The notes beneath the pieces were generated by a model. It worked only from the letters and a program-made list of their open reading frames with translations, was not told the origin of the DNA and did not search any database. From contig OZ242205.1 of assembly GCA_965206285.1 (NCBI GenBank), positions 2,067,431-2,131,430 of the forward strand: a stretch of DNA of 64,000 nt, in the 5' to 3' direction. Positions 1-64,000 of the stretch are shown piece by piece. Origin of the DNA: Vicinamibacterales bacterium. GTDB lineage: Bacteria > Acidobacteriota > Vicinamibacteria > Vicinamibacterales > UBA8438. A program made the translations under genes and the position numbers. Every line of letters begins with the position of its first letter. Positions within the stretch are counted from its first letter, which is position 1.

Positions 1-2515
1 GGTCTATCTCCGCAAGGTCGGCCGGCTCGACGACGCGCGGGGGCAGTTGACGGCGTTCCTCACCTCACTGTTCAAGGCGGTCGAGTCCACGCCGAACGCG
101 GCCCTCGTCTACACGCTCGCCATCGGCAAGGACGGCCGCGCCACCGACGCCTACTCGACGGAGAACCAGTTCGTCGCGGACAGGATGGCCGAGATCGAGA
201 GCGTCTCGGCGCGGAAGGCGACGCTCCTGAACCCGACCGAAGACGACGAGACCGTGCAGGTGCTCCGGCGGCGCCTGTTCGAGCACATCGACGACGCCCG
301 GGCGGCCAAGGTGGTCGACGCCTACCGCGGATTGTGGACCGGCCACCGGGACGCGCTCGCCGACGACGCCGCCCGGCCCGAGACGGTGGAGCAGTTCCGG
401 GCGAGCTACCCGCTGCACCCGCACGTCCTCGACACGCTGACCGGCAAGACCGCGACGCTCGCCAACTTCCAGCGGGTGCGCGGCATGCTGCGGCTGCTCG
501 CGCGGACGGTCGCGCACCTCTGGCGGCAGCGGCCCGCCGACGCGACGGCGGTTCATCTGCATCACATCGATCCCGGCCACGAGCCGATTCGGCAGGAGAT
601 CGTGACCCGCCTCGGACAGGCCGCCTTCGTGCCCGCCATCACCAACGACATCGCCGCGGGACGGGCGGGACACCGGGCGCTGGCCGAAGCGATCGACGCC
701 CGGCAGCATCAGGGCCTGCCGCCCTACGCGGTTTACGTCGCGCGGACGATCTTCATGCACACGCTGGCCTTCAACGACCCGCTGAAGGGACTGACGGCCG
801 ACGAGCTGCGGTACGCCGCGGCGGGGCCCGCGGTCGACCCGAGCTTCATCGACGAAGCGCGCAAGCGGTTCACCACGGAGTCGGCCTACCTCGACGACCG
901 GCCCGCGGCGCCGATGCGGTTCCTGGCCGAGGCCAACCTGAGCGTCGTCATCCGGCGCGAGGAGCAGCACGTCGACCCGGCCGAGGCCCGCGCGCAGCTC
1001 AACGACCGCATTCGGGGCATCTTCGACGGCAAGACGTTCGAGGCCGTTCCGTTCCCCGGCGGCCCGTTCGACGTGCCGGACGAGGTGGGCGACGGCCGCC
1101 CGAAGCTCGTCGTGTTCGCCTACGACGGCTTGGCCGTCGGCGAGGTCGTCGACGAGGTTCCCGAGCTGGTCGAGCGGGTGTACGCGAACAAGGGCGCCGA
1201 CGGTTCGGCGCTGCGAGCCCTGCGCAACCATCTCGTCTTCGTCGCCGCCGACGAGCACGCCGGCGACGGCATGCGGCACCGCATGAGGTCGCGGCTGGCC
1301 CTGCAGCGCCTGAAGGCGCCCGATCGTCTCGTCGACCTCGCCGAGCATCAGCAGGAGAAGATCCGCGACCTCGAGGCCCGTTCGGAACAGGAGCTGGCGA
1401 TCGCCATCCAGCAGTGCTACCGGCACGTCTTCTACCCTTCGCGGAACCGCATCGGCACGCGCGGCGTGGACTTGGCGCACACCGCGATCGACATCCCCTC
1501 GGCGTCGAACCAGCCCGGCGCCGGCCAGCAGCAGGTCGCGCGGGCCCTGCGCGATCTCAAGAAGCTGCGCTTCCCCGAGGATCAGCCCGACGCCCCGGCC
1601 TACGTGCGCGACCGGACCCCGTTGCGCAAGGGCCAGATGACGACCCTGGCGTTGCGCGACGAGTTCCGGCGCGATCCGTCGCTGCCGATGCTGCTGGGCG
1701 ACGACATCTTCATTCGGGGCATTCGGCGCGGCATCGAGCAGGGCGACTACGTGTACCAGCGCGGCGATCTCTTGTTCGGTCCCGGAGATCCGCCGGCCGA
1801 CATTCGGATCGACGAGCAGGCCGTGGTCATGACGATGGCCTACGCCAAGAACAAGGGGGTCTGGCCGCGCCCGGCGCCGAAGCCTTCGCCGCCGGGGCCG
1901 ACCCCGCCACCCGGGCCGGACCTATCGCCGGGGCCGAGCCCACCGCCCGGGCTGGACCCGCCGCCGCCGCCACCGGCCACAGGTCAGACGCCGCCCGGAC
2001 CCGGCACCGGTCCGCCGCCACCGGGACCGGGTACGACGCCGCCGGGACCCGGCACCGGTCCGCCGCCACCGGTCGGCGTGTTCGGTGTCGAGGGAGTGCT
2101 CAAAGACGCACTCGTGCAGCTCTGGGAGCAGGCGCGAGCCGAACGGGTGGACATGATCGCGACATTGAAGATCCGCATGTTCGACGCCGGCGACGCCTTC
2201 CGCCTGCTCGGCACTGTCGGCGCGGTGTCCGGCGCGCACAGGGTCGTTGCCATCACGGGCGGCTACGAGACCCCCGACGGGGGCACGTTCGAGCTGGCGT
2301 TCCGGGGCCCGGTGCCAGATGCCGAGCCCGTCAAGGAGTTCCTGGAACAGCAGCTTCGCGGCGCCAGGTCCACGACGGTCGAAGCGGCGTTCGACCTGTC
2401 GTTCACCGACGGGCTGCCGATGGAAGGAGATGCGGCGGAGACACTCACGGACCGCCTGTGCCGCTTCGCCAGCGGCGCCGCCCACGTCTCGGCGACAGCG
2501 GAGGCAAGACCCTGA
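1..2515 (+). CDS. DUF499-family AAA+ ATPase (5' end outside window), with Pro-rich linker before C-terminal domain
   Basis: Motifs YPLHPHVLDTL and NFQRVRGMLRLLA are typical of DUF499 proteins. The frame is open from the window start (VYLRKV..., just after the Walker B region). Confidence 0.8.
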   Translation, partial: VYLRKVGRLDDARGQLTAFLTSLFKAVESTPNAALVYTLAIGKDGRATDAYSTENQFVADRMAEIESVSARKATLLNPTEDDETVQVLRRRLFEHIDDARAAKVVDAYRGLWTGHRDALADDAARPETVEQFRASYPLHPHVLDTLTGKTATLANFQRVRGMLRLLARTVAHLWRQRPADATAVHLHHIDPGHEPIRQEIVTRLGQAAFVPAITNDIAAGRAGHRALAEAIDARQHQGLPPYAVYVARTIFMHTLAFNDPLKGLTADELRYAAAGPAVDPSFIDEARKRFTTESAYLDDRPAAPMRFLAEANLSVVIRREEQHVDPAEARAQLNDRIRGIFDGKTFEAVPFPGGPFDVPDEVGDGRPKLVVFAYDGLAVGEVVDEVPELVERVYANKGADGSALRALRNHLVFVAADEHAGDGMRHRMRSRLALQRLKAPDRLVDLAEHQQEKIRDLEARSEQELAIAIQQCYRHVFYPSRNRIGTRGVDLAHTAIDIPSASNQPGAGQQQVARALRDLKKLRFPEDQPDAPAYVRDRTPLRKGQMTTLALRDEFRRDPSLPMLLGDDIFIRGIRRGIEQGDYVYQRGDLLFGPGDPPADIRIDEQAVVMTMAYAKNKGVWPRPAPKPSPPGPTPPPGPDLSPGPSPPPGLDPPPPPPATGQTPPGPGTGPPPPGPGTTPPGPGTGPPPPVGVFGVEGVLKDALVQLWEQARAERVDMIATLKIRMFDAGDAFRLLGTVGAVSGAHRVVAITGGYETPDGGTFELAFRGPVPDAEPVKEFLEQQLRGARSTTVEAAFDLSFTDGLPMEGDAAETLTDRLCRFASGAAHVSATAEARP
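1987..2072 (+). repeat. 48-bp-period direct repeat encoding the Pro/Gly linker (TPPGPGTGPPPP x2)
   Basis: gacgccgcc(c/g)ggacccggcaccggtccgccgccaccgg occurs at ~1987 and ~2035. Confidence 0.85.
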
Positions 2516-3000
2516 TGGGGCGCCCCGACGGCGTCGCGAACCTCGCCCTGCCGGCATCTGCCCCACGGTACGAGCTGCGGGTGCGGACGCACGCCGCCGC
2601 CGACACGGAGTACGCCATCTGGCAGTTGCCCGCGCCGGCCACACCCCACCTCAGCGCTCCCCTGCGCATCGCGGGACTCCGCGGCCGGAACCTCGAGCTG
2701 ATCGAGCATCGCGTGCTGCGTCGGCTCGCCCGCGTTGGCGTGCGGCCCCGGCCCTCCCGGAACCGCAAGAAACAACGCTACGCCCTCCGGGAAGACACGG
2801 CGCTGACGCTCGGGTTGCTGTTCCGAGCCCTGGCGCCCATGCGCAGCCGCGTCAACATGCGCGCCGTCGCCGAGGGCATCGAGGCGATGGAGCGCGAAGA
2901 AGCCGCCTATTGGCTCGGCATGGCCATGCACCGCCGGCGCCCGCGGCGCGTGCTCACCGCGCTGCGGGTGCTGTTGACCGAGCGACCGCTGCCGCGATAA
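2515..3000 (+). CDS. Small DUF499-associated protein (DUF3780-like position), 161 aa
   Basis: ATG overlaps the DUF499 stop (TGATG). The C-terminus EEAAYWLGMAMHRRRPRRVLTALRVLL resembles the small proteins that follow DUF499 genes. Confidence 0.65.
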   Translation: MGRPDGVANLALPASAPRYELRVRTHAAADTEYAIWQLPAPATPHLSAPLRIAGLRGRNLELIEHRVLRRLARVGVRPRPSRNRKKQRYALREDTALTLGLLFRALAPMRSRVNMRAVAEGIEAMEREEAAYWLGMAMHRRRPRRVLTALRVLLTERPLPR

Positions 3001-4256
3001 CCGTTCCCCGATGGCTTGCTCCTGGCCCGACTTGACCGCCTACCCGGCTCTCCGACCGCCCCTGCGAACTCGCCAAGAGACCCGTTGTCGGACTCAACCC
3101 ACTCTCCTCCCGAGATTTCTGCCATACTGTAGGATCTCAACATCGAGCGCAAACCAAGAGCAACATGTGGCCAGATAACGACACTACTGACGACCTAATC
3201 GGGTTCCAGGTCCACGCCGACCTCATCCGCGCCGTCGTACTCAACCCCAAGATGCTACCCGTCACCGTCGGCGTTTTTGGTGACTGGGGGGGCGGCAAGA
3301 CCAGCATCATGCGCATGCTCGAGCGCAGCCTCTCCCCCGAGTCCTGGGAGCCCGGCACACCTGCGGCTGCCGAATCCGAGAAAACCGCCGTCGTGTACAT
3401 CAACACGTGGCAATTGGAAGGCTACGACGATGCGAAGGCCGCGATCTTGACCGCCGTCCTCCTGCAACTCCAGCACCATGAGCGCTTCGGCGCGAAGATT
3501 CGCAAGAAGTCCCGCACGCTTCTCAGGGGCATCAACGCGATGCGCTTCCTGAGTTGGTCCCTCAAATACGGCGTGCTTCCCGCGGCAGCAGCGGCCGCCA
3601 CAGGTGGCGCCGCCGCCATCCCAGCCGCAATCCTCGCAGCGTCTGGATTGAGCCAGCTTCCCGCCGTCGACCCACCCTCTCCCGACGACCAGCCCGAGCG
3701 CGATCCCCTTGAAGACCTCGGCGACGTGTGGAAGGGACAGACGCCCGACGAAGCTATCGACGTCCACACTTTCCGAAGAGAGTTCGCAGCACTCTTGAAT
3801 GACGCCACGATCAAGACGCTCGTCGTGTTGATTGACGACCTCGACCGCTGCTCGCCTGACCGAATCGTCGACAATCTCGAAGCGGTGAAGCTATTTCTCA
3901 GTGTCGACCGCACCGCATTTGTCATCGGAGCCGATAGACGGATAGTCGAACACGCCATTCGCTCGCGATATGCGCGTCCGCCCTCAAACGCCGGCATTGA
4001 CGTCAAGCCGCCCTCCGAAATTCAGTTCGAGGACCGCTTGGTCCGTGACTATCTCGAGAAAATCGTGCAAGTCCCGTACTCCATTCCGCGTCTCTCCGCC
4101 GCCGAGATCGAGACGTACATGACCCTCCTCTTTTGCGGCATGCACCTGTCTGACCACGACGCACGGCTTTGCGCAATGGCTGCCCGCGCGCTACGCACCG
4201 GAAATCGCTACGGAGCATTTGGCTACGGGGCTGTCGACGCGGCCCTGTCCGGTTCC

Positions 4257-4351
4257 GAGCGGGTCTGGTGCAGGGGAAGACGGTCGGCGTCGATGCGACG
4301 ACGCTGGAAGCGAAACGCGGCGATGCGGAGCATCGAGCGGCGGGATACCGG
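4257..4351 (+). mobile_element. Internal transposase fragment inserted in qatA
   Basis: Nearly identical (one substitution, one extra A) to the reverse complement of ~49603-49696, inside the transposase at 48729-50114. Confidence 0.9.
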
Positions 4352-4376
4352 CCCCGCTCGCATCTCACCTAGCCCT

Positions 4377-4737
4377 TGCAGCAGCCGCAAGCCCTCTCAT
4401 GGCCGACGGCCTTAAGGGCAATCCGCGCCAAGTAAAGCGTTTCTTGAACGCACTCATGCTGCGCAAAGAGCTCGCGCGCGTAGCCGGTCTCCGCGACATC
4501 ATCAAGACGGACACGCTCGTAAAGCTCATGATTCTCGAGTACGTCGAACCCGACATCTCTGCAGCAGCCGCAAGCCCTCTCATGGCCGACGGCCTTAAGG
4601 GCAATCCGCGCCAAGTAAAGCGTTTCTTGAACGCACTCATGCTGCGCAAAGAGCTCGCGCGCGTAGCCGGTCTCCGCGACATCATCAAGACGGACACGCT
4701 CGTAAAGCTCATGATTCTCGAGTACGTCGAACCCGAC
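4377..4737 (+). repeat. Tandem duplication, period 183 bp (61 codons), within qatA
   Basis: AAAASPLMADGLKGNPRQVKRF...LEYVEPD is encoded twice, and the two copies look identical at DNA level. Confidence 0.95.
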
Positions 4738-5385
4738 CTCTTTCTCGATCTCTTTAGCAAGATCGCTGCGGACGGCTACGTGGCTATGCTCCAATGGCTG
4801 GAGAGGCGGGACAAGACAGGTAAGCCGAAGGCGCCGCAGGCTCCAAAGGACTACCTGCCGCAGTGGGACAGCGCCTGGACGACGCGGTGGGCCACGATGA
4901 ATCCTCCGCTCGCCGGCCTGGATCTCCGGGACTACTTTTGGGTTTCGCGCGACCATCTGGCCTCCACCTTCTCCGGCATCACCATGGTTCCGCCCGTGGT
5001 GCGCACCGTCATAGCCGACTTTGCGACCGGGTTGGCTCCGAATCGCCACCGGGCCGTTGCGGCGGCCAAGACACTCGCTGTCGACGAATGCGCTGCAATG
5101 TACGAGCTGTTGGAGCAGGAGATCGCAACGCGCCCCACCAAGCCCGCGTCGTACCAGCCCTTGCGTGCTTTGGCAGAAGCCGATGTCCAAGGAGCCGATG
5201 CCACGCTTGCTCGCATTCTCACGACCCACGCGGCGTCCCAGATGCCGGCCTCCCTGGGCCTGTGGATTCTCACGCTACGCGACAGCAGGCCCAAATCTGC
5301 TACAATTCTCGAACGCGCCATAGAGCACCTGCGTGCGACCGACACCACTATAGGCAAGGCCATACAGTTGGCAGAACGGTAGCCC

Positions 5386-6108
5386 ATGGGTACGTCGACG
5401 AACTATAGCGCGCCTGGTTCTTGGGGACCGCTGAAGCGCGAGGTAACAGTCGCCGCGGCCACGGGGCGCGTCAGTCCCGCAACGGCAGGACGCATCATTA
5501 GTCACTTCATCCAGCACAACGGAGGCGCTGCTCGAATCGCTGCCGGCGGTTCTGGAGGGACCATCGGTGGGAGCGCCGGACGAGCGATCGCTCAGCGGCT
5601 TGGGAACTTCATCACTGCAGTCGGGGAGGCGGGGCTCCCGGAGGCGTTGCGGCGCGAGGGGCTCCTACATTTAGTCGGCCGGCCAATCCAGCAGATCCTC
5701 GCGGCTCTCTTGGACCACCTCGGCGGGCCCGCAAGCACGATCGATGACGTCGACGCACGAACCGCGCTGGCGCACTTCCAGGAAGAGCTGCTCCGGGACG
5801 CGCAGACACCCGACGACATCGAGAGGATTCTGCAGGATCGGGCGACCAATCTCGACGTGATTCTCCGCGACTACTTCGGCCTCTACTTATTCGAACAGTT
5901 CTGCCGGGTGTTTTTCGAACGGTTGGTTCAGAAAAGAGGAGAGTCTCTCGCCCTCGGGTTTCTCGACGACATCAAAGAGTTTATCAACGCAATGCTCGTC
6001 AGTCACGTGCGCCCTCGCGCTCTCGCGAGGATATCCTGGACGGGACAAGAGGGCGCGACTTTCTGCGCGGACATCATGCAAGAGACCCTCGCAGTTTTCC
6101 TAACCTAA
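5386..6108 (+). CDS. qatB: QatB, Qat anti-phage system protein
   Basis: MGTS start, Gly-rich N-terminus, position between the KAP NTPase and the QueC-like gene. Confidence 0.75.
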   Translation: MGTSTNYSAPGSWGPLKREVTVAAATGRVSPATAGRIISHFIQHNGGAARIAAGGSGGTIGGSAGRAIAQRLGNFITAVGEAGLPEALRREGLLHLVGRPIQQILAALLDHLGGPASTIDDVDARTALAHFQEELLRDAQTPDDIERILQDRATNLDVILRDYFGLYLFEQFCRVFFERLVQKRGESLALGFLDDIKEFINAMLVSHVRPRALARISWTGQEGATFCADIMQETLAVFLT

Positions 6109-6115
6109 TAGAGAG

Positions 6116-7468
6116 ATGCACAACGTAGAACTTCGTATCGGGCGTTCCGCCCACCGCCAGGAAGGTATCGCGGCGATGGCGCTTTTTGAGAACGGAGCGC
6201 GTCTATGCGGGCTCGACATTCAGTATTCCCAGCTGCACGGTCTGCGAAATCACTGCTCGATAGCGCTTGATTTCGTCGTCCTAGCCAGTGCGGTGTACGC
6301 GCTCGACAAGACCGTTTTGCGGCAGACCACGGAGGACGGCTGGACCCGCGCGTTTTCGCTGAGAATGCCGGTCTCAGATCCGGAGCGCTGGAATGGCGCG
6401 GCGGCCGACCTGATGGAGGGGCTGAACTTCCTTACTGGTGACCGCTGGAGGTTGAGATTCACGGCAGTGGATATTCCGATCATGTTTTCGGGGCGAGTCC
6501 GGAGTCGGCGACTTCGACAGCCAACAATCCCGATACGCTCCACGGACACGGTCTGTCTGTTCTCCGGCGGATTGGACTCGCTGGTGGGTGCGATTGACCA
6601 CCTGGAGCAGAGTGCCTCAAAGCTCTTGCTCATCGGGCATCACGATGGAGATATGGCCGGACCGTTCGCGGACCAACGAAGACTGATCGATCCCCTTCGC
6701 GCCGCGTATCCCCGGAGGCTACGGCCGATTTTCTTGAGAGTCGGTCAGGATCCCGCCGGAAGCGAGATCACCTTGCGGAGCCGGTCGCTGTTGTTTATCG
6801 CGCTCGGCTTGTACGGGGCGACGGCGGTTGGTCCCGACCCACGCTTACTGATTCCGGAGAACGGGACCATCGCGCTGAACTTTCCGCTCACCCCCTCACG
6901 ACGCGGTTCCTGCAGCACGCGTACCGCCCACCCGTACTACCTCGGGACACTGGGCCGAGCTCTGCGGGGGCTTGGGATCAGCAACTTGCTGGTGAACCCG
7001 CTGGCCAGCAAGACCAAGGGTGAGGTCGTCCGGGAGTGCGCGAATTCCGAGTTACTCCTCCGGCTTGCTCCCCTGGCTGTGTCGTGTGCGAAGCGGAGCC
7101 GCCGCATGTACTGGCAGCGCAAGACCGCCCGAAGCTGCGGTCAATGTATGCCGTGTGTCTACAGAAGGTCCGCCCTTCACCAGTTGGGAGCTGACACCGA
7201 GGCGTACGGCAACGATATCTGCGTTGGCGAAGTGGACTGGTTCGGCCACGACGACGCCGGTAAGGACTTCAGAGCGTGCCTTTCGCTTCTGCGACGGGAC
7301 GCCTCACCTGGGGAGGTCGCCAGAACATTGCTAGCGAGCGGTTCGCTGAACGTCGAGGCCCTGCCCGGGTATGCTGCCTTGGTGCTGAGAGCCGCGAATG
7401 AAATCAGAGAGCTTCTACGCGACAAGGCCAGACCGGAGATTCGCCGGGCGGCGGGCCTGACGGTCTGA
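6116..7468 (+). CDS. qatC: QatC, QueC-like protein
   Basis: PP-loop LFSGGLDSLVGA, RSRSLLF, PENGTIALN, STRTAHP, CGQCMPCVYRR. Confidence 0.9.
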   Translation: MHNVELRIGRSAHRQEGIAAMALFENGARLCGLDIQYSQLHGLRNHCSIALDFVVLASAVYALDKTVLRQTTEDGWTRAFSLRMPVSDPERWNGAAADLMEGLNFLTGDRWRLRFTAVDIPIMFSGRVRSRRLRQPTIPIRSTDTVCLFSGGLDSLVGAIDHLEQSASKLLLIGHHDGDMAGPFADQRRLIDPLRAAYPRRLRPIFLRVGQDPAGSEITLRSRSLLFIALGLYGATAVGPDPRLLIPENGTIALNFPLTPSRRGSCSTRTAHPYYLGTLGRALRGLGISNLLVNPLASKTKGEVVRECANSELLLRLAPLAVSCAKRSRRMYWQRKTARSCGQCMPCVYRRSALHQLGADTEAYGNDICVGEVDWFGHDDAGKDFRACLSLLRRDASPGEVARTLLASGSLNVEALPGYAALVLRAANEIRELLRDKARPEIRRAAGLTV

Positions 7469-7485
7469 CGGTCTGACAGTCTGAC

Positions 7486-8223
7486 ATGCTCGACAGTCAT
7501 TGCCATCTGGATCGGTATCGCGACCCGCAAGGCGTTGCGGTGGAGGCCGCCCGGAAGGGCGTGTTCACGATCGCAGTGACGAATCTGCCGAGTCACTTTA
7601 GGGCCGGAACGCCGCATGTTCGTCCATTTGCCCGTGTGAGGCTTGCTCTCGGTCTGCATCCACTTGCGGCCGCTGAGCACGAGCGCGAGATCGCTGATTT
7701 CGAGGCATGTTTCGCCGCCACTTCGTTCATCGGCGAAGTGGGTCTCGATTATTCCAGGAATGGATTCGACAGCAAGCAGCGACAAGTGGAGTCCTTTCGA
7801 GTCGTCGCTCGATTGCTCGGCGCGTCGCCGAGGGTAGTTTCGCTCCATTCACGCGGTGCCGAGGAAGACGTGTTGAGCACTCTTGATCACTTTGGTGTCA
7901 AGCGCGCGATTTTTCATTGGTATTCAGGTTCTCTCAAGACGCTTGAGCAGATCGTCAGCGCAGGCCACCTGCTTTCGGTCAATCCGGCCATGACGAGGTC
8001 GGCGAAGGGTCGGGAGATCATCGCTCGGGTACCCAGAACGCAGGTTTTGTCGGAAACGGACGGCCCATACGTCCGGGTTGCAGGGAGGCCCGCGAAGCCG
8101 TGGGATGTGGCACTCGTTGAAGAATACCTCACGCAAGCATGGGAGTTGCCGAGCGACCAGACGCGGTCGCAGCTGTGGTCGAATTTTCGTGGTCTCTTGA
8201 GTCTGGTGAAAGCAGATCCATAG
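7486..8223 (+). CDS. qatD: QatD, TatD-family nuclease
   Basis: DSHCHLD, GLHP, IGEVGLD, SLHSRGA, FHWYSG, ETDGP. Confidence 0.9.
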   Translation: MLDSHCHLDRYRDPQGVAVEAARKGVFTIAVTNLPSHFRAGTPHVRPFARVRLALGLHPLAAAEHEREIADFEACFAATSFIGEVGLDYSRNGFDSKQRQVESFRVVARLLGASPRVVSLHSRGAEEDVLSTLDHFGVKRAIFHWYSGSLKTLEQIVSAGHLLSVNPAMTRSAKGREIIARVPRTQVLSETDGPYVRVAGRPAKPWDVALVEEYLTQAWELPSDQTRSQLWSNFRGLLSLVKADP

Positions 8224-8379
8224 CGGGGGTGGCGCGCCGGGCTTGAGTAGTCCGTTCGGTCTGCCGCTGCGGCGGCCAAGCGACCTATCGCCAGCACTGG
8301 GTCCAGGGCCGCAGCCCTTCTGGCGGGCTTGAGTCGGCGGCCTTCGCGTGGGGCCTGGCCAGCCCCGGCTGCTGTCCCG

Positions 8380-8483
8380 CGCCGCAGCGACGGTATCTCC
8401 CTGGCTGACGACATCCGCTTCTGGGCGGAGGGCGATGTGGCCGCACTCTCACGCTCGATGGTCGCGGTCATTTTTCTGTTCAT
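8380..8483 (-). pseudogene. HicB antitoxin remnant
   Basis: DNA similar to the hicB at 22779-22982 (atctccctggctgacgacatcc...ctcacgctcgatg), frameshifted. Confidence 0.55.
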
Positions 8484-8612
8484 CGGCGCTCTCCATCGGG
8501 CGAGCAAAGCCAAGGGCGGGAACAGCCGTGCAACGGCGGCAGAATTCCACGGGCACGAGGGGCCGAAAGACGAGCTGCAGCGCCGGTCAAGGCCCCTACG
8601 CGCCCCGCCCCC

Positions 8613-9445
8613 TCAATCCTGCCCGCTCTCTTCGCTCCGCTCCTCCGGACGCGCACCGCCAAGATGTTCGGCATGTCCTCGTGGCAACCGTACTCGAACA
8701 GCGACAGCTCGTTCCACTGCATCGGGATCTGGGCCGTCCACGGCGCCGTCCACTGCCGGGGTCGCTGATCGTGAACTCGTAGAGCATCGTGTCCGCGTCG
8801 ATCCGCGTGAACCGCTCGAAGAGGCGGCGGTCCCTGGTCGAACCCCGGTAGCTGTGCTTGTCGTTGAAGTGCGTTGGTCTCGACCACCAGCGTGTCGCCT
8901 TCCCAATGCCCGCGCGACTCGCCGGTCCACGACTCGATGTCGGGTCGCGGGCGGCCGTCGAGGGGGATGATGCGCGAGTCGTGGACCATCTCGTTGAGCA
9001 CTACGACATGGTCGGGCGTCTGGAACAGCTGCATGTTCTGGTTGTAGAAGCCGGGGGTCATCGGCGGCCCGGTGTTGAACCCGAGGATGCAGCGGTCGAA
9101 CGCGCTGCGTCGAGATACGAGTCGGCGGGGTGGGCTTCCCGATACTCGCTCCGCTCGTCGGCGCGCCGCTGCCCCTCCTCGGACGAGGCGGGGATGCGGC
9201 CGTCCGGCGGATCGACGATGAGCGACGTGCGCGGGTCCTCGATGACGTTCGTGCCGAAGTCCAGCCAGAAGTTGTTGTAGCCGCCGACGTTGCCCCCGGC
9301 CTCGGTCCGGCGGGGCGCCGCTTCCCAGAGACGGATGTTCCGGTCGACCCTCTCCTGCTCGATCGCGGCCGCCTCCTCCTCCGTCAGGAACGCGTGGTCC
9401 TCGCGATCCTCAGGCCGCTCGACCGGCGTGGCGGTGCGGAAGTCC
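8613..9445 (-). pseudogene. Frameshifted, 5'-truncated copy of the secreted hypothetical protein at 18560-19534
   Basis: Near-identical DNA to ~18560-19403, with several small indels and no signal peptide. Confidence 0.85.
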
Positions 9446-9566
9446 TCCACCACTCCTGGGTTCCGGGAGATTCCACGCCCGTCCGGGGGTTCCCACAAGT
9501 CGCCAGGAATAGAGGGCCAATTCTGCGCGCCGCGCGTCCCCTCGGGGCCAAGAGGAGGGCGTTCGG

Positions 9567-9902
9567 CTACCCGAGGAAGCGCAGGATGCCGAAGGTCAGC
9601 GTTGCGGTTCCGATGACGGTCCCGATCATCCACCGCAAGAGCCTGGTTTCCAGGTTCGCGATTTGGCTCGAGAGCCGTGCATCGAGACCGGCGATCTGAG
9701 TTGAGAGCCGTGTATCGAGGGCGGCGATCTCGGTCCGGGCCTCGGCGAGCCCGACCTTGAACTGGTCGGACGTAACGTGATCGCCGTGTTCGGCGGCCAG
9801 ACGGACGGCGTTCGTGATGGCGTCCGCCTGTGCTTCGGTGAACTCGGGGTCGGTGAGCGATCGGGCGACGGCGTCTGTGTCGAGCATCTGGTTCCTGCTC
9901 AT
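9567..9902 (-). CDS. CCDC90/DUF1640-like coiled-coil protein with C-terminal membrane anchor
   Basis: DTDAVARSL...FTEAQADAIT, heptad repeats, LETRLLRWMIG plus hydrophobic tail. Confidence 0.7.
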   Translation of the reverse strand: MSRNQMLDTDAVARSLTDPEFTEAQADAITNAVRLAAEHGDHVTSDQFKVGLAEARTEIAALDTRLSTQIAGLDARLSSQIANLETRLLRWMIGTVIGTATLTFGILRFLG

Positions 9903-10157
9903 TCTCGCCTATTCTCCCGCCGCTTCACGTGTCCTGTCGGCCCCGCCGCATGATGTCGCAGAGTGGACAGTGGAGCCGTCGCCGCCCGGCGTCGAGGATC
10001 CGATGCGGCCTCGCCGGAAAGCAGAGCGGTCCCCTACCAGACCATGCGCGCCTTCATCGTCGGCGGCAGCAACAACGGGTCGATGACGAGTCGCGGGGAA
10101 CGGGCGTGGGGTTGGGGCGCTGGTCTCGGGCCGGGGCTCGGGTTCGGGATCGCAATC

Positions 10158-10298
10158 CCGGTGCGCACGCCGGCGATGTCCGTCCGCTGCTCGGTGCGCA
10201 GGTCGGCGATCTGCGTCGAGAGCCGCGTGTCGAGGGCGTCGATCTCCGTCCGCACCTCGGCGATCTGCGTCGAGATTCGCGTGTCGAGATTCGCGTTT
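10158..10298 (-). pseudogene. DUF1640-like fragment
   Basis: EVRTEIDALDTRLSTQIADLRTEQRTDIAGVRT, paralogous to 9567-9902 and 14785-15159. Confidence 0.65.
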
Positions 10299-10318
10299 AC
10301 AGTCTGGGACGGGCCGCG

Positions 10319-11581
10319 CTAACTCTCGGTGTGTGCCGTCTCCCCCGGAGGCTCCGCCCCGTGGATCGTGAGCAGCAACTCCGCGTCGTCGATCACTTGG
10401 TACTCCGGCCGGCGGCCGGACAATCGCAGGCTCTCGTCCAGGATGATGGGCACGCCGTCCCCACGCTTCTCCATCAGGAATTGTCTTGCGATCTCGCCGG
10501 TCAGATCCACCGCACGGCACTTCGCCAGCAGGGTCGTTAGCAACTCGTTGCGCGTCGATTGCCGAAGCGCTAGCGCGTCTACGGTAACGGAGTTGGGCAG
10601 GGGACCCGGCGAGTACAGCTCCAGCCGATCATCGAACAGGAAAAGCCGGATTGCAGAGCCATGCACGGCGTAGTCCCGGTGCGCCGCCGCGTTCACGACG
10701 GCCTCGAAGACCGCTCGCAGACTGAACTGCGGAATTTCCACGCGACCCGGGACCTTTCGGGCTGCCACTGTCATGTTCCGACGCACAAACGCCATCGCTG
10801 CCGCGATCTGCTCGTCCACGGGGCCGGTGATTGCCTGCGCATCTAGTTGATAGTTCGAATCCTGACGGACGCCCCGATAGCGCACCGCCTGGATGAACGC
10901 GCCAGGAAGCCACCGTTCTGGGGCTGACGAGCACATCAGGATGCCCGCGACGGTAGCGCGCGTCCTTCCTGTTTCGTCGTCCGTTGCAAGCTTCATCTTC
11001 TTGAACGCCGCGGCATCTTCGGCATCAGGCCGGGAAAAACGCCTACGACGGTCCGGCTCGAGGTCAGAAAAGGTCGTTCCTGGCACCGCCTGTTCCTCGA
11101 ATCGATATAGACGCGCTTGACTGCGCTGCTGCCCAAGGCGCAAGAGGAATTCGGTCGACATCCGGCGCTTCGAACTGCCCTGCCGGTGGAAGTAGCCCCC
11201 TGGACTCCTGTGCACAAACAAACTGCGCGGGATTTCCACCTTGAGTAGAGGCCGCAGCACTCCCGTTGCATCCGGCAGCTCGATCCGGAACGACTGGAAA
11301 TGCAGTGGCGGCTCGATGCTCTCGTTGCAAACCTCGAAGACGTACTGCTCGACCGTGTCGAGCCGCTCGATCGGTATACCAACGATTTCCCGCGTCCGGT
11401 CCTCGACGCCGAGGACGAGTACAGCGTCGCGCGTGTTAGCCATGGCCGCCAGTTCATCCGCCAACGCGTCGCGGCCGGGTCCGGACACACTGGAACCTCG
11501 GAACGAGACCTCCTTGAGTTCGAGCGAGCTGTCCTCGCCCAGGCGTATGCCGCGGAGCAGCTCTTCAGGGCTTTCGAACAC
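10319..11581 (-). CDS. Schlafen/AlbA_2-domain protein with C-terminal HATPase_c_4 (RecG-C-like) region
   Basis: GEDSSLELKE, LAAMANTRDAVLVLGVED, EAVVNAAAHRDY, DRLELYSPG. GTG start at 11581 with GGAGG upstream. Confidence 0.85.
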   Translation of the reverse strand: MFESPEELLRGIRLGEDSSLELKEVSFRGSSVSGPGRDALADELAAMANTRDAVLVLGVEDRTREIVGIPIERLDTVEQYVFEVCNESIEPPLHFQSFRIELPDATGVLRPLLKVEIPRSLFVHRSPGGYFHRQGSSKRRMSTEFLLRLGQQRSQARLYRFEEQAVPGTTFSDLEPDRRRRFSRPDAEDAAAFKKMKLATDDETGRTRATVAGILMCSSAPERWLPGAFIQAVRYRGVRQDSNYQLDAQAITGPVDEQIAAAMAFVRRNMTVAARKVPGRVEIPQFSLRAVFEAVVNAAAHRDYAVHGSAIRLFLFDDRLELYSPGPLPNSVTVDALALRQSTRNELLTTLLAKCRAVDLTGEIARQFLMEKRGDGVPIILDESLRLSGRRPEYQVIDDAELLLTIHGAEPPGETAHTES

Positions 11582-14342
11582 CGAGCGCCTCCACCGCGAT
11601 GCGGCGGTAGCGTTCCGCAAACGCGTCGCGCCCGCCTTCCATGACCGTGCAGATTGTCTCCCGAACCTGCTTTTCCTGAAGACTGCCTTTGCACTCCATC
11701 CGCGTCGCGCCGCTCCGTGCGGCGAGTGCGAGGACGAGCTCCGCGTCGCCGTTGACCACGATGTTCGAGTTGTGAGTCACAACGACGATCTGCCGGCGCC
11801 GCTTGACTTCGCGGATCTGCTTGACGATCAACTCGTGGATCAGATGGTTGTCGAGGTCGTCCTCGGGCTGATCAAGAACGAGCGGTTCATCGCCATAGGA
11901 GAGCAGGAACGCGAGGAGCGCGGCGGTCTTCTGCCCGGGCGAACCTTCTCTGATGGATCGGAGATTCTCGCCGTCGCCGGTCGGGCTGTACTGGACGTCG
12001 AGGGAATCGTCGGGAAACCAGACATCAACGCGATCCAACGCCTCGGGCTGCAGCCGGCTGAGGTGGGTGGCGAAACGCTGATCGGCGAGCACGTAGGAAC
12101 CGTGGGACCCCTCAGCGACAGAGCGGATCCGTTGCTTCATCTTCTCCAGCGCGTCTTCGATCCGCGTTACGTCTTGGCTCCATCCGTAAAGGCGTCCGAG
12201 TAGCCCTTCGCCGCCCGGCGACCCGATGTCCTTCTCGAAGCGGCCATCGTCCCTCTGAATCAGGCGACGAAGCTCGGCTTCAACCGTCTCCCGCCCGCCG
12301 TAGGGGATGACGGCGATACGTACGTAGCGGTTGTTCTTGAGGATGCGGTCCAGGAAGGAGCGGCGGGCCGCGGTCAGTTCCTGCCGGAGTTCCAGTAGCC
12401 GCTTGAGGCTGGCGGCGGCCTGCGCTTTCAGGGTCACCGCCTCCTGTTTGCGGTTCTTCAATGCGTCCAACTGCTGCTCAATGACCTGTCGGCGTTGCAC
12501 CAGTTCGCCGTAGGCCGACGGATCCCCGGCACCCTCCGCCGCCAGCCGTGTCCGCAGTAACTCATAGGCTGTAGCGGCCGCATCGGTCTCACGTTTCCAC
12601 GGGGTGCGGTCTGGGTCCGTCCTCCAGTCGGCGAGGAGCTGGTCCGTGTCGTCTGCGATCATCTCCAACTGCTGCCGAATTGCTTCAAGGCGATCCCGCA
12701 CGGTGCCGGCGCACGCCAGTAACGCCGCGTCCGTCTGCGACCTGGTGTCCATGTGAGTATCATCGAGAGTATCCGGAACGAGATCCGCTCCGATCCCCCG
12801 CAGTCGGTCACCCGCACCGGCCCAGGTCGCCTCCCAAGTCTCGATTGCGCGTTGCTGGCGGCGACGGTGCTGGAATGAGCGCAGGACATCAGCGTGACCA
12901 GCCTCTTCGAAGATCGCCAGCTTGCGCATTACGTCGTCGAGTTCACCGCGCATGCGCGTCTCTTCCGGTAGCTCCGCGTCGATTGCGCGAACCTTCAATC
13001 GAAGAGAGAGGAAGCGGCTCTCCTCCTGTCGCCAGCGCCCGCTCCATGATCGGCGATCTACTTCCGGCGCGTCGTCCACGATCATGAGAAGCGCTTTCGG
13101 CGTCTTCGCCAAGTGAAAGATCTGCTTCTGGCTGTACATGCGAATCGGGAAACGCTGGAGAACATCGCCCTCCGCGCGCGACCATGTTCCGTTTACGGCT
13201 TCCTCGATCGCATGCAGGCTGCCCGTCGGGCTCCACTGGATGCGGAATCTCGATCCGTCTTTGCGGTAGATCACGCGAATCTCCGCTTTGTCGGTCAGCA
13301 GCCCGCTGTCGTCCCGAGTCCGATTCACATCGGCGTACTTTTCGAACTCAGGCTTCAACTCATCCGGTAACTCATCCTTCCGGCGCAACGCGATCCGGAG
13401 GCACTCCACGAGAGAGGACTTACCGGTGCCGCGCCCCCCGACGATGGCGTTCAGCCAAGGGTTGAGCCTCGCGGTGAACGGCTTCGGCCGACCAATGTAT
13501 CTGGCACCGGTGACTTCAATGGACTCAAGCATTGACACTGCGTGCACGTTGGGCGACTCGGGATGTTCGTCGGAACGGTGCACCGAAAGGGAGCCGTCGA
13601 GGAGAGCGAGCCGCAATCCGTCGAGATCGGGCTCGCCCATCTTCACCCAAGTGAAGCCGCTGCCTGGAAACCGTTGCTCCGGGTTCCCGGAGGGGTGGTG
13701 CGAGTCAGAGCCCAGAATCCCGGTCCAGCGCAGCTTCTCGTCGCGGTAGAGCTGCGGCTTGTCGCAACCGGAAGCCACGGTCTCCATGGCAAATATCTGG
13801 CCGCAACGCAGCGCCTGCGCCAACGTGGTGCCCTGGAACTTCTGGAAGAGACCGTTCTCGCGGTCGACGTGCGCCGGAATCGCAATGCCGTCTGCCTGGA
13901 CGATCGCCTCGACGACATCCGCGAACGACTGAGTTGTCACGTCTCCGCTCGAACCCTTGACGCCAGTGAAACCCACCGCGCCGAGGAGCGTGTCGATATC
14001 CGATGACGTCGCGTCGCTCGCGAAGATGGCAAGAATATGCACACCACCCTGCACCGAGATCTCGGTACCCGGGAACAAATGTAGATGGCGGTAACCGTTA
14101 GGTCGGTCGTGCTCCAACTTGACCAGGGCAGACCGCAGACGATCGATCCATGCGCCGCTGTTGTGGTCCGTGACTGCCACGCAGTCGATACCGGCATGCA
14201 TGTAGCCCAACAACCAGTCGCGCGGCCCGTGCTGCTTGAGGGTGGCCTGACTCGGGCCTTTGCCGTAGTCGTCCGATGCGGGCGTGTGGGTATGGAGATC
14301 GCATTTCCACCACCGGGCTCCGTCCCAGTTCTGCAACGACAC
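11565..14342 (-). CDS. PHP-domain + SMC-like/AAA ATPase (Ppl/TrlF-like defence protein)
   Basis: DLHTHTPAS, AVTDHN, PAHVD, GSDSH (PHP domain). GGRGTGKS, SPGQK, LVLDQPEDDLDN, VTHN (ABC-type ATPase). Confidence 0.85.
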   Translation of the reverse strand: MSLQNWDGARWWKCDLHTHTPASDDYGKGPSQATLKQHGPRDWLLGYMHAGIDCVAVTDHNSGAWIDRLRSALVKLEHDRPNGYRHLHLFPGTEISVQGGVHILAIFASDATSSDIDTLLGAVGFTGVKGSSGDVTTQSFADVVEAIVQADGIAIPAHVDRENGLFQKFQGTTLAQALRCGQIFAMETVASGCDKPQLYRDEKLRWTGILGSDSHHPSGNPEQRFPGSGFTWVKMGEPDLDGLRLALLDGSLSVHRSDEHPESPNVHAVSMLESIEVTGARYIGRPKPFTARLNPWLNAIVGGRGTGKSSLVECLRIALRRKDELPDELKPEFEKYADVNRTRDDSGLLTDKAEIRVIYRKDGSRFRIQWSPTGSLHAIEEAVNGTWSRAEGDVLQRFPIRMYSQKQIFHLAKTPKALLMIVDDAPEVDRRSWSGRWRQEESRFLSLRLKVRAIDAELPEETRMRGELDDVMRKLAIFEEAGHADVLRSFQHRRRQQRAIETWEATWAGAGDRLRGIGADLVPDTLDDTHMDTRSQTDAALLACAGTVRDRLEAIRQQLEMIADDTDQLLADWRTDPDRTPWKRETDAAATAYELLRTRLAAEGAGDPSAYGELVQRRQVIEQQLDALKNRKQEAVTLKAQAAASLKRLLELRQELTAARRSFLDRILKNNRYVRIAVIPYGGRETVEAELRRLIQRDDGRFEKDIGSPGGEGLLGRLYGWSQDVTRIEDALEKMKQRIRSVAEGSHGSYVLADQRFATHLSRLQPEALDRVDVWFPDDSLDVQYSPTGDGENLRSIREGSPGQKTAALLAFLLSYGDEPLVLDQPEDDLDNHLIHELIVKQIREVKRRRQIVVVTHNSNIVVNGDAELVLALAARSGATRMECKGSLQEKQVRETICTVMEGGRDAFAERYRRIAVEALGVRKP

Positions 14343-14784
14343 CTGTCCTCCTCAGCGTCCTCGACTCAACGAACGAGGACGAGTTCGTTCCCGCCTCCAG
14401 GCCGGGCGGCTTCAGCCGCGACACGAACGTCTCCGATTCCCAGGCAATGGGTGGCAGGCGGGCGAACCCACGCGCTCTCCATCCAACCCGAGATCGATGG
14501 ATTGTACGACAGCGCGTCGCAGCGCGCTCGGATCGGCGGCGTAGGAGACGGGGGCGGGTCGGCTGCAATCACGAACGTTCCCGGCGCCCGCCCACCGTCA
14601 AGAGCGGCGCGGTGCGCTCGGTGCCGCACGCGGAAGTGCGGACGCACTACTTCTTGGCGACCTCCCCGCGCTCCGCGCGGCGGTCCGACGGTAGCCGGTG
14701 GGCAGTGCCCGGAAGATCGACCCGGACATCCTGAACCGGCGCCGGGACCGCGGACGCCCAGGAAGAGCGCCGGAGGTCGGCGGC

Positions 14785-15159
14785 CTATCCGGGGAAACGA
14801 AGGATCCCGAAGGTCAGAGCACCGGTTGCGAGCACCGTGCCGACCATCCAGCGGATGAGCCTGGTCTCGAGGTTCGCAATCTCGGTGCGCACGCCGGCAA
14901 CGTCCGTCCGCTGCTCGGAGCGCAGGTTGGCGATCTGCGTCGAGAGACGCGTGTCGAGGCGGGCAATCTCCGTCCGCACCTCGGCGATCTCGGTCCGCAC
15001 CTCGGCAATTTCTGCCCTCATCCCGGCGAGGCCGTCTTCCACAATATCTCGGCCGTGAACTGGTCGGGCGCGACGTGGTCGCCGGCCAGACGCACCGCGT
15101 TCGTGATGGCGTCGGCCTGGGCCGGCGTGAACTCGGCGTCGGTCAGCGAGCGGGCGTTC
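14785..15159 (-). pseudogene. DUF1640-like paralog with frameshift
   Basis: ARSLTDAEFTPAQADAITNAVRLA in one frame, then AEVRTEIA...LETRLIRWMVG in another. Confidence 0.7.
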
Positions 15160-15269
15160 ATCTCGCGCTGCATCGTTCCGGTGCAGCTCGTGGGGAGCAG
15201 GATTCGGCCTCACGGCTGGCGTGCCCACGGGCGACCCGCGGCGAGCGGGATGTCCGCCCTCGGACATCT

Positions 15270-15960
15270 GCCCCTCCTCGATGCGGGCGCCTGACAGCAT
15301 GTTCCGCATGCCGTAGTTGCCCTCGTGACACGCGTATTCGAAGAGCGGCGAAGTCCCGCGCTTCATCGGAACCGCCGCCGTGAACGGCCGCGTGAAGCTC
15401 GCCGGGTCGTCGATGGTGAACTCGTAGAGGAGCGTGTCGGGCCCGACGAGCCGGAACCGCTCGGTCAGGTGCAGCGTCCGGCCCGTCCCGATCGCGAGGC
15501 GCGTGAACGGAACGAAGCTCGCGGTCTTGTCGGTGAAGCTGGTCGTCTCGACCACTACTGTCCCGAATCGCAAGTCCGTTCGCAGTAGACCCAGAGTGAC
15601 ACGATGGCGGATCGGCCGGTATCGACAGGCAAACGGCGCGCGTGCAGCGGTGTCACAAGCACCCGCTACTGCGAAGCAACTTCGGACGCAGGACACTAGC
15701 GTGTCGCCCTCCCAGCGGCCGCGCGAGCTGCCCATCCACTGGCGTAGGCCGTCGGGCAGCGGGTCGCGCCCGTCGAGCGGCACGATGCGCGCGTCGTGCA
15801 CCATCTCGGTGAACACGACCACGTGGTCCGGCGTCTGAAAGAGCTGCATGTTCTGGTTGTAGCGGCCCCTGGGGGAGACCGGCACGATGGGGGGGCCGGC
15901 GTTGAAGCCGCGCAGACAACGCTCGGCGAGCCCGCGATCCTCGGGGCCGCGCATCCCGAT
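15270..15960 (-). pseudogene. 5'-truncated member of the secreted hypothetical family, carrying an in-frame MITE
   Basis: ERCLRGFNAGPP, YNQNMQLFQTPDHV, WEGDTLV, FEYACHEGNY. Confidence 0.75.
15558..15696. mobile_element. 139-bp MITE, IS630/Tc1-type (TA duplication at a CTAG site)
   Basis: 31-bp imperfect terminal inverted repeats (22/31 by hand, last 10 nt TTCGCAGTAG identical). TA flanks at 15556-57 and 15697-98. Removal restores DTLVVET. Confidence 0.75.
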
Positions 15961-16207
15961 GCCGCCCACCAGGAACCGCACCGGACCCGAATCCGCCGCT
16001 TGCCATCGCTGGGGGGGCGGGCGCGCGCCGCGTGACCAGACGAACAGAGACTATCGCCGAAAAGCCAAATCCTGAACTTGACTCATCTGTCAAGATGGCG
16101 CGCGATCAGGGAACGCTTGGCGTGGCTGCTCGACCATGAGCCGTAGAGGACAGATTCCCGGGGTCATCGGGGGCTCGGCGTTGAACCCGAGTTGGCGTCG
16201 ACGAGAA

Positions 16208-16290
16208 TCACCGAACTCTTCACCCTCTGCGACGGCAAGCACGTCGGCCATGTCGTCGAGGCTGCCGGCCAGACACCGGCCGAGATCGAC
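16208..16290 (-). repeat. Antitoxin-like C-terminal remnant, repeated at 22979-23060
   Basis: Both copies encode DLGRCLAGSLDDxAxxLAVxEGEEF. Confidence 0.6.
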
Positions 16291-16505
16291 GGCGGGGGTC
16301 AGGTAGACGACCGACGGCGCGGACGGCGCCGCGATCACGACCCGCGATCGGGGTTGAACAAATCCTCGCCGCGCGCCACCGAACGAGCTCCGACATCGAC
16401 ATCATGGTCAGGGAGGCAGGGGACGCGCCGACGCGCCGGCGAGCTGCCGAAACCGCCTACAATCTACCGATGGAACGCGACCGGGAGCAGGGAACACCGA
16501 ACACG

Positions 16506-16601
16506 ATGTCGAGACCGACCCACTGGATGGCCGCCGGCTGCCTCGCCGCCGCCGGTCTGCTCGTCGGCCAGGGGCCGGCCGCCGCGCAGCCGAACCGGTA
16601 G
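16506..16601 (+). pseudogene. Signal-peptide-only remnant of a secreted protein
   Basis: MSRPTHWMAAGCLAAAGLLVGQGPAAAQPNR then stop. Confidence 0.4.
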
Positions 16602-16619
16602 GGAACGGCCGACCACACG

Positions 16620-17120
16620 ATGCCAAGAGAACGCTCTTGGCCACGAGCGCCCCGACGAGCGCAAGCCAGGACCATGGGAAAACGGGACCACGACGACGAC
16701 TGGCGGTTCCCGCCGTTCCGGTTCTCGAACTACACGGAGATCATCGAGGCGGGCTGGCCCGAAGACGACATCGAACGGTTCATCCTGCGGGACCTCGGCC
16801 GGACCTTCCACGCACTCAGCCGCGAGCGCCAGAAACAAGAGCTGGAGCGAGGCGTTGAACTGACGCACACGAAATGGGACGCGCTGATCGCAGCGACGGC
16901 CGAACAGCTCGCGCTCACCCACGACCTTCCGGTACCGAGCTGGGTCGATGAACCCGAGCGGTTCCTCGACGAAACGTGGGTGCTTGCCGAAGGCCCGACG
17001 GCACGGGAGTTCTGCCTGATGTTCGCACCAGGACCATTCCTGAGACACGGCGCCGTACCAGACCCCGGAGAGTTCAACGAGCGCACGGGAGACACCAGTG
17101 AATGGGAGCCCCGATCTTGA
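16620..17120 (+). CDS. Hypothetical partner of DUF6036 nucleotidyltransferase (copy 1)
   Basis: TKWDALIAATAEQLA...PSWVDEPERFLD...PGPFLRHG, paralogous to 23860-24315. Overlaps the next gene. Start uncertain. Confidence 0.65.
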   Translation: MPRERSWPRAPRRAQARTMGKRDHDDDWRFPPFRFSNYTEIIEAGWPEDDIERFILRDLGRTFHALSRERQKQELERGVELTHTKWDALIAATAEQLALTHDLPVPSWVDEPERFLDETWVLAEGPTAREFCLMFAPGPFLRHGAVPDPGEFNERTGDTSEWEPRS

Positions 17121-17673
17121 TCGGGAAAGGCTGACGAGCCTGTTCCACGACCTCTCCCGGGAGCTCGAGCTCGCGCGAACCCGCGTACAGATCTACGTGA
17201 TCGACGGAGCCGCGATGAGCATGGCGTTCAACCGGGGCCGGACGACCAGGGACGTGGACGCGAGAATCGACGCCGGCCACGGTGCGCTGATGAAGGCGGT
17301 CGAGAAAATCGCGCGCAAGCGGGGCCTCACCCACAACTGGCTCAACGAAGAGGCGACGAGCGCGATACCACGGGAGACAGACAGAAACACCCGGACGCTT
17401 TACAACTCGCCGTACCTCACGGTGACAGGAGCCTCGCCGAAACACCTGCTCGCCATGAAGCTCGAGGCCGGACGGGCGCGCGACATGAAGGACGTGAAGA
17501 TTCTGATGAAGCGCCTCGGGATATCGGACGTGGCCGAAGCAACCGACATCCATGCAAGGCTGTACGCCGGAAAGCCGATGAAAGCGAGAGCCGTGGAGGG
17601 TCTCGAACGGGTGAGCCAAGAACTCAAGACCGAGCAGCAGCCATCGGGAGTCAAGAACTCCACTCGAACCTGA
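17098..17673 (+). CDS. DUF6036-like nucleotidyltransferase (copy 1)
   Basis: IYVIDGAAM, TTRDVDA, NWLNE, LLAMKL, RARDMKD. Confidence 0.75.
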   Translation: MNGSPDLDRERLTSLFHDLSRELELARTRVQIYVIDGAAMSMAFNRGRTTRDVDARIDAGHGALMKAVEKIARKRGLTHNWLNEEATSAIPRETDRNTRTLYNSPYLTVTGASPKHLLAMKLEAGRARDMKDVKILMKRLGISDVAEATDIHARLYAGKPMKARAVEGLERVSQELKTEQQPSGVKNSTRT

Positions 17674-17739
17674 GCAGGTGCCTCGAAGAGCTCCAGAGCG
17701 GCACGACCCCTCTCCTGACGGACGGCGGGCATCGGGTAG

Positions 17740-18450
17740 TCACGCGCGAGCCGTCCCGCCCGCGGAGGACGCGGCGCAGGAAGTCCATGGTGTCGGTGTA
17801 CTGCGTGAACACCATCACCCGGCGGTACCCGTCGCGCGCCAACTCGTCGAGGGCCTCGGTCAGGCGCGCGAGCTTGCTGTCCGGCGGCAACGCGTCGATG
17901 CGTTCGAGCAGGCGTTCAATCTCGCCCCGTTCCTCGAAAAGCCAGCGCGCGCGCCACCAGGGCGGCGACATCGTCGGCGTCGGGGACCTCGTCGAGGGTC
18001 TCGTCGTCGGGCGCGTCCTCCTCCAGGGCCGACGCCGCGACGGCCCCGTGCAGCGCGGCGTCGCGGCGCCTCTCGAAGGTCGCGCGCAGGGCCGCGAAGC
18101 TGCTGGCGAGACGCCGGCGGTAGACGGTCATCACGAAACCGACGGCCGAACGTTCCGCGCTGGACGCCTGCTTGTGCGTCTTCGAGATGTGCTCGTCAAC
18201 CGCCTCCGAGAGATCACGTTCGGCTTCGCTCATGTCGACGAAGCGGTCCTCGATGCGCCGGTCCGCGATCGGGGTCGACAACCTGCCGGCCGCGGCGTAT
18301 CGGCGCAGCAGCTCGCGGGTGTGCCGCGAGATCAGGCGTCGAATCGGCGTGTGCGCGCGCATGACGGCGATGGCCGCGCGGCGCTCGGTCGTCTCGAGCC
18401 GGCGGCGGGGAATGCTCGCCTCGTCGCGCAGGGCGCGCAGCAGCGTCCCG
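17740..18450 (-). pseudogene. SNF2/DrmD-like helicase internal fragment, frameshifted
   Basis: GFVMTVYRRRLASSFAAL, then in another frame DSKLARL...VMVFTQYTDTMDFL. Confidence 0.7.
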
Positions 18451-18559
18451 GCTCTCAGGTGCGAGAGTCCGGTCAGACGCCGGACGGCGTCGCGCGACAC
18501 CACCCCGTGGTCGCGCTCGACGGCCTGCCGCAGCACCGTTACGTGCCGCGCCCCCTTAA

Positions 18560-19534
18560 TTAATACTGCCCGCTCTCCTGGCTCCGCTCCTCCAGACGCG
18601 CACCGCCCAGGATGTTCGGCATGGCGTAGTTGCCCTCGTGGCAGGCGTACTCGAACAGCGGCAGCGGGTTCCACTGCATGGGGATCTGGGCGGTCCAGGG
18701 CGCGGTCCACGTGCCGGGGTCGTCGATCGTGAACTCGTAGAGCAGCGTGTCCGCGTCGATCCGCGTGAACCGCTCGAAGAGGCGGCGGTCCCTGGTCGAA
18801 CCCCGGTAGCTGTGCCGGTCGCTGAAGTCGGTGGTCTCGACCACCAGCGTGTCGCCTTCCCAATGCCCGCGCGACTCGCCGGTCCACGACTCGATGTCGG
18901 GTCGCGGGCGGCCGTCGAGGGGGATGATGCGCGAGTCGTGGACCATCTCGTTCAGCACCACGACGTGGTCGGGCGTCTGGAACAGCTGCATGTTCTGGTT
19001 GTAGAAGCCGGGGGTCATCGGCGGCCCGGTGTTGAACCCGAGTATGCAGCGGTCGAACGCGCTGCGGTCGAGGTACGAGTCGGCCGGGTGGGCCTCCCGA
19101 TACGCGCTCCGCTCGTCGGCGCGCCGCTGCCCCTCCTCCGACAGGGCGGGGATGCGGCCGTCCGGCGGATCGACGATGAGCGACGTGCGCCGGTCCTCGA
19201 TGACGTTCGTGCCGAAGTCCAGCCAGAAGTTGTTGTAGCCGCCGACGTTGCCTCCGGCCTCGGTCCGGCGGGGCGCCGCTTCCCAGAGACGGATGTTCCG
19301 GTCGACCCTTTCCTGCTCGATGGTGGCTGCCTCTTCCTCCGTCAGGAACGCCTGGTCCTCGCGATCCTCGGGCCGCTCGAGCGGCGTGGCGGTGCGGAAG
19401 TCCCAGACGCCCTGCAGGTCCGGGGCGCCCCACGCCGTCCGCGGCGCGTCCTGGCCGGTGGCGGGACCGGCCGCCAGCACGACGAGCATCACCGCCAGCA
19501 CCGGCGCCACGCTTCGACCTTTCACGACCGTCAT
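18560..19534 (-). CDS. Secreted hypothetical protein of the multi-copy family (intact)
   Basis: Signal peptide, PDLQGVWDF, RTSLIVDPPDGRIP, DRCILG, WEGDTLVVET, FEYACHEGN. GGAGG upstream. Confidence 0.8.
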   Translation of the reverse strand: MTVVKGRSVAPVLAVMLVVLAAGPATGQDAPRTAWGAPDLQGVWDFRTATPLERPEDREDQAFLTEEEAATIEQERVDRNIRLWEAAPRRTEAGGNVGGYNNFWLDFGTNVIEDRRTSLIVDPPDGRIPALSEEGQRRADERSAYREAHPADSYLDRSAFDRCILGFNTGPPMTPGFYNQNMQLFQTPDHVVVLNEMVHDSRIIPLDGRPRPDIESWTGESRGHWEGDTLVVETTDFSDRHSYRGSTRDRRLFERFTRIDADTLLYEFTIDDPGTWTAPWTAQIPMQWNPLPLFEYACHEGNYAMPNILGGARLEERSQESGQY

Positions 19535-19709
19535 GATTCGACCTCCTTGGTACGGGCGCCCGCCGCGCAGGGTCGCCCTGACAGTCTACGATAGCCCGTG
19601 GCGGGACTTCTGTAAAACCGACCTCGGACCCCGGACCGCAGTTCCCCACGGCCAGCCGGCGCCAGGGTGACAGTGTCCCGCATCGCCACCTCACATCGCG
19701 CCAGACGCT

Positions 19710-20165
19710 TCACTCTCCGCGCGCTGAACGCGCCGACCGATCCTCGACGGTCGCGCGCATCAACTCCACCAGCTCGTCGGCGGTTGCGTCGGGCAACCCG
19801 TCGTGCGTCAGCATCTCGCAGACCGCAACCAGATCGACGAGCCGCGCGAGGCGGCACCACTCCGGCGGCAACCGACCGCCGCCCTCCAGATAGCCGGCTC
19901 GGAAATGCGGCTCGGCCGCCGGCCGTCCCCTTCGCTCGTACCGAAGGAAGTGTCCGACGTCGGCGAGCGGAGAACCGGAGACCGCGAACTCCCAGTCGAG
20001 AACCGCCGCCACTGACCCAGCGACCGACCTGCCGCCGGACGATGAGGTTGCGCCCGCCCAAGTCGCCGTGAACGAGGGACGTCGCGTCGGCCGCTTGGCC
20101 GAGCGCGGCCGCGTGCGACCACATCGCCGCCCGCGTCTTGTCGCGCAGCTCCGCCGGAACCCGCA
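19710..20165 (-). pseudogene. Aminoglycoside/choline phosphotransferase (APH) C-terminal remnant, frameshifted
   Basis: LVHGDLGGRNL and VLDWEFAVSGSPLADVG lie in different frames. Confidence 0.7.
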
Positions 20166-20754
20166 TCCTCGGAGCAGTGCGGCCACTGCCGTCCCGTCCA
20201 TTGATTTGGATCTCGAAGCAAATGGATACAGCACTCCGGTCAGCGCCGAGACCAGGGCGACGGCCAGCGCCACCCCAGCCGACGGGCGCCATGCGCGAAC
20301 TCCCGGCGTTCGGCCCCGAAGCCTCGGCCCTTCACCGCGCCGACCCAGCCCCGGGTCCCGCCGCCGAGCCCCGCCGCCGCGACCGCCTCACGGCCGCCGT
20401 AGCGCGTAGCCGGTGACGCCGGCCAGGATCTCGAGCGCGAGCTCGACACTCGCCTCGTTCAAACCCGCTTCCGCGGCCACCGCCGCGACCGTCGGGGCGC
20501 CGCGGCCCCCTCCCAGAGCGCGACCTCCATGCCGACGTGGCGGACCACCGACCGGGGGAGTGACCCCGAGGGACACGCCAGGACCTCAGACCGGGCCGGC
20601 CGCCCGCGGGCGCCCAGCCCCCATAGGCCGAAATTCCACCTCAGCTCCCCAGGCTTCACAGCGCCGAGAAACTCCGTCACCAACACCTCTTCCGGCCGCA
20701 CCCCGGCCATCTCGTCTCCTCCACGTCTTACCGCGAACACCGTTACTCGTAATC

Positions 20755-20933
20755 GCCGGCCGCGGCCAAAGCGGTGGGCCGACGCCGTCGACCAGCTCCG
20801 CACCCTGCAGGCCGAGTACGAGAGGCCTGGCGCGACCAGCTGCCCGAGTCCCTGGCCGACTCCCGGACCGCCGAGCTCCTCGAGGGTGTCTGCGACGTCG
20901 ACCTCGACGCCGCGGGGCTTCGGACGGGACTGA
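20755..20933 (+). pseudogene. Small hypothetical remnant, partly repeated at 43466-43560 (minus strand)
   Basis: RPKRWADAVDQLRTLQAEYE / AWRDQLPESLADSRTAELLEGVCDVDLDA...PRGFGRD. Confidence 0.5.
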
Positions 20934-21104
20934 AAACGCCCCGGCGCACAACGCCCCACGCCGGGATCCGGAGGGTACCCAAGGGCCACGACATCGGTTG
21001 CCGTGAGCCAAGGATGTAGCCTCGCCTCAGGGTTCGGCTCGCGGGCCGCCTCGCCAACCGTCGGCCGGGGCCGGTCCGCGCTATCGAGCAGCACCGCCCG
21101 GGGG

Positions 21105-21351
21105 ATCCCGAAGGTCAGCCCGCTAGTCGCGAGCACGATGCCGACCATCCAGCGGCGATTGGAATCGAGAGCCGCGTGTCGAGGGCCGTAATCTCCGTCC
21201 GCACCTCAGCGAGCCCGGCCGTGAACTGGTCGGACATGACTTGGTCGCCGTGTTTCGCAGCCTGCCGTACCGCATCCGTGATGGCATCGGCTTGGGCCGG
21301 CGTGAACTCGGCGTCGGTCAGCGCGCGGGCGACGGCGTGCGTGTCCCAGCA
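21105..21351 (-). pseudogene. DUF1640-like paralog, degenerate
   Basis: DTHAVARALTDAEFTPAQADAITDAVR, frameshifted before the membrane anchor. Confidence 0.65.
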
Positions 21352-21857
21352 TGCCCCCCAATTATCGCCGAAGACGCCGCCACCGAAGGGCGGCAACTGC
21401 GACGCCGACGACGAGTTGACCGGCCGGGTGCCCGTGGCGGCCGGCCACGGCCGCAGGAGACGGCGGCGGCGCGGAGACGGTTGCCGCTCGCGGGCGACTT
21501 GGGCGAGCGGCCGGGCCGGTCACCCCGAACGTCGGTGCCTGTCCCCCCGGCCATGGCGACCGAACGAGCCAAGCGTGGACGCGGCGGTGTCAGGAGTTAG
21601 CCGCGCCGGCGCGGGGAAGTCCGACGGTCAAGCCCGCGGCCGCGGGCGACCGCGTTGTCGTCGCCGCTCCGGGACCACCCGAGCCGCGACGACCTGCAGG
21701 CCGACGGCTTGGGACAGTCGCGCCCGTCGCCCCGCGAGCCTGCGCGGAAGTCGTGCCCGCCGGGACCGCCGATCGCGGCTGATACGCTGAGCGGCGTGTC
21801 GGTGGTCACGGTCCCGACTGCGGGGGCAGTCCGTGAGTCCACCACCCCGTCTGCCAC

Positions 21858-21886
21858 TTGACCTGGTGTAGCCAGATGGCTACACA
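21858..21886 (+). promoter_or_regulatory. Putative promoter and palindromic operator of the addiction module
   Basis: TTGACC at 21858. Perfect inverted repeat GTGTAGCCA-ga-TGGCTACAC (21866-21885) immediately before the ATG. Confidence 0.6.
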
Positions 21887-22234
21887 ATGAATCGAGTGAT
21901 CAGGATTGTCCGCTACGTCACGGCGGACGGCACGGACGCGTTCGATACGTGGTTCCGGCTCCAGAGCGCCGAGGTCCGCGCCCGTGTCCAGACGCGTCTC
22001 GACCCTGTCGAGCTGGGCAGTTTCGGGGACCACCGCGGAATCGGCAAGGGCGTATTCGAGTTGCGGATCAACAGAGGCCCCGGCTACCGCGTCTACTACG
22101 GCCGGGACGGAGAGGACCTCGTCGTCCTGTTGGCCGGCGGAACCAAGAAGCGTCAAACGCACGACATCCAAACGGCGCACGCCCTCTGGAAGGCATACAG
22201 ACAGGAGAAGCGGCATGCCCGTCAGAGCCCATGA
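21887..22234 (+). CDS. RelE/HigB-superfamily addiction-module toxin
   Basis: GSFGDHRGIGKGVFELRINRGPGYRVYY...LLAGGTK. Confidence 0.85.
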   Translation: MNRVIRIVRYVTADGTDAFDTWFRLQSAEVRARVQTRLDPVELGSFGDHRGIGKGVFELRINRGPGYRVYYGRDGEDLVVLLAGGTKKRQTHDIQTAHALWKAYRQEKRHARQSP

Positions 22235-22514
22235 GGCCAGCGAGTATCTCCGGACACCGGAGGACGTCGCGGCGTACCTCAACGCGGCGATCGAGGAGTC
22301 CGACGGCGACCCGCGACTGTTGATGAAGGCGTTTCGCAACGTCGCGGCAACCCAGGGGGGTGTTTCCACCATCGCTCGGAGAGCCGAGGTCGACCGCGTG
22401 GCCCTCTCCCGCGGCCTCTCGGGAAACCGGGACCCTCGATTGGGGACGGTGACGAAGATCGCGGCGGCGTGCGGCGTGTCGCTACGGTTCGTGCAGCGGG
22501 AGGCCACCAAATAG
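22215..22514 (+). CDS. Addiction-module antidote, HTH/XRE
   Basis: EYLRTPEDVAAYLNAA...GNRDPRLGTVTKIA. AGGAG upstream. Overlaps the toxin gene. Confidence 0.85.
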   Translation: MPVRAHEASEYLRTPEDVAAYLNAAIEESDGDPRLLMKAFRNVAATQGGVSTIARRAEVDRVALSRGLSGNRDPRLGTVTKIAAACGVSLRFVQREATK

Positions 22515-22699
22515 TGCGGCACGGTGCGGCGGCGATGGCGAGGCGCGCGTCGCGCTGGGGCCAGCAGGTCGTGGAGGCCGTGTACTCGGAGGCTGGCCCG
22601 GACGTGACACCGGGGTTGATGATCGGCCCGGTGAACGGTGTCGAGCCGACGGCTGATCTTGGGCTTGATATCGGTCACCGGGCACTCCAAGGCTCGGCG

Positions 22700-22786
22700 G
22701 CAGCACCCAGGCTGAGAACCCTCCGCTCGTGCGCCGCCAGAATCCGACAGACGTCACGGCCAGTAAAGAACACGCAGCCTACCCAA
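22700..22786 (-). pseudogene. HicA toxin 5' remnant
   Basis: GRLRVL / GRDVCRILAAH split by a frameshift, directly after hicB. Confidence 0.45.
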
Positions 22787-22982
22787 CCGCCACCTCGACC
22801 TGCATCAGGTGGACTTCGTCGCGCAGGCGGCCCTCGATTTCCTCCACGGAGGCTGTCTCGAAGAACAGCGTGAGCGCTCCCTCCAGGTTGTCTCTTGCCT
22901 CGGCGACGGTATCTCCCTGGCTGACGACATCCACTTCCGGGCAGAGGGCGACGTAACCGTCGCCCTCACGCTCGATGATCAC
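22779..22982 (-). CDS. hicB: HicB-family antitoxin
   Basis: IIEREGDGYVALCPEVDVVSQGDTVAEARDNLEGAL. Confidence 0.8.
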   Translation of the reverse strand: MIIEREGDGYVALCPEVDVVSQGDTVAEARDNLEGALTLFFETASVEEIEGRLRDEVHLMQVEVAVG

Positions 22983-23416
22983 CGGAACTCTTCACCCTCC
23001 TCAACGGCGAGCGCCTCGGCCACGTCGTCGAGGCTGCCGGCCAGACACCGGCCGAGATCTTCGCGGCGATCCAGACGGCCCAGAAGACGCGGGTGACCTG
23101 GCCTCAAGACGATGAGATCGCCGCCCGCGTCGCCACAGCGGCGACGGCGCCGAAGGGCGGTGTGCAGTAACGGGTGGGAACCGCTGCGCGGCGACGGTCG
23201 CCGCCGACGGATCGGATCGCCGAACTCAATGTCACAGCTCACGGTGGAACCACCGAACGGCCTTCGCGGCCGTGTGGTCGTCGACCCCGAAGTGTTCCGC
23301 AATCGCCCGGAACGGCCGACCGGACCGACGTATAAATCCGCCTGACTCCCTTGTCAGCAGTGACTTACAACCGTCGTCAACTGACGACGGCAAGCGAACC
23401 GGAGCATAATGGCGAG

Positions 23417-23863
23417 GTGACCCAGACCGCTGCCGCCACAAGCACGCCGCACCGGAGCGCGCGGCGCCCCGAAAACCCAACGGGGTTCGAGGCCAAGTGC
23501 CGCGCGGTAACCGAGGCGATGAAACGGATCGGTACGAGGCTCCGAATCGCCCTCGCGGCGGACGGCAACGCCGAACCTTTCCTGATCCACGCGAGGTACG
23601 AGATCAACAGCCGGATGCACGTCTATCGGCAAGCCGAAACCGAAACGGCGATCACCGACGCACTTAAGGCCACAGGCTCAACCTGCCGGGAGTTCCTGGA
23701 CGAGGCGGCCGAAACCGGACAGCGTCTAGCGACGCCCCGGACGCCGCTCCCGGTCGTCTGGGACGAGCCAACCCTCGTAATCGCCGGAATTGCCGCCGGC
23801 ACGGTCGTCCAGTGGCGGCAACGTCGGGACAAGGGCAACGACCCTCTGGGAGCGGGACCGTGA
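23417..23863 (+). CDS. Hypothetical protein, possibly a degenerate DUF6036 paralog
   Basis: Stop overlaps the next GTG (GTGA). Weak by-eye similarity to 17098-17673. Start uncertain. Confidence 0.5.
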   Translation: MTQTAAATSTPHRSARRPENPTGFEAKCRAVTEAMKRIGTRLRIALAADGNAEPFLIHARYEINSRMHVYRQAETETAITDALKATGSTCREFLDEAAETGQRLATPRTPLPVVWDEPTLVIAGIAAGTVVQWRQRRDKGNDPLGAGP

Positions 23864-24315
23864 CCGGTGAACGGTTGCTGGCCCGGATCGACGGACGCTG
23901 GCTCGCCGACGACATGGTCGATCCGGACACGTACGCCAAGGGCGTCGACGACGGCTGGAACGACGTCGAGCTGTACCGGCTGATCGTGCGGCAGCTGCAG
24001 CGCAGCTTCCACTCGGGCACCGAGGCCGACCGACGAACGATGCTCGCAAACCGACCTCACCTGACCGGCACGAAGTGGGACGCGGCCATGGCGGCCGTCA
24101 TCGAACACATCGCCCGGGTCCACGGCTACGAGCCGCCGACCTGGGTAAACGAGCCCGAGCGGTTCCTGGACAAGCCAGTGAAGCTGACCAAACTCAAGAC
24201 CGACAGCGACTCCGCCTGGCAGCCGGGCGCATTCTTGCGACACGGCGTGAGCGTCGACAGCCGGGACCTAGACTGGAGAACGGGAGATGGCCGGCACTGG
24301 ACCGCTGAACTCTGA
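23860..24315 (+). CDS. Hypothetical partner of DUF6036 nucleotidyltransferase (copy 2)
   Basis: TGTKWDAAMAAVIEHIA...PTWVNEPERFLD...PGAFLRHG. Confidence 0.65.
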   Translation: MTGERLLARIDGRWLADDMVDPDTYAKGVDDGWNDVELYRLIVRQLQRSFHSGTEADRRTMLANRPHLTGTKWDAAMAAVIEHIARVHGYEPPTWVNEPERFLDKPVKLTKLKTDSDSAWQPGAFLRHGVSVDSRDLDWRTGDGRHWTAEL

Positions 24316-25009
24316 GAACATCACCGGACTCCTCGAAGACCTCGACAAGGCCCTCGACGAAGTCGGCGGACGAGCAGAACTCTACCTGGCCGGAGGCGCC
24401 CGGATGCTGTTCGGGTGGCGCACGGACAGACACACGAGCGACCTCGACGGCGTCATGCGCACCGGCCAGACCGTACTGATGACGACGGCGATGCGGATGA
24501 GCCACCGGCACGGCCTCGAGCCGACGTGGGTAAACCCGGCCATCAACTACTTCGTCCCAGCAAAGCCCGACCCAGGCGAAACGACGCTGTACAGCGGAAA
24601 GGCGCTGACGGTCAAAGGCGCCTCGATCGAGCACATGCTGGCGATGAAGATCCGAGGTCACCGGGACATCGACCTCGACGACGCGGAGGTGCTGATCCGC
24701 CGGCTGAAGCTGACCAGCACGCGGGCGATCCAGCGAATGGCCGACGACGCCTACGAGGGCCACAGCGGCGACAACCGCAGGATGATCCGGGAAGGGCTAA
24801 AGCGAATCGCCGAAACGATGCCCGACCTGATCGTCAACCACCTCGCCAGCGAACACCCACGACCCCTGCGGGCGCCGACGCTCCACCAAGCCAACCGCGA
24901 CCCCAGCGCGAAAAACGCGCCGACGCCGAAACGGCCGTCGACCCAAACCCCGGGACCCGGGCAGGACACGGGCAAGACGCCAAAGCGAAACATCTACTAC
25001 CCTCAGTAG
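24287..25009 (+). CDS. DUF6036-like nucleotidyltransferase (copy 2)
   Basis: LYLAGGARM, HTSDLDG, WVN, MLAMKI, RDIDLDD. Low-complexity tail. Confidence 0.75.
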   Translation: MAGTGPLNSENITGLLEDLDKALDEVGGRAELYLAGGARMLFGWRTDRHTSDLDGVMRTGQTVLMTTAMRMSHRHGLEPTWVNPAINYFVPAKPDPGETTLYSGKALTVKGASIEHMLAMKIRGHRDIDLDDAEVLIRRLKLTSTRAIQRMADDAYEGHSGDNRRMIREGLKRIAETMPDLIVNHLASEHPRPLRAPTLHQANRDPSAKNAPTPKRPSTQTPGPGQDTGKTPKRNIYYPQ

Positions 25010-25606
25010 CGTCGAACCCGCCAACGCGAGAAGATCGCGAGCGACACGGGCGCAGCCGGGACGTCGGATCAGTGACGGTGGTCGACCTCGAGGCGGACGC
25101 GCTGCGGCGGGAATCGGAGCTGCCGAAGTCGACGGTTGGAACAGCTGATTTCGCCGCACGGAACGACGTCACAGCTCACTGTGAAACCACCGAACGGCCT
25201 TCGCGGCCGTGTGATCATCACCCACGAAGCGGCTCACCGCGATCGGTCCTCGTCCTCGCCGACGTGAACACACTGCTGCCGCCGGCACCTGCTCCACCTT
25301 CGGCTCACGCCACGGCGCAGCCACGCCGGCATGCGGCCCCAGGACTCGCGCAGAACCGCGTCCCGCACACGACGGCTCTCACCGCGGAACATTTCAACCT
25401 GCTTGACCGCATCTGCAGCCCCGTAGTAACGTCGCGGCCGACCAGGAAGTGGTTTTCAACCGCTTCATCGACCCCGAAGTGCTCAGCGATCGCTCAAGGC
25501 GAGCGGGTGGAGCACAAACACACGCTGAACGAGCTTTGGGACGGCGTCGAAGCGCGAGGCGAACAAATCACCGCAACACGGGACCGCAAGGCGCTGAAAG
25601 CGCTAA

Positions 25607-26366
25607 CCTGCATTATTCATGAGGGTCGAGAATCAGGCACCGACGGGGCTTGTTGACCGCGAGCGGAGCCTCTCGGACGTGGCAGCGGGCGCGGCAGGGG
25701 GCGTAGAGTGGCCCTTCCCGGCGCCGGGCAGTCGCGGAGGCCAGGTTGGGGGAGAGTTCTGCCGGGACGGCGGTGCCGCCCGGGACCGAGACGTGCGCCG
25801 AGCCCCGCGGGGCGCTGACTACTGACCCGCGCGGGCGCCGAGCGCGAGCGCGATGCGCCGCCACGCGTGGAGATGGGGCGTCGCCCGTGGTAGATGCAGG
25901 ACGATGCGGCGCGCGGAGCCGACGACATGCACCCCCAGCTTCAGCAGCCGGTCGCGCAGCCACGTCACTTGGGTGCGGGCACAGCCGGTCCGCGCCGCCC
26001 GCAGCCGCAGCTCTTGCATGAGTACGTAGGCCGCCGCGGTCAGCAACACGCGCAACTGGTTCGCCAGGAACTTGCAGCAGCTCGTGCGGTCGATCTGCAG
26101 GCCGTCCAGCAACTCCTTGATCCGGTTCTCGATGTCCCCGCGGGCGCAGTAGACCCACTCGTAGACGAAGCGCGAGCTCCGCAAGAGATTCGTCACGACG
26201 AAGCGCGGATTGTCCCGCGGCTCGCGACCCTTGAGCCGGACCACTTCCGCCTTGATCACGACCCGGCGTTGGTGGCCCCACGTGCCGGCCGCGTAGCGGG
26301 TGTCGGTATAGACGTGCTCGGTTCGGCCACTGGCCTCGCTCTGCGCGCGGGCCACGGCCATCGCGG
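25607..26366 (-). mobile_element. IS1380-family remnant (transposase C-terminus 25819-26366 plus terminal repeat)
   Basis: RRVVIKAE, PRFVVTNL, YCARGDIENRIKE. End motif cctgcattattcatgag at 25607. Cut by the ISKra4 left end. Confidence 0.8.
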
Positions 26367-26603
26367 ATGGGTGTGGCTCTTCTTCGTAGAGCGCTTTTTC
26401 GCCTATTTGTAGGCGTTTTTGCTCGCTGACGGTCCCTCTTCGGTGCGCCTTGGGCGGGGACAGCGCTCCCACCCGCCGGTTTTCGGGCGGCCAGCCCGAC
26501 CTGATCACGGCGCCGGGGCGCTCGGTCTGTCCCCTCCGGCGCCCCCCCTGGACATTCGCGCGGCGTTTTGCTACGGTGTCGTGGGAAGGGAGAAGCCTCT
26601 GCG

Positions 26604-27486
26604 ATGGCCGTGGCGACGACGACGTTCTCGGGACGGGCCTTCAGCGTACGAGAGGTGACCCTGATCCGCGAGATTGTGCGTGACTGTGCGGGCTTGAGCC
26701 GGATGGAGCTGGCGCGCACCGTGTGCGAGCTGTTGCGGTGGCGGCGCCCGAACGGGAGGCTGAAGGCTCGGGAGTGCCGCGAGTTCCTGGAGCGGCTCGA
26801 CGCGGGCGGTGCGCTGGTGCTGCCGGACAAGCGGCGGGGCCGTGCGACCGGCTCCGTCACCCGCGTGCCCCGGACGGCGGCGGGAGAGCCGGGGCGCCCG
26901 CTCGTCGGCAGCGTGCGCGATGTCGAGCCGCTGCGGGTCGAGCGGGTGCGCGAGCCCGCCCAGCGCCTGCTGTTCCGGGAGCTGGTGGGGCGCTACCACT
27001 ACCTCGGGCACACGGTCCCCTTCGGCGCCCACCTGCGCTATCTGGTGTTTGCGTCGAGGCCGGCCCTGGCGGTGGTCGGCTGCCTGCAGTTCTCCAGCCC
27101 GGCGTGGCGCATGGCGGTCCGGGACGGCTGGATCGGCTGGGACGACGCGACTCGGGCGCGGAATCTCCAGCGCGTGGTCAACAACCCTGTTGCTGCCGTG
27201 GGTCGCGGTGAGGAACCTCGCCAGCGCGGTGCTGGCGCGCGGCCTCGGGCAGTTGGTAGTGGACTGGCCGCGCCACTACAAGCTCGAGCCCTGGCTGGTG
27301 GAGACGCTGGTGGACCCCCGCCGCCACCACGGGGGTTGCTACCGCGCCGCCAACTGGGTCGCGTTGGGCGCCACCAGCGGTCGAGGTCGGATGGACCGGT
27401 ACGGCCGCCGCGCCGGCGAGGCGCCCAAGACGGTCCTGGTTTATCCTGTGGTCCGGGATGCGAAGCGGCGGTTGCGGGAGAGCTGA
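26604..27486 (+). pseudogene. DUF4338 (DruA-like) protein, frameshift near 27186
   Basis: RYHYLG, LRYLV, RDGWIGW, VVNN | LLLPWV.VRNLAS, LVETLVD, GCYRAANW. Confidence 0.8.
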
Positions 27487-27489
27487 GCG

Positions 27490-29082
27490 ATGCGAGCCGT
27501 CACCCCCCGCGTCGCTCGACCCGACCCGGCGCCGTATGCGGCGGCCGAGGTGGCCTTCGCCGAGGCCAAAGCGTACCTCTCTTCGCGCGAAGCACAGCAG
27601 ATGAGCGAGAGCGACCTCGAACGGGAGCTGCACCGGCGGGGCCAGGAGTTGATGCGCAAGCTCCTGCAAGGGCACCTCAAGCAACGCAGCCCGGGGGAGG
27701 CCGCCGGTCCGGTCGAGGGCGCCGACGGTGTCGAGCGCTCGGAGCGCCGGGTGCACGAACGCCACCTGGAGACGATCTTCGGCACGGTGCAGGTCGAGCG
27801 GGTGGGCTACGCGCGGGCTGGTCACGACAGTCTGCATCCGCTCGATGCCGCGCTCAACCTGCCGGGGGAGCGTTACTCGCTCGAGGTGCGGCGCCGGGTG
27901 GCGGCGGCGGCCGCCTCGCGGTCCTTCGACGAAGCGCTGCTCGATCTGTCTCGCAGCACCGGGGCGGAGGTGCCGAAGCGTCAGGCCGAACAGTTGGTGG
28001 TTCGCGCGGCTGAGGACTTCGACGCCTTCTACGAGGCGCGCCGTGCGGCGGATGGCGAGCCGCCGCCCGAGGGGTCGGTGGTCGTGCTGACCTTCGACGG
28101 CAAGGGCGTGGTGCTGCATCGCGAGGACCTGCGCGAGGCGACGCGGAAGGCGGCCGAGAGGCGCCAGCGGCACCGGGAGCCGCTCTCCCGGTTCCACCGC
28201 CTCAAGCCGGGAGAGAAGAAGCACTCGAAGCGCATGGCGACGGTGGCCGCCGTCTACACGACGGCGCCGTTCGTGCGGAGCCCGGAGGACTTCCTGGAGA
28301 GCTTGATGCCCCGACAGCCGGGAGACAAGCCCCGGGCCGTGCGGCCCCGCCCGGTGGCGAAACGGGTCTGGGCGAGTCTCGAACGGGAGCCGTGGGAGGT
28401 GGTCGCGGAGGCGACGCTGGAAGCGGAGCGCCAGGACCCCGAGCACGCCAAGCGCTGGGTCGTGCTCGTCGACGGGGCCGAGCCGCAGCTCGACCTCGTG
28501 GAAGCGGGCGCCGCCGCCTACGGCGTGGACGTCACGGTGATCCTCGACATCATCCACGTGGTCGAGTATGTCTGGAAGGCGGGGCGGGTGTTCCATCGCG
28601 AGGGGAGCCCCGAGCTGACTCACTGGGCCTGGACGCGCGTGCGGAGCATTCTCGAAGGCAAGGCGACCCGGGTGGCGGCGTCGATGCGGCGTGCGGCGAC
28701 CGTCGCCGGCTTCTCGAAGGACACCCGCAAGCCGGTCGACAAGTGCGCCGACTACCTGGTGAAATACGCGCCGTATCTGCACTACGACCGCTACCTCGCG
28801 GCGGGCTATCCCATCGCGACCGGGGTCATCGAAGGGGCGTGCCGGCACCTGGTCCGCGACCGGATGGAGCTGACCGGGGCCCGCTGGCGCCTGGTTGGCG
28901 CCGAGGCCGTCCTGAAGCTCCGGGCGCTACGAGCCAGCGGCGACTTCGATGCGTACTGGGACTTCCACGAAGCGCGGGAGTACGAGCGGAACCACGCCCA
29001 GCGCTACACGGATGGGACGGTACCGCCGGTCACCGAGCCGCCCCCACCGCCCTCCTCACCCCGCCTTCGACGGGTCAAGTAA
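27490..29082 (+). CDS. ISKra4-family transposase
   Basis: LHPLDAALNLP, TFDGKGV, LVDGAEPQ, LDIIHVVEYVW, GYPIATGVIEGACRHLVRDRM. Confidence 0.9.
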   Translation: MRAVTPRVARPDPAPYAAAEVAFAEAKAYLSSREAQQMSESDLERELHRRGQELMRKLLQGHLKQRSPGEAAGPVEGADGVERSERRVHERHLETIFGTVQVERVGYARAGHDSLHPLDAALNLPGERYSLEVRRRVAAAAASRSFDEALLDLSRSTGAEVPKRQAEQLVVRAAEDFDAFYEARRAADGEPPPEGSVVVLTFDGKGVVLHREDLREATRKAAERRQRHREPLSRFHRLKPGEKKHSKRMATVAAVYTTAPFVRSPEDFLESLMPRQPGDKPRAVRPRPVAKRVWASLEREPWEVVAEATLEAERQDPEHAKRWVVLVDGAEPQLDLVEAGAAAYGVDVTVILDIIHVVEYVWKAGRVFHREGSPELTHWAWTRVRSILEGKATRVAASMRRAATVAGFSKDTRKPVDKCADYLVKYAPYLHYDRYLAAGYPIATGVIEGACRHLVRDRMELTGARWRLVGAEAVLKLRALRASGDFDAYWDFHEAREYERNHAQRYTDGTVPPVTEPPPPPSSPRLRRVK

Positions 29083-29142
29083 CTCTTGCCATGCCGCTCG
29101 CCGAAACCCTCTGGGTGGCCGACGAAGAAGAGCCGCACCCAT

Positions 29143-30443
29143 ACGACTTCCGCTTCCTGACCAGTGCAGAGTCTTCTCGGCGGGATGCAACGCACTGCTG
29201 GTACCGCGTTGGTGACATCCTCAAAGCCGAAGACGCCGTGGACCTTAATGACTTCCTTGTCGATCGAGAACTCGGCACTCAAAAGGGTCCGTTCAGGGTC
29301 CTTGCCGCTCTCCACAAGGTAGTGCACACGGAGCCGGCGATCGCGTACTACCAGGAGGATGACCCGGATCTCGACAAGGTACTCGACATCTTCATCCGCA
29401 CCAACAGCGGCGGCACGCCGCTAAGCTATTCCGACATGCTCATGAGCATGGCCACGGCACAGTGGCAGAACTTGGATGCCCGTGAGGAGATCCACGGCAC
29501 AGTGGACGAAGTAAACCGCATCGGGGGCGGCTTCGGATTCTCCCAGGACTTCCTCCTGAAGGCCGGCCTGATGCTCGCCGGGGTGCGTAGCGTGCGGTTC
29601 AGGGTCACCAACTTCAATCGCGACAACATGGAGCTACTCGAAGATCGCTGGGAACCCGTCACTCGCGCGGTCCGAACGGCCGTGGAGTTGGTGGCAAGGT
29701 TCGGTTTCTCCAGCGCCAGCCTCAGCGCGAACAACGCGGTGCTGCCCATCGCGCACTATCTCTGTCTTCGAGACACGCCGGCCGGATTCCTCTCCCAAGC
29801 GGCGTACCGCCAAGATCGCGAGGCCATCCGCAGCTGGCTGACACGGTCCTTGCTCAAAAGGGGGATCTGGGGCAGCGGCCTGGATTCGCTGCTCACCGCC
29901 CTCAGGAGTGTCATCGATACACATGGCGCACACGAGTTTCCGTCCGCGCAATTGGAAGCGGCGATGCGAACCCGCGGCAAGAGCTTGACTTTCGAAGAAG
30001 AGGAACTCGAGGACCTCGTAGAATCTAGAGATCGTACGTTCGCGCTGCTGTCCCTCTTGTTCCCCTTCCTGGATCTCCAGAACAGCAGGTTCCACATCGA
30101 CCACGTATTTCCCAAGAGCCGGTTTTCGCTCAGACACCTCCGTCGCGCCGGCGTAGCCGCTGATGACATCCCAGAGTTCCAGGACCGCGCGGACCGGCTG
30201 CCCAATCTGCAACTGCTTGTCGGGGAGGAGAACGAGAGCAAGAGCGACAAGTTGCCGCAGCAATGGATCGCTGCCACCCTTTCTCCCGAAGCTGCGCGCG
30301 CGTACGTCGCTCGCCACGACCTCGGAGAGATTCCGGCGGACATGACGGGATTCAACGCCTTCTATGAAACCCGCCGGGGCCGTCTACTCCGCCGGCTGCG
30401 GCGGCTGCTCGGCTCCGACAGGCTGGAGCGCGACGCCTCGTAG
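29143..30443 (+). pseudogene. GmrSD-like (DUF262/DUF1524 HNH) restriction protein, N-terminus removed by IS
   Basis: IFIRTNSGGTPLS, FHIDHVFP, PNLQLL..EN..K. The DGQQR motif region is absent. Confidence 0.8.
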
Positions 30444-30716
30444 ACAGCCGCCAAGGATGGCTTGCACCGATGTCCGAGTTGACCTCCTCGATGCCCCGCA
30501 GCCGGAACGACGCGCTCAAGGCAGAACGCGCTACCCTCCTCGGCAACACCCGCGGCGACGAGTACCCCATCGACGCCCGGTACCACAACCGTGAGTTCGA
30601 CGGACTATGGACTTCCGCGTAGTCCATCAACTTGAATACCGCGGTATAATTTCCGTCGTTGGCGCCCAGAAGCTCGTGCGACCCGATGACTCGACCCGAG
30701 CGAACCTGACGAGACC

Positions 30717-31484
30717 ATGGCGGATGAATCTAGAATTCTGATCGAGCGCGCTTTCGCAAAGGCGCGAGAGTCAGGCCGACCGGACTGGCACCGGATGAGC
30801 GTGGCCGTTCTCAAGAATCGTCTCCTCGACCTGACCGAGCGCAACTTTCGAGAGACGGACTACGGTGCGTCGACATTCCTGGAGTTCGTCCGATCGCATG
30901 GCGATATCCTGGAAGTCGACACCACCACAACGCCAACCGTCGCGGCCTTGAAGGGCGTTGCTACCGAAGCGTCGCCGGGTTCTGGAGTCGGCTCCCCGCG
31001 AATCAGGGCCGACCTGTGGAGGGCCGTCTTGGACTTCTCCAGCGGAAACAAGTACGTCTGGGACCCTGTACAGGAGGTCGCGACCAGTGGCGATGTATCC
31101 GGACCTGAGATCCCGACCATAACGACCGACACGTTCAATGAATGGAAAAGAGCCTTTGCGAGCAAGGTAGACGATGCTACCGCAGACGATCGTCTCTCTG
31201 AATGGACGGAGCGTCGGTATCCTGCGAATTTTCTTCCGTCCCAGCTCCGGCAACGCTGGCTAGGTTACCTGAAGACGGAAGTGCGGAACCACTTGGTGGC
31301 TTGGTTCGATCAGCAGGGCCTGAGGCCACCGTCCGACCTCCTGGAGACCCCAAATCCGGGGGACATCGGGACACGCAGCGAGAACTTGCGGAAGCGACTC
31401 ATCGATTGTCTGCGCGCCATGACGCCAGAAGAGTTGGAGCGCGTACAGATCCCGGCGTCGGTTCTGCTGCGACTGAGACTCTAG
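30717..31484 (+). CDS. OST-HTH/LOTUS-domain protein with unknown C-terminal domain
   Basis: N-terminal LKNRLLDLTERNFRETDYGASTFLEFVRS matches the LOTUS F..xxYG.xxF pattern. Confidence 0.65.
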   Translation: MADESRILIERAFAKARESGRPDWHRMSVAVLKNRLLDLTERNFRETDYGASTFLEFVRSHGDILEVDTTTTPTVAALKGVATEASPGSGVGSPRIRADLWRAVLDFSSGNKYVWDPVQEVATSGDVSGPEIPTITTDTFNEWKRAFASKVDDATADDRLSEWTERRYPANFLPSQLRQRWLGYLKTEVRNHLVAWFDQQGLRPPSDLLETPNPGDIGTRSENLRKRLIDCLRAMTPEELERVQIPASVLLRLRL

Positions 31485-31501
31485 CTAGGGCTTGGGCTCA
31501 A

Positions 31502-32263
31502 GTGAAGTACGAAGTCTGGGTTGTCTTTCCCGACACTGAACGCGCGGCCACATCGGCGGTTCGCACTCAGCTACGAAGAGAGTGCCACGATCGCTCATGG
31601 CAGGTGCAGGAAAGGCCGAGTAGTATGCGGCGACTCAACGGCCGCCCGGTGCAACTTGTGACCGGCCTGGACGCAGCCAACCTCTACCGCCGCGCACACC
31701 GTGTCAAGGTGGCCGTGTTCGTTGCAGGAAAACCGCGCGTTCCCCTGAGTCCAGACGCTCCTATCACGATTGGACAGACGGTGGCACTCACTAGCTTCGT
31801 GCGTTACAAGGCCCATGCACGCCCACTGCCGACCGCAACTGCCCATGTATCAAGCCAGCTGGATTCCTGCGAGGTGTGGTACCGCAGTACCGAGTGCGAG
31901 GGCGGTCGCGACCCCCGGTGTCTCCCGCTTCACGTGTTCGCCACTGAGCGCACTGACCTGGACGAGCCGCAGCAACGGCAGGCCTTTGAGGATGATCACG
32001 GCACTGGTGCGTGCAGACTCGACAACAGACGTCTGACGTGGCGCCTTGACCCAAGGAGTTTTCACGGACGGGAGAGACTGCACGTTGCCGGTTACGAACT
32101 GCCCCCAGGATTCCACTGGGATGTCTCTGTGCAGAATGGCCCAAAGAAGCTCACGACCGGCACCGAACATTGGCAGGTTTCTCGATACATCAACATCGCT
32201 CCAGACGCCCATTTTCGAGGAAGAGAGCCCTACGCGCGGAAGATCAAGCGCCATCAGAACTGA
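31502..32263 (+). CDS. Hypothetical protein
   Basis: Open 253-codon frame from a GTG 17 bp after the LOTUS gene. Globular composition. DPRCLPLHVF and GFHWDV segments. Confidence 0.6.
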   Translation: MKYEVWVVFPDTERAATSAVRTQLRRECHDRSWQVQERPSSMRRLNGRPVQLVTGLDAANLYRRAHRVKVAVFVAGKPRVPLSPDAPITIGQTVALTSFVRYKAHARPLPTATAHVSSQLDSCEVWYRSTECEGGRDPRCLPLHVFATERTDLDEPQQRQAFEDDHGTGACRLDNRRLTWRLDPRSFHGRERLHVAGYELPPGFHWDVSVQNGPKKLTTGTEHWQVSRYINIAPDAHFRGREPYARKIKRHQN

Positions 32264-32596
32264 CATTGTTCCCGAGCTTTCCGTACATGAGAAAAGCTCG
32301 GATATCCCGAGCTTTCCTGAGTGGGGCTATTCATAGGACTTCCGCAACATCAGTGTGCGGAACCCGATCCAGGCGAGGGAATCACCAGGATTCCTGCCCC
32401 ACATCAATGCGCGGACCGGGCGCTCGACACAAATTCGTCGCTGAAGCTGGGCTTTGCGGGGAGCGACCCCACAGCCCCCCTCGGCACGGGCTTGACAGCG
32501 CCGCCTCCGAGATCAGACTGAGTTTACGCCAACCGTTGCGTGCGAGGCAACCCCCTTGCAGGCAGGTCTTTCCCGGAGGCGATGCGCTGTACCGCT

Positions 32597-32612
32597 CCCC
32601 CCCCCCCCCCCC
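32597..32612. repeat. C16 homopolymer
   Basis: Read directly from the sequence. Confidence 0.9.
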
Positions 32613-32805
32613 GGCGGCGTCCGACTCCACCGAGTCTACTTCGAAGCCGTGACAGCTCGCTCCGGCCGGAGATGCAGCCAGAGGGCCGAGGCCGAGCCAA
32701 AGCACGTGGGCGAGGAACAGGTGCGCCTAGCCTAGAGGGCGATGGGGGATAGCGGCGCCGGGACCAGGACCATTACCGGAGATCCCCGGCCGGTCGGGAC
32801 CCGCC

Positions 32806-33038
32806 ATCTCGCCCGGGGAAATGCTAATCGAGGAATTCATCAAGCCGCTCGGACTCCGGCAGCCCGAGGCTCGGCATTTCCGCGAACCGCCTCAACGAGG
32901 TCGTGCTCGGCAAGCGGCGGATCACCGCCGACACGGCCCTGCGATTGTCACGGCTGCTGAAGACGTCGCCCCAGTTCTGGATGCGGCTGCAGGCGGACTG
33001 GGACCTCCACCGGGCGACCGAGCGGGCCGCGTCGTAAG
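32806..33038 (+). pseudogene. higA: HigA-family antitoxin remnant, frameshifted
   Basis: PGEMLIEEFIKPLGL then LNEVVLGKRRITADTALRL...PQFWMRLQADWDL. Confidence 0.75.
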
Positions 33039-33078
33039 GCCCCGCGCTGTTCCTCGATACAAGACCGCCCAGACTGGT

Positions 33079-34005
33079 CTATTCCGGCTCGGACCGGAGG
33101 TGGAGCCAGAGGGCGAGCAGACCCAGCCAGAGCGCGTGGGCCAGGAACAGGTGCGCCATCTGCAGGGCGATGGGGGCGAGCAGCAGCGCGTCGAGGACCC
33201 CGACGGCCAGCCCGGTGGCGAAGACCGCGGCCACCAGACGGAACCGCGCCGGCACGCCGTCGGGATGCATCCGCGCGAGCCGCCGCCAGAGCCAGACGAG
33301 GTAGCCGCCGAACGCGAGGACGGCGACGGGGTGCCAGACGCGCAGCCGGATCAGGTAGTGGGCGCCGCGCGCGAAGTCGCTGCGCACCCCGTCGAGAAAC
33401 GACTCGGAAGGAAAGACGGTCGACGCCAGGGACGCGGCGGTGCCGAAGGCGCTGACCACGACCAGCCCCCCGAGAGCCGCCGCCACGAGCCGGTCGGGGC
33501 GGCGGGGGTCGAGAGCCGCCGCCGGCTCCCGCGGCCCCGACCACCACGCCGCGCATCCCAGCGCGCCCATCAGGAGATAGGTGTTGGTGAGGTGGACCGG
33601 CTGGACGAGGGCGCGGGCCAGGGAGACGTTCATGTCGACCCACTGGAAGATCACGAGGGCCGCCCCGATGAGGGCCTCGACGACCATGAAGAGCAGGGCG
33701 AGGGCCGCCCAGTAACGCGCCCGGTGGCCGGGGGGGAACCGGTAGCGCGACCAGCCGGCGAGGCCCGCAACGGCGAGCAGGGCGAGCCCGCTGGTCAGCC
33801 GGTGGGTGAACTCGACCAGGGTGTCGGCCGTATCCGCCGGCGTCGTCCCGGTCGAGGGCGAGAGCAGCTCGCCGCACAGCGGCCAGTCGTCGCCGCACCC
33901 GTCGCCGGCGCCGCTGGCGCTGACGTAGCCGCCCCACAGGACCACGAACAGCGTGAAGACGAGCGCCGCCCAGGCGGCCGCGGTGTAGGAGACGCGAGAG
34001 CTCAT
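33079..34005 (-). CDS. ctaA: COX15/CtaA heme A synthase family protein
   Basis: GAGDGCGDDWPLC, EFTHRL, EALIGA, VHL, WHP, MAHL. Multiple TM helices. Confidence 0.8.
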   Translation of the reverse strand: MSSRVSYTAAAWAALVFTLFVVLWGGYVSASGAGDGCGDDWPLCGELLSPSTGTTPADTADTLVEFTHRLTSGLALLAVAGLAGWSRYRFPPGHRARYWAALALLFMVVEALIGAALVIFQWVDMNVSLARALVQPVHLTNTYLLMGALGCAAWWSGPREPAAALDPRRPDRLVAAALGGLVVVSAFGTAASLASTVFPSESFLDGVRSDFARGAHYLIRLRVWHPVAVLAFGGYLVWLWRRLARMHPDGVPARFRLVAAVFATGLAVGVLDALLLAPIALQMAHLFLAHALWLGLLALWLHLRSEPE

Positions 34006-34174
34006 GGCGCGGACATCCGCACGAACAGCGTGAAGACGAGCGCCGCCCGGGCGGCCGCGGCGCAGGAAACGCGAGGGCTCATGGCGCGGACATCCGAACG
34101 AACGGCGTGAAGGCGAGCGCCGCCCGGGCGGCCGCGGTGCAGGAGACGCGAGGGATCATGGCGCGGATGTCCGC
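33944..34174 (-). repeat. Three tandem 77-bp repeats spanning the ctaA start codon
   Basis: Copies start at 33944, 34021 and 34098 (acgaac.gcgtgaag.cgagcgccgccc...tcatggcgcgga..tccg). Confidence 0.95.
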
Positions 34175-34240
34175 GGCGCGCCGGCCCGGGACCGTCGCCT
34201 TGCGGCTCCGCCCGACCGACCCGCCGGCGGCCACTCCGTG

Positions 34241-35941
34241 CTACGGCGCAACGGCCCGCTCGGGCAGCGCGAACACGTACACCGCGTTGGGCCGGCCGCC
34301 GCCCACCGGCGCCGCCAGATACTGCCGCCCGTCGACCGCGTAGGTGATCGGGAAGCCCTGCACCGAGCCGGGCAGGCGGGTCCGGAACAGCACGTCGCCG
34401 GTCTCCACATCGTGTATGAACAAGTTGCGGTCGGTGTCGGCGCTCACGACCAGCCCCCCGGCCGTGGTCAGGGCCGCGGCTCCGGGGCGAGTGGCCATCG
34501 AGTGGCGCCAGCGGATCTCGCCGGTGTCGATGTCCATCGCGATGAGGTGGCCGGCGTGCTCGCCGCTGTCGGGGTGCACGCGGCTGCCCCGCGAGAACCA
34601 GCCCCGGTCGGCGTAGTAGTCGTTCCCCTCGACCTGCTCCAGCTCGGTGAACATGCCCCGCACGCAGGTCGGATGGATGGGAATGTAGAGCACCTGCGTC
34701 CCGGGGTGGTAGGCGCTCGCGCGCCAGTTGCGGACGCCGCCGAAGTCGGGGCAGAAATCGAGCTCGACCCCGGCCACCGGAATCATGTCGGGCCGGTAGA
34801 TCACCTCGCCGGTCGCGGGGTCGACGTCGAGCACGTTCTGATAGCCGAGGTCGTGGGCGGCCACGAACGCGCCGGTCACCCGGTCGAGCTCCCACAGGAT
34901 GCCGTGCTTGCCCATCTTGAAGAGCGACTTCCGCCCCCGGTGGTCGATGAGCACGCTCTCGAACACGTCGTCGAGGTCGTGGGTCTCGCCGGGCACGAAC
35001 TGGTAGTACCACGCCAGCTCGCCGGTCGCGGGGTCGAGGGCGAGGACGCTGTTCGTGTACAACGCGTCGCCGTCGGTCTTGCGCGACAAGCGGGCCCAGG
35101 GCTTGGCCTGCGAGGTCGACCAGTAGGTGAGGTTCGTCTCGGGGTCGTAGCTGCCGGGGATCCACGAGTCGGCGCCGGCGCGGAACGTCAGGGGCAGGTC
35201 GCCCCAGGTGTCGCCGCCCGGCTCGCCGGGGCGCGCGATGGTCGACGTGCGCCACACCTGCTCGCCCGTCTCGGGGTCGTGGGCGGAGATGAAGCAGACG
35301 TCGTTCTTGTAGTTCTGGCACCCCGTCATGCCGGCCACGATGCGGCCGTTCACCACGATTGGCCCGCTGGTGTAGCGGTAGCCCAGCCGGAAGTCGGCGA
35401 CGGTATGGTCCCACGCGACCTCGCCGGTCCGCGCGTCGAGGGCCACGATGTGGGCGTCGGAGGTGTTGACGTAGATCTTGTCGCCGTAGATGGCGATGGA
35501 CCGGGTGCGCACGCCCGCCCCCACCGCCTCGAGCGCGTCCGACGCCTCGAACCGCCGCCGGTACTCCCAGAGGCGGTCGCCGGTGACCGCGTCGACGGCC
35601 TGCACGATGCCGGGGCTGGGGATGAACATCACCCCGTCGTGCACGAGGGGCGCCGCCTGGATCAGCCCGGGTGCGAGCGGCCACGCCCAGACGAGCTGCA
35701 GCTGATCGACGTTCTCGCGGTCGATCTGGTCGAGGGGGCTGTAGCCCCAGCCGTCGAGGGTGCGCCGCCAGTTCAGCCAGTCGGCGGGGTCGGGGTTCTG
35801 CAGCATGGCGTCGGTGACCGGCGTGAACGCCGGCTCCTGGGCGCCGGCCGCCGCGCCGCCGAAACCCACGACGAGCGCCGTCGCCGCGGCGCCGATCCGT
35901 CTCGCGAACCGATTGCACGCGCGCCCGGTTGGAACTGTCAT
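34241..35941 (-). CDS. PQQ-dependent dehydrogenase / PQQ beta-propeller protein
   Basis: Signal peptide, WLNWRRTLDGWGYSPLDQI, YDPETNL, WYYQFVPGETHDLD, PITYAVDGRQY. Confidence 0.85.
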   Translation of the reverse strand: MTVPTGRACNRFARRIGAAATALVVGFGGAAAGAQEPAFTPVTDAMLQNPDPADWLNWRRTLDGWGYSPLDQIDRENVDQLQLVWAWPLAPGLIQAAPLVHDGVMFIPSPGIVQAVDAVTGDRLWEYRRRFEASDALEAVGAGVRTRSIAIYGDKIYVNTSDAHIVALDARTGEVAWDHTVADFRLGYRYTSGPIVVNGRIVAGMTGCQNYKNDVCFISAHDPETGEQVWRTSTIARPGEPGGDTWGDLPLTFRAGADSWIPGSYDPETNLTYWSTSQAKPWARLSRKTDGDALYTNSVLALDPATGELAWYYQFVPGETHDLDDVFESVLIDHRGRKSLFKMGKHGILWELDRVTGAFVAAHDLGYQNVLDVDPATGEVIYRPDMIPVAGVELDFCPDFGGVRNWRASAYHPGTQVLYIPIHPTCVRGMFTELEQVEGNDYYADRGWFSRGSRVHPDSGEHAGHLIAMDIDTGEIRWRHSMATRPGAAALTTAGGLVVSADTDRNLFIHDVETGDVLFRTRLPGSVQGFPITYAVDGRQYLAAPVGGGRPNAVYVFALPERAVAP

Positions 35942-36230
35942 GGAAAGCCCTCCCCCATCTTGCGTCTACCCAACTATAGCCGACACCCTGTCTCTGCCGC
36001 CGCGAGCCTCGACGATACGCGGGGATGGTCGCCGGCCGACGGTCCCCTGCGCCAGTTGGCGGCGTCCGTCCGGGCCGGGAGTCCGGCGCTTGGGCCTCGT
36101 TCTCCGGCTCATCCAGACTGGGGTGGAACCGAACTCACGGGTTCGGCGTCGTCCGACGGCAGCCGACGGTCGTCGAGTCGTTGGCGCGCTGCCGGTCGTC
36201 TCGTGCCCCGGATCGGCACGGACCTCGTCC

Positions 36231-36788
36231 TCATGACGAGAAGATGTCGTCCAGGTGGAGCTTGAGGCCAGCGAGGAGGGGGGAGCGGAGCGTCTCTTCC
36301 CGGCCGAAGGTCTGGGTGGCCGCCAGCTTGCCCGCTTGCTGGCGATGGATCGAGACGGTCTCGGCGATCGGGTCGACCAGCCAGTACTCGGTCACGCCGT
36401 GCCTGCCGTAGAGTTCGCGCTTGACCCCCCGGTCCTTGTCCGCCGTCGACGGCAACAGAATCTCGATCGCCAGATCCGGCGCACCCCGCACGTTCTCGCC
36501 GCCGCTCAGTAGATGCTCGTGTTGCCGGGAGACGAACAGAAGGTCTGGCTGCACCACGTTGGTGTCGGAGAGCACCACGTCGCAGGGGGCGATGAACATC
36601 TTGCCCAAGTTCTGCTCCTCGACAAAGCTTGCCAGTCGTCTTGCCAACTGCAGCTGCACGGTTTGGTGCTTCAGATTCGGGGCGGGAACCATGATCAGAT
36701 CACCGTCGAGCAACTCGTACCGCTCGTCCGCTGGCGTGGTGCGGTAGTCCTCGTACGTGAACTTGACGACGGGTTGCGTGGTGGCCAC
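36231..36788 (-). CDS. Uma2-family endonuclease
   Basis: RYELLDG, VQPDLLFV, GAPDLAIEI, YGRHGVTEYWLVDP. Confidence 0.9.
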   Translation of the reverse strand: MATTQPVVKFTYEDYRTTPADERYELLDGDLIMVPAPNLKHQTVQLQLARRLASFVEEQNLGKMFIAPCDVVLSDTNVVQPDLLFVSRQHEHLLSGGENVRGAPDLAIEILLPSTADKDRGVKRELYGRHGVTEYWLVDPIAETVSIHRQQAGKLAATQTFGREETLRSPLLAGLKLHLDDIFSS

Positions 36789-37027
36789 GTCGGTGTTCTC
36801 CCGTTCCTCGATAGTCGCGGGACCATCATAGCTCGTCCGAGGGCGCCGGGATCGGCGTCTCAGCTCGTCGCGCTTCGGCGTGCGGCGTCGGTCGGCGACA
36901 GCACCGTCGGGCGACTCGTGCCGTCACCGGTGGGGCCGGTGCAGGGGTCGGATCCGCGACGATCGAGACCTCGTCGGATGCGGTGTTCGGGGGTGCGGGT
37001 GCGGCGGTTGGGCGGCGCGGCAGCCGC

Positions 37028-37326
37028 GTCGTCAACCACGACGACCTCGCGCGCGACGCCGGCGTGTCCGCGGGCACCGCCAAGAGCTGGCTGAGCCTGC
37101 TGGAGGACGGGTTCCTCGGCGGCAGCCCGAGAACCGCTACGATGCGCTCGCCATCGAGGTCCTCGGACCGGATGGACACAAGCTGGGCTACGTGCCCCGC
37201 CGGCGCAACGAGATGCCCGCCCGGCTGATGGACGCCGGCAAGCGCCTGTCCGCGCGGACGGAATCGCTCGCGCAGCGAGGCAGCTGGCTGAACATCGAGG
37301 TCTCGCTGTACCTGGACGATGCCTGA
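37028..37326 (+). pseudogene. Fused remnants: AAA/DUF4143-like HTH piece plus HIRAN-domain C-terminus
   Basis: VVNHDDLARDAGVSAGTAKSWLSLLE; PENRYDALAIEV...KLGYVPR. Confidence 0.55.
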
Positions 37327-37577
37327 ACCGCCCCGTGGACGGCGGAGGCGCCCGGTCCAAGGCGGACCCAGGCGGTCCGATGCCCGAGCCCGAGCGGGAC
37401 CCGGCAGCATGGCGAAGTGGCTGCATGAACGGCTGGGCAGATACCAAGCGGTGGTCAGCGAGGACAGGCCCCGACGACCGCACCGGCCGACCGTCGGCTG
37501 CTACAATGGGCGCTCTTCCAGGGACATCCACGCGTTCGTGACGGCCGCCGTCCCGGATCTCGACCAGGAGGTTGCCC

Positions 37578-38564
37578 ATGCCCCGTCGATTGTTCAAGTC
37601 TGCCCGCTCCCTCGTGCTCGTTTCCGCCGTTCTCGCCCTGTTCCCGTCCGTCGCCGCCTCGCAGGCGCCGACCCTCCGGACCCCGGACGGCCACCCGGAC
37701 CTGCAGGGCGTCTGGAACTTCTCGACCGCGACGCCGATGGAACGGCCCGAAGACCTCGCCGAGCTGGCGGAGCTGACGGCGGAGGAAGCCGCCGCGTGGG
37801 AGCAGCGGCTGGCGGAGCAGCGCGCGGCCAACGAGTCGGAACGCGAGGACGCGCCGCTGGGCGCGCGCCTCGGCTACTCGGTCCGCGTCTGGTTCGAGCA
37901 CGGGCATACGCTGACCGATCAGCGGACGTCGCTGGTGGTCGATCCGCCGGACGGACGCATTCCCCCCGTGCTGCCGGTCGTGGACGAGCGGGCGGAAGCC
38001 CGCCGCATCCTGCGCAATCGGCACGCCCACGGACCCGAGGATCGCGGCTTCTCGGAACGCTGCCTGCTCGGGTTCAACTCGGGGCCGCCGATGACGCCGA
38101 GCGCCTACAACAACAACGTGCAGCTCTTCCAGAGCGCCGACCACGTGGTCATCCTCAACGAGATGGTGCACAACGCGCGCATCGTCCCCCTCGACGGGCG
38201 TCCCCACCTGCCCGGGCAGCTGCGGCAGTGGGTCGGTAACTCGCGGGCCCGGTGGGAGGGCGACAGCCTCGTCGTCGAGACGCGGAACTTCCTCGGCGAG
38301 ACGTCGCTGGGGGGATCGAGCGCCAACCTGCAGCTCGTCGAGCGCTTCACGCGGGCGGACGCCGACACCCTGATCTACGAGTTCACGGTGGACGATCCGA
38401 CGAGTTGGACGCGGCCCTGGACAGCGCAGGTGCTGATGGCCCGCACCGACGAACCGTTGTACGAGTACGCCTGCCACGAGGGCAACTACTCGATGGCCAG
38501 CTCGCTCTCGGGCGCGCGCGCCATGGAGGCGCGCGAGGCCGCCGAGGGCGGCGGATCGCAGTAG
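37578..38564 (+). CDS. Secreted hypothetical protein of the multi-copy family (intact, diverged)
   Basis: Signal peptide, PDLQGVWNF, RTSLVVDPPDGRIP, ERCLLG, YEYACHEGN. Confidence 0.8.
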   Translation: MPRRLFKSARSLVLVSAVLALFPSVAASQAPTLRTPDGHPDLQGVWNFSTATPMERPEDLAELAELTAEEAAAWEQRLAEQRAANESEREDAPLGARLGYSVRVWFEHGHTLTDQRTSLVVDPPDGRIPPVLPVVDERAEARRILRNRHAHGPEDRGFSERCLLGFNSGPPMTPSAYNNNVQLFQSADHVVILNEMVHNARIVPLDGRPHLPGQLRQWVGNSRARWEGDSLVVETRNFLGETSLGGSSANLQLVERFTRADADTLIYEFTVDDPTSWTRPWTAQVLMARTDEPLYEYACHEGNYSMASSLSGARAMEAREAAEGGGSQ

Positions 38565-38830
38565 TCCGGCCGCCGACGCCGCCAGGACGGGCCACTTTGA
38601 CGGCGGCTTCGCCGCGGGGGCGAAAAGAAGTCGATCCAGCGGGAAGTATCCGGCAGGATCAGCACTCTTCGAGACGCTCCAGCTCATCGTTCGTGTACCG
38701 GAGGTCCACCTTCCCCGCCGGAGCGGTGTCCGTTTGACCGTCGGGCAACGCCGGGCCCGGCCGGGCCAACCGGTCGATGCGATGGCGCAGCCTGCTGCTA
38801 CTTCTGCCGAGCCGGCGGCAGGACGAGGAG

Positions 38831-40045
38831 TCAACAACGCCCGTGGCTCGGCTGGAGGACCCCCTCTCTGACCAGTCGCGTCACCAGGGTCAGCTTCCCT
38901 TCGGCATCCAGACAGTCGGGCAGGTCCTGGACGGCGAACTCGTCGGCCGTCGCGGCGAACTGCAGGGCCGGCCACACGCCGGCCGGCAGCCTGAGCTCGC
39001 GGCCACAGAACCGGAGGAGGCACGTCTCGCCCTCCGTCACGGCTTCGGTGAGCAGCCCGGCGCGGCGTCTCACCCGCGAGCGGGGCGTCAGCCGGTCTCC
39101 GCGGAGCCGCTGGCCGAGCAGGTCGGTGAACAGCGGTACGTCGGTGGCCAGGATCTCGTCCGTGAAGCGGCGCCACACGACCTCGGGATCGAACCGCGAC
39201 TGCACCAACGCCAGCTTCTCGCCGAACAGACGCGCTCGCTCGGCGACGGGAACCCCCCCGCGAGCGAACTCGCGAGGGAGATTCCGGCGCAGCGATTCTT
39301 CCTCGATCGCCGCCGCGGTGACGCTCTCGACGAGGAACTCGGCCCAGGTGAACGCCGTGAGCCCGAGCGTGACGTGCAACGACGCCTCACCCGTCGAACG
39401 GGCCGAGTGCATCAGGCCGCGCGGCAGGTAGACGGCGCTGCCCGGGCCGAGCTCGAACTCGTCGCTGACGTCGCCGGGAGGCGTGCCGCGTTCGAAGCCC
39501 TGGCCCCGGAGCGGCAGTCTCACCTTGGTGTCGTAGATCGACCAGCGCTTCGTGCCGTTGATCTGCAGCACGAAGACGTCGTGGGTGTCCCAGTGCGGGG
39601 CGAATCCCTGCGCGTCGGGCGGCGTGAGATACACGTTGGTCTGGACCCGCGACGAGAAGCGCCGCCCGAGCGCGACGCACAGCCGGGCCAGCGCCGGCAC
39701 GCGCTTGTGGAGCTGGTTGAAGACGACGGTCGCGCCGTCGTCGAAGCGCCTCGCGACCTCGAGCGGATGGATCTTGCCGGCGTCGTTCGCGTACTCGCGG
39801 GGGGGGACGTCGCCGTCGCCCCGGACCAGGCTGATGTCGCGATGGCCGGCCGAGTGGGTGCCCAGCACGAGGTCGAGGTCGGTCACCGACAGGAGCTCGG
39901 CGTAGTACGGGGACGCCATGCGCCGGATGTGGAAGAGCCGTTGCTCGTAGTAGTCGCGTTCGAACTCCGCGGTCGGCAGCGGATCGATGAGCCAGGCGTA
40001 CCAGTCGCGGTCTGTCGCCGGTCCTGGCCTGGTGTGGTCCGTCAT
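38831..40045 (-). CDS. JmjC/Cupin_4 Fe(II)/2-oxoglutarate oxygenase (YcfD/NO66-like)
   Basis: NVYLTP, FAPHWDTHDVFVLQ..GTKRW (HxD, K), YLPRGLMHSA (distal His). C-terminal LVREGVL helix. Confidence 0.85.
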   Translation of the reverse strand: MTDHTRPGPATDRDWYAWLIDPLPTAEFERDYYEQRLFHIRRMASPYYAELLSVTDLDLVLGTHSAGHRDISLVRGDGDVPPREYANDAGKIHPLEVARRFDDGATVVFNQLHKRVPALARLCVALGRRFSSRVQTNVYLTPPDAQGFAPHWDTHDVFVLQINGTKRWSIYDTKVRLPLRGQGFERGTPPGDVSDEFELGPGSAVYLPRGLMHSARSTGEASLHVTLGLTAFTWAEFLVESVTAAAIEEESLRRNLPREFARGGVPVAERARLFGEKLALVQSRFDPEVVWRRFTDEILATDVPLFTDLLGQRLRGDRLTPRSRVRRRAGLLTEAVTEGETCLLRFCGRELRLPAGVWPALQFAATADEFAVQDLPDCLDAEGKLTLVTRLVREGVLQPSHGRC

Positions 40046-40191
40046 CAGTATGAGCGCTCCGTGCAAGGCGACCGATTGGTACTTCGTTCTCGCGCGATGG
40101 TCATGGCGGTCGCGTCACAGCTTGACAACCATGGCACGCGCCCCTAGGATACTGGGACTCATTCTCATCTTTCAAGCTCAGGAGAAACGTC

Positions 40192-40470
40192 ATGCGCAAA
40201 CCGGAAAACCGGAAGCCCGACGCGAATCATCAGGGGTCGCCGACGTCGCTGACGGACGCCGACATCACCACCGTCCGGGTCGATCGCCGCTCGTTTCTCT
40301 CGCGTGCGGTCGCGGCCGGCTCGATCGCGGTGGGTGCCGCCATGACCGCGGCCTGCCCCGGCGGGACCGACTCCGACGGCGAGGGCGATGCCGGCTCCCC
40401 GGCGACCGACTCCGACTCCCAGGAAACCGAGTCCGAGTCCCCGGCCACCGATTCCGACAGCGCCCCCTGA
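40192..40470 (+). CDS. 92-aa Tat-signal/lipobox peptide with acidic core containing three TDSD repeats
   Basis: AGGAG RBS, DRRSFL twin-arginine motif, hydrophobic stretch, TAA-C lipobox-like site, core PGGTDSDGEGDAGSPATDSDSQETESESPATDSDSAP. Confidence 0.75.
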   Translation: MRKPENRKPDANHQGSPTSLTDADITTVRVDRRSFLSRAVAAGSIAVGAAMTAACPGGTDSDGEGDAGSPATDSDSQETESESPATDSDSAP

Positions 40471-40732
40471 GCCCGAGGGCAGCGACCGGCATGAGGTTGC
40501 CGACCGCACCACGGGGCAGCCCGTCTTCGACCGTTTCGGGTGCTTGGCACACGGCAAGGTAACCTCCGACAGCACCCCCTGAGCAGCCCTCGCGACGCCC
40601 GCCTGCGGTCCCCGGCCCGGGCCGGGCGCTCGCGAACCCGCGAGCCGCAGCGGACGGCTCCTCGCGCGGCGCCGTCCGGCGAGATCCCGCCAACCCGGGG
40701 GCGGGGGCTTCCGTCCCGAGACGCGACCGGAC

Positions 40733-41878
40733 ATGTCCCTGCGCAAGGCGATCTTCTGGATCCATCTGGCGGTCGGAGTCACCGCCGCTGTCGTGATCCT
40801 CATGCTGGCGGCGACCGGCGTCATCCTCACCTACGAGGCGCAGCTCGACCGGTGGGCGCTTCGCGAGTATCGCGCCGAGGCGCCGGCCCCCGACGTCGCG
40901 CCGCTCGGGCTCGACGAGCTGATCGCGCGCGTCAACGACGGGGGGCGGGCCGGACTCGTCACTTCCGTGGCCTTGAAGAGCGATCCGCGCGAGCCGGCGG
41001 TGGTCGGGCTCGACGACGGAGCCACCGTCCACGCCGACCGCTTCACCGGCGAGCGGCTGGGCGATGGCAACACACGAACGCGACGCTTCCTCCGAAGCGT
41101 CCTGTACTGGCACCGGTGGCTCGCCCTCGAGGGGGAGTATCGGATCATCGGGCGGACGTTCACGGCCACCGCCAACCTCGGGTTCCTGTTTCTGCTCGTG
41201 AGCGGGCTCTACCTCTGGTGGCCGTCGACGGGCAGGCGCGCCGCCTGGAGACAGGCGCTGTGGTTTCGCCGCGGCCTCGGCGGGCGGCCGCGCGATTTCA
41301 ACTGGCACAGCGTGATCGGCTTCTGGTCGGCGGTTCCGCTCGCCGTCATCGTCGCCAGCGGCGCCACCATCTCCTATCAGTGGGCCGCCGACCTCGTCCA
41401 TCGCCTGGCCGGCGACACGCCGCCGTTCCAGACGTCGCCGCGGTCGTTGGAGCCGGTGACGCGGAACGACCTGTCCGTCACGCCGGACCCGGCGGCTTCG
41501 TCGGTCGACCTGCAGGCGCTGGCCGCGAAGGCCGTCGCCGAGACGCCCGGATGGCGAACGATGACGATCGGCCTTCCCGAGACGATTCACGATCCCGTTC
41601 GGGTCGCCGTCGACCGCGGGACGGCCCGCCAGCCGTCGAAGACCGAGGACCTTCTGTTCGACCGGGCAACCGGCGAGCTGGTCGGGCGCGCCGGCTACCC
41701 GACCTTCAGCCGCGGCTTCAAGGTCCGCCGCTGGTTGCGGTTTGCACATACCGGAGAGGTGTATGGCGTGGCCGGACAGTCGATCGCCGGCGTCGTGTCC
41801 CTGGGCGTCGCGGTCATGGTGTGGACCGGCCTCGCGATGAGCTGGCGCCGTTTCTTCGGCCCCGCCGGCCGAGCCTGA
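40733..41878 (+). CDS. PepSY-associated TM helix protein (iron-regulated membrane protein family)
   Basis: FWIHL, WHRWL, SGLYLWWP, NWHSVIGFW, RFAHTGE, TGLAM. Confidence 0.9.
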   Translation: MSLRKAIFWIHLAVGVTAAVVILMLAATGVILTYEAQLDRWALREYRAEAPAPDVAPLGLDELIARVNDGGRAGLVTSVALKSDPREPAVVGLDDGATVHADRFTGERLGDGNTRTRRFLRSVLYWHRWLALEGEYRIIGRTFTATANLGFLFLLVSGLYLWWPSTGRRAAWRQALWFRRGLGGRPRDFNWHSVIGFWSAVPLAVIVASGATISYQWAADLVHRLAGDTPPFQTSPRSLEPVTRNDLSVTPDPAASSVDLQALAAKAVAETPGWRTMTIGLPETIHDPVRVAVDRGTARQPSKTEDLLFDRATGELVGRAGYPTFSRGFKVRRWLRFAHTGEVYGVAGQSIAGVVSLGVAVMVWTGLAMSWRRFFGPAGRA

Positions 41879-41894
41879 CGGCCACCGAGTCACG

Positions 41895-41925
41895 TCGCTC
41901 CACGGGCCCGCGGCCCGTGGAGCGA
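41895..41925 (+). terminator. 14-bp perfect stem-loop after the PepSY gene
   Basis: tcgctccacgggcc-cgc-ggcccgtggagcga. No U-tract. Confidence 0.5.
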
Positions 41926-42146
41926 GTCGTGGCGGCGCCCGTAACAGATCGCCCCGTTATCAGACCCAAGGACCCCGTCCCCGACCGGGGGGTCGGGCCG
42001 CTTCGCGGGGCTCGCGAAGCGGCGGCGGCGAGATGCCAGGGCCGCGGCCCACCGCGCCGGCCGCGGCGGCGTCCGGGCCGGCCGCCGTTCCTGGACCGGG
42101 CGCGGCGCTCCCGGAAACCGGCGTTGCGTGTACCCTGCCTCCCCCA

Positions 42147-42599
42147 ATGAACCGGTCGCCGCAAATCGTCGGCAACATCGGCCTGTACTACCTGTGCTTC
42201 AAGCTGTCCGAGCGCGGCTGGAACGTGTTGCCCACGTCGCGCAACACCCGCGGAATTGACATTATCTGCTTCAGCATGGATGGAAAACGTGTGCGCACCA
42301 TCCAGGTGAAGAGCCTGAGCAAGCGGAATCCTGTGCCACTAGGCAAGGATCTCGACAAGATCATGGGCAATTCTTGGGTGATCGTGAACTCGCTGGACAC
42401 GGAGCCGCGGACGTACATCTTGCGTCCCAAGGAGGTGCGGGCGATGGCACATCGCGGCGAAAACAAGGGCAAGATCTCGTACTGGCTCCAACCCAAGGAT
42501 TACGCGGTTGGGGTACCCTCTAGCGTGCCCCGCGGACTCGGCCGTCCCTCGGCACGACCCGTTTCTCGTCTTGACGGCCCCGCCATGGCATGCTATTGA
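42147..42599 (+). CDS. PD-(D/E)XK-like nuclease, C-terminus possibly replaced
   Basis: GNIG...LSERGWNV, RNTRGIDII, IQVKS. Confidence 0.65.
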   Translation: MNRSPQIVGNIGLYYLCFKLSERGWNVLPTSRNTRGIDIICFSMDGKRVRTIQVKSLSKRNPVPLGKDLDKIMGNSWVIVNSLDTEPRTYILRPKEVRAMAHRGENKGKISYWLQPKDYAVGVPSSVPRGLGRPSARPVSRLDGPAMACY

Positions 42600-42625
42600 T
42601 AACGGGAAGAAGGGAGGGTATTTTT

Positions 42626-43180
42626 ATGGACTTCAGGCTCCGTGGCGCGGCGCTCTCGATCACGCCAGCCGACATCCTTACAGCTACGCGCGACGTTCCG
42701 CCGACCCCGATCGATGGCCGCAACAAGTACTTTGTCGAGCTCCACGGACGGCGCTTCCCAATCAAGCAAGTCCTTCGGCTGGTCACGGGCTCGCCGCCGG
42801 TGGGCTTCGGGGCACAAGACGCGCATCGGATTCTCTCGCGACTCGGTTTCGACATCATCGAGGACCACGGACCACCGCCGGCAGGCACGAGGACCGTGCC
42901 TCGTGTGGCCGGCAGTCCTGCCTCGTTGGTCGATCCCGGAGCCAAGAATCAGGACGACGGCAAAGCCCTGAGACTGCTGGTTGTGTTCCAGGCGGATGAG
43001 GACGGCTGGGAGGTAGCGAGCTGTCCGACGCTGCCTGGGTGCCACAGTCAGGGGCGGACGAGAGAAGAAGCGCTCGACAACGTCCACGAAGCGATCAGAG
43101 GCTATCTGGCGAGTCTGCGAGAGCACGAGGCCACGCTGCCACCATCGTCCGAGTTTCAGATCATCGAGGTGCGAGCGTAG
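42626..43180 (+). CDS. hicB: HicB antitoxin with additional N-terminal domain
   Basis: C-terminal VASCPTLPGCHSQGRTREEALDNVHEAI. N-terminal ~80 aa containing KYFVELHGRRFPIKQVL...LSRLGF. Confidence 0.75.
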   Translation: MDFRLRGAALSITPADILTATRDVPPTPIDGRNKYFVELHGRRFPIKQVLRLVTGSPPVGFGAQDAHRILSRLGFDIIEDHGPPPAGTRTVPRVAGSPASLVDPGAKNQDDGKALRLLVVFQADEDGWEVASCPTLPGCHSQGRTREEALDNVHEAIRGYLASLREHEATLPPSSEFQIIEVRA

Positions 43181-43182
43181 CG

Positions 43183-43410
43183 GTGGTGCGACTCCCTGTT
43201 CTCTCGGGAGACGACTTCGTGACGATAGTCGCGAGGATCGGATTCTCCCTCGATCGCATGGAAGGCAGCCACATGATCCTGGTTGGGCCGACTGGCCGCC
43301 GACTCACGGTACCGAAACACCGGGAACTGAGCCGCGGTCTCCTGCGATCGCTGATCCGCGACGCCGGCTTGACACGGGAAGAGTTTCTCGAACTCGTGGG
43401 TGGATGGTGA
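43183..43410 (+). CDS. hicA: HicA mRNA interferase toxin
   Basis: LPVLSG...GF...GSHMIL...TVPKHRELSRGLLRSLIRDAGL. Confidence 0.85.
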   Translation: MVRLPVLSGDDFVTIVARIGFSLDRMEGSHMILVGPTGRRLTVPKHRELSRGLLRSLIRDAGLTREEFLELVGGW

Positions 43411-44009
43411 CGGTTCTGAGCGCCCTGGGAAGATCCCGGGCGTCGTGCGCCGTGCGCCGTGCGCCTCAATCTCGTCCGAACCCCCGCGGCAGCTCGACGT
43501 CGAGGGCGTCGAGGTCGACACCGCAGACGCCCTCGAGGAGCTCGGCGGTCGAAATTCCTGGACTGCTCAGAGGTACCGCGCCACGGCGCCGCGTTCTGCG
43601 GTCGCGCCGGCCGAGTAGTGCGCCACCATCCGGCTCGTCTTCCAGTTCCCGGGGAGCATCACGTCGGTCGTTGACGCGCCCCGGCTCGTGAGCTCCGACG
43701 CCAGCCCGACCCGCCCCGAGTGGGCGGTCACCCGCTCGACGCCGGCGGCCCGGGCCGCCGCCTGGGAACCGCAGCCCCACCATCTTCGGCGAGAGCGGCA
43801 CGACGCGGTCCGAGTTCGCCGGCCTGCTCCGCGTATATCCGCGTCGACGGTGTAACCGCTGGGAAGCGGCCCGCGGGCCGCTCGCCCTCCGAGCCAGTCC
43901 GGAGCGCCCGTGGCAGACGCGCCGTCCGCCCCCAGTTGGCGCGGGAAGCGTGGTCAACAGGTGCGGAGGTGGCTGGAGCTGCCGTGGCAGACGCGCCGTC
44001 CGCCCGCGG

Positions 44010-44140
44010 CGAGAGCTGTCGTTGGCTCTTTTCCAGTCTCCTCGAAGAGCTGGTTCACCGTCTCACGGTGGAGGCTGACTTGGGCCGCAATGGTCCCGAT
44101 CTTCCAGTGCTCGCCGTAGTACAGGCGCCGGATCAGATTC
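44010..44140 (-). pseudogene. IS21 IstA N-terminal remnant
   Basis: [26 protein letters not shown]. Confidence 0.55.
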
Positions 44141-44339
44141 CGACGACCGTACACAAAATGACCGCAGGGCGGGCATTGAATGTCCCATCGAACGCATGTG
44201 GCGCGCCTCCGGGGCGGGATGAGGTCGCGCGCGCAACCGCCTGACAGACCTGGACTTGCGCGCCGGCCGGCAAAATTGGCATCGCGCTTGCGTTACTTCA
44301 GGTCTCGAAGAGCGGAGCATTGTGACGATCAGGGGGGGA

Positions 44340-44600
44340 GGTCGCGATGAGGTTCGTAGGCTGTCCGGACGACGCTGGCGAGCACCTGCTGGGTGTCTGC
44401 GCCGTGGCGAGTGCGATTGCCGCCGCAGAACTTCCGGGTGACGACGGCGGGCCGGAGGGCCTGTTCGGCTCGCCAATTGGTGGCGTCGACCGACGGCTGC
44501 CAAAGGAAGGCGAACACCGCCGAGAATTCGATGGCCAGATGCGCGGCGAATCGCAGCCGAGCGAGTCGAGCGAGCAGTCGGCCGCGGGCCGTGCCAGACC
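44340..44600 (-). pseudogene. IS66-family transposase C-terminal remnant
   Basis: FAFLWQPSVDATNWRAEQALRPAVVTRK.CGGNRT. Confidence 0.7.
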
Positions 44601-44979
44601 ATGGTCGCTCAGACACCCCGCCTCGCGGCGATCGCGCAACTCAAAAGCGGCTTGCAGGAACAGCTTTCACCCGGACGATCCACCGGCTACGTGGGCGGTC
44701 GCCTTGCAGGTACCTTGTCCGCCGGAGCAGGTGAGCCAGACATGTCTGGTGCACCGCCTGGGTGAAGCGGCGATACGGCGCCCAGGAAGCTATCCCGGTA
44801 AACGAATACTCACAACCGAGGCTTGAGACCTATGTGTCCGGCGTCGCGTTCATGGTCGGAGGCCGCTTTCCATGCCTAACTCGCACCTTCGTCGGGCTGC
44901 CCGCCGAATACAATCATGTGCTCCCGCGTGGGCCCGCTGCCAGGGTCGCGTTCGTCGCGTGTTGAATCATCCGTGGACC

Positions 44980-45609
44980 ATGACTACCGTTACGCCCTTG
45001 GTCTCGGTCGTGTTCATTTGCCATTTCTCAATGGTTGGTCTCTATCTGCTACCTCTAAATCCACTAAAGCTTGCTTACAATACGCAAGTAATGGGTTACA
45101 TTAACCCATTGTTTACGCAAAACTGGCATCTGTTCGCGCCCAACCCGGTCGATACGAGCATGTCATTGGTTGGGAAGTGTCGGGGCGCAGGCGTTGACAC
45201 GCCATGGTTCGATGTCACCTATGGCATTACAGAACGGCTGGGCCCCCGCGCATTTGCGTCTTCGTTGTCGTCCGTATTGCATCTCCAGTTGAGCTTAGCC
45301 CGGCAGTATCTTTTCGGTTTCGTTGAACTAGAACCTCTACTACAAGAGTTGTGTTTAGACCAACCTACGGTTGACTACTGTCGGATGCAGCGGGCAAGTA
45401 CGGATGAGGTGCGGGAGCAAGCAAAGCAGGCACTGGTGCGGCTCGTAACTGACCTTTGTGTAGACAGCGATTTACGCGCCGTTGACAGCGTCTACGTGAG
45501 AATTGTTGATCTTGAGTTCCCGCGTTTTTCCGAGCGCCACCTACCGGATACCGCGGGTACCGCGCACTACGTGGACATTGAATGGCAATCAATCCCCAAC
45601 GGGCAGTAA
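44980..45609 (+). CDS. SdpA/DUF5819-like protein
   Basis: N-terminal TM, YINPLFTQNWHLFAPNP. Start uncertain (could be 44872). Confidence 0.75.
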   Translation: MTTVTPLVSVVFICHFSMVGLYLLPLNPLKLAYNTQVMGYINPLFTQNWHLFAPNPVDTSMSLVGKCRGAGVDTPWFDVTYGITERLGPRAFASSLSSVLHLQLSLARQYLFGFVELEPLLQELCLDQPTVDYCRMQRASTDEVREQAKQALVRLVTDLCVDSDLRAVDSVYVRIVDLEFPRFSERHLPDTAGTAHYVDIEWQSIPNGQ

Positions 45610-46826
45610 AGCTGGCGAACCTCGGGCTGCGACGTTGCGTCACCGGCGCCGCGCTGACGCGCACGTCTTTGGGTCTGGCCATACTTTACGAGTATGCCGT
45701 CAACTACTCGTTGCGCCATTATCTGTGGGGGGAGGCTCGCATCACCCGGGACTTATCTGTGATCGGGCTCTTTTCGCCGTATCAGTGGTCGTCAGGTCCC
45801 TTTTCGTTCGAGCTGATCTTTCATGCGGGTATTTTTGTTACATGTCTGTTCGTGGCTGGCATTGGCGGCCGATTGACTACGATTGCGGTCTACATGCTAA
45901 CGGTGTCTCTGCAAGACCTGAACAGTCTGATTACCGATGGCGGAGATAATATTACACGCATTGTGTTGTTGTACATGATCTTCGCGGATCTCAGCGGTCG
46001 GCGGGATCGCGACGTGCCGCTGGCTGTGGGTCTTCTCCATAACGCAGCCATCCTTGCAGTCGCTGTCCAGTTGTCCATGCTGTATCTGTCAACCGGACTA
46101 TACAAAGCGATGGGTGAGCACTGGCAAAACGGCGTTGCAGTGTATTATGTGATGCGCGTAAACGCCTTCGCTTGGACGGGAATAGGACAGCATATCTACC
46201 CCAGCATGATAGCCGTTGTGGTGTTAACATATGCCACGGTCTTGTTCGAGGTGGCGTTTCCGTTTATGCTGTTCAATCGGTGGACGCGCTGGTTTATGCT
46301 GGGTGCGGGTGTCATGTTTCATGTTGGTCTCGCGGCCGTTATGGGGCTGTTCGGTTTCTCGTGGATGATGTTGAGCCTGTATTTCGTGCTGGTGTCGGAC
46401 CGGGAATACGAACGCGTCAAGTCTTTGTTCTCCATAGCGGGGTCGGGCGTGGTGCTGTATGATGGCATGTGTGGGCTCTGCGGTAGGTTCGTCGGATTCG
46501 TGATGCATCGAGATAAGGGTGGGGTGTTTTGTTTTGAACGTCTGGAAGGCGAGGCCGGTAAACGGCTACTTGCATCTGAGGGTGTGCACGCGGACCGGTT
46601 GGATTCCATCTACGTAATCGATGAGAATGGTAGCCTGCTGGCAGGCTCGACAGCAGTGATCTTCATACTGCGGTGTTTGGGGTGGCCTTGGTGCTGGATT
46701 GCGCCGTTGGGTGTGCTGCCACGAAGGATGCGAGATGCGCTATACAATTGTATTGCGCGCAACCGTTACGCGATTGGAGGTGCCTGCGGTTTGGAAGCAA
46801 GCAAGCATGGAACGGGTCGTTCATAA
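45582..46826 (+). CDS. SdpB-like HTTM-domain protein fused to a DCC1/DUF393 thiol-disulfide domain
   Basis: NSLITDGGDNI, QLSMLYLSTGLYKAMGEHWQNG, FH. C-terminal VLYDGMCGLC...YNCIARNRY. Confidence 0.8.
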   Translation: MAINPQRAVKLANLGLRRCVTGAALTRTSLGLAILYEYAVNYSLRHYLWGEARITRDLSVIGLFSPYQWSSGPFSFELIFHAGIFVTCLFVAGIGGRLTTIAVYMLTVSLQDLNSLITDGGDNITRIVLLYMIFADLSGRRDRDVPLAVGLLHNAAILAVAVQLSMLYLSTGLYKAMGEHWQNGVAVYYVMRVNAFAWTGIGQHIYPSMIAVVVLTYATVLFEVAFPFMLFNRWTRWFMLGAGVMFHVGLAAVMGLFGFSWMMLSLYFVLVSDREYERVKSLFSIAGSGVVLYDGMCGLCGRFVGFVMHRDKGGVFCFERLEGEAGKRLLASEGVHADRLDSIYVIDENGSLLAGSTAVIFILRCLGWPWCWIAPLGVLPRRMRDALYNCIARNRYAIGGACGLEASKHGTGRS

Positions 46827-46842
46827 TAAAGGAGGAGAAGCG

Positions 46843-47199
46843 ATGATGATGCGCAAGTCGATGTGTGTTGTTCTTATGCTGACGCTCGTCGGGGCGCTGG
46901 CGCTGGCCGGTGGAGACCACGTAGTCTACGCAACCGCGAGTCCAACATTGGACGTCATGTCCGAAGCTGTGATGGCGAACGATGCGGACCCGAGGGGCCT
47001 ACCGTTTGCCGCATTGGTGGCTGCCAGAGCGGCGGCCGCGGCAGCAAGAAACGCCGCAGTCAGGCGGGCGGTTGTCCAAGGCGGGAAGTGGGTGGGTGAG
47101 GCTATCGGCGCGGGTTTTTTTTACGACTACTTTTTCGGAGGCTACATGCCGGGTGAGGATGAATACGTCGGGGTCAATGAAGCAATGGTCAACTTCTAG
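46843..47199 (+). CDS. Secreted peptide precursor, SdpC-like position (118 aa)
   Basis: Strong AAGGAGG RBS, Sec signal, DPR/GLPF junction, Ala-rich cationic helix, aromatic/acidic tail. Confidence 0.65.
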   Translation: MMMRKSMCVVLMLTLVGALALAGGDHVVYATASPTLDVMSEAVMANDADPRGLPFAALVAARAAAAAARNAAVRRAVVQGGKWVGEAIGAGFFYDYFFGGYMPGEDEYVGVNEAMVNF

Positions 47200-47279
47200 C
47201 TAGTGGACGAACTACGTCCGGCCGAGAGAGAAGGCGGGTGTCGTGACTTGCCGTGAGTGACAGTCAGGCGGGGTTACCA

Positions 47280-47317
47280 AACTGGCTCTCGCCACCGCGG
47301 CGTGGCGAGAGCCAGTT
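47280..47317 (+). terminator. 16-bp perfect stem-loop ending the sdp-like cassette
   Basis: aactggctctcgccac-cgcggc-gtggcgagagccagtt. Confidence 0.6.
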
Positions 47318-47464
47318 GAGGGGGGCAACGGTCGATTACGAACATCGGTGATAAACTCATACGCCGGTTCGCGCGGCAAGCGGCGAAGGCTGTGGGAACG
47401 GCGGCCGCGGCGTCACCTTGAGGTGGGTGTCTCTGGGCTTTCGCGAGGAACCGGTCACTGCGCT

Positions 47465-48679
47465 ATGGCAACGCTCCTTCTGACCGCCGTCGTTGTGCTC
47501 GCGGCTGTGGCATTGGTCGATTATCGCCCGCCGCCCATAATTGTCGCGATTTATTGCGTCCTGCGCGTAGGGGACTGGGCGGTAAGGCGATTAGTAAGAC
47601 GGCGCGCGCGGACGCCAAGCAGTGGGCGGGAGGACGAGCCGGACACGGACCGTGTACACATGACCGCGCTCGTACTGACCGCTATCGCGCTGGTTGCGGC
47701 GGGGGCACTATTCGATTCTCCGTTGCCGGAGTTCATGATCATTCTGATCTATCTCGTCTTGGGCGTACTCGTCTGGGCGACAAGGCGTTGGGCGCGGGGG
47801 CGCGAGCCTAGCGATTGCGCTAGGCGGGACGACGAGCGCGACCTGGACCGCGCGCCATGGCCGATCTCCGGCCCGATCGGCCGCTTCGGGCCCTATGGTC
47901 TCATCACGGTTTTCGGCGCAACACAGTGGTTATGCCTGTTGAATCCACTACAGGTCGTGGAGAGCGTTAGGCAGGTGGTCGGCAACGCAACTCTTGCCCG
48001 GCGGCTTAAGCGCAGTGGCGACGACGGCCGGGGCTACGAAACGCGGGTCGTCTACACGTTGCCGTTCGACGGCGAGTGGCTGGTTGTCAACGGCGGGAGC
48101 ACGCCGGAGACCTCGCATTCATGGGACGTTCTGGGACAACGCTTCGCGCTCGACTTCGTCCAGGCGGACGAAGGATTCCGAACTCACCAGGGCCCGGGAA
48201 CGAGAGCGGAGGATTACTTCTGTTTCGGCTGCGAAATCCGCGCGGCGGCGTGCGGAATCGTTGTCCGTGTGGAGGACCGCGTACGTCAGGCGTTCCTCGG
48301 CTGGGGCGTCTGCGACTTCACGGCCCGCAGCTTTCTCGGCAATCACGTAGCCGTGGCGCATGCCGAGGGAGAGGTCGGGTTATACGCACACCTCGTTCCG
48401 GGCAGCGTTTGCGTTGCGCCCGGCGACCGGGTGAGCCGCAGTCAAGTGCTTGGGCGCTGCGGCCACACGGGCCACAGCACCGAACCGCACCTTCATTTTC
48501 ACCTGCAGGACTCGTCGGACGTGTTCCGGGGCATGGGCCTGCCGGTGCGTTTCTCACATCTTGTCGTTGACGGCGAAGCCGCCGACGGTGTTCTTCTAAG
48601 CGTGGGACATCGGGTGAGGGCGCGAGAGTGGGGTAACCGCAAAGTGTCCGCGGAAGTGGGGCTAGGCAGGCTAGGCTAG
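47465..48679 (+). CDS. M23-family metallopeptidase with N-terminal membrane segments
   Basis: SHSW...RFALDF, GNHV, YAHL, GHSTEPHLHF. Confidence 0.8.
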   Translation: MATLLLTAVVVLAAVALVDYRPPPIIVAIYCVLRVGDWAVRRLVRRRARTPSSGREDEPDTDRVHMTALVLTAIALVAAGALFDSPLPEFMIILIYLVLGVLVWATRRWARGREPSDCARRDDERDLDRAPWPISGPIGRFGPYGLITVFGATQWLCLLNPLQVVESVRQVVGNATLARRLKRSGDDGRGYETRVVYTLPFDGEWLVVNGGSTPETSHSWDVLGQRFALDFVQADEGFRTHQGPGTRAEDYFCFGCEIRAAACGIVVRVEDRVRQAFLGWGVCDFTARSFLGNHVAVAHAEGEVGLYAHLVPGSVCVAPGDRVSRSQVLGRCGHTGHSTEPHLHFHLQDSSDVFRGMGLPVRFSHLVVDGEAADGVLLSVGHRVRAREWGNRKVSAEVGLGRLG

Positions 48680-48690
48680 GCCTCGGCTAG

Positions 48691-50171
48691 CAGCCCGTGG
48701 AAGAAGTCTATTCGCTGAGCCGACCTGTTCAGGCAGCTTGGCGATGAGCGATTGAGCCGACCAGCCCCGCTGGCGTCCATTGGAAGTCCCAAGAGGCCGT
48801 CAGACGCCCCCAGAGCGCGGTCAGGCGAGCGATCAGTCCGCAAATGGCCGAAAGAGCCCGCCCCTGCAGGCTCCGGGGCGTGCCGACGCCGGTCAGCCGG
48901 CGCAGCAGCAGTCCGAGGTTGCAACCGGCCGCCTGGATGAGCACCCGCTTGCGCACATTCTCGTGGCCGCGCACCCACACTCGCCGCAGCCCCCCGGTCT
49001 CGTACTGGTGCGCGAAAGGCCGCTCCACCAGCTCCCCGCGGCGGCGTAGAAGACGACGGCCTCGGTCGCCGCGAATACGCCGACGGTTCCCATATAGTGC
49101 CTTCTGCGCAGCACGCTTCCCCACCGGCGTCTCTCCCGTCTTCTTGTCCTGCCAACAGCGCCGACCCCGCTCCGGCTCCGAGACGTAGCTGCGAACCCCA
49201 ATCTCGTCGAGAGCCACCAGCGTCGCGTCGCTGTGGTACCCCTTGTCGGCGACCACCTCTTCGACCTCCGCGCCGTCCGGCTGCACCGCCTCGACCTGCT
49301 CGGCCGCCATCGTCAGCGTCTCCGGCAGCGTCGCCGAATCGCCCTCCGACGCCTCCTGCACCGTCACCGAGAGGATGGCGCCCGTCTCCAGGTCGATCCC
49401 GTGCTCCGCCTTGTGGGCCAAGTGCGTCCGACCGTCCTTCATCTTTGCGATCTTCGCGTCCGTGTCCTGCGGAGACTGCCACTCCTTGTTCGACGTCTTC
49501 CTGTCCTTCCGGGACCGGTCAAACCGCGCCAACTCCGCTCGCGTCGGCGTCTCAATCCCCGATGCCTTCGCCAGCTGACGCACGAACGCCTCGTACGATT
49601 CCCCGGTATCCCGCCGCTCGATGCTCCGCATCGCCGCGTTCGCTTCCAGCGTCGTCGCATCGACCCCGACCGTCTTCCCCTGCACCAGACCCGCTCCCGC
49701 CAACCGTTCCAGCACCCACGTGAAAACCGCCACGTGCGTTTCCACGTCGATCAGACGCCGCGTGCGCGACAGCGTCGAGTGGTTCGGCGGCGCCTCGGTC
49801 ACGTCCAGGTCCAGGAAAGCCCGCAGGCTCAGAGAATCCGCGACCCGCCACGCAATCCCCCGCTCCGACGACAGACCCTCGAAGTAGCCGATGAACAGCA
49901 GCCGGAAATACCGCCCAGGACGCAGACTCGGGCGCCCCAGCCGCGACGCGTAGAACACCGCGCACAACCCCTCCACAATGGCATCGAATCCGGCCTCCTC
50001 CAGAACCCGGTTCAGCCGTTCGAAAAAGGGATGTCCCGCGCTCGTCGGAAGGTCCGCTGTGGTCACCCACATCGGTGACGGCTGTCGCGCCGCCGGCTTC
50101 TTGCCCATTGCCATGCCGCCAAGTCTACGCCACTCCGTCGACTCCGATCTATCGACTTTTGCCACAGGCTG
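48691..50171 (-). mobile_element. Complete IS (IS1182/IS5-like DUF772-DDE type) with CTAG target duplication
   Basis: IRs cagcccgtggaagaagtc / cagcctgtggcaaaagtc. CTAG at 48687-90 and 50172-75. Confidence 0.85.
48729..50114 (-). CDS. DDE transposase
   Basis: GRPSLRPG, PNHSTLSR, VDATTLEANA, VADKGY, VERPFAH. Confidence 0.9.
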   Translation of the reverse strand: MAMGKKPAARQPSPMWVTTADLPTSAGHPFFERLNRVLEEAGFDAIVEGLCAVFYASRLGRPSLRPGRYFRLLFIGYFEGLSSERGIAWRVADSLSLRAFLDLDVTEAPPNHSTLSRTRRLIDVETHVAVFTWVLERLAGAGLVQGKTVGVDATTLEANAAMRSIERRDTGESYEAFVRQLAKASGIETPTRAELARFDRSRKDRKTSNKEWQSPQDTDAKIAKMKDGRTHLAHKAEHGIDLETGAILSVTVQEASEGDSATLPETLTMAAEQVEAVQPDGAEVEEVVADKGYHSDATLVALDEIGVRSYVSEPERGRRCWQDKKTGETPVGKRAAQKALYGNRRRIRGDRGRRLLRRRGELVERPFAHQYETGGLRRVWVRGHENVRKRVLIQAAGCNLGLLLRRLTGVGTPRSLQGRALSAICGLIARLTALWGRLTASWDFQWTPAGLVGSIAHRQAA

Positions 50172-50587
50172 CTAGGCCCGACGGCCGCCCGGCCCGAATT
50201 GCACCAGGAGCCCACGTGAGCGCCCTTGCGCAGGGCGGGCTTCGGGGAAACCGGCCGGGGTCCGTCGCACTCAGCGCCACCGCTGGAGCACGCTGTAGTT
50301 GGGGGTCGACGTAATCGGTGATGTTGATGCCGAACCGGATCACGTTCCCCCGGCGGCCGCCCCGCGGGGGGGCGCCCTGGAGCCGCCCCCGGCCACGCGG
50401 TAGCTGCCCGACGATTCCGGCGGCGCGGCGGCCCCGCGCAGATCGTCGCGGCCGACGCCCGATCGAGGACGACCAGGTCGGCGACCTTGCGTTGGACCGT
50501 CGTCACGGAAGACGAGGACCACGGCGTGCGCCAACATCGGCAACAGCTACACCGCGTCGAACTGCGCCCTGTGAGGAGGACAGAGGA

Positions 50588-51260
50588 ATGCTTCGATACG
50601 CCAGCGTGCTGATTCTCGCGATGGCCACCGCGGCACCGGCGCTCGCCCAGCCGATGTCGCTCACGGCGTCGGTCGCCGTCACCTGGATCACCGACACCTA
50701 CGCCGCCGACCAGGCGGCGAGCGAACCGGCGTTTCCCGACTGGGATGCGCTGCCGGAACGGGAAGACGTGTCGATGGGCGACGTGCACCACCCCGCGATC
50801 GTGGTCGTGTGGCGGGGCCAGCCCGGGTGGATGTTCCAGGACGACGACCCGGAGGCGGCCAACACCCTGAGCTTCTCCGGCGGGACCGACTTCAGCCGCG
50901 GTCCTCCCCTGGTGCCCCTCTCCACGGTCAGCGTGAAGCAGGGCGCCGTCCGGCTCGAGATCGCCTACGTGCACGCGACGCGGGAGTTGACGCTCAACGG
51001 AATCCCCGTCGACCTCCCGGAGGGGCACGATGTCGTCCTTGTCGATGACGTGGACGCGGCCCCCGTCGTCGTCGACACGATCCGCATCGGAGGCTCGGAA
51101 CCTGAACGGGTCGAGACCTTCATACGCCCGCTCAGAGCGGGTGCTTGACTACATCAGGTGCGACCTGCCGCTGCCCGAGGACGCCTTCGGAGACGAACGG
51201 TTCCGTCGAGGGATGCAGCGGACCCTCGACGAGCGCTGCGAGATGATGGGTCCGAAATGA
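50588..51260 (+). pseudogene. Secreted hypothetical protein, probable frameshift near 51125
   Basis: Signal peptide MLRYASVLILAMATAAPALA. A plausible C-terminus continues in another frame to 51260. Confidence 0.5.
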
Positions 51261-51513
51261 CCAACGGCGAGTTGGATGCGCGGTTCGACGCCCTCGCCCG
51301 CAGGTGTTGAGTCCGCACGCGCGTTGGCGCAGGGCGGACGCACCGTCCGCCCCCGGCGCCTCAAGGAGTCCGAAATCTCCGGCCGTCGCGACAGTCGGCC
51401 GCCGCGATATGGTCGGTGGGCGCGCGCATCGTCGCCGTGACGCGTGGGCGCCCCGGCCGCTCAGTTCCGCGAGGCTCTGGCCGAGCGCAACCGCGAGCGC
51501 CCATAATGCCCCC

Positions 51514-51660
51514 ATGAGCACATTCGAGATAATGGGTATGGTGTTCGGAACCGCCGGTCTCAGTCTCGGCACGCTGGGTTTCATCTTCAGCGTCACCGCC
51601 CTCCGGAAGATCAACGAGCTGGAAGCCCGCTTGGCCAAGGAGCCTCCGCGGGAGGACTGA
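51514..51660 (+). CDS. 48-aa single-pass membrane peptide
   Basis: MSTFEIMGMVFGTAGLSLGTLGFIFSVTALRKINELEARL: TM segment plus short coiled coil. Confidence 0.5.
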   Translation: MSTFEIMGMVFGTAGLSLGTLGFIFSVTALRKINELEARLAKEPPRED

Positions 51661-51844
51661 ATGTGGCGGGGGGCGCGCGTCACTGGAGATGAGCATCCGG
51701 ACCTGTCGCCCCGCCCGGAGCACGCGATTTTCCGATGTCCGGCTCAGTCCGAAGCCGGGCGGCGAGGACGCCGCTGGTCGGGGGAAACGGCGACGACGCT
51801 CGCGGAGCCCGTCGGCGAAGTAGCGCTCCCCTGCCGGCGCAACC

Positions 51845-51935
51845 GCGTGATCCGCATCTTCGCGGCGCTGGCCGAGTTCGAGCGGGAGCTGATCCGCGAA
51901 CGGACCGTGGCCGGGCTCAAGGCTGCCCAGGCCGA
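51845..51935 (+). pseudogene. Serine resolvase/invertase remnant
   Basis: IFAALAEFERELIRERTVAGLKAA. Confidence 0.7.
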
Positions 51936-51964
51936 CGCAACAGCTTGCTGCGCGATACCCCCTC

Positions 51965-52015
51965 AAGTTGCGCATAGACGCTTTGATTGCGCGTACAATC
52001 GTCTACGCGCAACTT
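51965..52015. promoter_or_regulatory. Inverted-repeat operator-like site upstream of the HTH/Fic remnant
   Basis: aagttgcgc(a/g)tagacg arms (15/16) at 51965-51980 and 52000-52015, around a near-palindromic core. Confidence 0.5.
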
Positions 52016-52025
52016 TGGAAGTCTC

Positions 52026-52240
52026 GTGCCACGCCGCGTACACGAAGAAGACTTGCGGGCGATCGAGGGGGCGGTGCGCCAGCACCCGGACGGCTTGACG
52101 GCGCAGCAGATCGACGGCGCACTACAGTCCGCGCCCCCTCGCCGCACCCTGCAATACCGCCTGAAGTCGCTCGTCACCAGCAAGCGCCTTGTCATGGAGG
52201 GCACGGGGCGTTGGGCTCGCTACTCCGCGCCGCCGCACGG
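52026..52240 (+). pseudogene. N-terminal wHTH remnant of a Fic-family protein
   Basis: PRRTLQYRLKSLV.SKRLVMEGTGRWARY, then collides with the opposite-strand antitoxin. Confidence 0.55.
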
Positions 52241-52259
52241 CCGGCGGCGGTGGCCGCCT

Positions 52260-52481
52260 GCCGAGCGTGATGTCGCTTTTCGGATCGAGCAGCCGGTCCA
52301 CCTGGGTGCGGCTCGTCTTCAGCAGTGTCGCCATCTTGTTCTTGGAGATGTTCTGCTGCTTCATGGCCTCCGCAAGCTGCCACGCGACGATCTCCTTGAC
52401 AGCCTGCGCTTGCGTTTCCTCGAAGATGCCCTCCTTCTTCAGGAAGGCATCAATGCTCGACCCCATATGGGCCTTGCTCAT
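52260..52481 (-). pseudogene. XRE antitoxin, 3'-truncated
   Basis: HMGSSIDAFLKKEG...MATLLKTSRTQVDRLLDP..DITL, then unrelated sequence. Confidence 0.7.
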
Positions 52482-52834
52482 CGTTCCAACTCCTTCTGGC
52501 GTGTTCGCGCCGTCGCCAGGTCCGAATCTGGCGTTACCCGCGTTTTCTTGATGAACCCGTGCAGCACCACCAAGTGCTGGCGGTAGAGGCTCAGCAGCAC
52601 GCGCGCCGTCCGTGTCGTCGGCAGGTCCGTTCGGATTTCCCAGAGGCCGTCGCCCATCGGGCGGCACAGCAGCATGCCTATCGGCCACCGCCATTGCGCC
52701 CGGAGCAAATCCTTCCCTATCTCCTGACGCTCGCCTTCATCCAGCCGTTGCAGCCACTCACTCGCGGGTTCGCGACCCGCCGCCGTGCGGTAGAAGATCA
52801 GCGGGATTTTTTGCGGCGTCGGCTTGTCGGCCAC
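52478..52834 (-). CDS. RelE/Gp49-like toxin
   Basis: FYRTAAGREP, WPIGM, GLWEIRTDL, VLHGFIKKT..TP. Confidence 0.85.
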   Translation of the reverse strand: MADKPTPQKIPLIFYRTAAGREPASEWLQRLDEGERQEIGKDLLRAQWRWPIGMLLCRPMGDGLWEIRTDLPTTRTARVLLSLYRQHLVVLHGFIKKTRVTPDSDLATARTRQKELER

Positions 52835-52835
52835 C

Positions 52836-52855
52836 CTGCACCTTTAAATGTGCAG
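52836..52855 (-). promoter_or_regulatory. Palindromic operator immediately upstream of the toxin
   Basis: ctgcacctttaaatgtgcag (18/20 self-complementary). Confidence 0.55.
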
Positions 52856-52946
52856 TTTAACCATGTCACGTTGGAAACGGCAATGGTGCTGTCGCCCACG
52901 GCCCTTCCGCCCGCGTTGCGAAACGCCGTAGGCGACGATTGGCGGG

Positions 52947-55376
52947 CTAGAACCGGAACCGCAGCCCGAAGGTCGGGACCCGGGGGAATCCCTGGGAGGG
53001 CACCTCGAACAGCCGCGGCAGCTCGGCGCCGGGGTCGTGCTGCAGGCGCGGCTCGAGAACCACGGCGTTGTCGCGGCCCAGCAGGTTGATGACCTCGACG
53101 TAGAGCGACCACCGTCCCTCGGGGCCGCGCTGGTAGGTGCCGCGGACGTCGACCCGCGCGTAGTGCGGCAGCCGGCCCGAGTTCAGGTTCTCCACCCTGC
53201 CGGTGTACGCGCCCGCGGCGTCGATGGCGGGCACCAGCCGGCCGCGGTCGTCCTCGACCGCGGCCGCCCGCAGCCCGAGGGCCGGGGTGTGGGGGAAGCC
53301 GGTGGCGAGCCGCAGCGTCGCCGCGAGGTCCCAGCGGCTGGTCAGCCGGTAGCGGCCGACCGCGTTGAACGCGTGGGGCCGGTCGTACTCGAACGCATAG
53401 CGCCGCCCGTAGCTCTCGCGCTCGGCGCGGCCCCACGCGTACGAGACCCACCCCGTCAGCCGCGCGGCGGGGTTGCCGTGGGCCAGGTAGACGTCGAGCC
53501 CCCAGGCGTCGCCGCCCGCCTCGTTGGTGGGGGCGCTCAGGATGATGGGGGCGGCGGGCACGCTGCCGCGCAGGGACTCGGGGAAGTCGTACTGCCCCAC
53601 CCGCGCCCGCCGCTCCGCCTCGGTCTCCAGCCGCCCGAGGAGGAGGTCGTCGAAGCGCTTGTGGTAGCCCTCGACCCGGGCGGTCAGATCGCGGCCGAGG
53701 TCCTGCTCGAGGCCGATCACGAGGTGCGTCGCCCTCTCGTGGCGGAGGCCCAGCTCTCGCGCCCGCGACAGGTCGACGAAATAGTCCGACTGGGTGAGCT
53801 TCTCGTACCCGGGGCTCTGCGTGTAGAGCCCCCCCGCGGCCCGGATGCGCGCCCCGCCGCCGAGCGCGTAGCTCGCGGCCAACCGCGGCGAGACGGTGGC
53901 GCCGCCGTTGACGGTGCTCCAGTCGAGGCGCAGCCCCGGCTCGAAGGAGATGCGCTCTGACGGCGTCCAGGTGTCCTGCAGCCACGCGCCCCCGCGCGTG
54001 CCGTCCAGCACGGAATCGAGATCGTCCGGCAGCCCCGCGCCTCCCTGCACGCTCGATCCGTTCGCCTGCTGGTCGTTCCGGTCGCCGGCAATCAGCCACC
54101 GGAAGCCGGTCTGCAAGCGGTGCAACTCGATGCCGGCATGCAGGAGATGCCGCGGCGAGACCTGCACGCTCAGGTCCTGCCGCAAGGAACGGTCGGCCAC
54201 CGTGACGTCGCGATTGAACAGGACCTCGGTCTGCCCGAACGCCACGTCGTCGTCCGCCGCATTGGACCGGGTGGCGTCGGCGCGGACCAGCCCGTCGAAG
54301 CGCAGCGACTCGCGGTTGCGATACCACGACACGATGGTCGTGGCTGTCGCCCGCGGGCCCAGCACCGCGTCGAAGCGTGCCGACGCCAGCCCGTTCGTGA
54401 TGTCCGAGCCCAGCGCCGCGCGTCCGCCGGAGTCGTCGAAGTCGAACGAGAGGTCCGCGTCCTCGACGCTGCGGAGACCGGTCAGGGTGAGCCGGTGCCC
54501 GGGCCCGAGGTCCCACCCCGCCTGCATCTGGAGGTCGGCGAACGAGGGGAAGTTCTGGTCGGCGACGCGCCCCGCCACGAGGTCGTAGTAGGTGCGCCGG
54601 GCGCTGAGCAGCCAGGTGCCGTCGGCGCCGAAGGGGGTGCTCCCCTCGAGCACGAGGTTGGCGTCGGTGATGCTGGCCGCGGTCGAGCCCTCGAAGCCGG
54701 GGCGACCGGCGCGGTTGTCGACCACGAGCAGTGACGAGAGCCGATCGCCGTACGCGGCCCCGAACCCCCCGGCGGTGAGCTCGAAGCCCTCGACCGTCTC
54801 GGGGTTGAAGGCGCTGGCGATGCCGAACAGCCGGTAGGGGTTGTGCACCTCGATGCCGTCCATGACCGTCAGGTTCTGGTCGGGGGTGCCGCCGCGCACC
54901 GCGAGCCGGCTGCCGAAGTCGTCGGTCGACGCCACCCCGGCCAGGGTGTCGAGGGTGCGGAAGACGTTGTCGATGCTGCCGGGGGCGCGGAAGACCGCCT
55001 CGGGAGTGATCGGGGTGGCGGACGGCCGCTCCTGCACCGCCATCTCGGATACGACCTGCACCGTCTCGGCGAACGTCTCGGGGAACAGCCGCACCTCAAG
55101 GGCGGCCCCTTCGGTCGACCGGTCGATCGCGACGACGGTCTCGAGATAGCCGTCGGCCTCGAACCGCAGGCCGGCCGCCTCGTCCTCGAGCACGATCTCG
55201 AACCGCCCGTCCGGTCCGGTCGCCGCCACGCGCTCGCCGGCGGCGACCCGCGCCCCGGCTATCGGCGTCTCCGTCACCCCGTCGAGAACGACGCCGGTCA
55301 CCGTCGTGGCCGGCTGCGCCGCCGCCAATGGCGGACAGACGAGCAGCAGCCCGCACAGGGTCCAGCAGAGTCTCAA
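52947..55376 (-). CDS. TonB-dependent receptor with carboxypeptidase-regulatory-like N-domain
   Basis: VRGGTPDQN, GGFGAAYGDRLSS, terminal GLRFRF. Start placed at a TTG before the signal peptide (uncertain). Confidence 0.85.
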   Translation of the reverse strand: MRLCWTLCGLLLVCPPLAAAQPATTVTGVVLDGVTETPIAGARVAAGERVAATGPDGRFEIVLEDEAAGLRFEADGYLETVVAIDRSTEGAALEVRLFPETFAETVQVVSEMAVQERPSATPITPEAVFRAPGSIDNVFRTLDTLAGVASTDDFGSRLAVRGGTPDQNLTVMDGIEVHNPYRLFGIASAFNPETVEGFELTAGGFGAAYGDRLSSLLVVDNRAGRPGFEGSTAASITDANLVLEGSTPFGADGTWLLSARRTYYDLVAGRVADQNFPSFADLQMQAGWDLGPGHRLTLTGLRSVEDADLSFDFDDSGGRAALGSDITNGLASARFDAVLGPRATATTIVSWYRNRESLRFDGLVRADATRSNAADDDVAFGQTEVLFNRDVTVADRSLRQDLSVQVSPRHLLHAGIELHRLQTGFRWLIAGDRNDQQANGSSVQGGAGLPDDLDSVLDGTRGGAWLQDTWTPSERISFEPGLRLDWSTVNGGATVSPRLAASYALGGGARIRAAGGLYTQSPGYEKLTQSDYFVDLSRARELGLRHERATHLVIGLEQDLGRDLTARVEGYHKRFDDLLLGRLETEAERRARVGQYDFPESLRGSVPAAPIILSAPTNEAGGDAWGLDVYLAHGNPAARLTGWVSYAWGRAERESYGRRYAFEYDRPHAFNAVGRYRLTSRWDLAATLRLATGFPHTPALGLRAAAVEDDRGRLVPAIDAAGAYTGRVENLNSGRLPHYARVDVRGTYQRGPEGRWSLYVEVINLLGRDNAVVLEPRLQHDPGAELPRLFEVPSQGFPRVPTFGLRFRF

Positions 55377-55461
55377 TCCGGGGCGTCCCGCGATGGGGGA
55401 CGAGCAGACGATAGAATAGACCTTGTGCGCATCGGGAACGATGGGCCGAGACGAGGGCCAA

Positions 55462-55743
55462 ATGGACATCACCAAGGATATCCGACCGCTGACCGAGTTC
55501 AAGCGCGATACCGTCCGCTTCATGTCCCGTCTCAAGGAAACCGGGCGGCCATCCGTCCTGACCGTCAACGGCAGACCCGCGCTGGTCGTCATGGACGCTG
55601 AAGCGTGGCAGGACGTCAGCGACCGGTTCGAGTACGCGCGGGCCGCCGCCGGCATTCGCCAGGGTCTCGATCAAGCGCACGACGGGCAGGGCATCGAAGC
55701 ATCCGCCTTCTTCGAGAGACTGGCAGCTCCGGACGACCGGTGA
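55462..55743 (+). CDS. Phd/YefM antitoxin (orphan)
   Basis: DIRPLTEFKR...PSVLTVNGRPALVVMD. Confidence 0.85.
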   Translation: MDITKDIRPLTEFKRDTVRFMSRLKETGRPSVLTVNGRPALVVMDAEAWQDVSDRFEYARAAAGIRQGLDQAHDGQGIEASAFFERLAAPDDR

Positions 55744-55779
55744 AGCCGCGAGGTCGGTCGACGCAACCCGGAGGACTCG

Positions 55780-57762
55780 ATGTCAGTACGCGCAATCTCC
55801 TGTCTCGGCATGCTCATGGCCATGTCGGCTGTCGTCCCCACCGCCGCCGCGGCCCAGCACGGGGCGCCCGACGGCGAGTGGCCGACCTACGGGGGAGACC
55901 TCGGCCATACCCGTTACGCCGCCCTGGACCAGATCGACGCCGGCAACTTCGGCGACCTGGAGCTGGCGTGGCGATTCCGCACCGAGAACCTCGGCCCGGG
56001 GCCGGAGTACGTCTTCCAGTCGACCCCGCTGATGGTCGACGGCGTGCTCTACACGACGGCCGGCACCCGGCGCGCGGCGGTGGCCCTCGACGCGGCGACC
56101 GGCGAGCTGCTCTGGGTGCACCGGCTCAACGAGGGAGAGCGGGGCGCGGGGGCGCCGCGGCGGCTCTCGGGGCGCGGCCTGACGTACTGGGACGACGGCG
56201 GGGACGGGGTGATCTTCTACGTCACCCCCGGCTACCGCCTCATCGCGCTCGACGCCCGCACCGGCCGCCGGATGGCGGACTTCGGCGAGAACGGCATGGT
56301 CGACCTGAAGCTGGGGCTGGACCAGGAGATCGACCCCGTCACCGGCGAGATCGGGCTGCACGCGGCGCCGGTCATCGCCGACGGGGTCATCGTGATCGGC
56401 GCCGCCCACCTCGCCGGGGTGGCGCCGGCGACCAAGGAGAAGCCGACCGGGCACGTCCGGGGCTACGACGCCCGCACCGGCGAGCGGAAGTGGATCTTCC
56501 ACACCATTCCCGGCGCCGACGAGTTCGGGAACGACACGTGGCTGAACGACTCGTGGCGCTATACCGGGAACACCGGGGTGTGGGGCCAGATGACCATCGA
56601 CCCCGAGCTGGGCTTCGTCTACCTGCCGGTGGAGGTGCCGACCGGCGACCTCTACGGGGGGCACCGGCCCGGCGACAACCTGTTCTCGGACAGCATCGTC
56701 GCCCTGGACATCGAGACCGGCGAGCGCGCGTGGCACTTCCAGACCATTCACCACGACGTGTGGGACTTCGACCTCCCCAACGCCCCCATCCTCGCCGACA
56801 TCACCGTCGACGGGCGGGAGATCGAGGCGCTCGCCCAGCCCAGCAAGCAGGCGTTCCTCTACGTGCTCGACCGCGCCACCGGCGAGCCGGTGTGGCCCAT
56901 CGAGGAACGGCCGGTGCCGCAGTCGGACGTGCCCGGCGAGGTGACCTCGGCCACCCAGCCGTTCCCCACCCGGCCGCCGCCGTTCGACCGCCAGGGCATC
57001 GGCGTCGACGACCTCATCGACTTCACCCCCGAGCTGCGCCGGCGGGCCGAGGAGACGATTGAACCGTACCGCATCGGCCCCCTCTACACGCCGCCGTCGG
57101 TCGCCTCCTGGGAGGGCACCCTCGGCACCTTGCACGTCCCGGCCCTGACCGGGGGCTCGAACTGGCCCGGGGGGTCGTTCGACCCCGAGACCGGCATCTT
57201 CTACGTCTACTCGAAGACCGAGGTCCACGCCCTCGGCCTCGTCAGCGACCCGCGGCGCTCGAACATGGACTACATCATGGGCCGCCCCCGCCCCCCCGCC
57301 GGCCAGCGGCCGCGGGGCGGCAGCGGCTTCGGGCTCAACGTGGAGGGAATTCCCGTCATCCGGCCGCCGTGGGGCCGCATCACCGCCATCGACCTGAACG
57401 CGGGCGAGATCGTCTGGCAGGTCGCGCACGGCGAGACCCCGGACCATGTCCGCGACCATCCGCTGCTCGAGGGCGTCGACGTCCCCCGCACCGGCGTCGC
57501 CAACCAGCGCATCGGCACGCTGGTGACCAAGACGCTGGTCATCGCCGGCGACGGCGGGCTGTTCACCGGCCCCGACGGCGCCCGCGGGTCGGCCCTGCGG
57601 GCCTATGACAAGGCGACGGGCGAGGAGGTGGGGTCGGTGCCGCTGCCGGTCCCCGCCACCGGGTCGCCGATGACCTACAGCCTCGGCGGGGAGCAGTTCC
57701 TGGTGGTGGCGATCGCCGGCGGCGGGTTCCCCGGCGAGCTGTGGGCGTTCAGGGCGCCGTAG
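55780..57762 (+). CDS. PQQ-dependent glucose/quinate-type dehydrogenase
   Basis: EWPTYGGD, STPLMVDG, WHFQTIHHDVWDFD, SATQPFPT, GSPMTY. Confidence 0.9.
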   Translation: MSVRAISCLGMLMAMSAVVPTAAAAQHGAPDGEWPTYGGDLGHTRYAALDQIDAGNFGDLELAWRFRTENLGPGPEYVFQSTPLMVDGVLYTTAGTRRAAVALDAATGELLWVHRLNEGERGAGAPRRLSGRGLTYWDDGGDGVIFYVTPGYRLIALDARTGRRMADFGENGMVDLKLGLDQEIDPVTGEIGLHAAPVIADGVIVIGAAHLAGVAPATKEKPTGHVRGYDARTGERKWIFHTIPGADEFGNDTWLNDSWRYTGNTGVWGQMTIDPELGFVYLPVEVPTGDLYGGHRPGDNLFSDSIVALDIETGERAWHFQTIHHDVWDFDLPNAPILADITVDGREIEALAQPSKQAFLYVLDRATGEPVWPIEERPVPQSDVPGEVTSATQPFPTRPPPFDRQGIGVDDLIDFTPELRRRAEETIEPYRIGPLYTPPSVASWEGTLGTLHVPALTGGSNWPGGSFDPETGIFYVYSKTEVHALGLVSDPRRSNMDYIMGRPRPPAGQRPRGGSGFGLNVEGIPVIRPPWGRITAIDLNAGEIVWQVAHGETPDHVRDHPLLEGVDVPRTGVANQRIGTLVTKTLVIAGDGGLFTGPDGARGSALRAYDKATGEEVGSVPLPVPATGSPMTYSLGGEQFLVVAIAGGGFPGELWAFRAP

Positions 57763-57796
57763 CGGTCTTCAGCAACGCCTCCGTGTTCGACGGGCG

Positions 57797-58372
57797 ATGC
57801 GTCCTGCTGTCCGACAGCGCCTCGCCCGTCTCGGCGCGGCCCGGGTTCCGCCTCGCACCGCTGGTTGGAGTCTGCAGCATGACGGAACCGTTCGCCCGCT
57901 CCGGGCTCATGAGATTCGCCTGTATCTCGATATTCACGAACGGGCGATTCGGGGGCTCGCCGCAAGTCACTACTCTCCGGACGACATCGAGGGTTGGGTC
58001 GTGCCGGCGACGGACGAGAACGTGCGCCGACTGGCGCTGAACCCCGACCGCGAAACCCGCCTCATAGCCGAGCTGGATGGAGAACCCGTCGGGATCGGAG
58101 CCCTCGTGCTGGAGGAATCCGAACTGCGGGCCGTCTACGTCTCGCCGGAAGGTGCTCAAAGGGGATGCGGGTCTGCGCTGGTGCGCGAGATCGAGCGGAT
58201 CGCCAGAGACAACGGGCTGGCCCGCCTCACGCTCCACGCCTCTCTCAATGCGAAGCGGTTCTACGCGGACCTCGGTTACGACTTCCTCGAGAGAACGGAA
58301 GTGGTACTGCCCAACGACCATCGCATGGCGGTGGTACGGATGGGGAAGGACCTCCAGGACACTGCGCCGTAG
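57797..58372 (+). CDS. GNAT acetyltransferase
   Basis: VYVSPEGAQRGCGSAL, ASLNAKRFYADLGY. Start uncertain. Confidence 0.8.
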   Translation: MRPAVRQRLARLGAARVPPRTAGWSLQHDGTVRPLRAHEIRLYLDIHERAIRGLAASHYSPDDIEGWVVPATDENVRRLALNPDRETRLIAELDGEPVGIGALVLEESELRAVYVSPEGAQRGCGSALVREIERIARDNGLARLTLHASLNAKRFYADLGYDFLERTEVVLPNDHRMAVVRMGKDLQDTAP

Positions 58373-58388
58373 AACGGCGTGCCAGCGT

Positions 58389-59465
58389 TCAGGAAGCCGA
58401 TGCGCCGACGACGGCGGGAAACCGGATCTCGAACATTCGGCTCGCGCGGACGGTGACCGAGACGGCATCGCGCCCGGGATCGGGGACCAGAAACAGGGCC
58501 GCGACTCCGTGCTGCTCCGCGTGGTCGAGGCCGTTGTCCGCTCCCATCACATAGAGCGCCGTCGAGAGGATGTCGGCGGCCAGTGGGTCCTCGTGCCATA
58601 CGGTAACGGACTCCGGCCGGTGGATCGGCTGTCCCGTCCGAGGATCGAGGATGTGACCCACCGGCCGGCCGTCGACTACCCGGGACCGCTCAGAGGCCCC
58701 GCTCGTGGCGAGCGAACCGGTCGTGAGGGTGAGCGCCAGCGCCACCTGATGCCGCCGGGCGGGATGGGCGATGGCTACCGGCCAACCGGCTCCGGCGGGC
58801 TGCCCGCCCACCGCGATCTGACCTCCGAAGTCGACCATCCACGGATCGCCGTCGGCCGAGGCGTCGACGAGCCGCCGCAGGGCCTCGCCCTTGCCGAACG
58901 CCCCGGCATCGAGGGTCGCGTCCGCCGCGCGCGTGACGCGGCAGGTCTCGGCATCGAAGCGGAAGTGGGCAAGACCGGTCGCCGCCCGCGCCGCGCTCGG
59001 GACTTCCGGCGCCGGCACTGCGCTCCCCGCGCGCAGTCCCCACGCCTCGACGAGCCGCCCGACGGCCGGGTCGAACGCCCCGCCGGTCAGGCGATGCCAC
59101 CGCGCGAGCCGGGGCCAAAGGCCGCACAGGGCCGGCGGCAGCCCGAACGGCTCGCCGATCGGCTGCCGGTTGAGGGCGCCGAGGACACTGTCGACCCGCC
59201 ACGTGCTCAGCGACGCCTCGGTGCGCTCGATCACCCCGACCATCCGCTCGAGCGCATGCAGCCCGGCCGAACGGTCGGCCGCCTGCACGACCAGGATCGC
59301 CCACGTCCCCATCAGGTAGACCGTGCGCTCGACCTGAATCGGGGCGGCGGCGGGCGTCTGTCGAACCCCGGCGAAACCACCGGCACGCCACGGCGCCTCG
59401 GCGATCGTCAGCGCCGTTCCGCCGCACGCCAGGCAGACCGCCGCGACGATCGTCACGGCTTTCAT
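58389..59465 (-). CDS. apbE: FAD:protein FMN transferase
   Basis: LMGT, GAFDPAVG, LDAGAFGKG, DFGG, LATSG, HILDPRTG, ADILSTAL. Confidence 0.9.
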   Translation of the reverse strand: MKAVTIVAAVCLACGGTALTIAEAPWRAGGFAGVRQTPAAAPIQVERTVYLMGTWAILVVQAADRSAGLHALERMVGVIERTEASLSTWRVDSVLGALNRQPIGEPFGLPPALCGLWPRLARWHRLTGGAFDPAVGRLVEAWGLRAGSAVPAPEVPSAARAATGLAHFRFDAETCRVTRAADATLDAGAFGKGEALRRLVDASADGDPWMVDFGGQIAVGGQPAGAGWPVAIAHPARRHQVALALTLTTGSLATSGASERSRVVDGRPVGHILDPRTGQPIHRPESVTVWHEDPLAADILSTALYVMGADNGLDHAEQHGVAALFLVPDPGRDAVSVTVRASRMFEIRFPAVVGASAS

Positions 59466-60001
59466 GGGGCAAGCGGGGCCGCGGGGCGGAGCGTGCCGGG
59501 ACGGCGGCCGAGCCGCCAGCCGATGACCATGTGGGTGGTGTAGCCGACCGCGAAGATGGCGCTCGCGGCGACGTGGATCCAGATCCACGCCGTGATCCAC
59601 GCGGGACTCGCGGTGACCTGGATGAGATAGCCGGTCAACGCCATCACCGAGAAGCCGACCAGCGACGTCCAACCCGTCCTCCGGTTCCGGGGGCTCGCCG
59701 ACAGCAGCTTGCGCAGGGTGTGCGTCCGGAAGAGCATGCCGAAGAAGACGACGAAGAACGGTGCGGCGACGATGTGCCAGGCGAGCATGGACGGCTGCCA
59801 GGAATGATTGACGACCGCGAAGGGATCGGTGGAGGCCATCAGGTACTTCATGCAGAAGTAGGCGATGCCGGTCGCCGCCACCACGGCGTGGAGAAGGTTG
59901 AAGGCCCACCTCTCCCACCACGTCATCGACAGAGTGACGGCCGGAGGTTGCGCGGCGGGCCGACGGCGGTCCGCCGCGTCGCGCTTCACCGGGCTGTGCA
60001 T
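59462..60001 (-). CDS. Four-TM membrane protein with conserved His (possible heme b binding)
   Basis: DPFAVVNHSWQ..LAWHI, RTH, WIHV. Stop overlaps the apbE start. Confidence 0.6.
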   Translation of the reverse strand: MHSPVKRDAADRRRPAAQPPAVTLSMTWWERWAFNLLHAVVAATGIAYFCMKYLMASTDPFAVVNHSWQPSMLAWHIVAAPFFVVFFGMLFRTHTLRKLLSASPRNRRTGWTSLVGFSVMALTGYLIQVTASPAWITAWIWIHVAASAIFAVGYTTHMVIGWRLGRRPGTLRPAAPLAP

Positions 60002-60166
60002 GACCGATACCCACCTCGGACGCCGCGCCACCCGGGGCCCGCGGCGAGCGCACGACTGCCATTCGCCCCCGACGCACGGGGTGCCACGACCGCCTCAGTC
60101 ATCGGAGCCGGAGGCCGGCACCCCATCCTGGACCTCGCGGCGCTCTCCGGCATGAACGCGGCCGGC

Positions 60167-60715
60167 TCATTCAGCCGCGCCGCGCTCCAGCACCTGGTCG
60201 GTGGCCAGCACGCGCCGCACGGCCGCGTTCGTGGCGACCCCCGACAGGGTCGCGCCGGCAATCGTTCGGATCGCCCGGCGCAGCGCCAGGTCGTCGTCGA
60301 GCGGACGGTCGTCGTACTGCGCGAGCCACCGCTCGGACGGCAGATACTCGATGGGCTCGAGGAAGGCGGTTACGTCGATGCGCTTCACCGTGCCGTCCGC
60401 GTGCAGCGATATCAGCAGGCTCTCGCGCTTCGTGCGCACGACGTGCGTATCGACGTACGCACGCCCCACGACGGCCCCGTCCTTCGTCGCCACGTAACGG
60501 GCGACGAGGCCGCTCACGTCGTCGACCCGGGCCAGCTCGCCGATCGCTCGGCGCTGGGCCCGGGTCAGGAAGACGCGCTCGGCCGGCGCCTCGGCGCCGG
60601 GAAAGACGGCGGCCAGGGCCTCCTCGCGCGTGATGCGGCCGCCCTGCGCGGAGAGCCCCGCGCCGGCCGCGACCAGCAACGCCAATGTCATCCCACCCGC
60701 CAGGCGTAATCGCAT
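60167..60715 (-). CDS. Secreted FMN-binding protein
   Basis: Signal peptide, AFLEPIEY, WLAQY, flavinylation-like motif TIAGATLS. Confidence 0.8.
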   Translation of the reverse strand: MRLRLAGGMTLALLVAAGAGLSAQGGRITREEALAAVFPGAEAPAERVFLTRAQRRAIGELARVDDVSGLVARYVATKDGAVVGRAYVDTHVVRTKRESLLISLHADGTVKRIDVTAFLEPIEYLPSERWLAQYDDRPLDDDLALRRAIRTIAGATLSGVATNAAVRRVLATDQVLERGAAE

Positions 60716-60810
60716 CGTCAACTCGCGCGCCTCCTGCGTACCGCAGGCAGCCGCCGCTTTCCGGCCGAGCGCGCGAGGGGCAGGAACGTCCACCGCCGCA
60801 CTCGGCTACC

Positions 60811-62250
60811 TCAGAACGCGTACCCCAGGTTGATGTTGAACTGGTTTACTCCGGAGTTCGCGTCGTTGCTCACCCAGGCGTGGTCGATCTTGAGGACGAC
60901 GCCCGGGTTCGGCTTCAGCTCGATGCCGAACGTCAGGTACGTGTTGTCGGTCGAGAGGCTGCGCTCGAAGCCGGCCGGCATCTCGGCCTGGGTATCGACC
61001 GTTTCGTAGCGCACGTAGGGCGTCAGGCCCACGCCTCCGGCCTCAGGGACCTGGGACAGCAGATCGTAGCCGATCTGGATGTACTGACCCGCCAGCCCCG
61101 AGCCCACGCCGCTGCTGCCACTCTTCCCCAGCGCCATGTTGAGCATGGCCGCGTCGGAGAGGCTGGCGCGCGCCATGAGCGCCCGCAGGTCGAACCCGCG
61201 CACCTGGGCCTGACCGTGCAGGTCGAAGATGGTGGTGCCGATGCCGTACTCGGTGCCGTCCATGACGATTTCGCCCTGCCCCGAATCACCGGTGTAGAAG
61301 CTGGCCCCGAAGAAGACGCCCGGCGTGGGCGTGACGTCGAGCCGCCCGGTGAAGGCGAGGCTCGTCGACTTGGCCTTGCCGCCCTTCTGGCGGCCCCCGC
61401 GCAGGCCGCCCGACGAGAAGCTCGACCCGTTGAAGCCGTTGAGGACGTAGGCCCGGAACGACACCTGGTCGAAGGCGCCGTAGAAGCCGCCGCCGTTCTC
61501 GCGCCAGGTCGACGGGATGATCCTGTTCTCGGTGACGGGCCGCTCGGCCCCCATGAACACCGTCGGCTCGTGGAACTCGTTCACCAGCCCCATCGGCACC
61601 AGCAGCATGCCGCCCCGCAGCCCGAAGCTCTCCGTCGCCTGGTAGTCGACGTAGGCGAACTCGACGAAGATCTCCTTGGCGTGCTCGACCTCGATCTCGG
61701 AGTTGAACAGGAACTTGTCGCTGAACCGGTAGCCGGCGTAGAGAATGGCGCGCAGATAGTCGAACTGCGTCGTCTTGCCGCTGCTGTCGGCGTAGTTCTC
61801 GAGCAGCATCTCGCCGTACCCGGCGATGGACACGCCGCGATCGATGGCGTAGGTCGCGGATGCCGACGGGGCGAGCCCCAGCCGCCGCGCCTCGTCGACG
61901 TCCAGGCGCTCGTCCTCGCCGCTCCGCAGCCGTTCGATCTCCTCGGCCAGCACGTCGATGCGCCGCTCGAGCTCGGCGACGTCGGCCTCCTGCTCCGCCT
62001 CCGCCGCTTCGGCCTCCTCGGCGACCTCGGGCTCCTCGGCCTCGGGGTCCGGCTCGGCTTCGGGATCCGCGACCGCCTCGACGGCCCCCGGGGCACCTGC
62101 AACCACGGCCGGAGCTCCGGCCTCGGCAGGGATCGTCCGCCCGGTGTCCGCCAGGGCCCCCTGTGCCGACGCGGTGGCGGCGATGCCGCAGATCATGGTC
62201 ACGATGAGCACGTACTCGATGAGCCGGCGGCGGTCGTTCGTCATGGGCAT
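60811..62250 (-). CDS. Outer-membrane porin-like protein
   Basis: Signal peptide, coiled coil, IAGYGE, FNSEIEVEH, EFAYVDY, NEFHEP, terminal LGYAF. Start among 62244/62250/62274. Confidence 0.75.
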   Translation of the reverse strand: MPMTNDRRRLIEYVLIVTMICGIAATASAQGALADTGRTIPAEAGAPAVVAGAPGAVEAVADPEAEPDPEAEEPEVAEEAEAAEAEQEADVAELERRIDVLAEEIERLRSGEDERLDVDEARRLGLAPSASATYAIDRGVSIAGYGEMLLENYADSSGKTTQFDYLRAILYAGYRFSDKFLFNSEIEVEHAKEIFVEFAYVDYQATESFGLRGGMLLVPMGLVNEFHEPTVFMGAERPVTENRIIPSTWRENGGGFYGAFDQVSFRAYVLNGFNGSSFSSGGLRGGRQKGGKAKSTSLAFTGRLDVTPTPGVFFGASFYTGDSGQGEIVMDGTEYGIGTTIFDLHGQAQVRGFDLRALMARASLSDAAMLNMALGKSGSSGVGSGLAGQYIQIGYDLLSQVPEAGGVGLTPYVRYETVDTQAEMPAGFERSLSTDNTYLTFGIELKPNPGVVLKIDHAWVSNDANSGVNQFNINLGYAF

Positions 62251-62616
62251 GTCTCCTTCACGGATTGGTTGCATACCCCGACCGTCGCCCTATAATGGCC
62301 TTGCTGGACAAGTCAAAGCCGCGACTTGCTGAAGGGGGTAGCGGTGCGTGACGGTTCAGTTGGCCCGCCGGGTGTTGCCGCACCCGCGGGCCTTCTTTTC
62401 TCGGCCGGTCTTGCTTCGGCAGTTTTGCCGACCAGTAGCCTGCCCGGCCAAAGTTGAGACCAAATCTCAACTTCCGGGCGCAACTATACGCGCCTGGCGA
62501 TCCGTCGTCAACACAAAAGTGCGACGCGATCTCAATTCTTGCCCTTTGAACCGAATCTCCCACCGCCGTCGGAGTCACGACCGCGGGATTCGGGAGCACA
62601 GGGGGAGGGGCATCGA

Positions 62617-62925
62617 TCAGTTCGACGCCCCGACCGCGCGGCCGCTCACGAGGCGGCCGACGGCCTTCATCTTGCTCCAGAAGAAGTCGAACTGTCCGAG
62701 GAGGGTTCCGTATCCGAGCAGCAGAATCTGGTAGATGGGCAGCATGACCACCAGATAGACCGCCCACTGCTGCCACCCCGGCGTGGCCTCGGTGAACATC
62801 AGCCCCATCACCGGGCCCTTCAGCCGGACGGTAGTGAGACCGGCGAGCGAGAACGCCGCGAGAATGGCGACCACGCCGCCGGGCCCGACACCCCAACGCG
62901 ACTTCATGCGCTCGACAATCGTCAT
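62617..62925 (-). CDS. DUF6787-like small membrane protein
   Basis: KSRWGV, ILAAFSLAG, PIYQILLL.YG.LLGQFDFFW. Confidence 0.65.
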   Translation of the reverse strand: MTIVERMKSRWGVGPGGVVAILAAFSLAGLTTVRLKGPVMGLMFTEATPGWQQWAVYLVVMLPIYQILLLGYGTLLGQFDFFWSKMKAVGRLVSGRAVGASN

Positions 62926-63263
62926 CAGTCTCCTGCCACGTAGCTGTTCGAACGGCGCCACCTCGTCGGCGTCACGTACCAGCCGGTGGGTCACGACGGA
63001 ATTGTGCCATGTTCCAGGCCCGATCCGGCGGATGGCTCCGCGCGTTCGAGGAGTACAGACCGTACCCGAACGCCGCCGCCATCCGCCGAGCCGCGTCCAT
63101 TCGCGCCGCCTTCCCAGGCTGGAACGCGTCGCCCCGGCCGGATCCGGCAGCGGTCACCGTTTGTCGACGACCGAACGCGCGGGAATCCTCGAGCGGATGG
63201 CCCAGCCGGTCCACGAGCCCGGCACCGCTCCTGCGCGACGGGTGCCACCGCGCGCGGACGTCG

Positions 63264-64000
63264 CTATCGTTCGGCCACCTGCATCAGCACCCATTCGGAC
63301 AGCCGTTCGTCCGGCAGCAGGGCCTGACGGGCCATCCGGTACGGCAACCCCTCGAGCCGCTCCCGGATGCCGGCCTCGATACCCCCGTAGGACAGGAGCA
63401 GCGGGACGATCAACACGGACTTCCCGTCGTCGACGGCGCCCTCGACCACGGCGCGCAGCTCTGCCGTGGCCTGGTCCTGAACCGGTTCCGCCGCATCGTC
63501 ACGCACCGTCAGATGCTCGATGCGGCTGAAGCGCGTGCGGGTGCGCATCACCTCGATCAGGATGCTCATGTTCCCGAGCCAGAGCTCGTTGTCCTCCTCC
63601 GAGCTCGGGCCGTGCGCCACCACCACGACGACCTCTTCTTCCGGCGTCTCGCTGACGTCCAGGGCGCGGGAGATCAGGATCTCGGCAACCAGGGCGTGGC
63701 CGTCCAGCCCCCGTCCCACCGAGATCGGAATCGTCGTCTCGACCGGGGTGGTCCAGTCGAAGCCGGCGTCGTCACCCGTCGCCGCGTCCGGATTGCGGCG
63801 GGCGTGCATGCGGGCGGCCATGCGTGCGAAGGCCGCCATCTGCGGCGGCGCCTCGCCGCGACTCCCCAGCAGGTACTCGGTGGCGCGCATGACGCTGCTG
63901 TGCGAGGAGACGAACAGGGGAACCGCGACGACGCTGTCGACGTCTCGTTCCGCGAGACGGTCCAGCGCGTCCCGGATCGTCCGCTTGTTCGCCATGCCGA
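63264..64000 (-). CDS. CbiX/SirB-like chelatase-fold protein (5' end outside window)
   Basis: GMA, AVPLFVSSHS, VAHGP, TVRDDA, VPLLLSYGGIE. Confidence 0.7.
   Translation of the reverse strand, partial: GMANKRTIRDALDRLAERDVDSVVAVPLFVSSHSSVMRATEYLLGSRGEAPPQMAAFARMAARMHARRNPDAATGDDAGFDWTTPVETTIPISVGRGLDGHALVAEILISRALDVSETPEEEVVVVVAHGPSSEEDNELWLGNMSILIEVMRTRTRFSRIEHLTVRDDAAEPVQDQATAELRAVVEGAVDDGKSVLIVPLLLSYGGIEAGIRERLEGLPYRMARQALLPDERLSEWVLMQVAER

Follow-up and report, generated by a model that had tools for sequence, protein, structure and literature searches.

A conserved JmjC oxygenase–peptide gene pair in an acidobacterial genome: a likely RiPP-like system with a possible role in iron uptake

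In the genome of a Vicinamibacterales bacterium (GCA_965206285.1, contig OZ242205.1), a gene for a JmjC oxygenase lies head-to-head with a 92-aa open reading frame rich in Asp repeats, and a PepSY_TM gene follows on the strand of the latter. The arrangement, at positions 38831 to 41942 of the window (the whole 64,000-nucleotide stretch analysed), raises the question of whether the oxygenase modifies the peptide, and to what end. The original prediction, made from the letters alone, had read the locus as a peptide-modification and metal-capture system. Our best reading is that oxygenase and peptide form a RiPP-like enzyme–precursor pair that in this clade has likely been recruited to iron uptake. 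A targeted literature search found no description of this peptide–oxygenase system.

Results

The oxygenase resembles NO66 and MINA

The oxygenase gene (38831–40045, minus strand) encodes 404 residues with a Pfam JmjC_2 match at E 2e-25. Its start codon lies 146 bp from that of the peptide gene, close to the roughly 150 bp first reported, and the HxD...H triad, described as intact, is H151-x-D153...H213 and invariant among 138 aligned relatives. In a PDB search the best matches were MINA and NO66 (E 2e-30 to 3e-29), with YcfD reaching only 7e-5; the AF2 model (pLDDT 95) gave a Foldseek TMq of 0.75 to NO66 and 0.52 to YcfD. With JmjC, dimerisation and winged-helix domains and the triad, the protein has the ROX architecture and, as judged from sequence and model, is a NO66/MINA-like Fe(II)/2OG JmjC enzyme and not a YcfD/RoxA one. 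In line with the original prediction, in FastTree trees (midpoint root, with long-branch warnings among the outgroups), RoxA and L212 form a branch of their own with support 100, apart from 80 peptide-linked enzymes. Sister oxygenases adjoin NHLP and double-glycine RiPP precursors.

A housekeeping role as a ribosomal-protein hydroxylase of the YcfD/NO66 kind, with incidental neighbours, would suit the three-domain ROX fold, the enzyme's standing as the sole JmjC_2 match in the genome and the name 'L16 Arg81 hydroxylase' that databases attach to its relatives. We regard such a role as very improbable in view of the separation from RoxA, the tight peptide linkage in three orientations described below and the rarity of the enzyme, a match of at least 200 bits occurring in only 11 of 401 Acidobacteriota genomes. 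Of the His-binding pair of MINA53, with equivalents taken from an alignment, Tyr167 is kept (Y139, 80/80) and Ser257 is replaced by Gly (G228, 80/80). The genome's own uL2 has no NHXH after the conserved motif, the NHXH motif being taken from PMC4556315.

The oxygenase and peptide genes are linked across six phyla

A peptide gene proved to be a conserved neighbour, as the original prediction required: 61 of 67 distant oxygenases (below 70% identity, counted where at least 1 kb of flank was present) have one within 1 kb. The linkage holds across six phyla and three gene orders, the three relative orientations of peptide and oxygenase occurring 52, 24 and 20 times. For a held-out profile built from close peptides only, the top match fell inside the 1-kb limit at 34 of 44 loci, against 7.9 expected, and all nine strong peptide matches in the 401 Acidobacteriota genomes adjoin an oxygenase gene. 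The pair is far more widely spread than had been known, and roughly 1,000 further oxygenase loci came to light beyond those retrieved; cultured carriers include Pararhodobacter aggregans, Pontivivens insulae and Streptomyces clavuligerus. Among 529 neighbours of distant loci, no third gene family recurred across lineages. A gene-encoded precursor with a conserved leader and variable core, adjoining its tailoring enzyme, has the sequence hallmarks of a RiPP system, and the two proteins are very probably enzyme and substrate.

The peptide combines a leader, an export signal and an acidic core

The peptide gene (40192–40470, plus strand; RBS at 40180) carries the features claimed for it. The N-terminal part holds the motif L20-T-D-A-D-I25, of the L(X)4L type (40249–40266). 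It is followed by a putative twin-arginine signal, with DRRSFL from residue 31, a hydrophobic stretch and the lipobox TAA-C55 (40282–40356), and by an acidic core (40354–40467), with 37 residues downstream of Cys55. The core contains TDSD at residues 59, 72 and 86, with SPATDSDS at 69 and 83. The ORF is a genuine gene and more than a chance reading frame: no other six-frame ORF in the 7.07-Mb genome has two or more TDSD, its homologous clusters number 159, and changes at codon positions 1, 2 and 3 amount to 106, 118 and 263 in 33 close loci. Among 89 family members, Pfam gave no match, and NCBIfam gave Tat-signal-type and low-complexity matches alone, with no dedicated family. An ESM Atlas query with the peptide returned unnamed clusters at 0.87–0.90, which we note as a lead.

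Export signals and lipoboxes were judged from sequence pattern. With RRxFL, a hydrophobic stretch and a lipobox, in a genome encoding TatC and two Lgt genes, the peptide has the marks of a Tat lipoprotein. That assignment, part of the original prediction, stands here and among close homologues (all 120 listed have the lipobox Cys in place) but does not extend to the whole family: RR is found in 89 of 98 distant peptides, a lipobox in 29 and an AxA cleavage site in 59, and four Bacteroidota loci lack RR. The leader in its L-x-x-x-[DE]-[ILMV] form occurs in 90 of 101 distant peptides, in 85 of them six to seven residues ahead of RR. The family pattern L-x-D-x-[DE]-I is maintained; the Bacteroidota versions have leader and D-x-D core without twin arginines, and a Streptomyces version has no signal at all, yet retains both. 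Because the leader persists when RR or the whole signal is lost, it may act as a recognition element.

These versions also bear on the idea that the peptide is a Tat carrier to which the oxygenase binds for its passage into the periplasm. The oxygenase does lack a signal peptide, and a model named 'formate dehydrogenase region TAT target' picks up 22 of 89 peptides with weak scores, the best E being 4.5e-8, but a carrier would hardly keep leader and D-x-D core after losing RR or the entire signal, and its Asp repeats would be superfluous; we give the idea very little credence.

A winged-helix domain may recognise the leader

The C-terminal winged-helix domain of the oxygenase (residues 318–400; 38846–39094, minus strand) is a candidate leader-binding site. 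In the AF2 model (pLDDT 97), which was also searched with Foldseek, it has the beta3-alpha fold of RRE and PqqD-like domains. VIA Z was 12.5 for MINA and 9.3 for NO66, followed by 7.6 for the PbtF RRE (rmsd 2.9, 75 aa), 7.0 for MccB, 6.7 for TbiB1-leader and 6.2 for PqqD. The NO66/MINA winged-helix domains are thus the best fold matches, and such a domain alone does not show leader binding. The RRE scores, obtained on the model, are middling; hhalign against the four PqqD proteins of this genome gave a non-significant E of 0.11, and the domain sequence found no matches in the PDB. From the modelled fold and from analogy, a grip on the leader by this domain is likely.

Asp is the probable target

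Membership of the enzyme family does not reveal the target residue, because among related RiPP oxygenases MppG modifies Trp and BipG Orn. The cores themselves are more telling: Asp is the only residue found in all 98 distant cores, and D-x-D, present in 97, occurs 347 times against 175 in shuffles, which suggests that Asp is the target. D-S-D is the most frequent form. Asp makes up 17.5% of the distant cores versus 1.9% for Glu, and His occurs in just 7 of 120 close cores. Asp beta-hydroxylases are known from RiPP pathways, SmaO and CinX (in the available part of PMC12186529) and CanE (likewise PMC9266682) among them; the SmaO substrate has a D-G-D-G core in which each of the two Asp is hydroxylated (PMC12186529). 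By core pattern and analogy, Asp beta-hydroxylation by the oxygenase is probable.

The enzyme might instead carry out Ser/Thr or Pro hydroxylation, or oxidise Asp further. Ser, Pro and Thr are common in the 98 distant cores (97, 93 and 90, respectively), precedents in the family include Trp, Orn, His and Arg, and hydroxy-Asp can serve as an intermediate. Yet D alone is universal, the D-x-D spacing alone is strongly enriched and no second tailoring enzyme is conserved, which makes such a reaction improbable.

The proposal that three motifs supply three ligands does not hold. Exact TDSD occurs zero, one, two or three times in 8, 65, 31 and 16 of 120 close homologues, and distant cores carry 0–16 D-x-D with a mode of 2, the repeat number varying freely.

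A Fur-like box and a PepSY_TM gene accompany the pair in one clade

A sigma70-like promoter match for the peptide–PepSY unit (TTGACA-17-TAGGAT; 40122–40150, plus strand) overlaps a divergent match facing the JmjC gene (TTGAAA-18-TATCCT; 40146–40175, minus strand). Within the spacer of the latter lies a Fur-like palindromic box (40150–40170) that overlaps the start of the predicted peptide transcript. The original prediction had overlooked this box, which also stands ahead of feoAB and TonB-receptor operons, as well as a repeat insertion of about 100 bp. Among 33 close loci, the peptide promoter has at least 9 of 12 matches in 31 (0.6 in shuffles), the less conserved JmjC promoter is found in 15 (3.6 shuffled), and the box occurs at the peptide promoter in 22 (0.1 shuffled); in 14 of 26 loci scored as boxed in the promoter comparison it sits inside the divergent promoter spacer. 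In a genome scan with a matrix from relatives, feoAB and the TonB-receptor/CbiX operons ranked top, and perfect copies precede TonB-receptor–PepSY operons in two other families. Fur scoring used the E. coli Fur consensus. Low-scoring matches were set aside as noise (28 versus 22 at a score of at least 14), a range that includes the bfd site (15.9). A palindromic promoter box common to iron-uptake genes, in a genome with two Fur genes, has the sequence features of a Fur regulon, and the box likely binds Fur. The link to iron gains new support because this Fur-like box lies at the peptide promoter. Outside the close clade the box was found in 0 of 17 and 1 of 82 loci, and Irr/ICE and Fur boxes upstream of distant peptides were about as frequent as in shuffles.

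The PepSY_TM gene (40733–41878, plus strand) encodes 381 residues (Pfam E 6e-46). Its transmembrane His residues at 11, 127, 192 and 339, three invariant and one present in 6 of 7 aligned proteins, follow a FoxB-like di-haem pattern; together with PF03929 they suggest a FoxB-type protein, the FoxB pattern being taken from a partial description. The protein is 41–42% identical to the PepSY genes of boxed TonB-receptor operons. Another PepSY_TM protein, CrpH, has been linked to copper, not iron. The predicted PepSY linkage is upheld in the close clade, at 30 of 33 loci (30 of 30 with long flanks), but lapses among distant loci, at 3 of 127 (2/21 and 1/106), as recounted by profile search because tblastn had missed distant PepSY genes.

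Between the peptide and PepSY genes lies the MITE-like dispersed repeat (about 100 bp; 40474–40573), with 55 blastn matches genome-wide including this copy; it is absent from the other 46 related loci searched, so the insertion is strain-specific here. The hairpin claimed to follow the PepSY gene is present as a GC-rich, single-copy structure (41878–41942, plus strand). We rejected it as a terminator, as it lacks a T-run and terminator calling did not pick it. Metatranscriptome contigs from four runs of related strains span all three genes, with DNA carry-over uncontrolled; two join peptide and PepSY, although contigs cannot prove a single transcript, and we give these data no weight.

The clade-bound distribution of box and PepSY leaves room for a genuine enzyme–precursor pair that makes an acidic peptide of general use in the envelope, whether for binding Ca, a lanthanide or another metal or as a surface or matrix peptide, box and PepSY being clade-specific and co-regulated but mechanistically uncoupled. 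Many distant cores, with Cys pairs, Gly-Arg-Gly tails or Lys-rich spacers and as many as 16 D-x-D, are reminiscent of the Asp repeats known to bind Ca. The same PepSY type also exists without the peptide. Against this, PepSY is kept in every close locus with long flanks, two unrelated PepSY types (24% identical) adjoin peptide genes, and one distant Gemmatimonadota locus combines box, PepSY and peptide. We consider an uncoupled envelope peptide unlikely, and an iron-handling role in this clade, once the peptide is modified, a reasonably good prospect.

Discussion

Starting from what the comparisons establish by observation, namely the linkage, the motifs, the fold and the box, we propose the following sequence of events. 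The oxygenase C-terminal domain would grip the peptide leader L-x-D-x-D-I, and the enzyme, while still in the cytoplasm with its substrate, would beta-hydroxylate Asp within the D-x-D repeats. The modified peptide would then leave via Tat and receive a lipid anchor at Cys55. Where peptide and PepSY_TM genes lie behind the Fur-like box, as in this acidobacterial clade, the alpha-hydroxy-carboxylates of the lipopeptide would bind Fe(III) in the periplasm, and the lipopeptide would hand it to a di-haem PepSY-TM reductase, with Fe(II) entering by the co-boxed FeoAB. We put the probability of leader-guided Asp hydroxylation, export and Fe(III) handling with PepSY-TM and FeoAB, the best explanation overall, at roughly 50%. 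Weighing against it are the near absence of box and PepSY outside the close clade, the lack of a box in 7 of 33 close loci, the want of a third recurring gene family, the free variation in repeat number and the RRE comparisons (Z 6–7.6 and, for PqqD, a non-significant E value).

More tentatively, and as a possibility short of probable, all parts may be read jointly: a ribosomal counterpart of beta-hydroxyaspartate siderophores, in which a JmjC/precursor family of at least six phyla makes tunable hydroxy-Asp arrays, used in sponge-type acidobacteria as a Fur-controlled, lipid-tethered Fe(III) chelator feeding PepSY-TM and FeoAB, with the winged-helix domain as RRE. If true, this would be a widespread, unannotated peptide-modification family that needs a single enzyme, a leader of six residues and a D-x-D core that can be repeated at will, and would supply the real substrate for hundreds of bacterial NO66-like 'L16 hydroxylases'. 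Through it the hydroxy-Asp iron ligand of non-ribosomal siderophores could also be made from a gene-encoded peptide. It would show that a winged-helix domain of the NO66/MINA kind can serve as a RiPP recognition element, and would offer a portable Asp hydroxylase with a short leader as a peptide-engineering tool.

Among known systems, NO66/RIOX1, MINA53/RIOX2 and YcfD/RoxA, as covered in parts of PMC6006756 and PMC9994133, share the three domains and HxD...H with our oxygenase, which differs in its patchy distribution, fixed peptide neighbour, Ser257-to-Gly change and place apart from RoxA in the tree. Bufferins, oxazolins and DAG-RiPPs (available parts of PMC11626156 and PMC13056109) likewise pair a cytoplasmic non-haem iron enzyme with a precursor bearing a general export signal, include SPI and lipobox (SPII) variants within one family, and have the periplasmic or membrane-anchored metallophore role that is here proposed. 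In those systems an MNIO (DUF692) acts on Cys motifs, with Sec-type signals and copper, whereas the present pair has a JmjC_2/2OG enzyme, mostly Tat signals preceded by a leader of the L(X)4I type, and Asp repeats, with no core Cys beyond the lipobox; a Fur-like box and PepSY-TM join it locally.

By description, MppG (bioRxiv 10.64898/2026.10.04.756588, in part) is an Fe/2OG RiPP hydroxylase with an HxD...H triad and a C-terminal RRE that touches a leader motif of the L(X)4L type, and BipG (PMC12707348, in part) is a JmjC protein of the same function. According to these partial accounts they differ in Trp or Orn targets, multi-enzyme clusters and Nif11 or other leaders, while our pair has a single conserved tailoring gene and a leader fused to the export signal. 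SmaO, CanE and CinX catalyse the reaction proposed here, with other precursors and export routes, and the available parts of PMC12186529 and PMC9266682 do not describe iron chelation for their products. FoxB-type reductases, di-haem PepSY_TM proteins that release iron in the periplasm (bioRxiv 10.1101/2021.01.28.428567, in part), offer a likeness for the PepSY_TM protein. Closest to the D-S-D of the core is the OH-Asp-Ser-OH-Asp iron-binding motif of the lipopeptide cyanochelin B (PMC12628792, in part); such beta-OH-Asp siderophores are non-ribosomal and diffusible, whereas the peptide described here is gene-encoded, variable in length and would be tethered.

The oxygenase-peptide locus

The oxygenase, peptide and PepSY_TM genes all lie where the original prediction placed them. 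The JmjC oxygenase, a NO66/MINA-like protein of 404 residues, occupies 38831-40045 on the minus strand, with the 92-aa peptide gene at 40192-40470 and the PepSY_TM gene at 40733-41878, both on the plus strand. Oxygenase and peptide are arranged head-to-head, as described, with 146 bp between their starts. The peptide carries TDSD at residues 59, 72 and 86 and TAA directly before the lipobox cysteine, Cys55; it is the only ORF in the whole genome with two or more TDSD motifs. The hairpin placed 3' of PepSY exists, without a T-run. In the source strain only, a MITE-like repeat of ~100 bp (40474-40573), with ~54 further genome copies, parts the peptide from PepSY, and a 20-nt near-duplication on its two sides (40453-40472, 40565-40584) takes in the peptide stop codon. 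Elsewhere in the window, a low-GC island at 44872-47200 encodes a DUF5819 (SdpA-like) protein, an HTTM/SdpB-DCC1 fusion and a small secreted Ala-rich ORF, a gene content that marks a predicted Sdp-type peptide cluster.

Linkage in close and distant relatives

Among 41 genomes searched, the peptide is carried by 20 of the 21 same-genus genomes besides the source. The 20 best loci all show the head-to-head arrangement, with PepSY inside the fetched stretch in 19 and ~2.5 kb off in the remaining one; these loci are kin and were counted as a single observation. Additional peptide copies without linkage occur in two genomes (G013 and G024). The peptide has 159 homologous clusters, and those with names are Acidobacteriota. 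Near-identical loci (80-97% enzyme identity) appear under the titles Vicinamibacterales, Bryobacterales and Thermoanaerobaculia, which suggests transfer between lineages. Across 401 Acidobacteriota genomes, the enzyme is matched at ≥200 bits in 11, and all nine strong peptide matches adjoin the oxygenase. Four weak matches (E ~1e-6) do not; one of these, once fetched, proved to be a different Tat protein.

For distant relatives we took a ranked sample, the best 80 each from at least 588 genome and at least 590 metagenome loci, in which 127 loci fell below 70% enzyme identity and 67 of those had at least 1 kb of flank on both sides. A leader profile placed a peptide within 1 kb of the oxygenase in 57 of the 67. 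With an RR-free pattern added, the count rose to 61, bearing out the expectation of a conserved short-peptide neighbour; profile and pattern together found no peptide within 1 kb in L089, L094, L115, L166, L182 and L183. The pattern alone gave 80 matches within 1 kb (206 kb searched) vs 2 beyond 2 kb (470 kb). The same distant loci had seeded the first profile, so a second was built solely from the 120 close peptides; in 34 of 44 loci below 45% identity its top match fell no more than 1 kb from the oxygenase, vs 7.9 expected. The peptide is upstream of the oxygenase in 52 cases, divergent in 24 and downstream in 20, and carriers include Acidobacteriota, Alphaproteobacteria, Myxococcota, Planctomycetota, Gemmatimonadota and Bacteroidota. 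Actinomycetota were not credited on the strength of L066, since this record, titled Bifidobacterium, is possibly mis-binned; its enzyme falls among those of metagenome and acidobacterial-type loci.

Several loci depart from the usual layout. A radical SAM gene follows the same-group, apparently peptide-less oxygenases of L094:3282-5526 and L166:6004-8338. Frameshifts split the oxygenase at L223:3785-5950 (genome G359), where the adjoining peptide looks intact, and an IS element parts the two genes at L022.

Leader, signal and core of the peptide

The leader consensus is T-L-[ST]-D-x-[DE]-[IM], and its motif L-x-x-x-[DE]-[ILMV] occurs in 90 of 101 distant peptides, 6-7 residues ahead of the twin arginine in 85. 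The signal ends in a lipobox (29/98) or an AxA site (59/98), as expected of a genuine export signal. In four Bacteroidota peptides the leader, lipobox and D-x-D core are all retained and RR is missing. A plasmid of Streptomyces clavuligerus, a cultured host (L230:4784-8131), encodes a signal-less 48-aa precursor, the oxygenase and an S9 peptidase in that order, the precursor having the leader spacing of the Tat peptides and D-x-D-P-x-D-P repeats. Because these versions keep the leader, it is separable from Tat targeting, as predicted for an enzyme-recognition site.

D-x-D is present in 97 of 98 distant cores vs 71 in shuffles, and totals 347 vs 175, an enrichment somewhat inflated because some peptides were initially chosen by D-x-D. 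D-D and D-xxx-D are rarer than in shuffles of these cores, whose composition is 17.5% D and 1.9% E, with D the sole residue found in all 98. A repeat number fixed at three does not hold: exact TDSD occurs 0, 1, 2 or 3 times in 8, 65, 31 and 16 of 120 close homologues, and distant cores reach 16 D-x-D. The Pararhodobacter-type loci L098:3394-5826 and L099:3562-5834 each have three precursors in a row, one of them bearing 12-13 D-x-D units within Gly-Arg-Gly-rich repeats.

Family and fold of the oxygenase

Among solved structures, human MINA53 and NO66 come closest (E 2e-30; YcfD, 7e-5), and the predicted structure (pLDDT 95) gives a TMq of 0.75 to NO66 vs 0.52 to YcfD. In a 107-row FastTree, which left out short-flank peptide-less loci, most of the close ones and every other distant metagenome locus, the 80 peptide-linked enzymes fall inside one 90-row group (support 86) that stands apart from RoxA, the housekeeping affiliation considered at the outset. 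PMC9994133 names Tyr167 and Ser257 as His-binding residues of MINA; the peptide-linked enzymes retain the Tyr167 equivalent and have Gly in place of Ser257 in 80/80 cases.

Folded alone, the C-terminal domain best matches MINA (Z 12.5), NO66 (9.3) and a methyltransferase domain (8.2). The next matches are mostly RiPP recognition elements (RREs; PbtF 7.6, MccB 7.0, McbB 6.8), with further RRE-type matches to TigE, ThcOx and TbiB1 (each 6.7) and PqqD (6.2); these Z values are middling, and the predicted likeness is of a fold common to both, with function not implied.

Sister oxygenases without a Tat peptide adjoin NHLP precursors at L032:5681-7363, L033:4845-7468 and L214:4127-6281, two of them with Asp-rich cores; these are further candidate Asp-hydroxylating RiPP clusters. 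At L206:1474-9763, a sister oxygenase accompanies LanC-like and B12 radical SAM genes and three double-glycine precursors with Asn/Asp-rich cores, whose leaders have L-S/N-D-x-D-L in common with the Tat peptides.

A local link to iron

A promoter match, TTGACA-17-TAGGAT, precedes the peptide and recurs in 31 of 33 close loci. Directly after it, a Fur-like palindrome (40150-40170 here) is found in 22 of 33 vs 0.1 in shuffles, allowing ≤6 mismatches to the E. coli Fur box. A weaker opposite-strand promoter faces the oxygenase, with the box within its spacer in 14 of 26 boxed loci. Using a matrix built from 16 relatives' sites, one of them identical to the source box, four genome sites score >26: the peptide's own, one before feoAB, one before a truncated TonB receptor-CbiX-MFS unit (C1:1812356-1816077) and one before an operon just past the window end, of a Kelch/PQQ-propeller protein, TonB receptor and CbiX-like chelatase (C1:2130697-2136870, L200). 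Nine sites reach ≥18 vs 2.5 with permuted matrices. They include boxes of 19.2 and 18.6 before an operon at ~58400-62520 (C1:2125822-2129967) that encodes two unknowns, 487 and 208 aa, together with an ApbE flavin transferase and may form an iron-regulated flavinylation/reduction unit. One more precedes an NHL-repeat gene (20.3) and one lies inside an ORF (19.4). The genome has two Fur genes.

PepSY matches the FoxB pattern in having all four transmembrane His. In two other families, perfect box copies (34.2, 32.2) stand ahead of operons that pair a TonB receptor with a PepSY sharing 41-42% identity with that of the source. The supposed PepSY linkage persists in close relatives (30/33) and is rare at mid-distance (2/21) and far (1/106), and the box is found in 0/17 mid-distance and 1/82 far loci; these counts argue against generality of the iron link beyond the close clade. 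The sole far exception, L108 (Gemmatimonadaceae), unites box, PepSY and lipopeptide; its PepSY, of a type also present in L050, L062 and L090, is only 24-26% identical to the source PepSY. Since two PepSY types thus occur beside the peptide, functional coupling is suggested, with few events behind it.

Proposed mechanism and relation to known systems

We put the probability that the peptide is the oxygenase's substrate at roughly 0.85. Under iron shortage, repression would be relieved; the oxygenase would grip the leader and hydroxylate Asp of D-x-D; the modified peptide would leave by Tat and be lipidated at Cys55 by Lgt (TatC and Lgt are encoded); hydroxy-Asp pairs would hold Fe(III); and PepSY-TM would reduce the iron for uptake by FeoAB. 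We infer this order, and give the entire chain an even chance. It is proposed for the acidobacterial clade only; elsewhere the metal or role may differ.

A precedent for the putative Fe(III) site is the OH-Asp-Ser-OH-Asp of cyanochelin B, which binds Fe(III) (PMC12628792). In the RiPP of SmaO, both Asp of a D-G-D motif are open to hydroxylation (PMC12186529). The peptide's L20-T-D-A-D-I25 has the spacing of the L(X)4L leader motif that the C-terminal RRE of the Fe/2OG hydroxylase MppG contacts (bioRxiv 10.64898/2026.10.04.756588). A targeted literature search, whose scope took in neither most subscription journals nor supplementary genome-mining tables that could list such pairs, gave no account of an oxygenase/Asp-repeat-peptide combination, and the family is apparently undescribed so far. 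Published sources already describe JmjC-type RiPP hydroxylases (BipG, MppG) and RiPP Asp hydroxylases, and report signal-peptide RiPP metallophores, including SPI and lipobox variants, for MNIO enzymes and copper (PMC11626156, PMC13056109). The oxygenase-precursor pair is a real, conserved family, a variant on these signal-peptide RiPP systems, tied locally to iron uptake.
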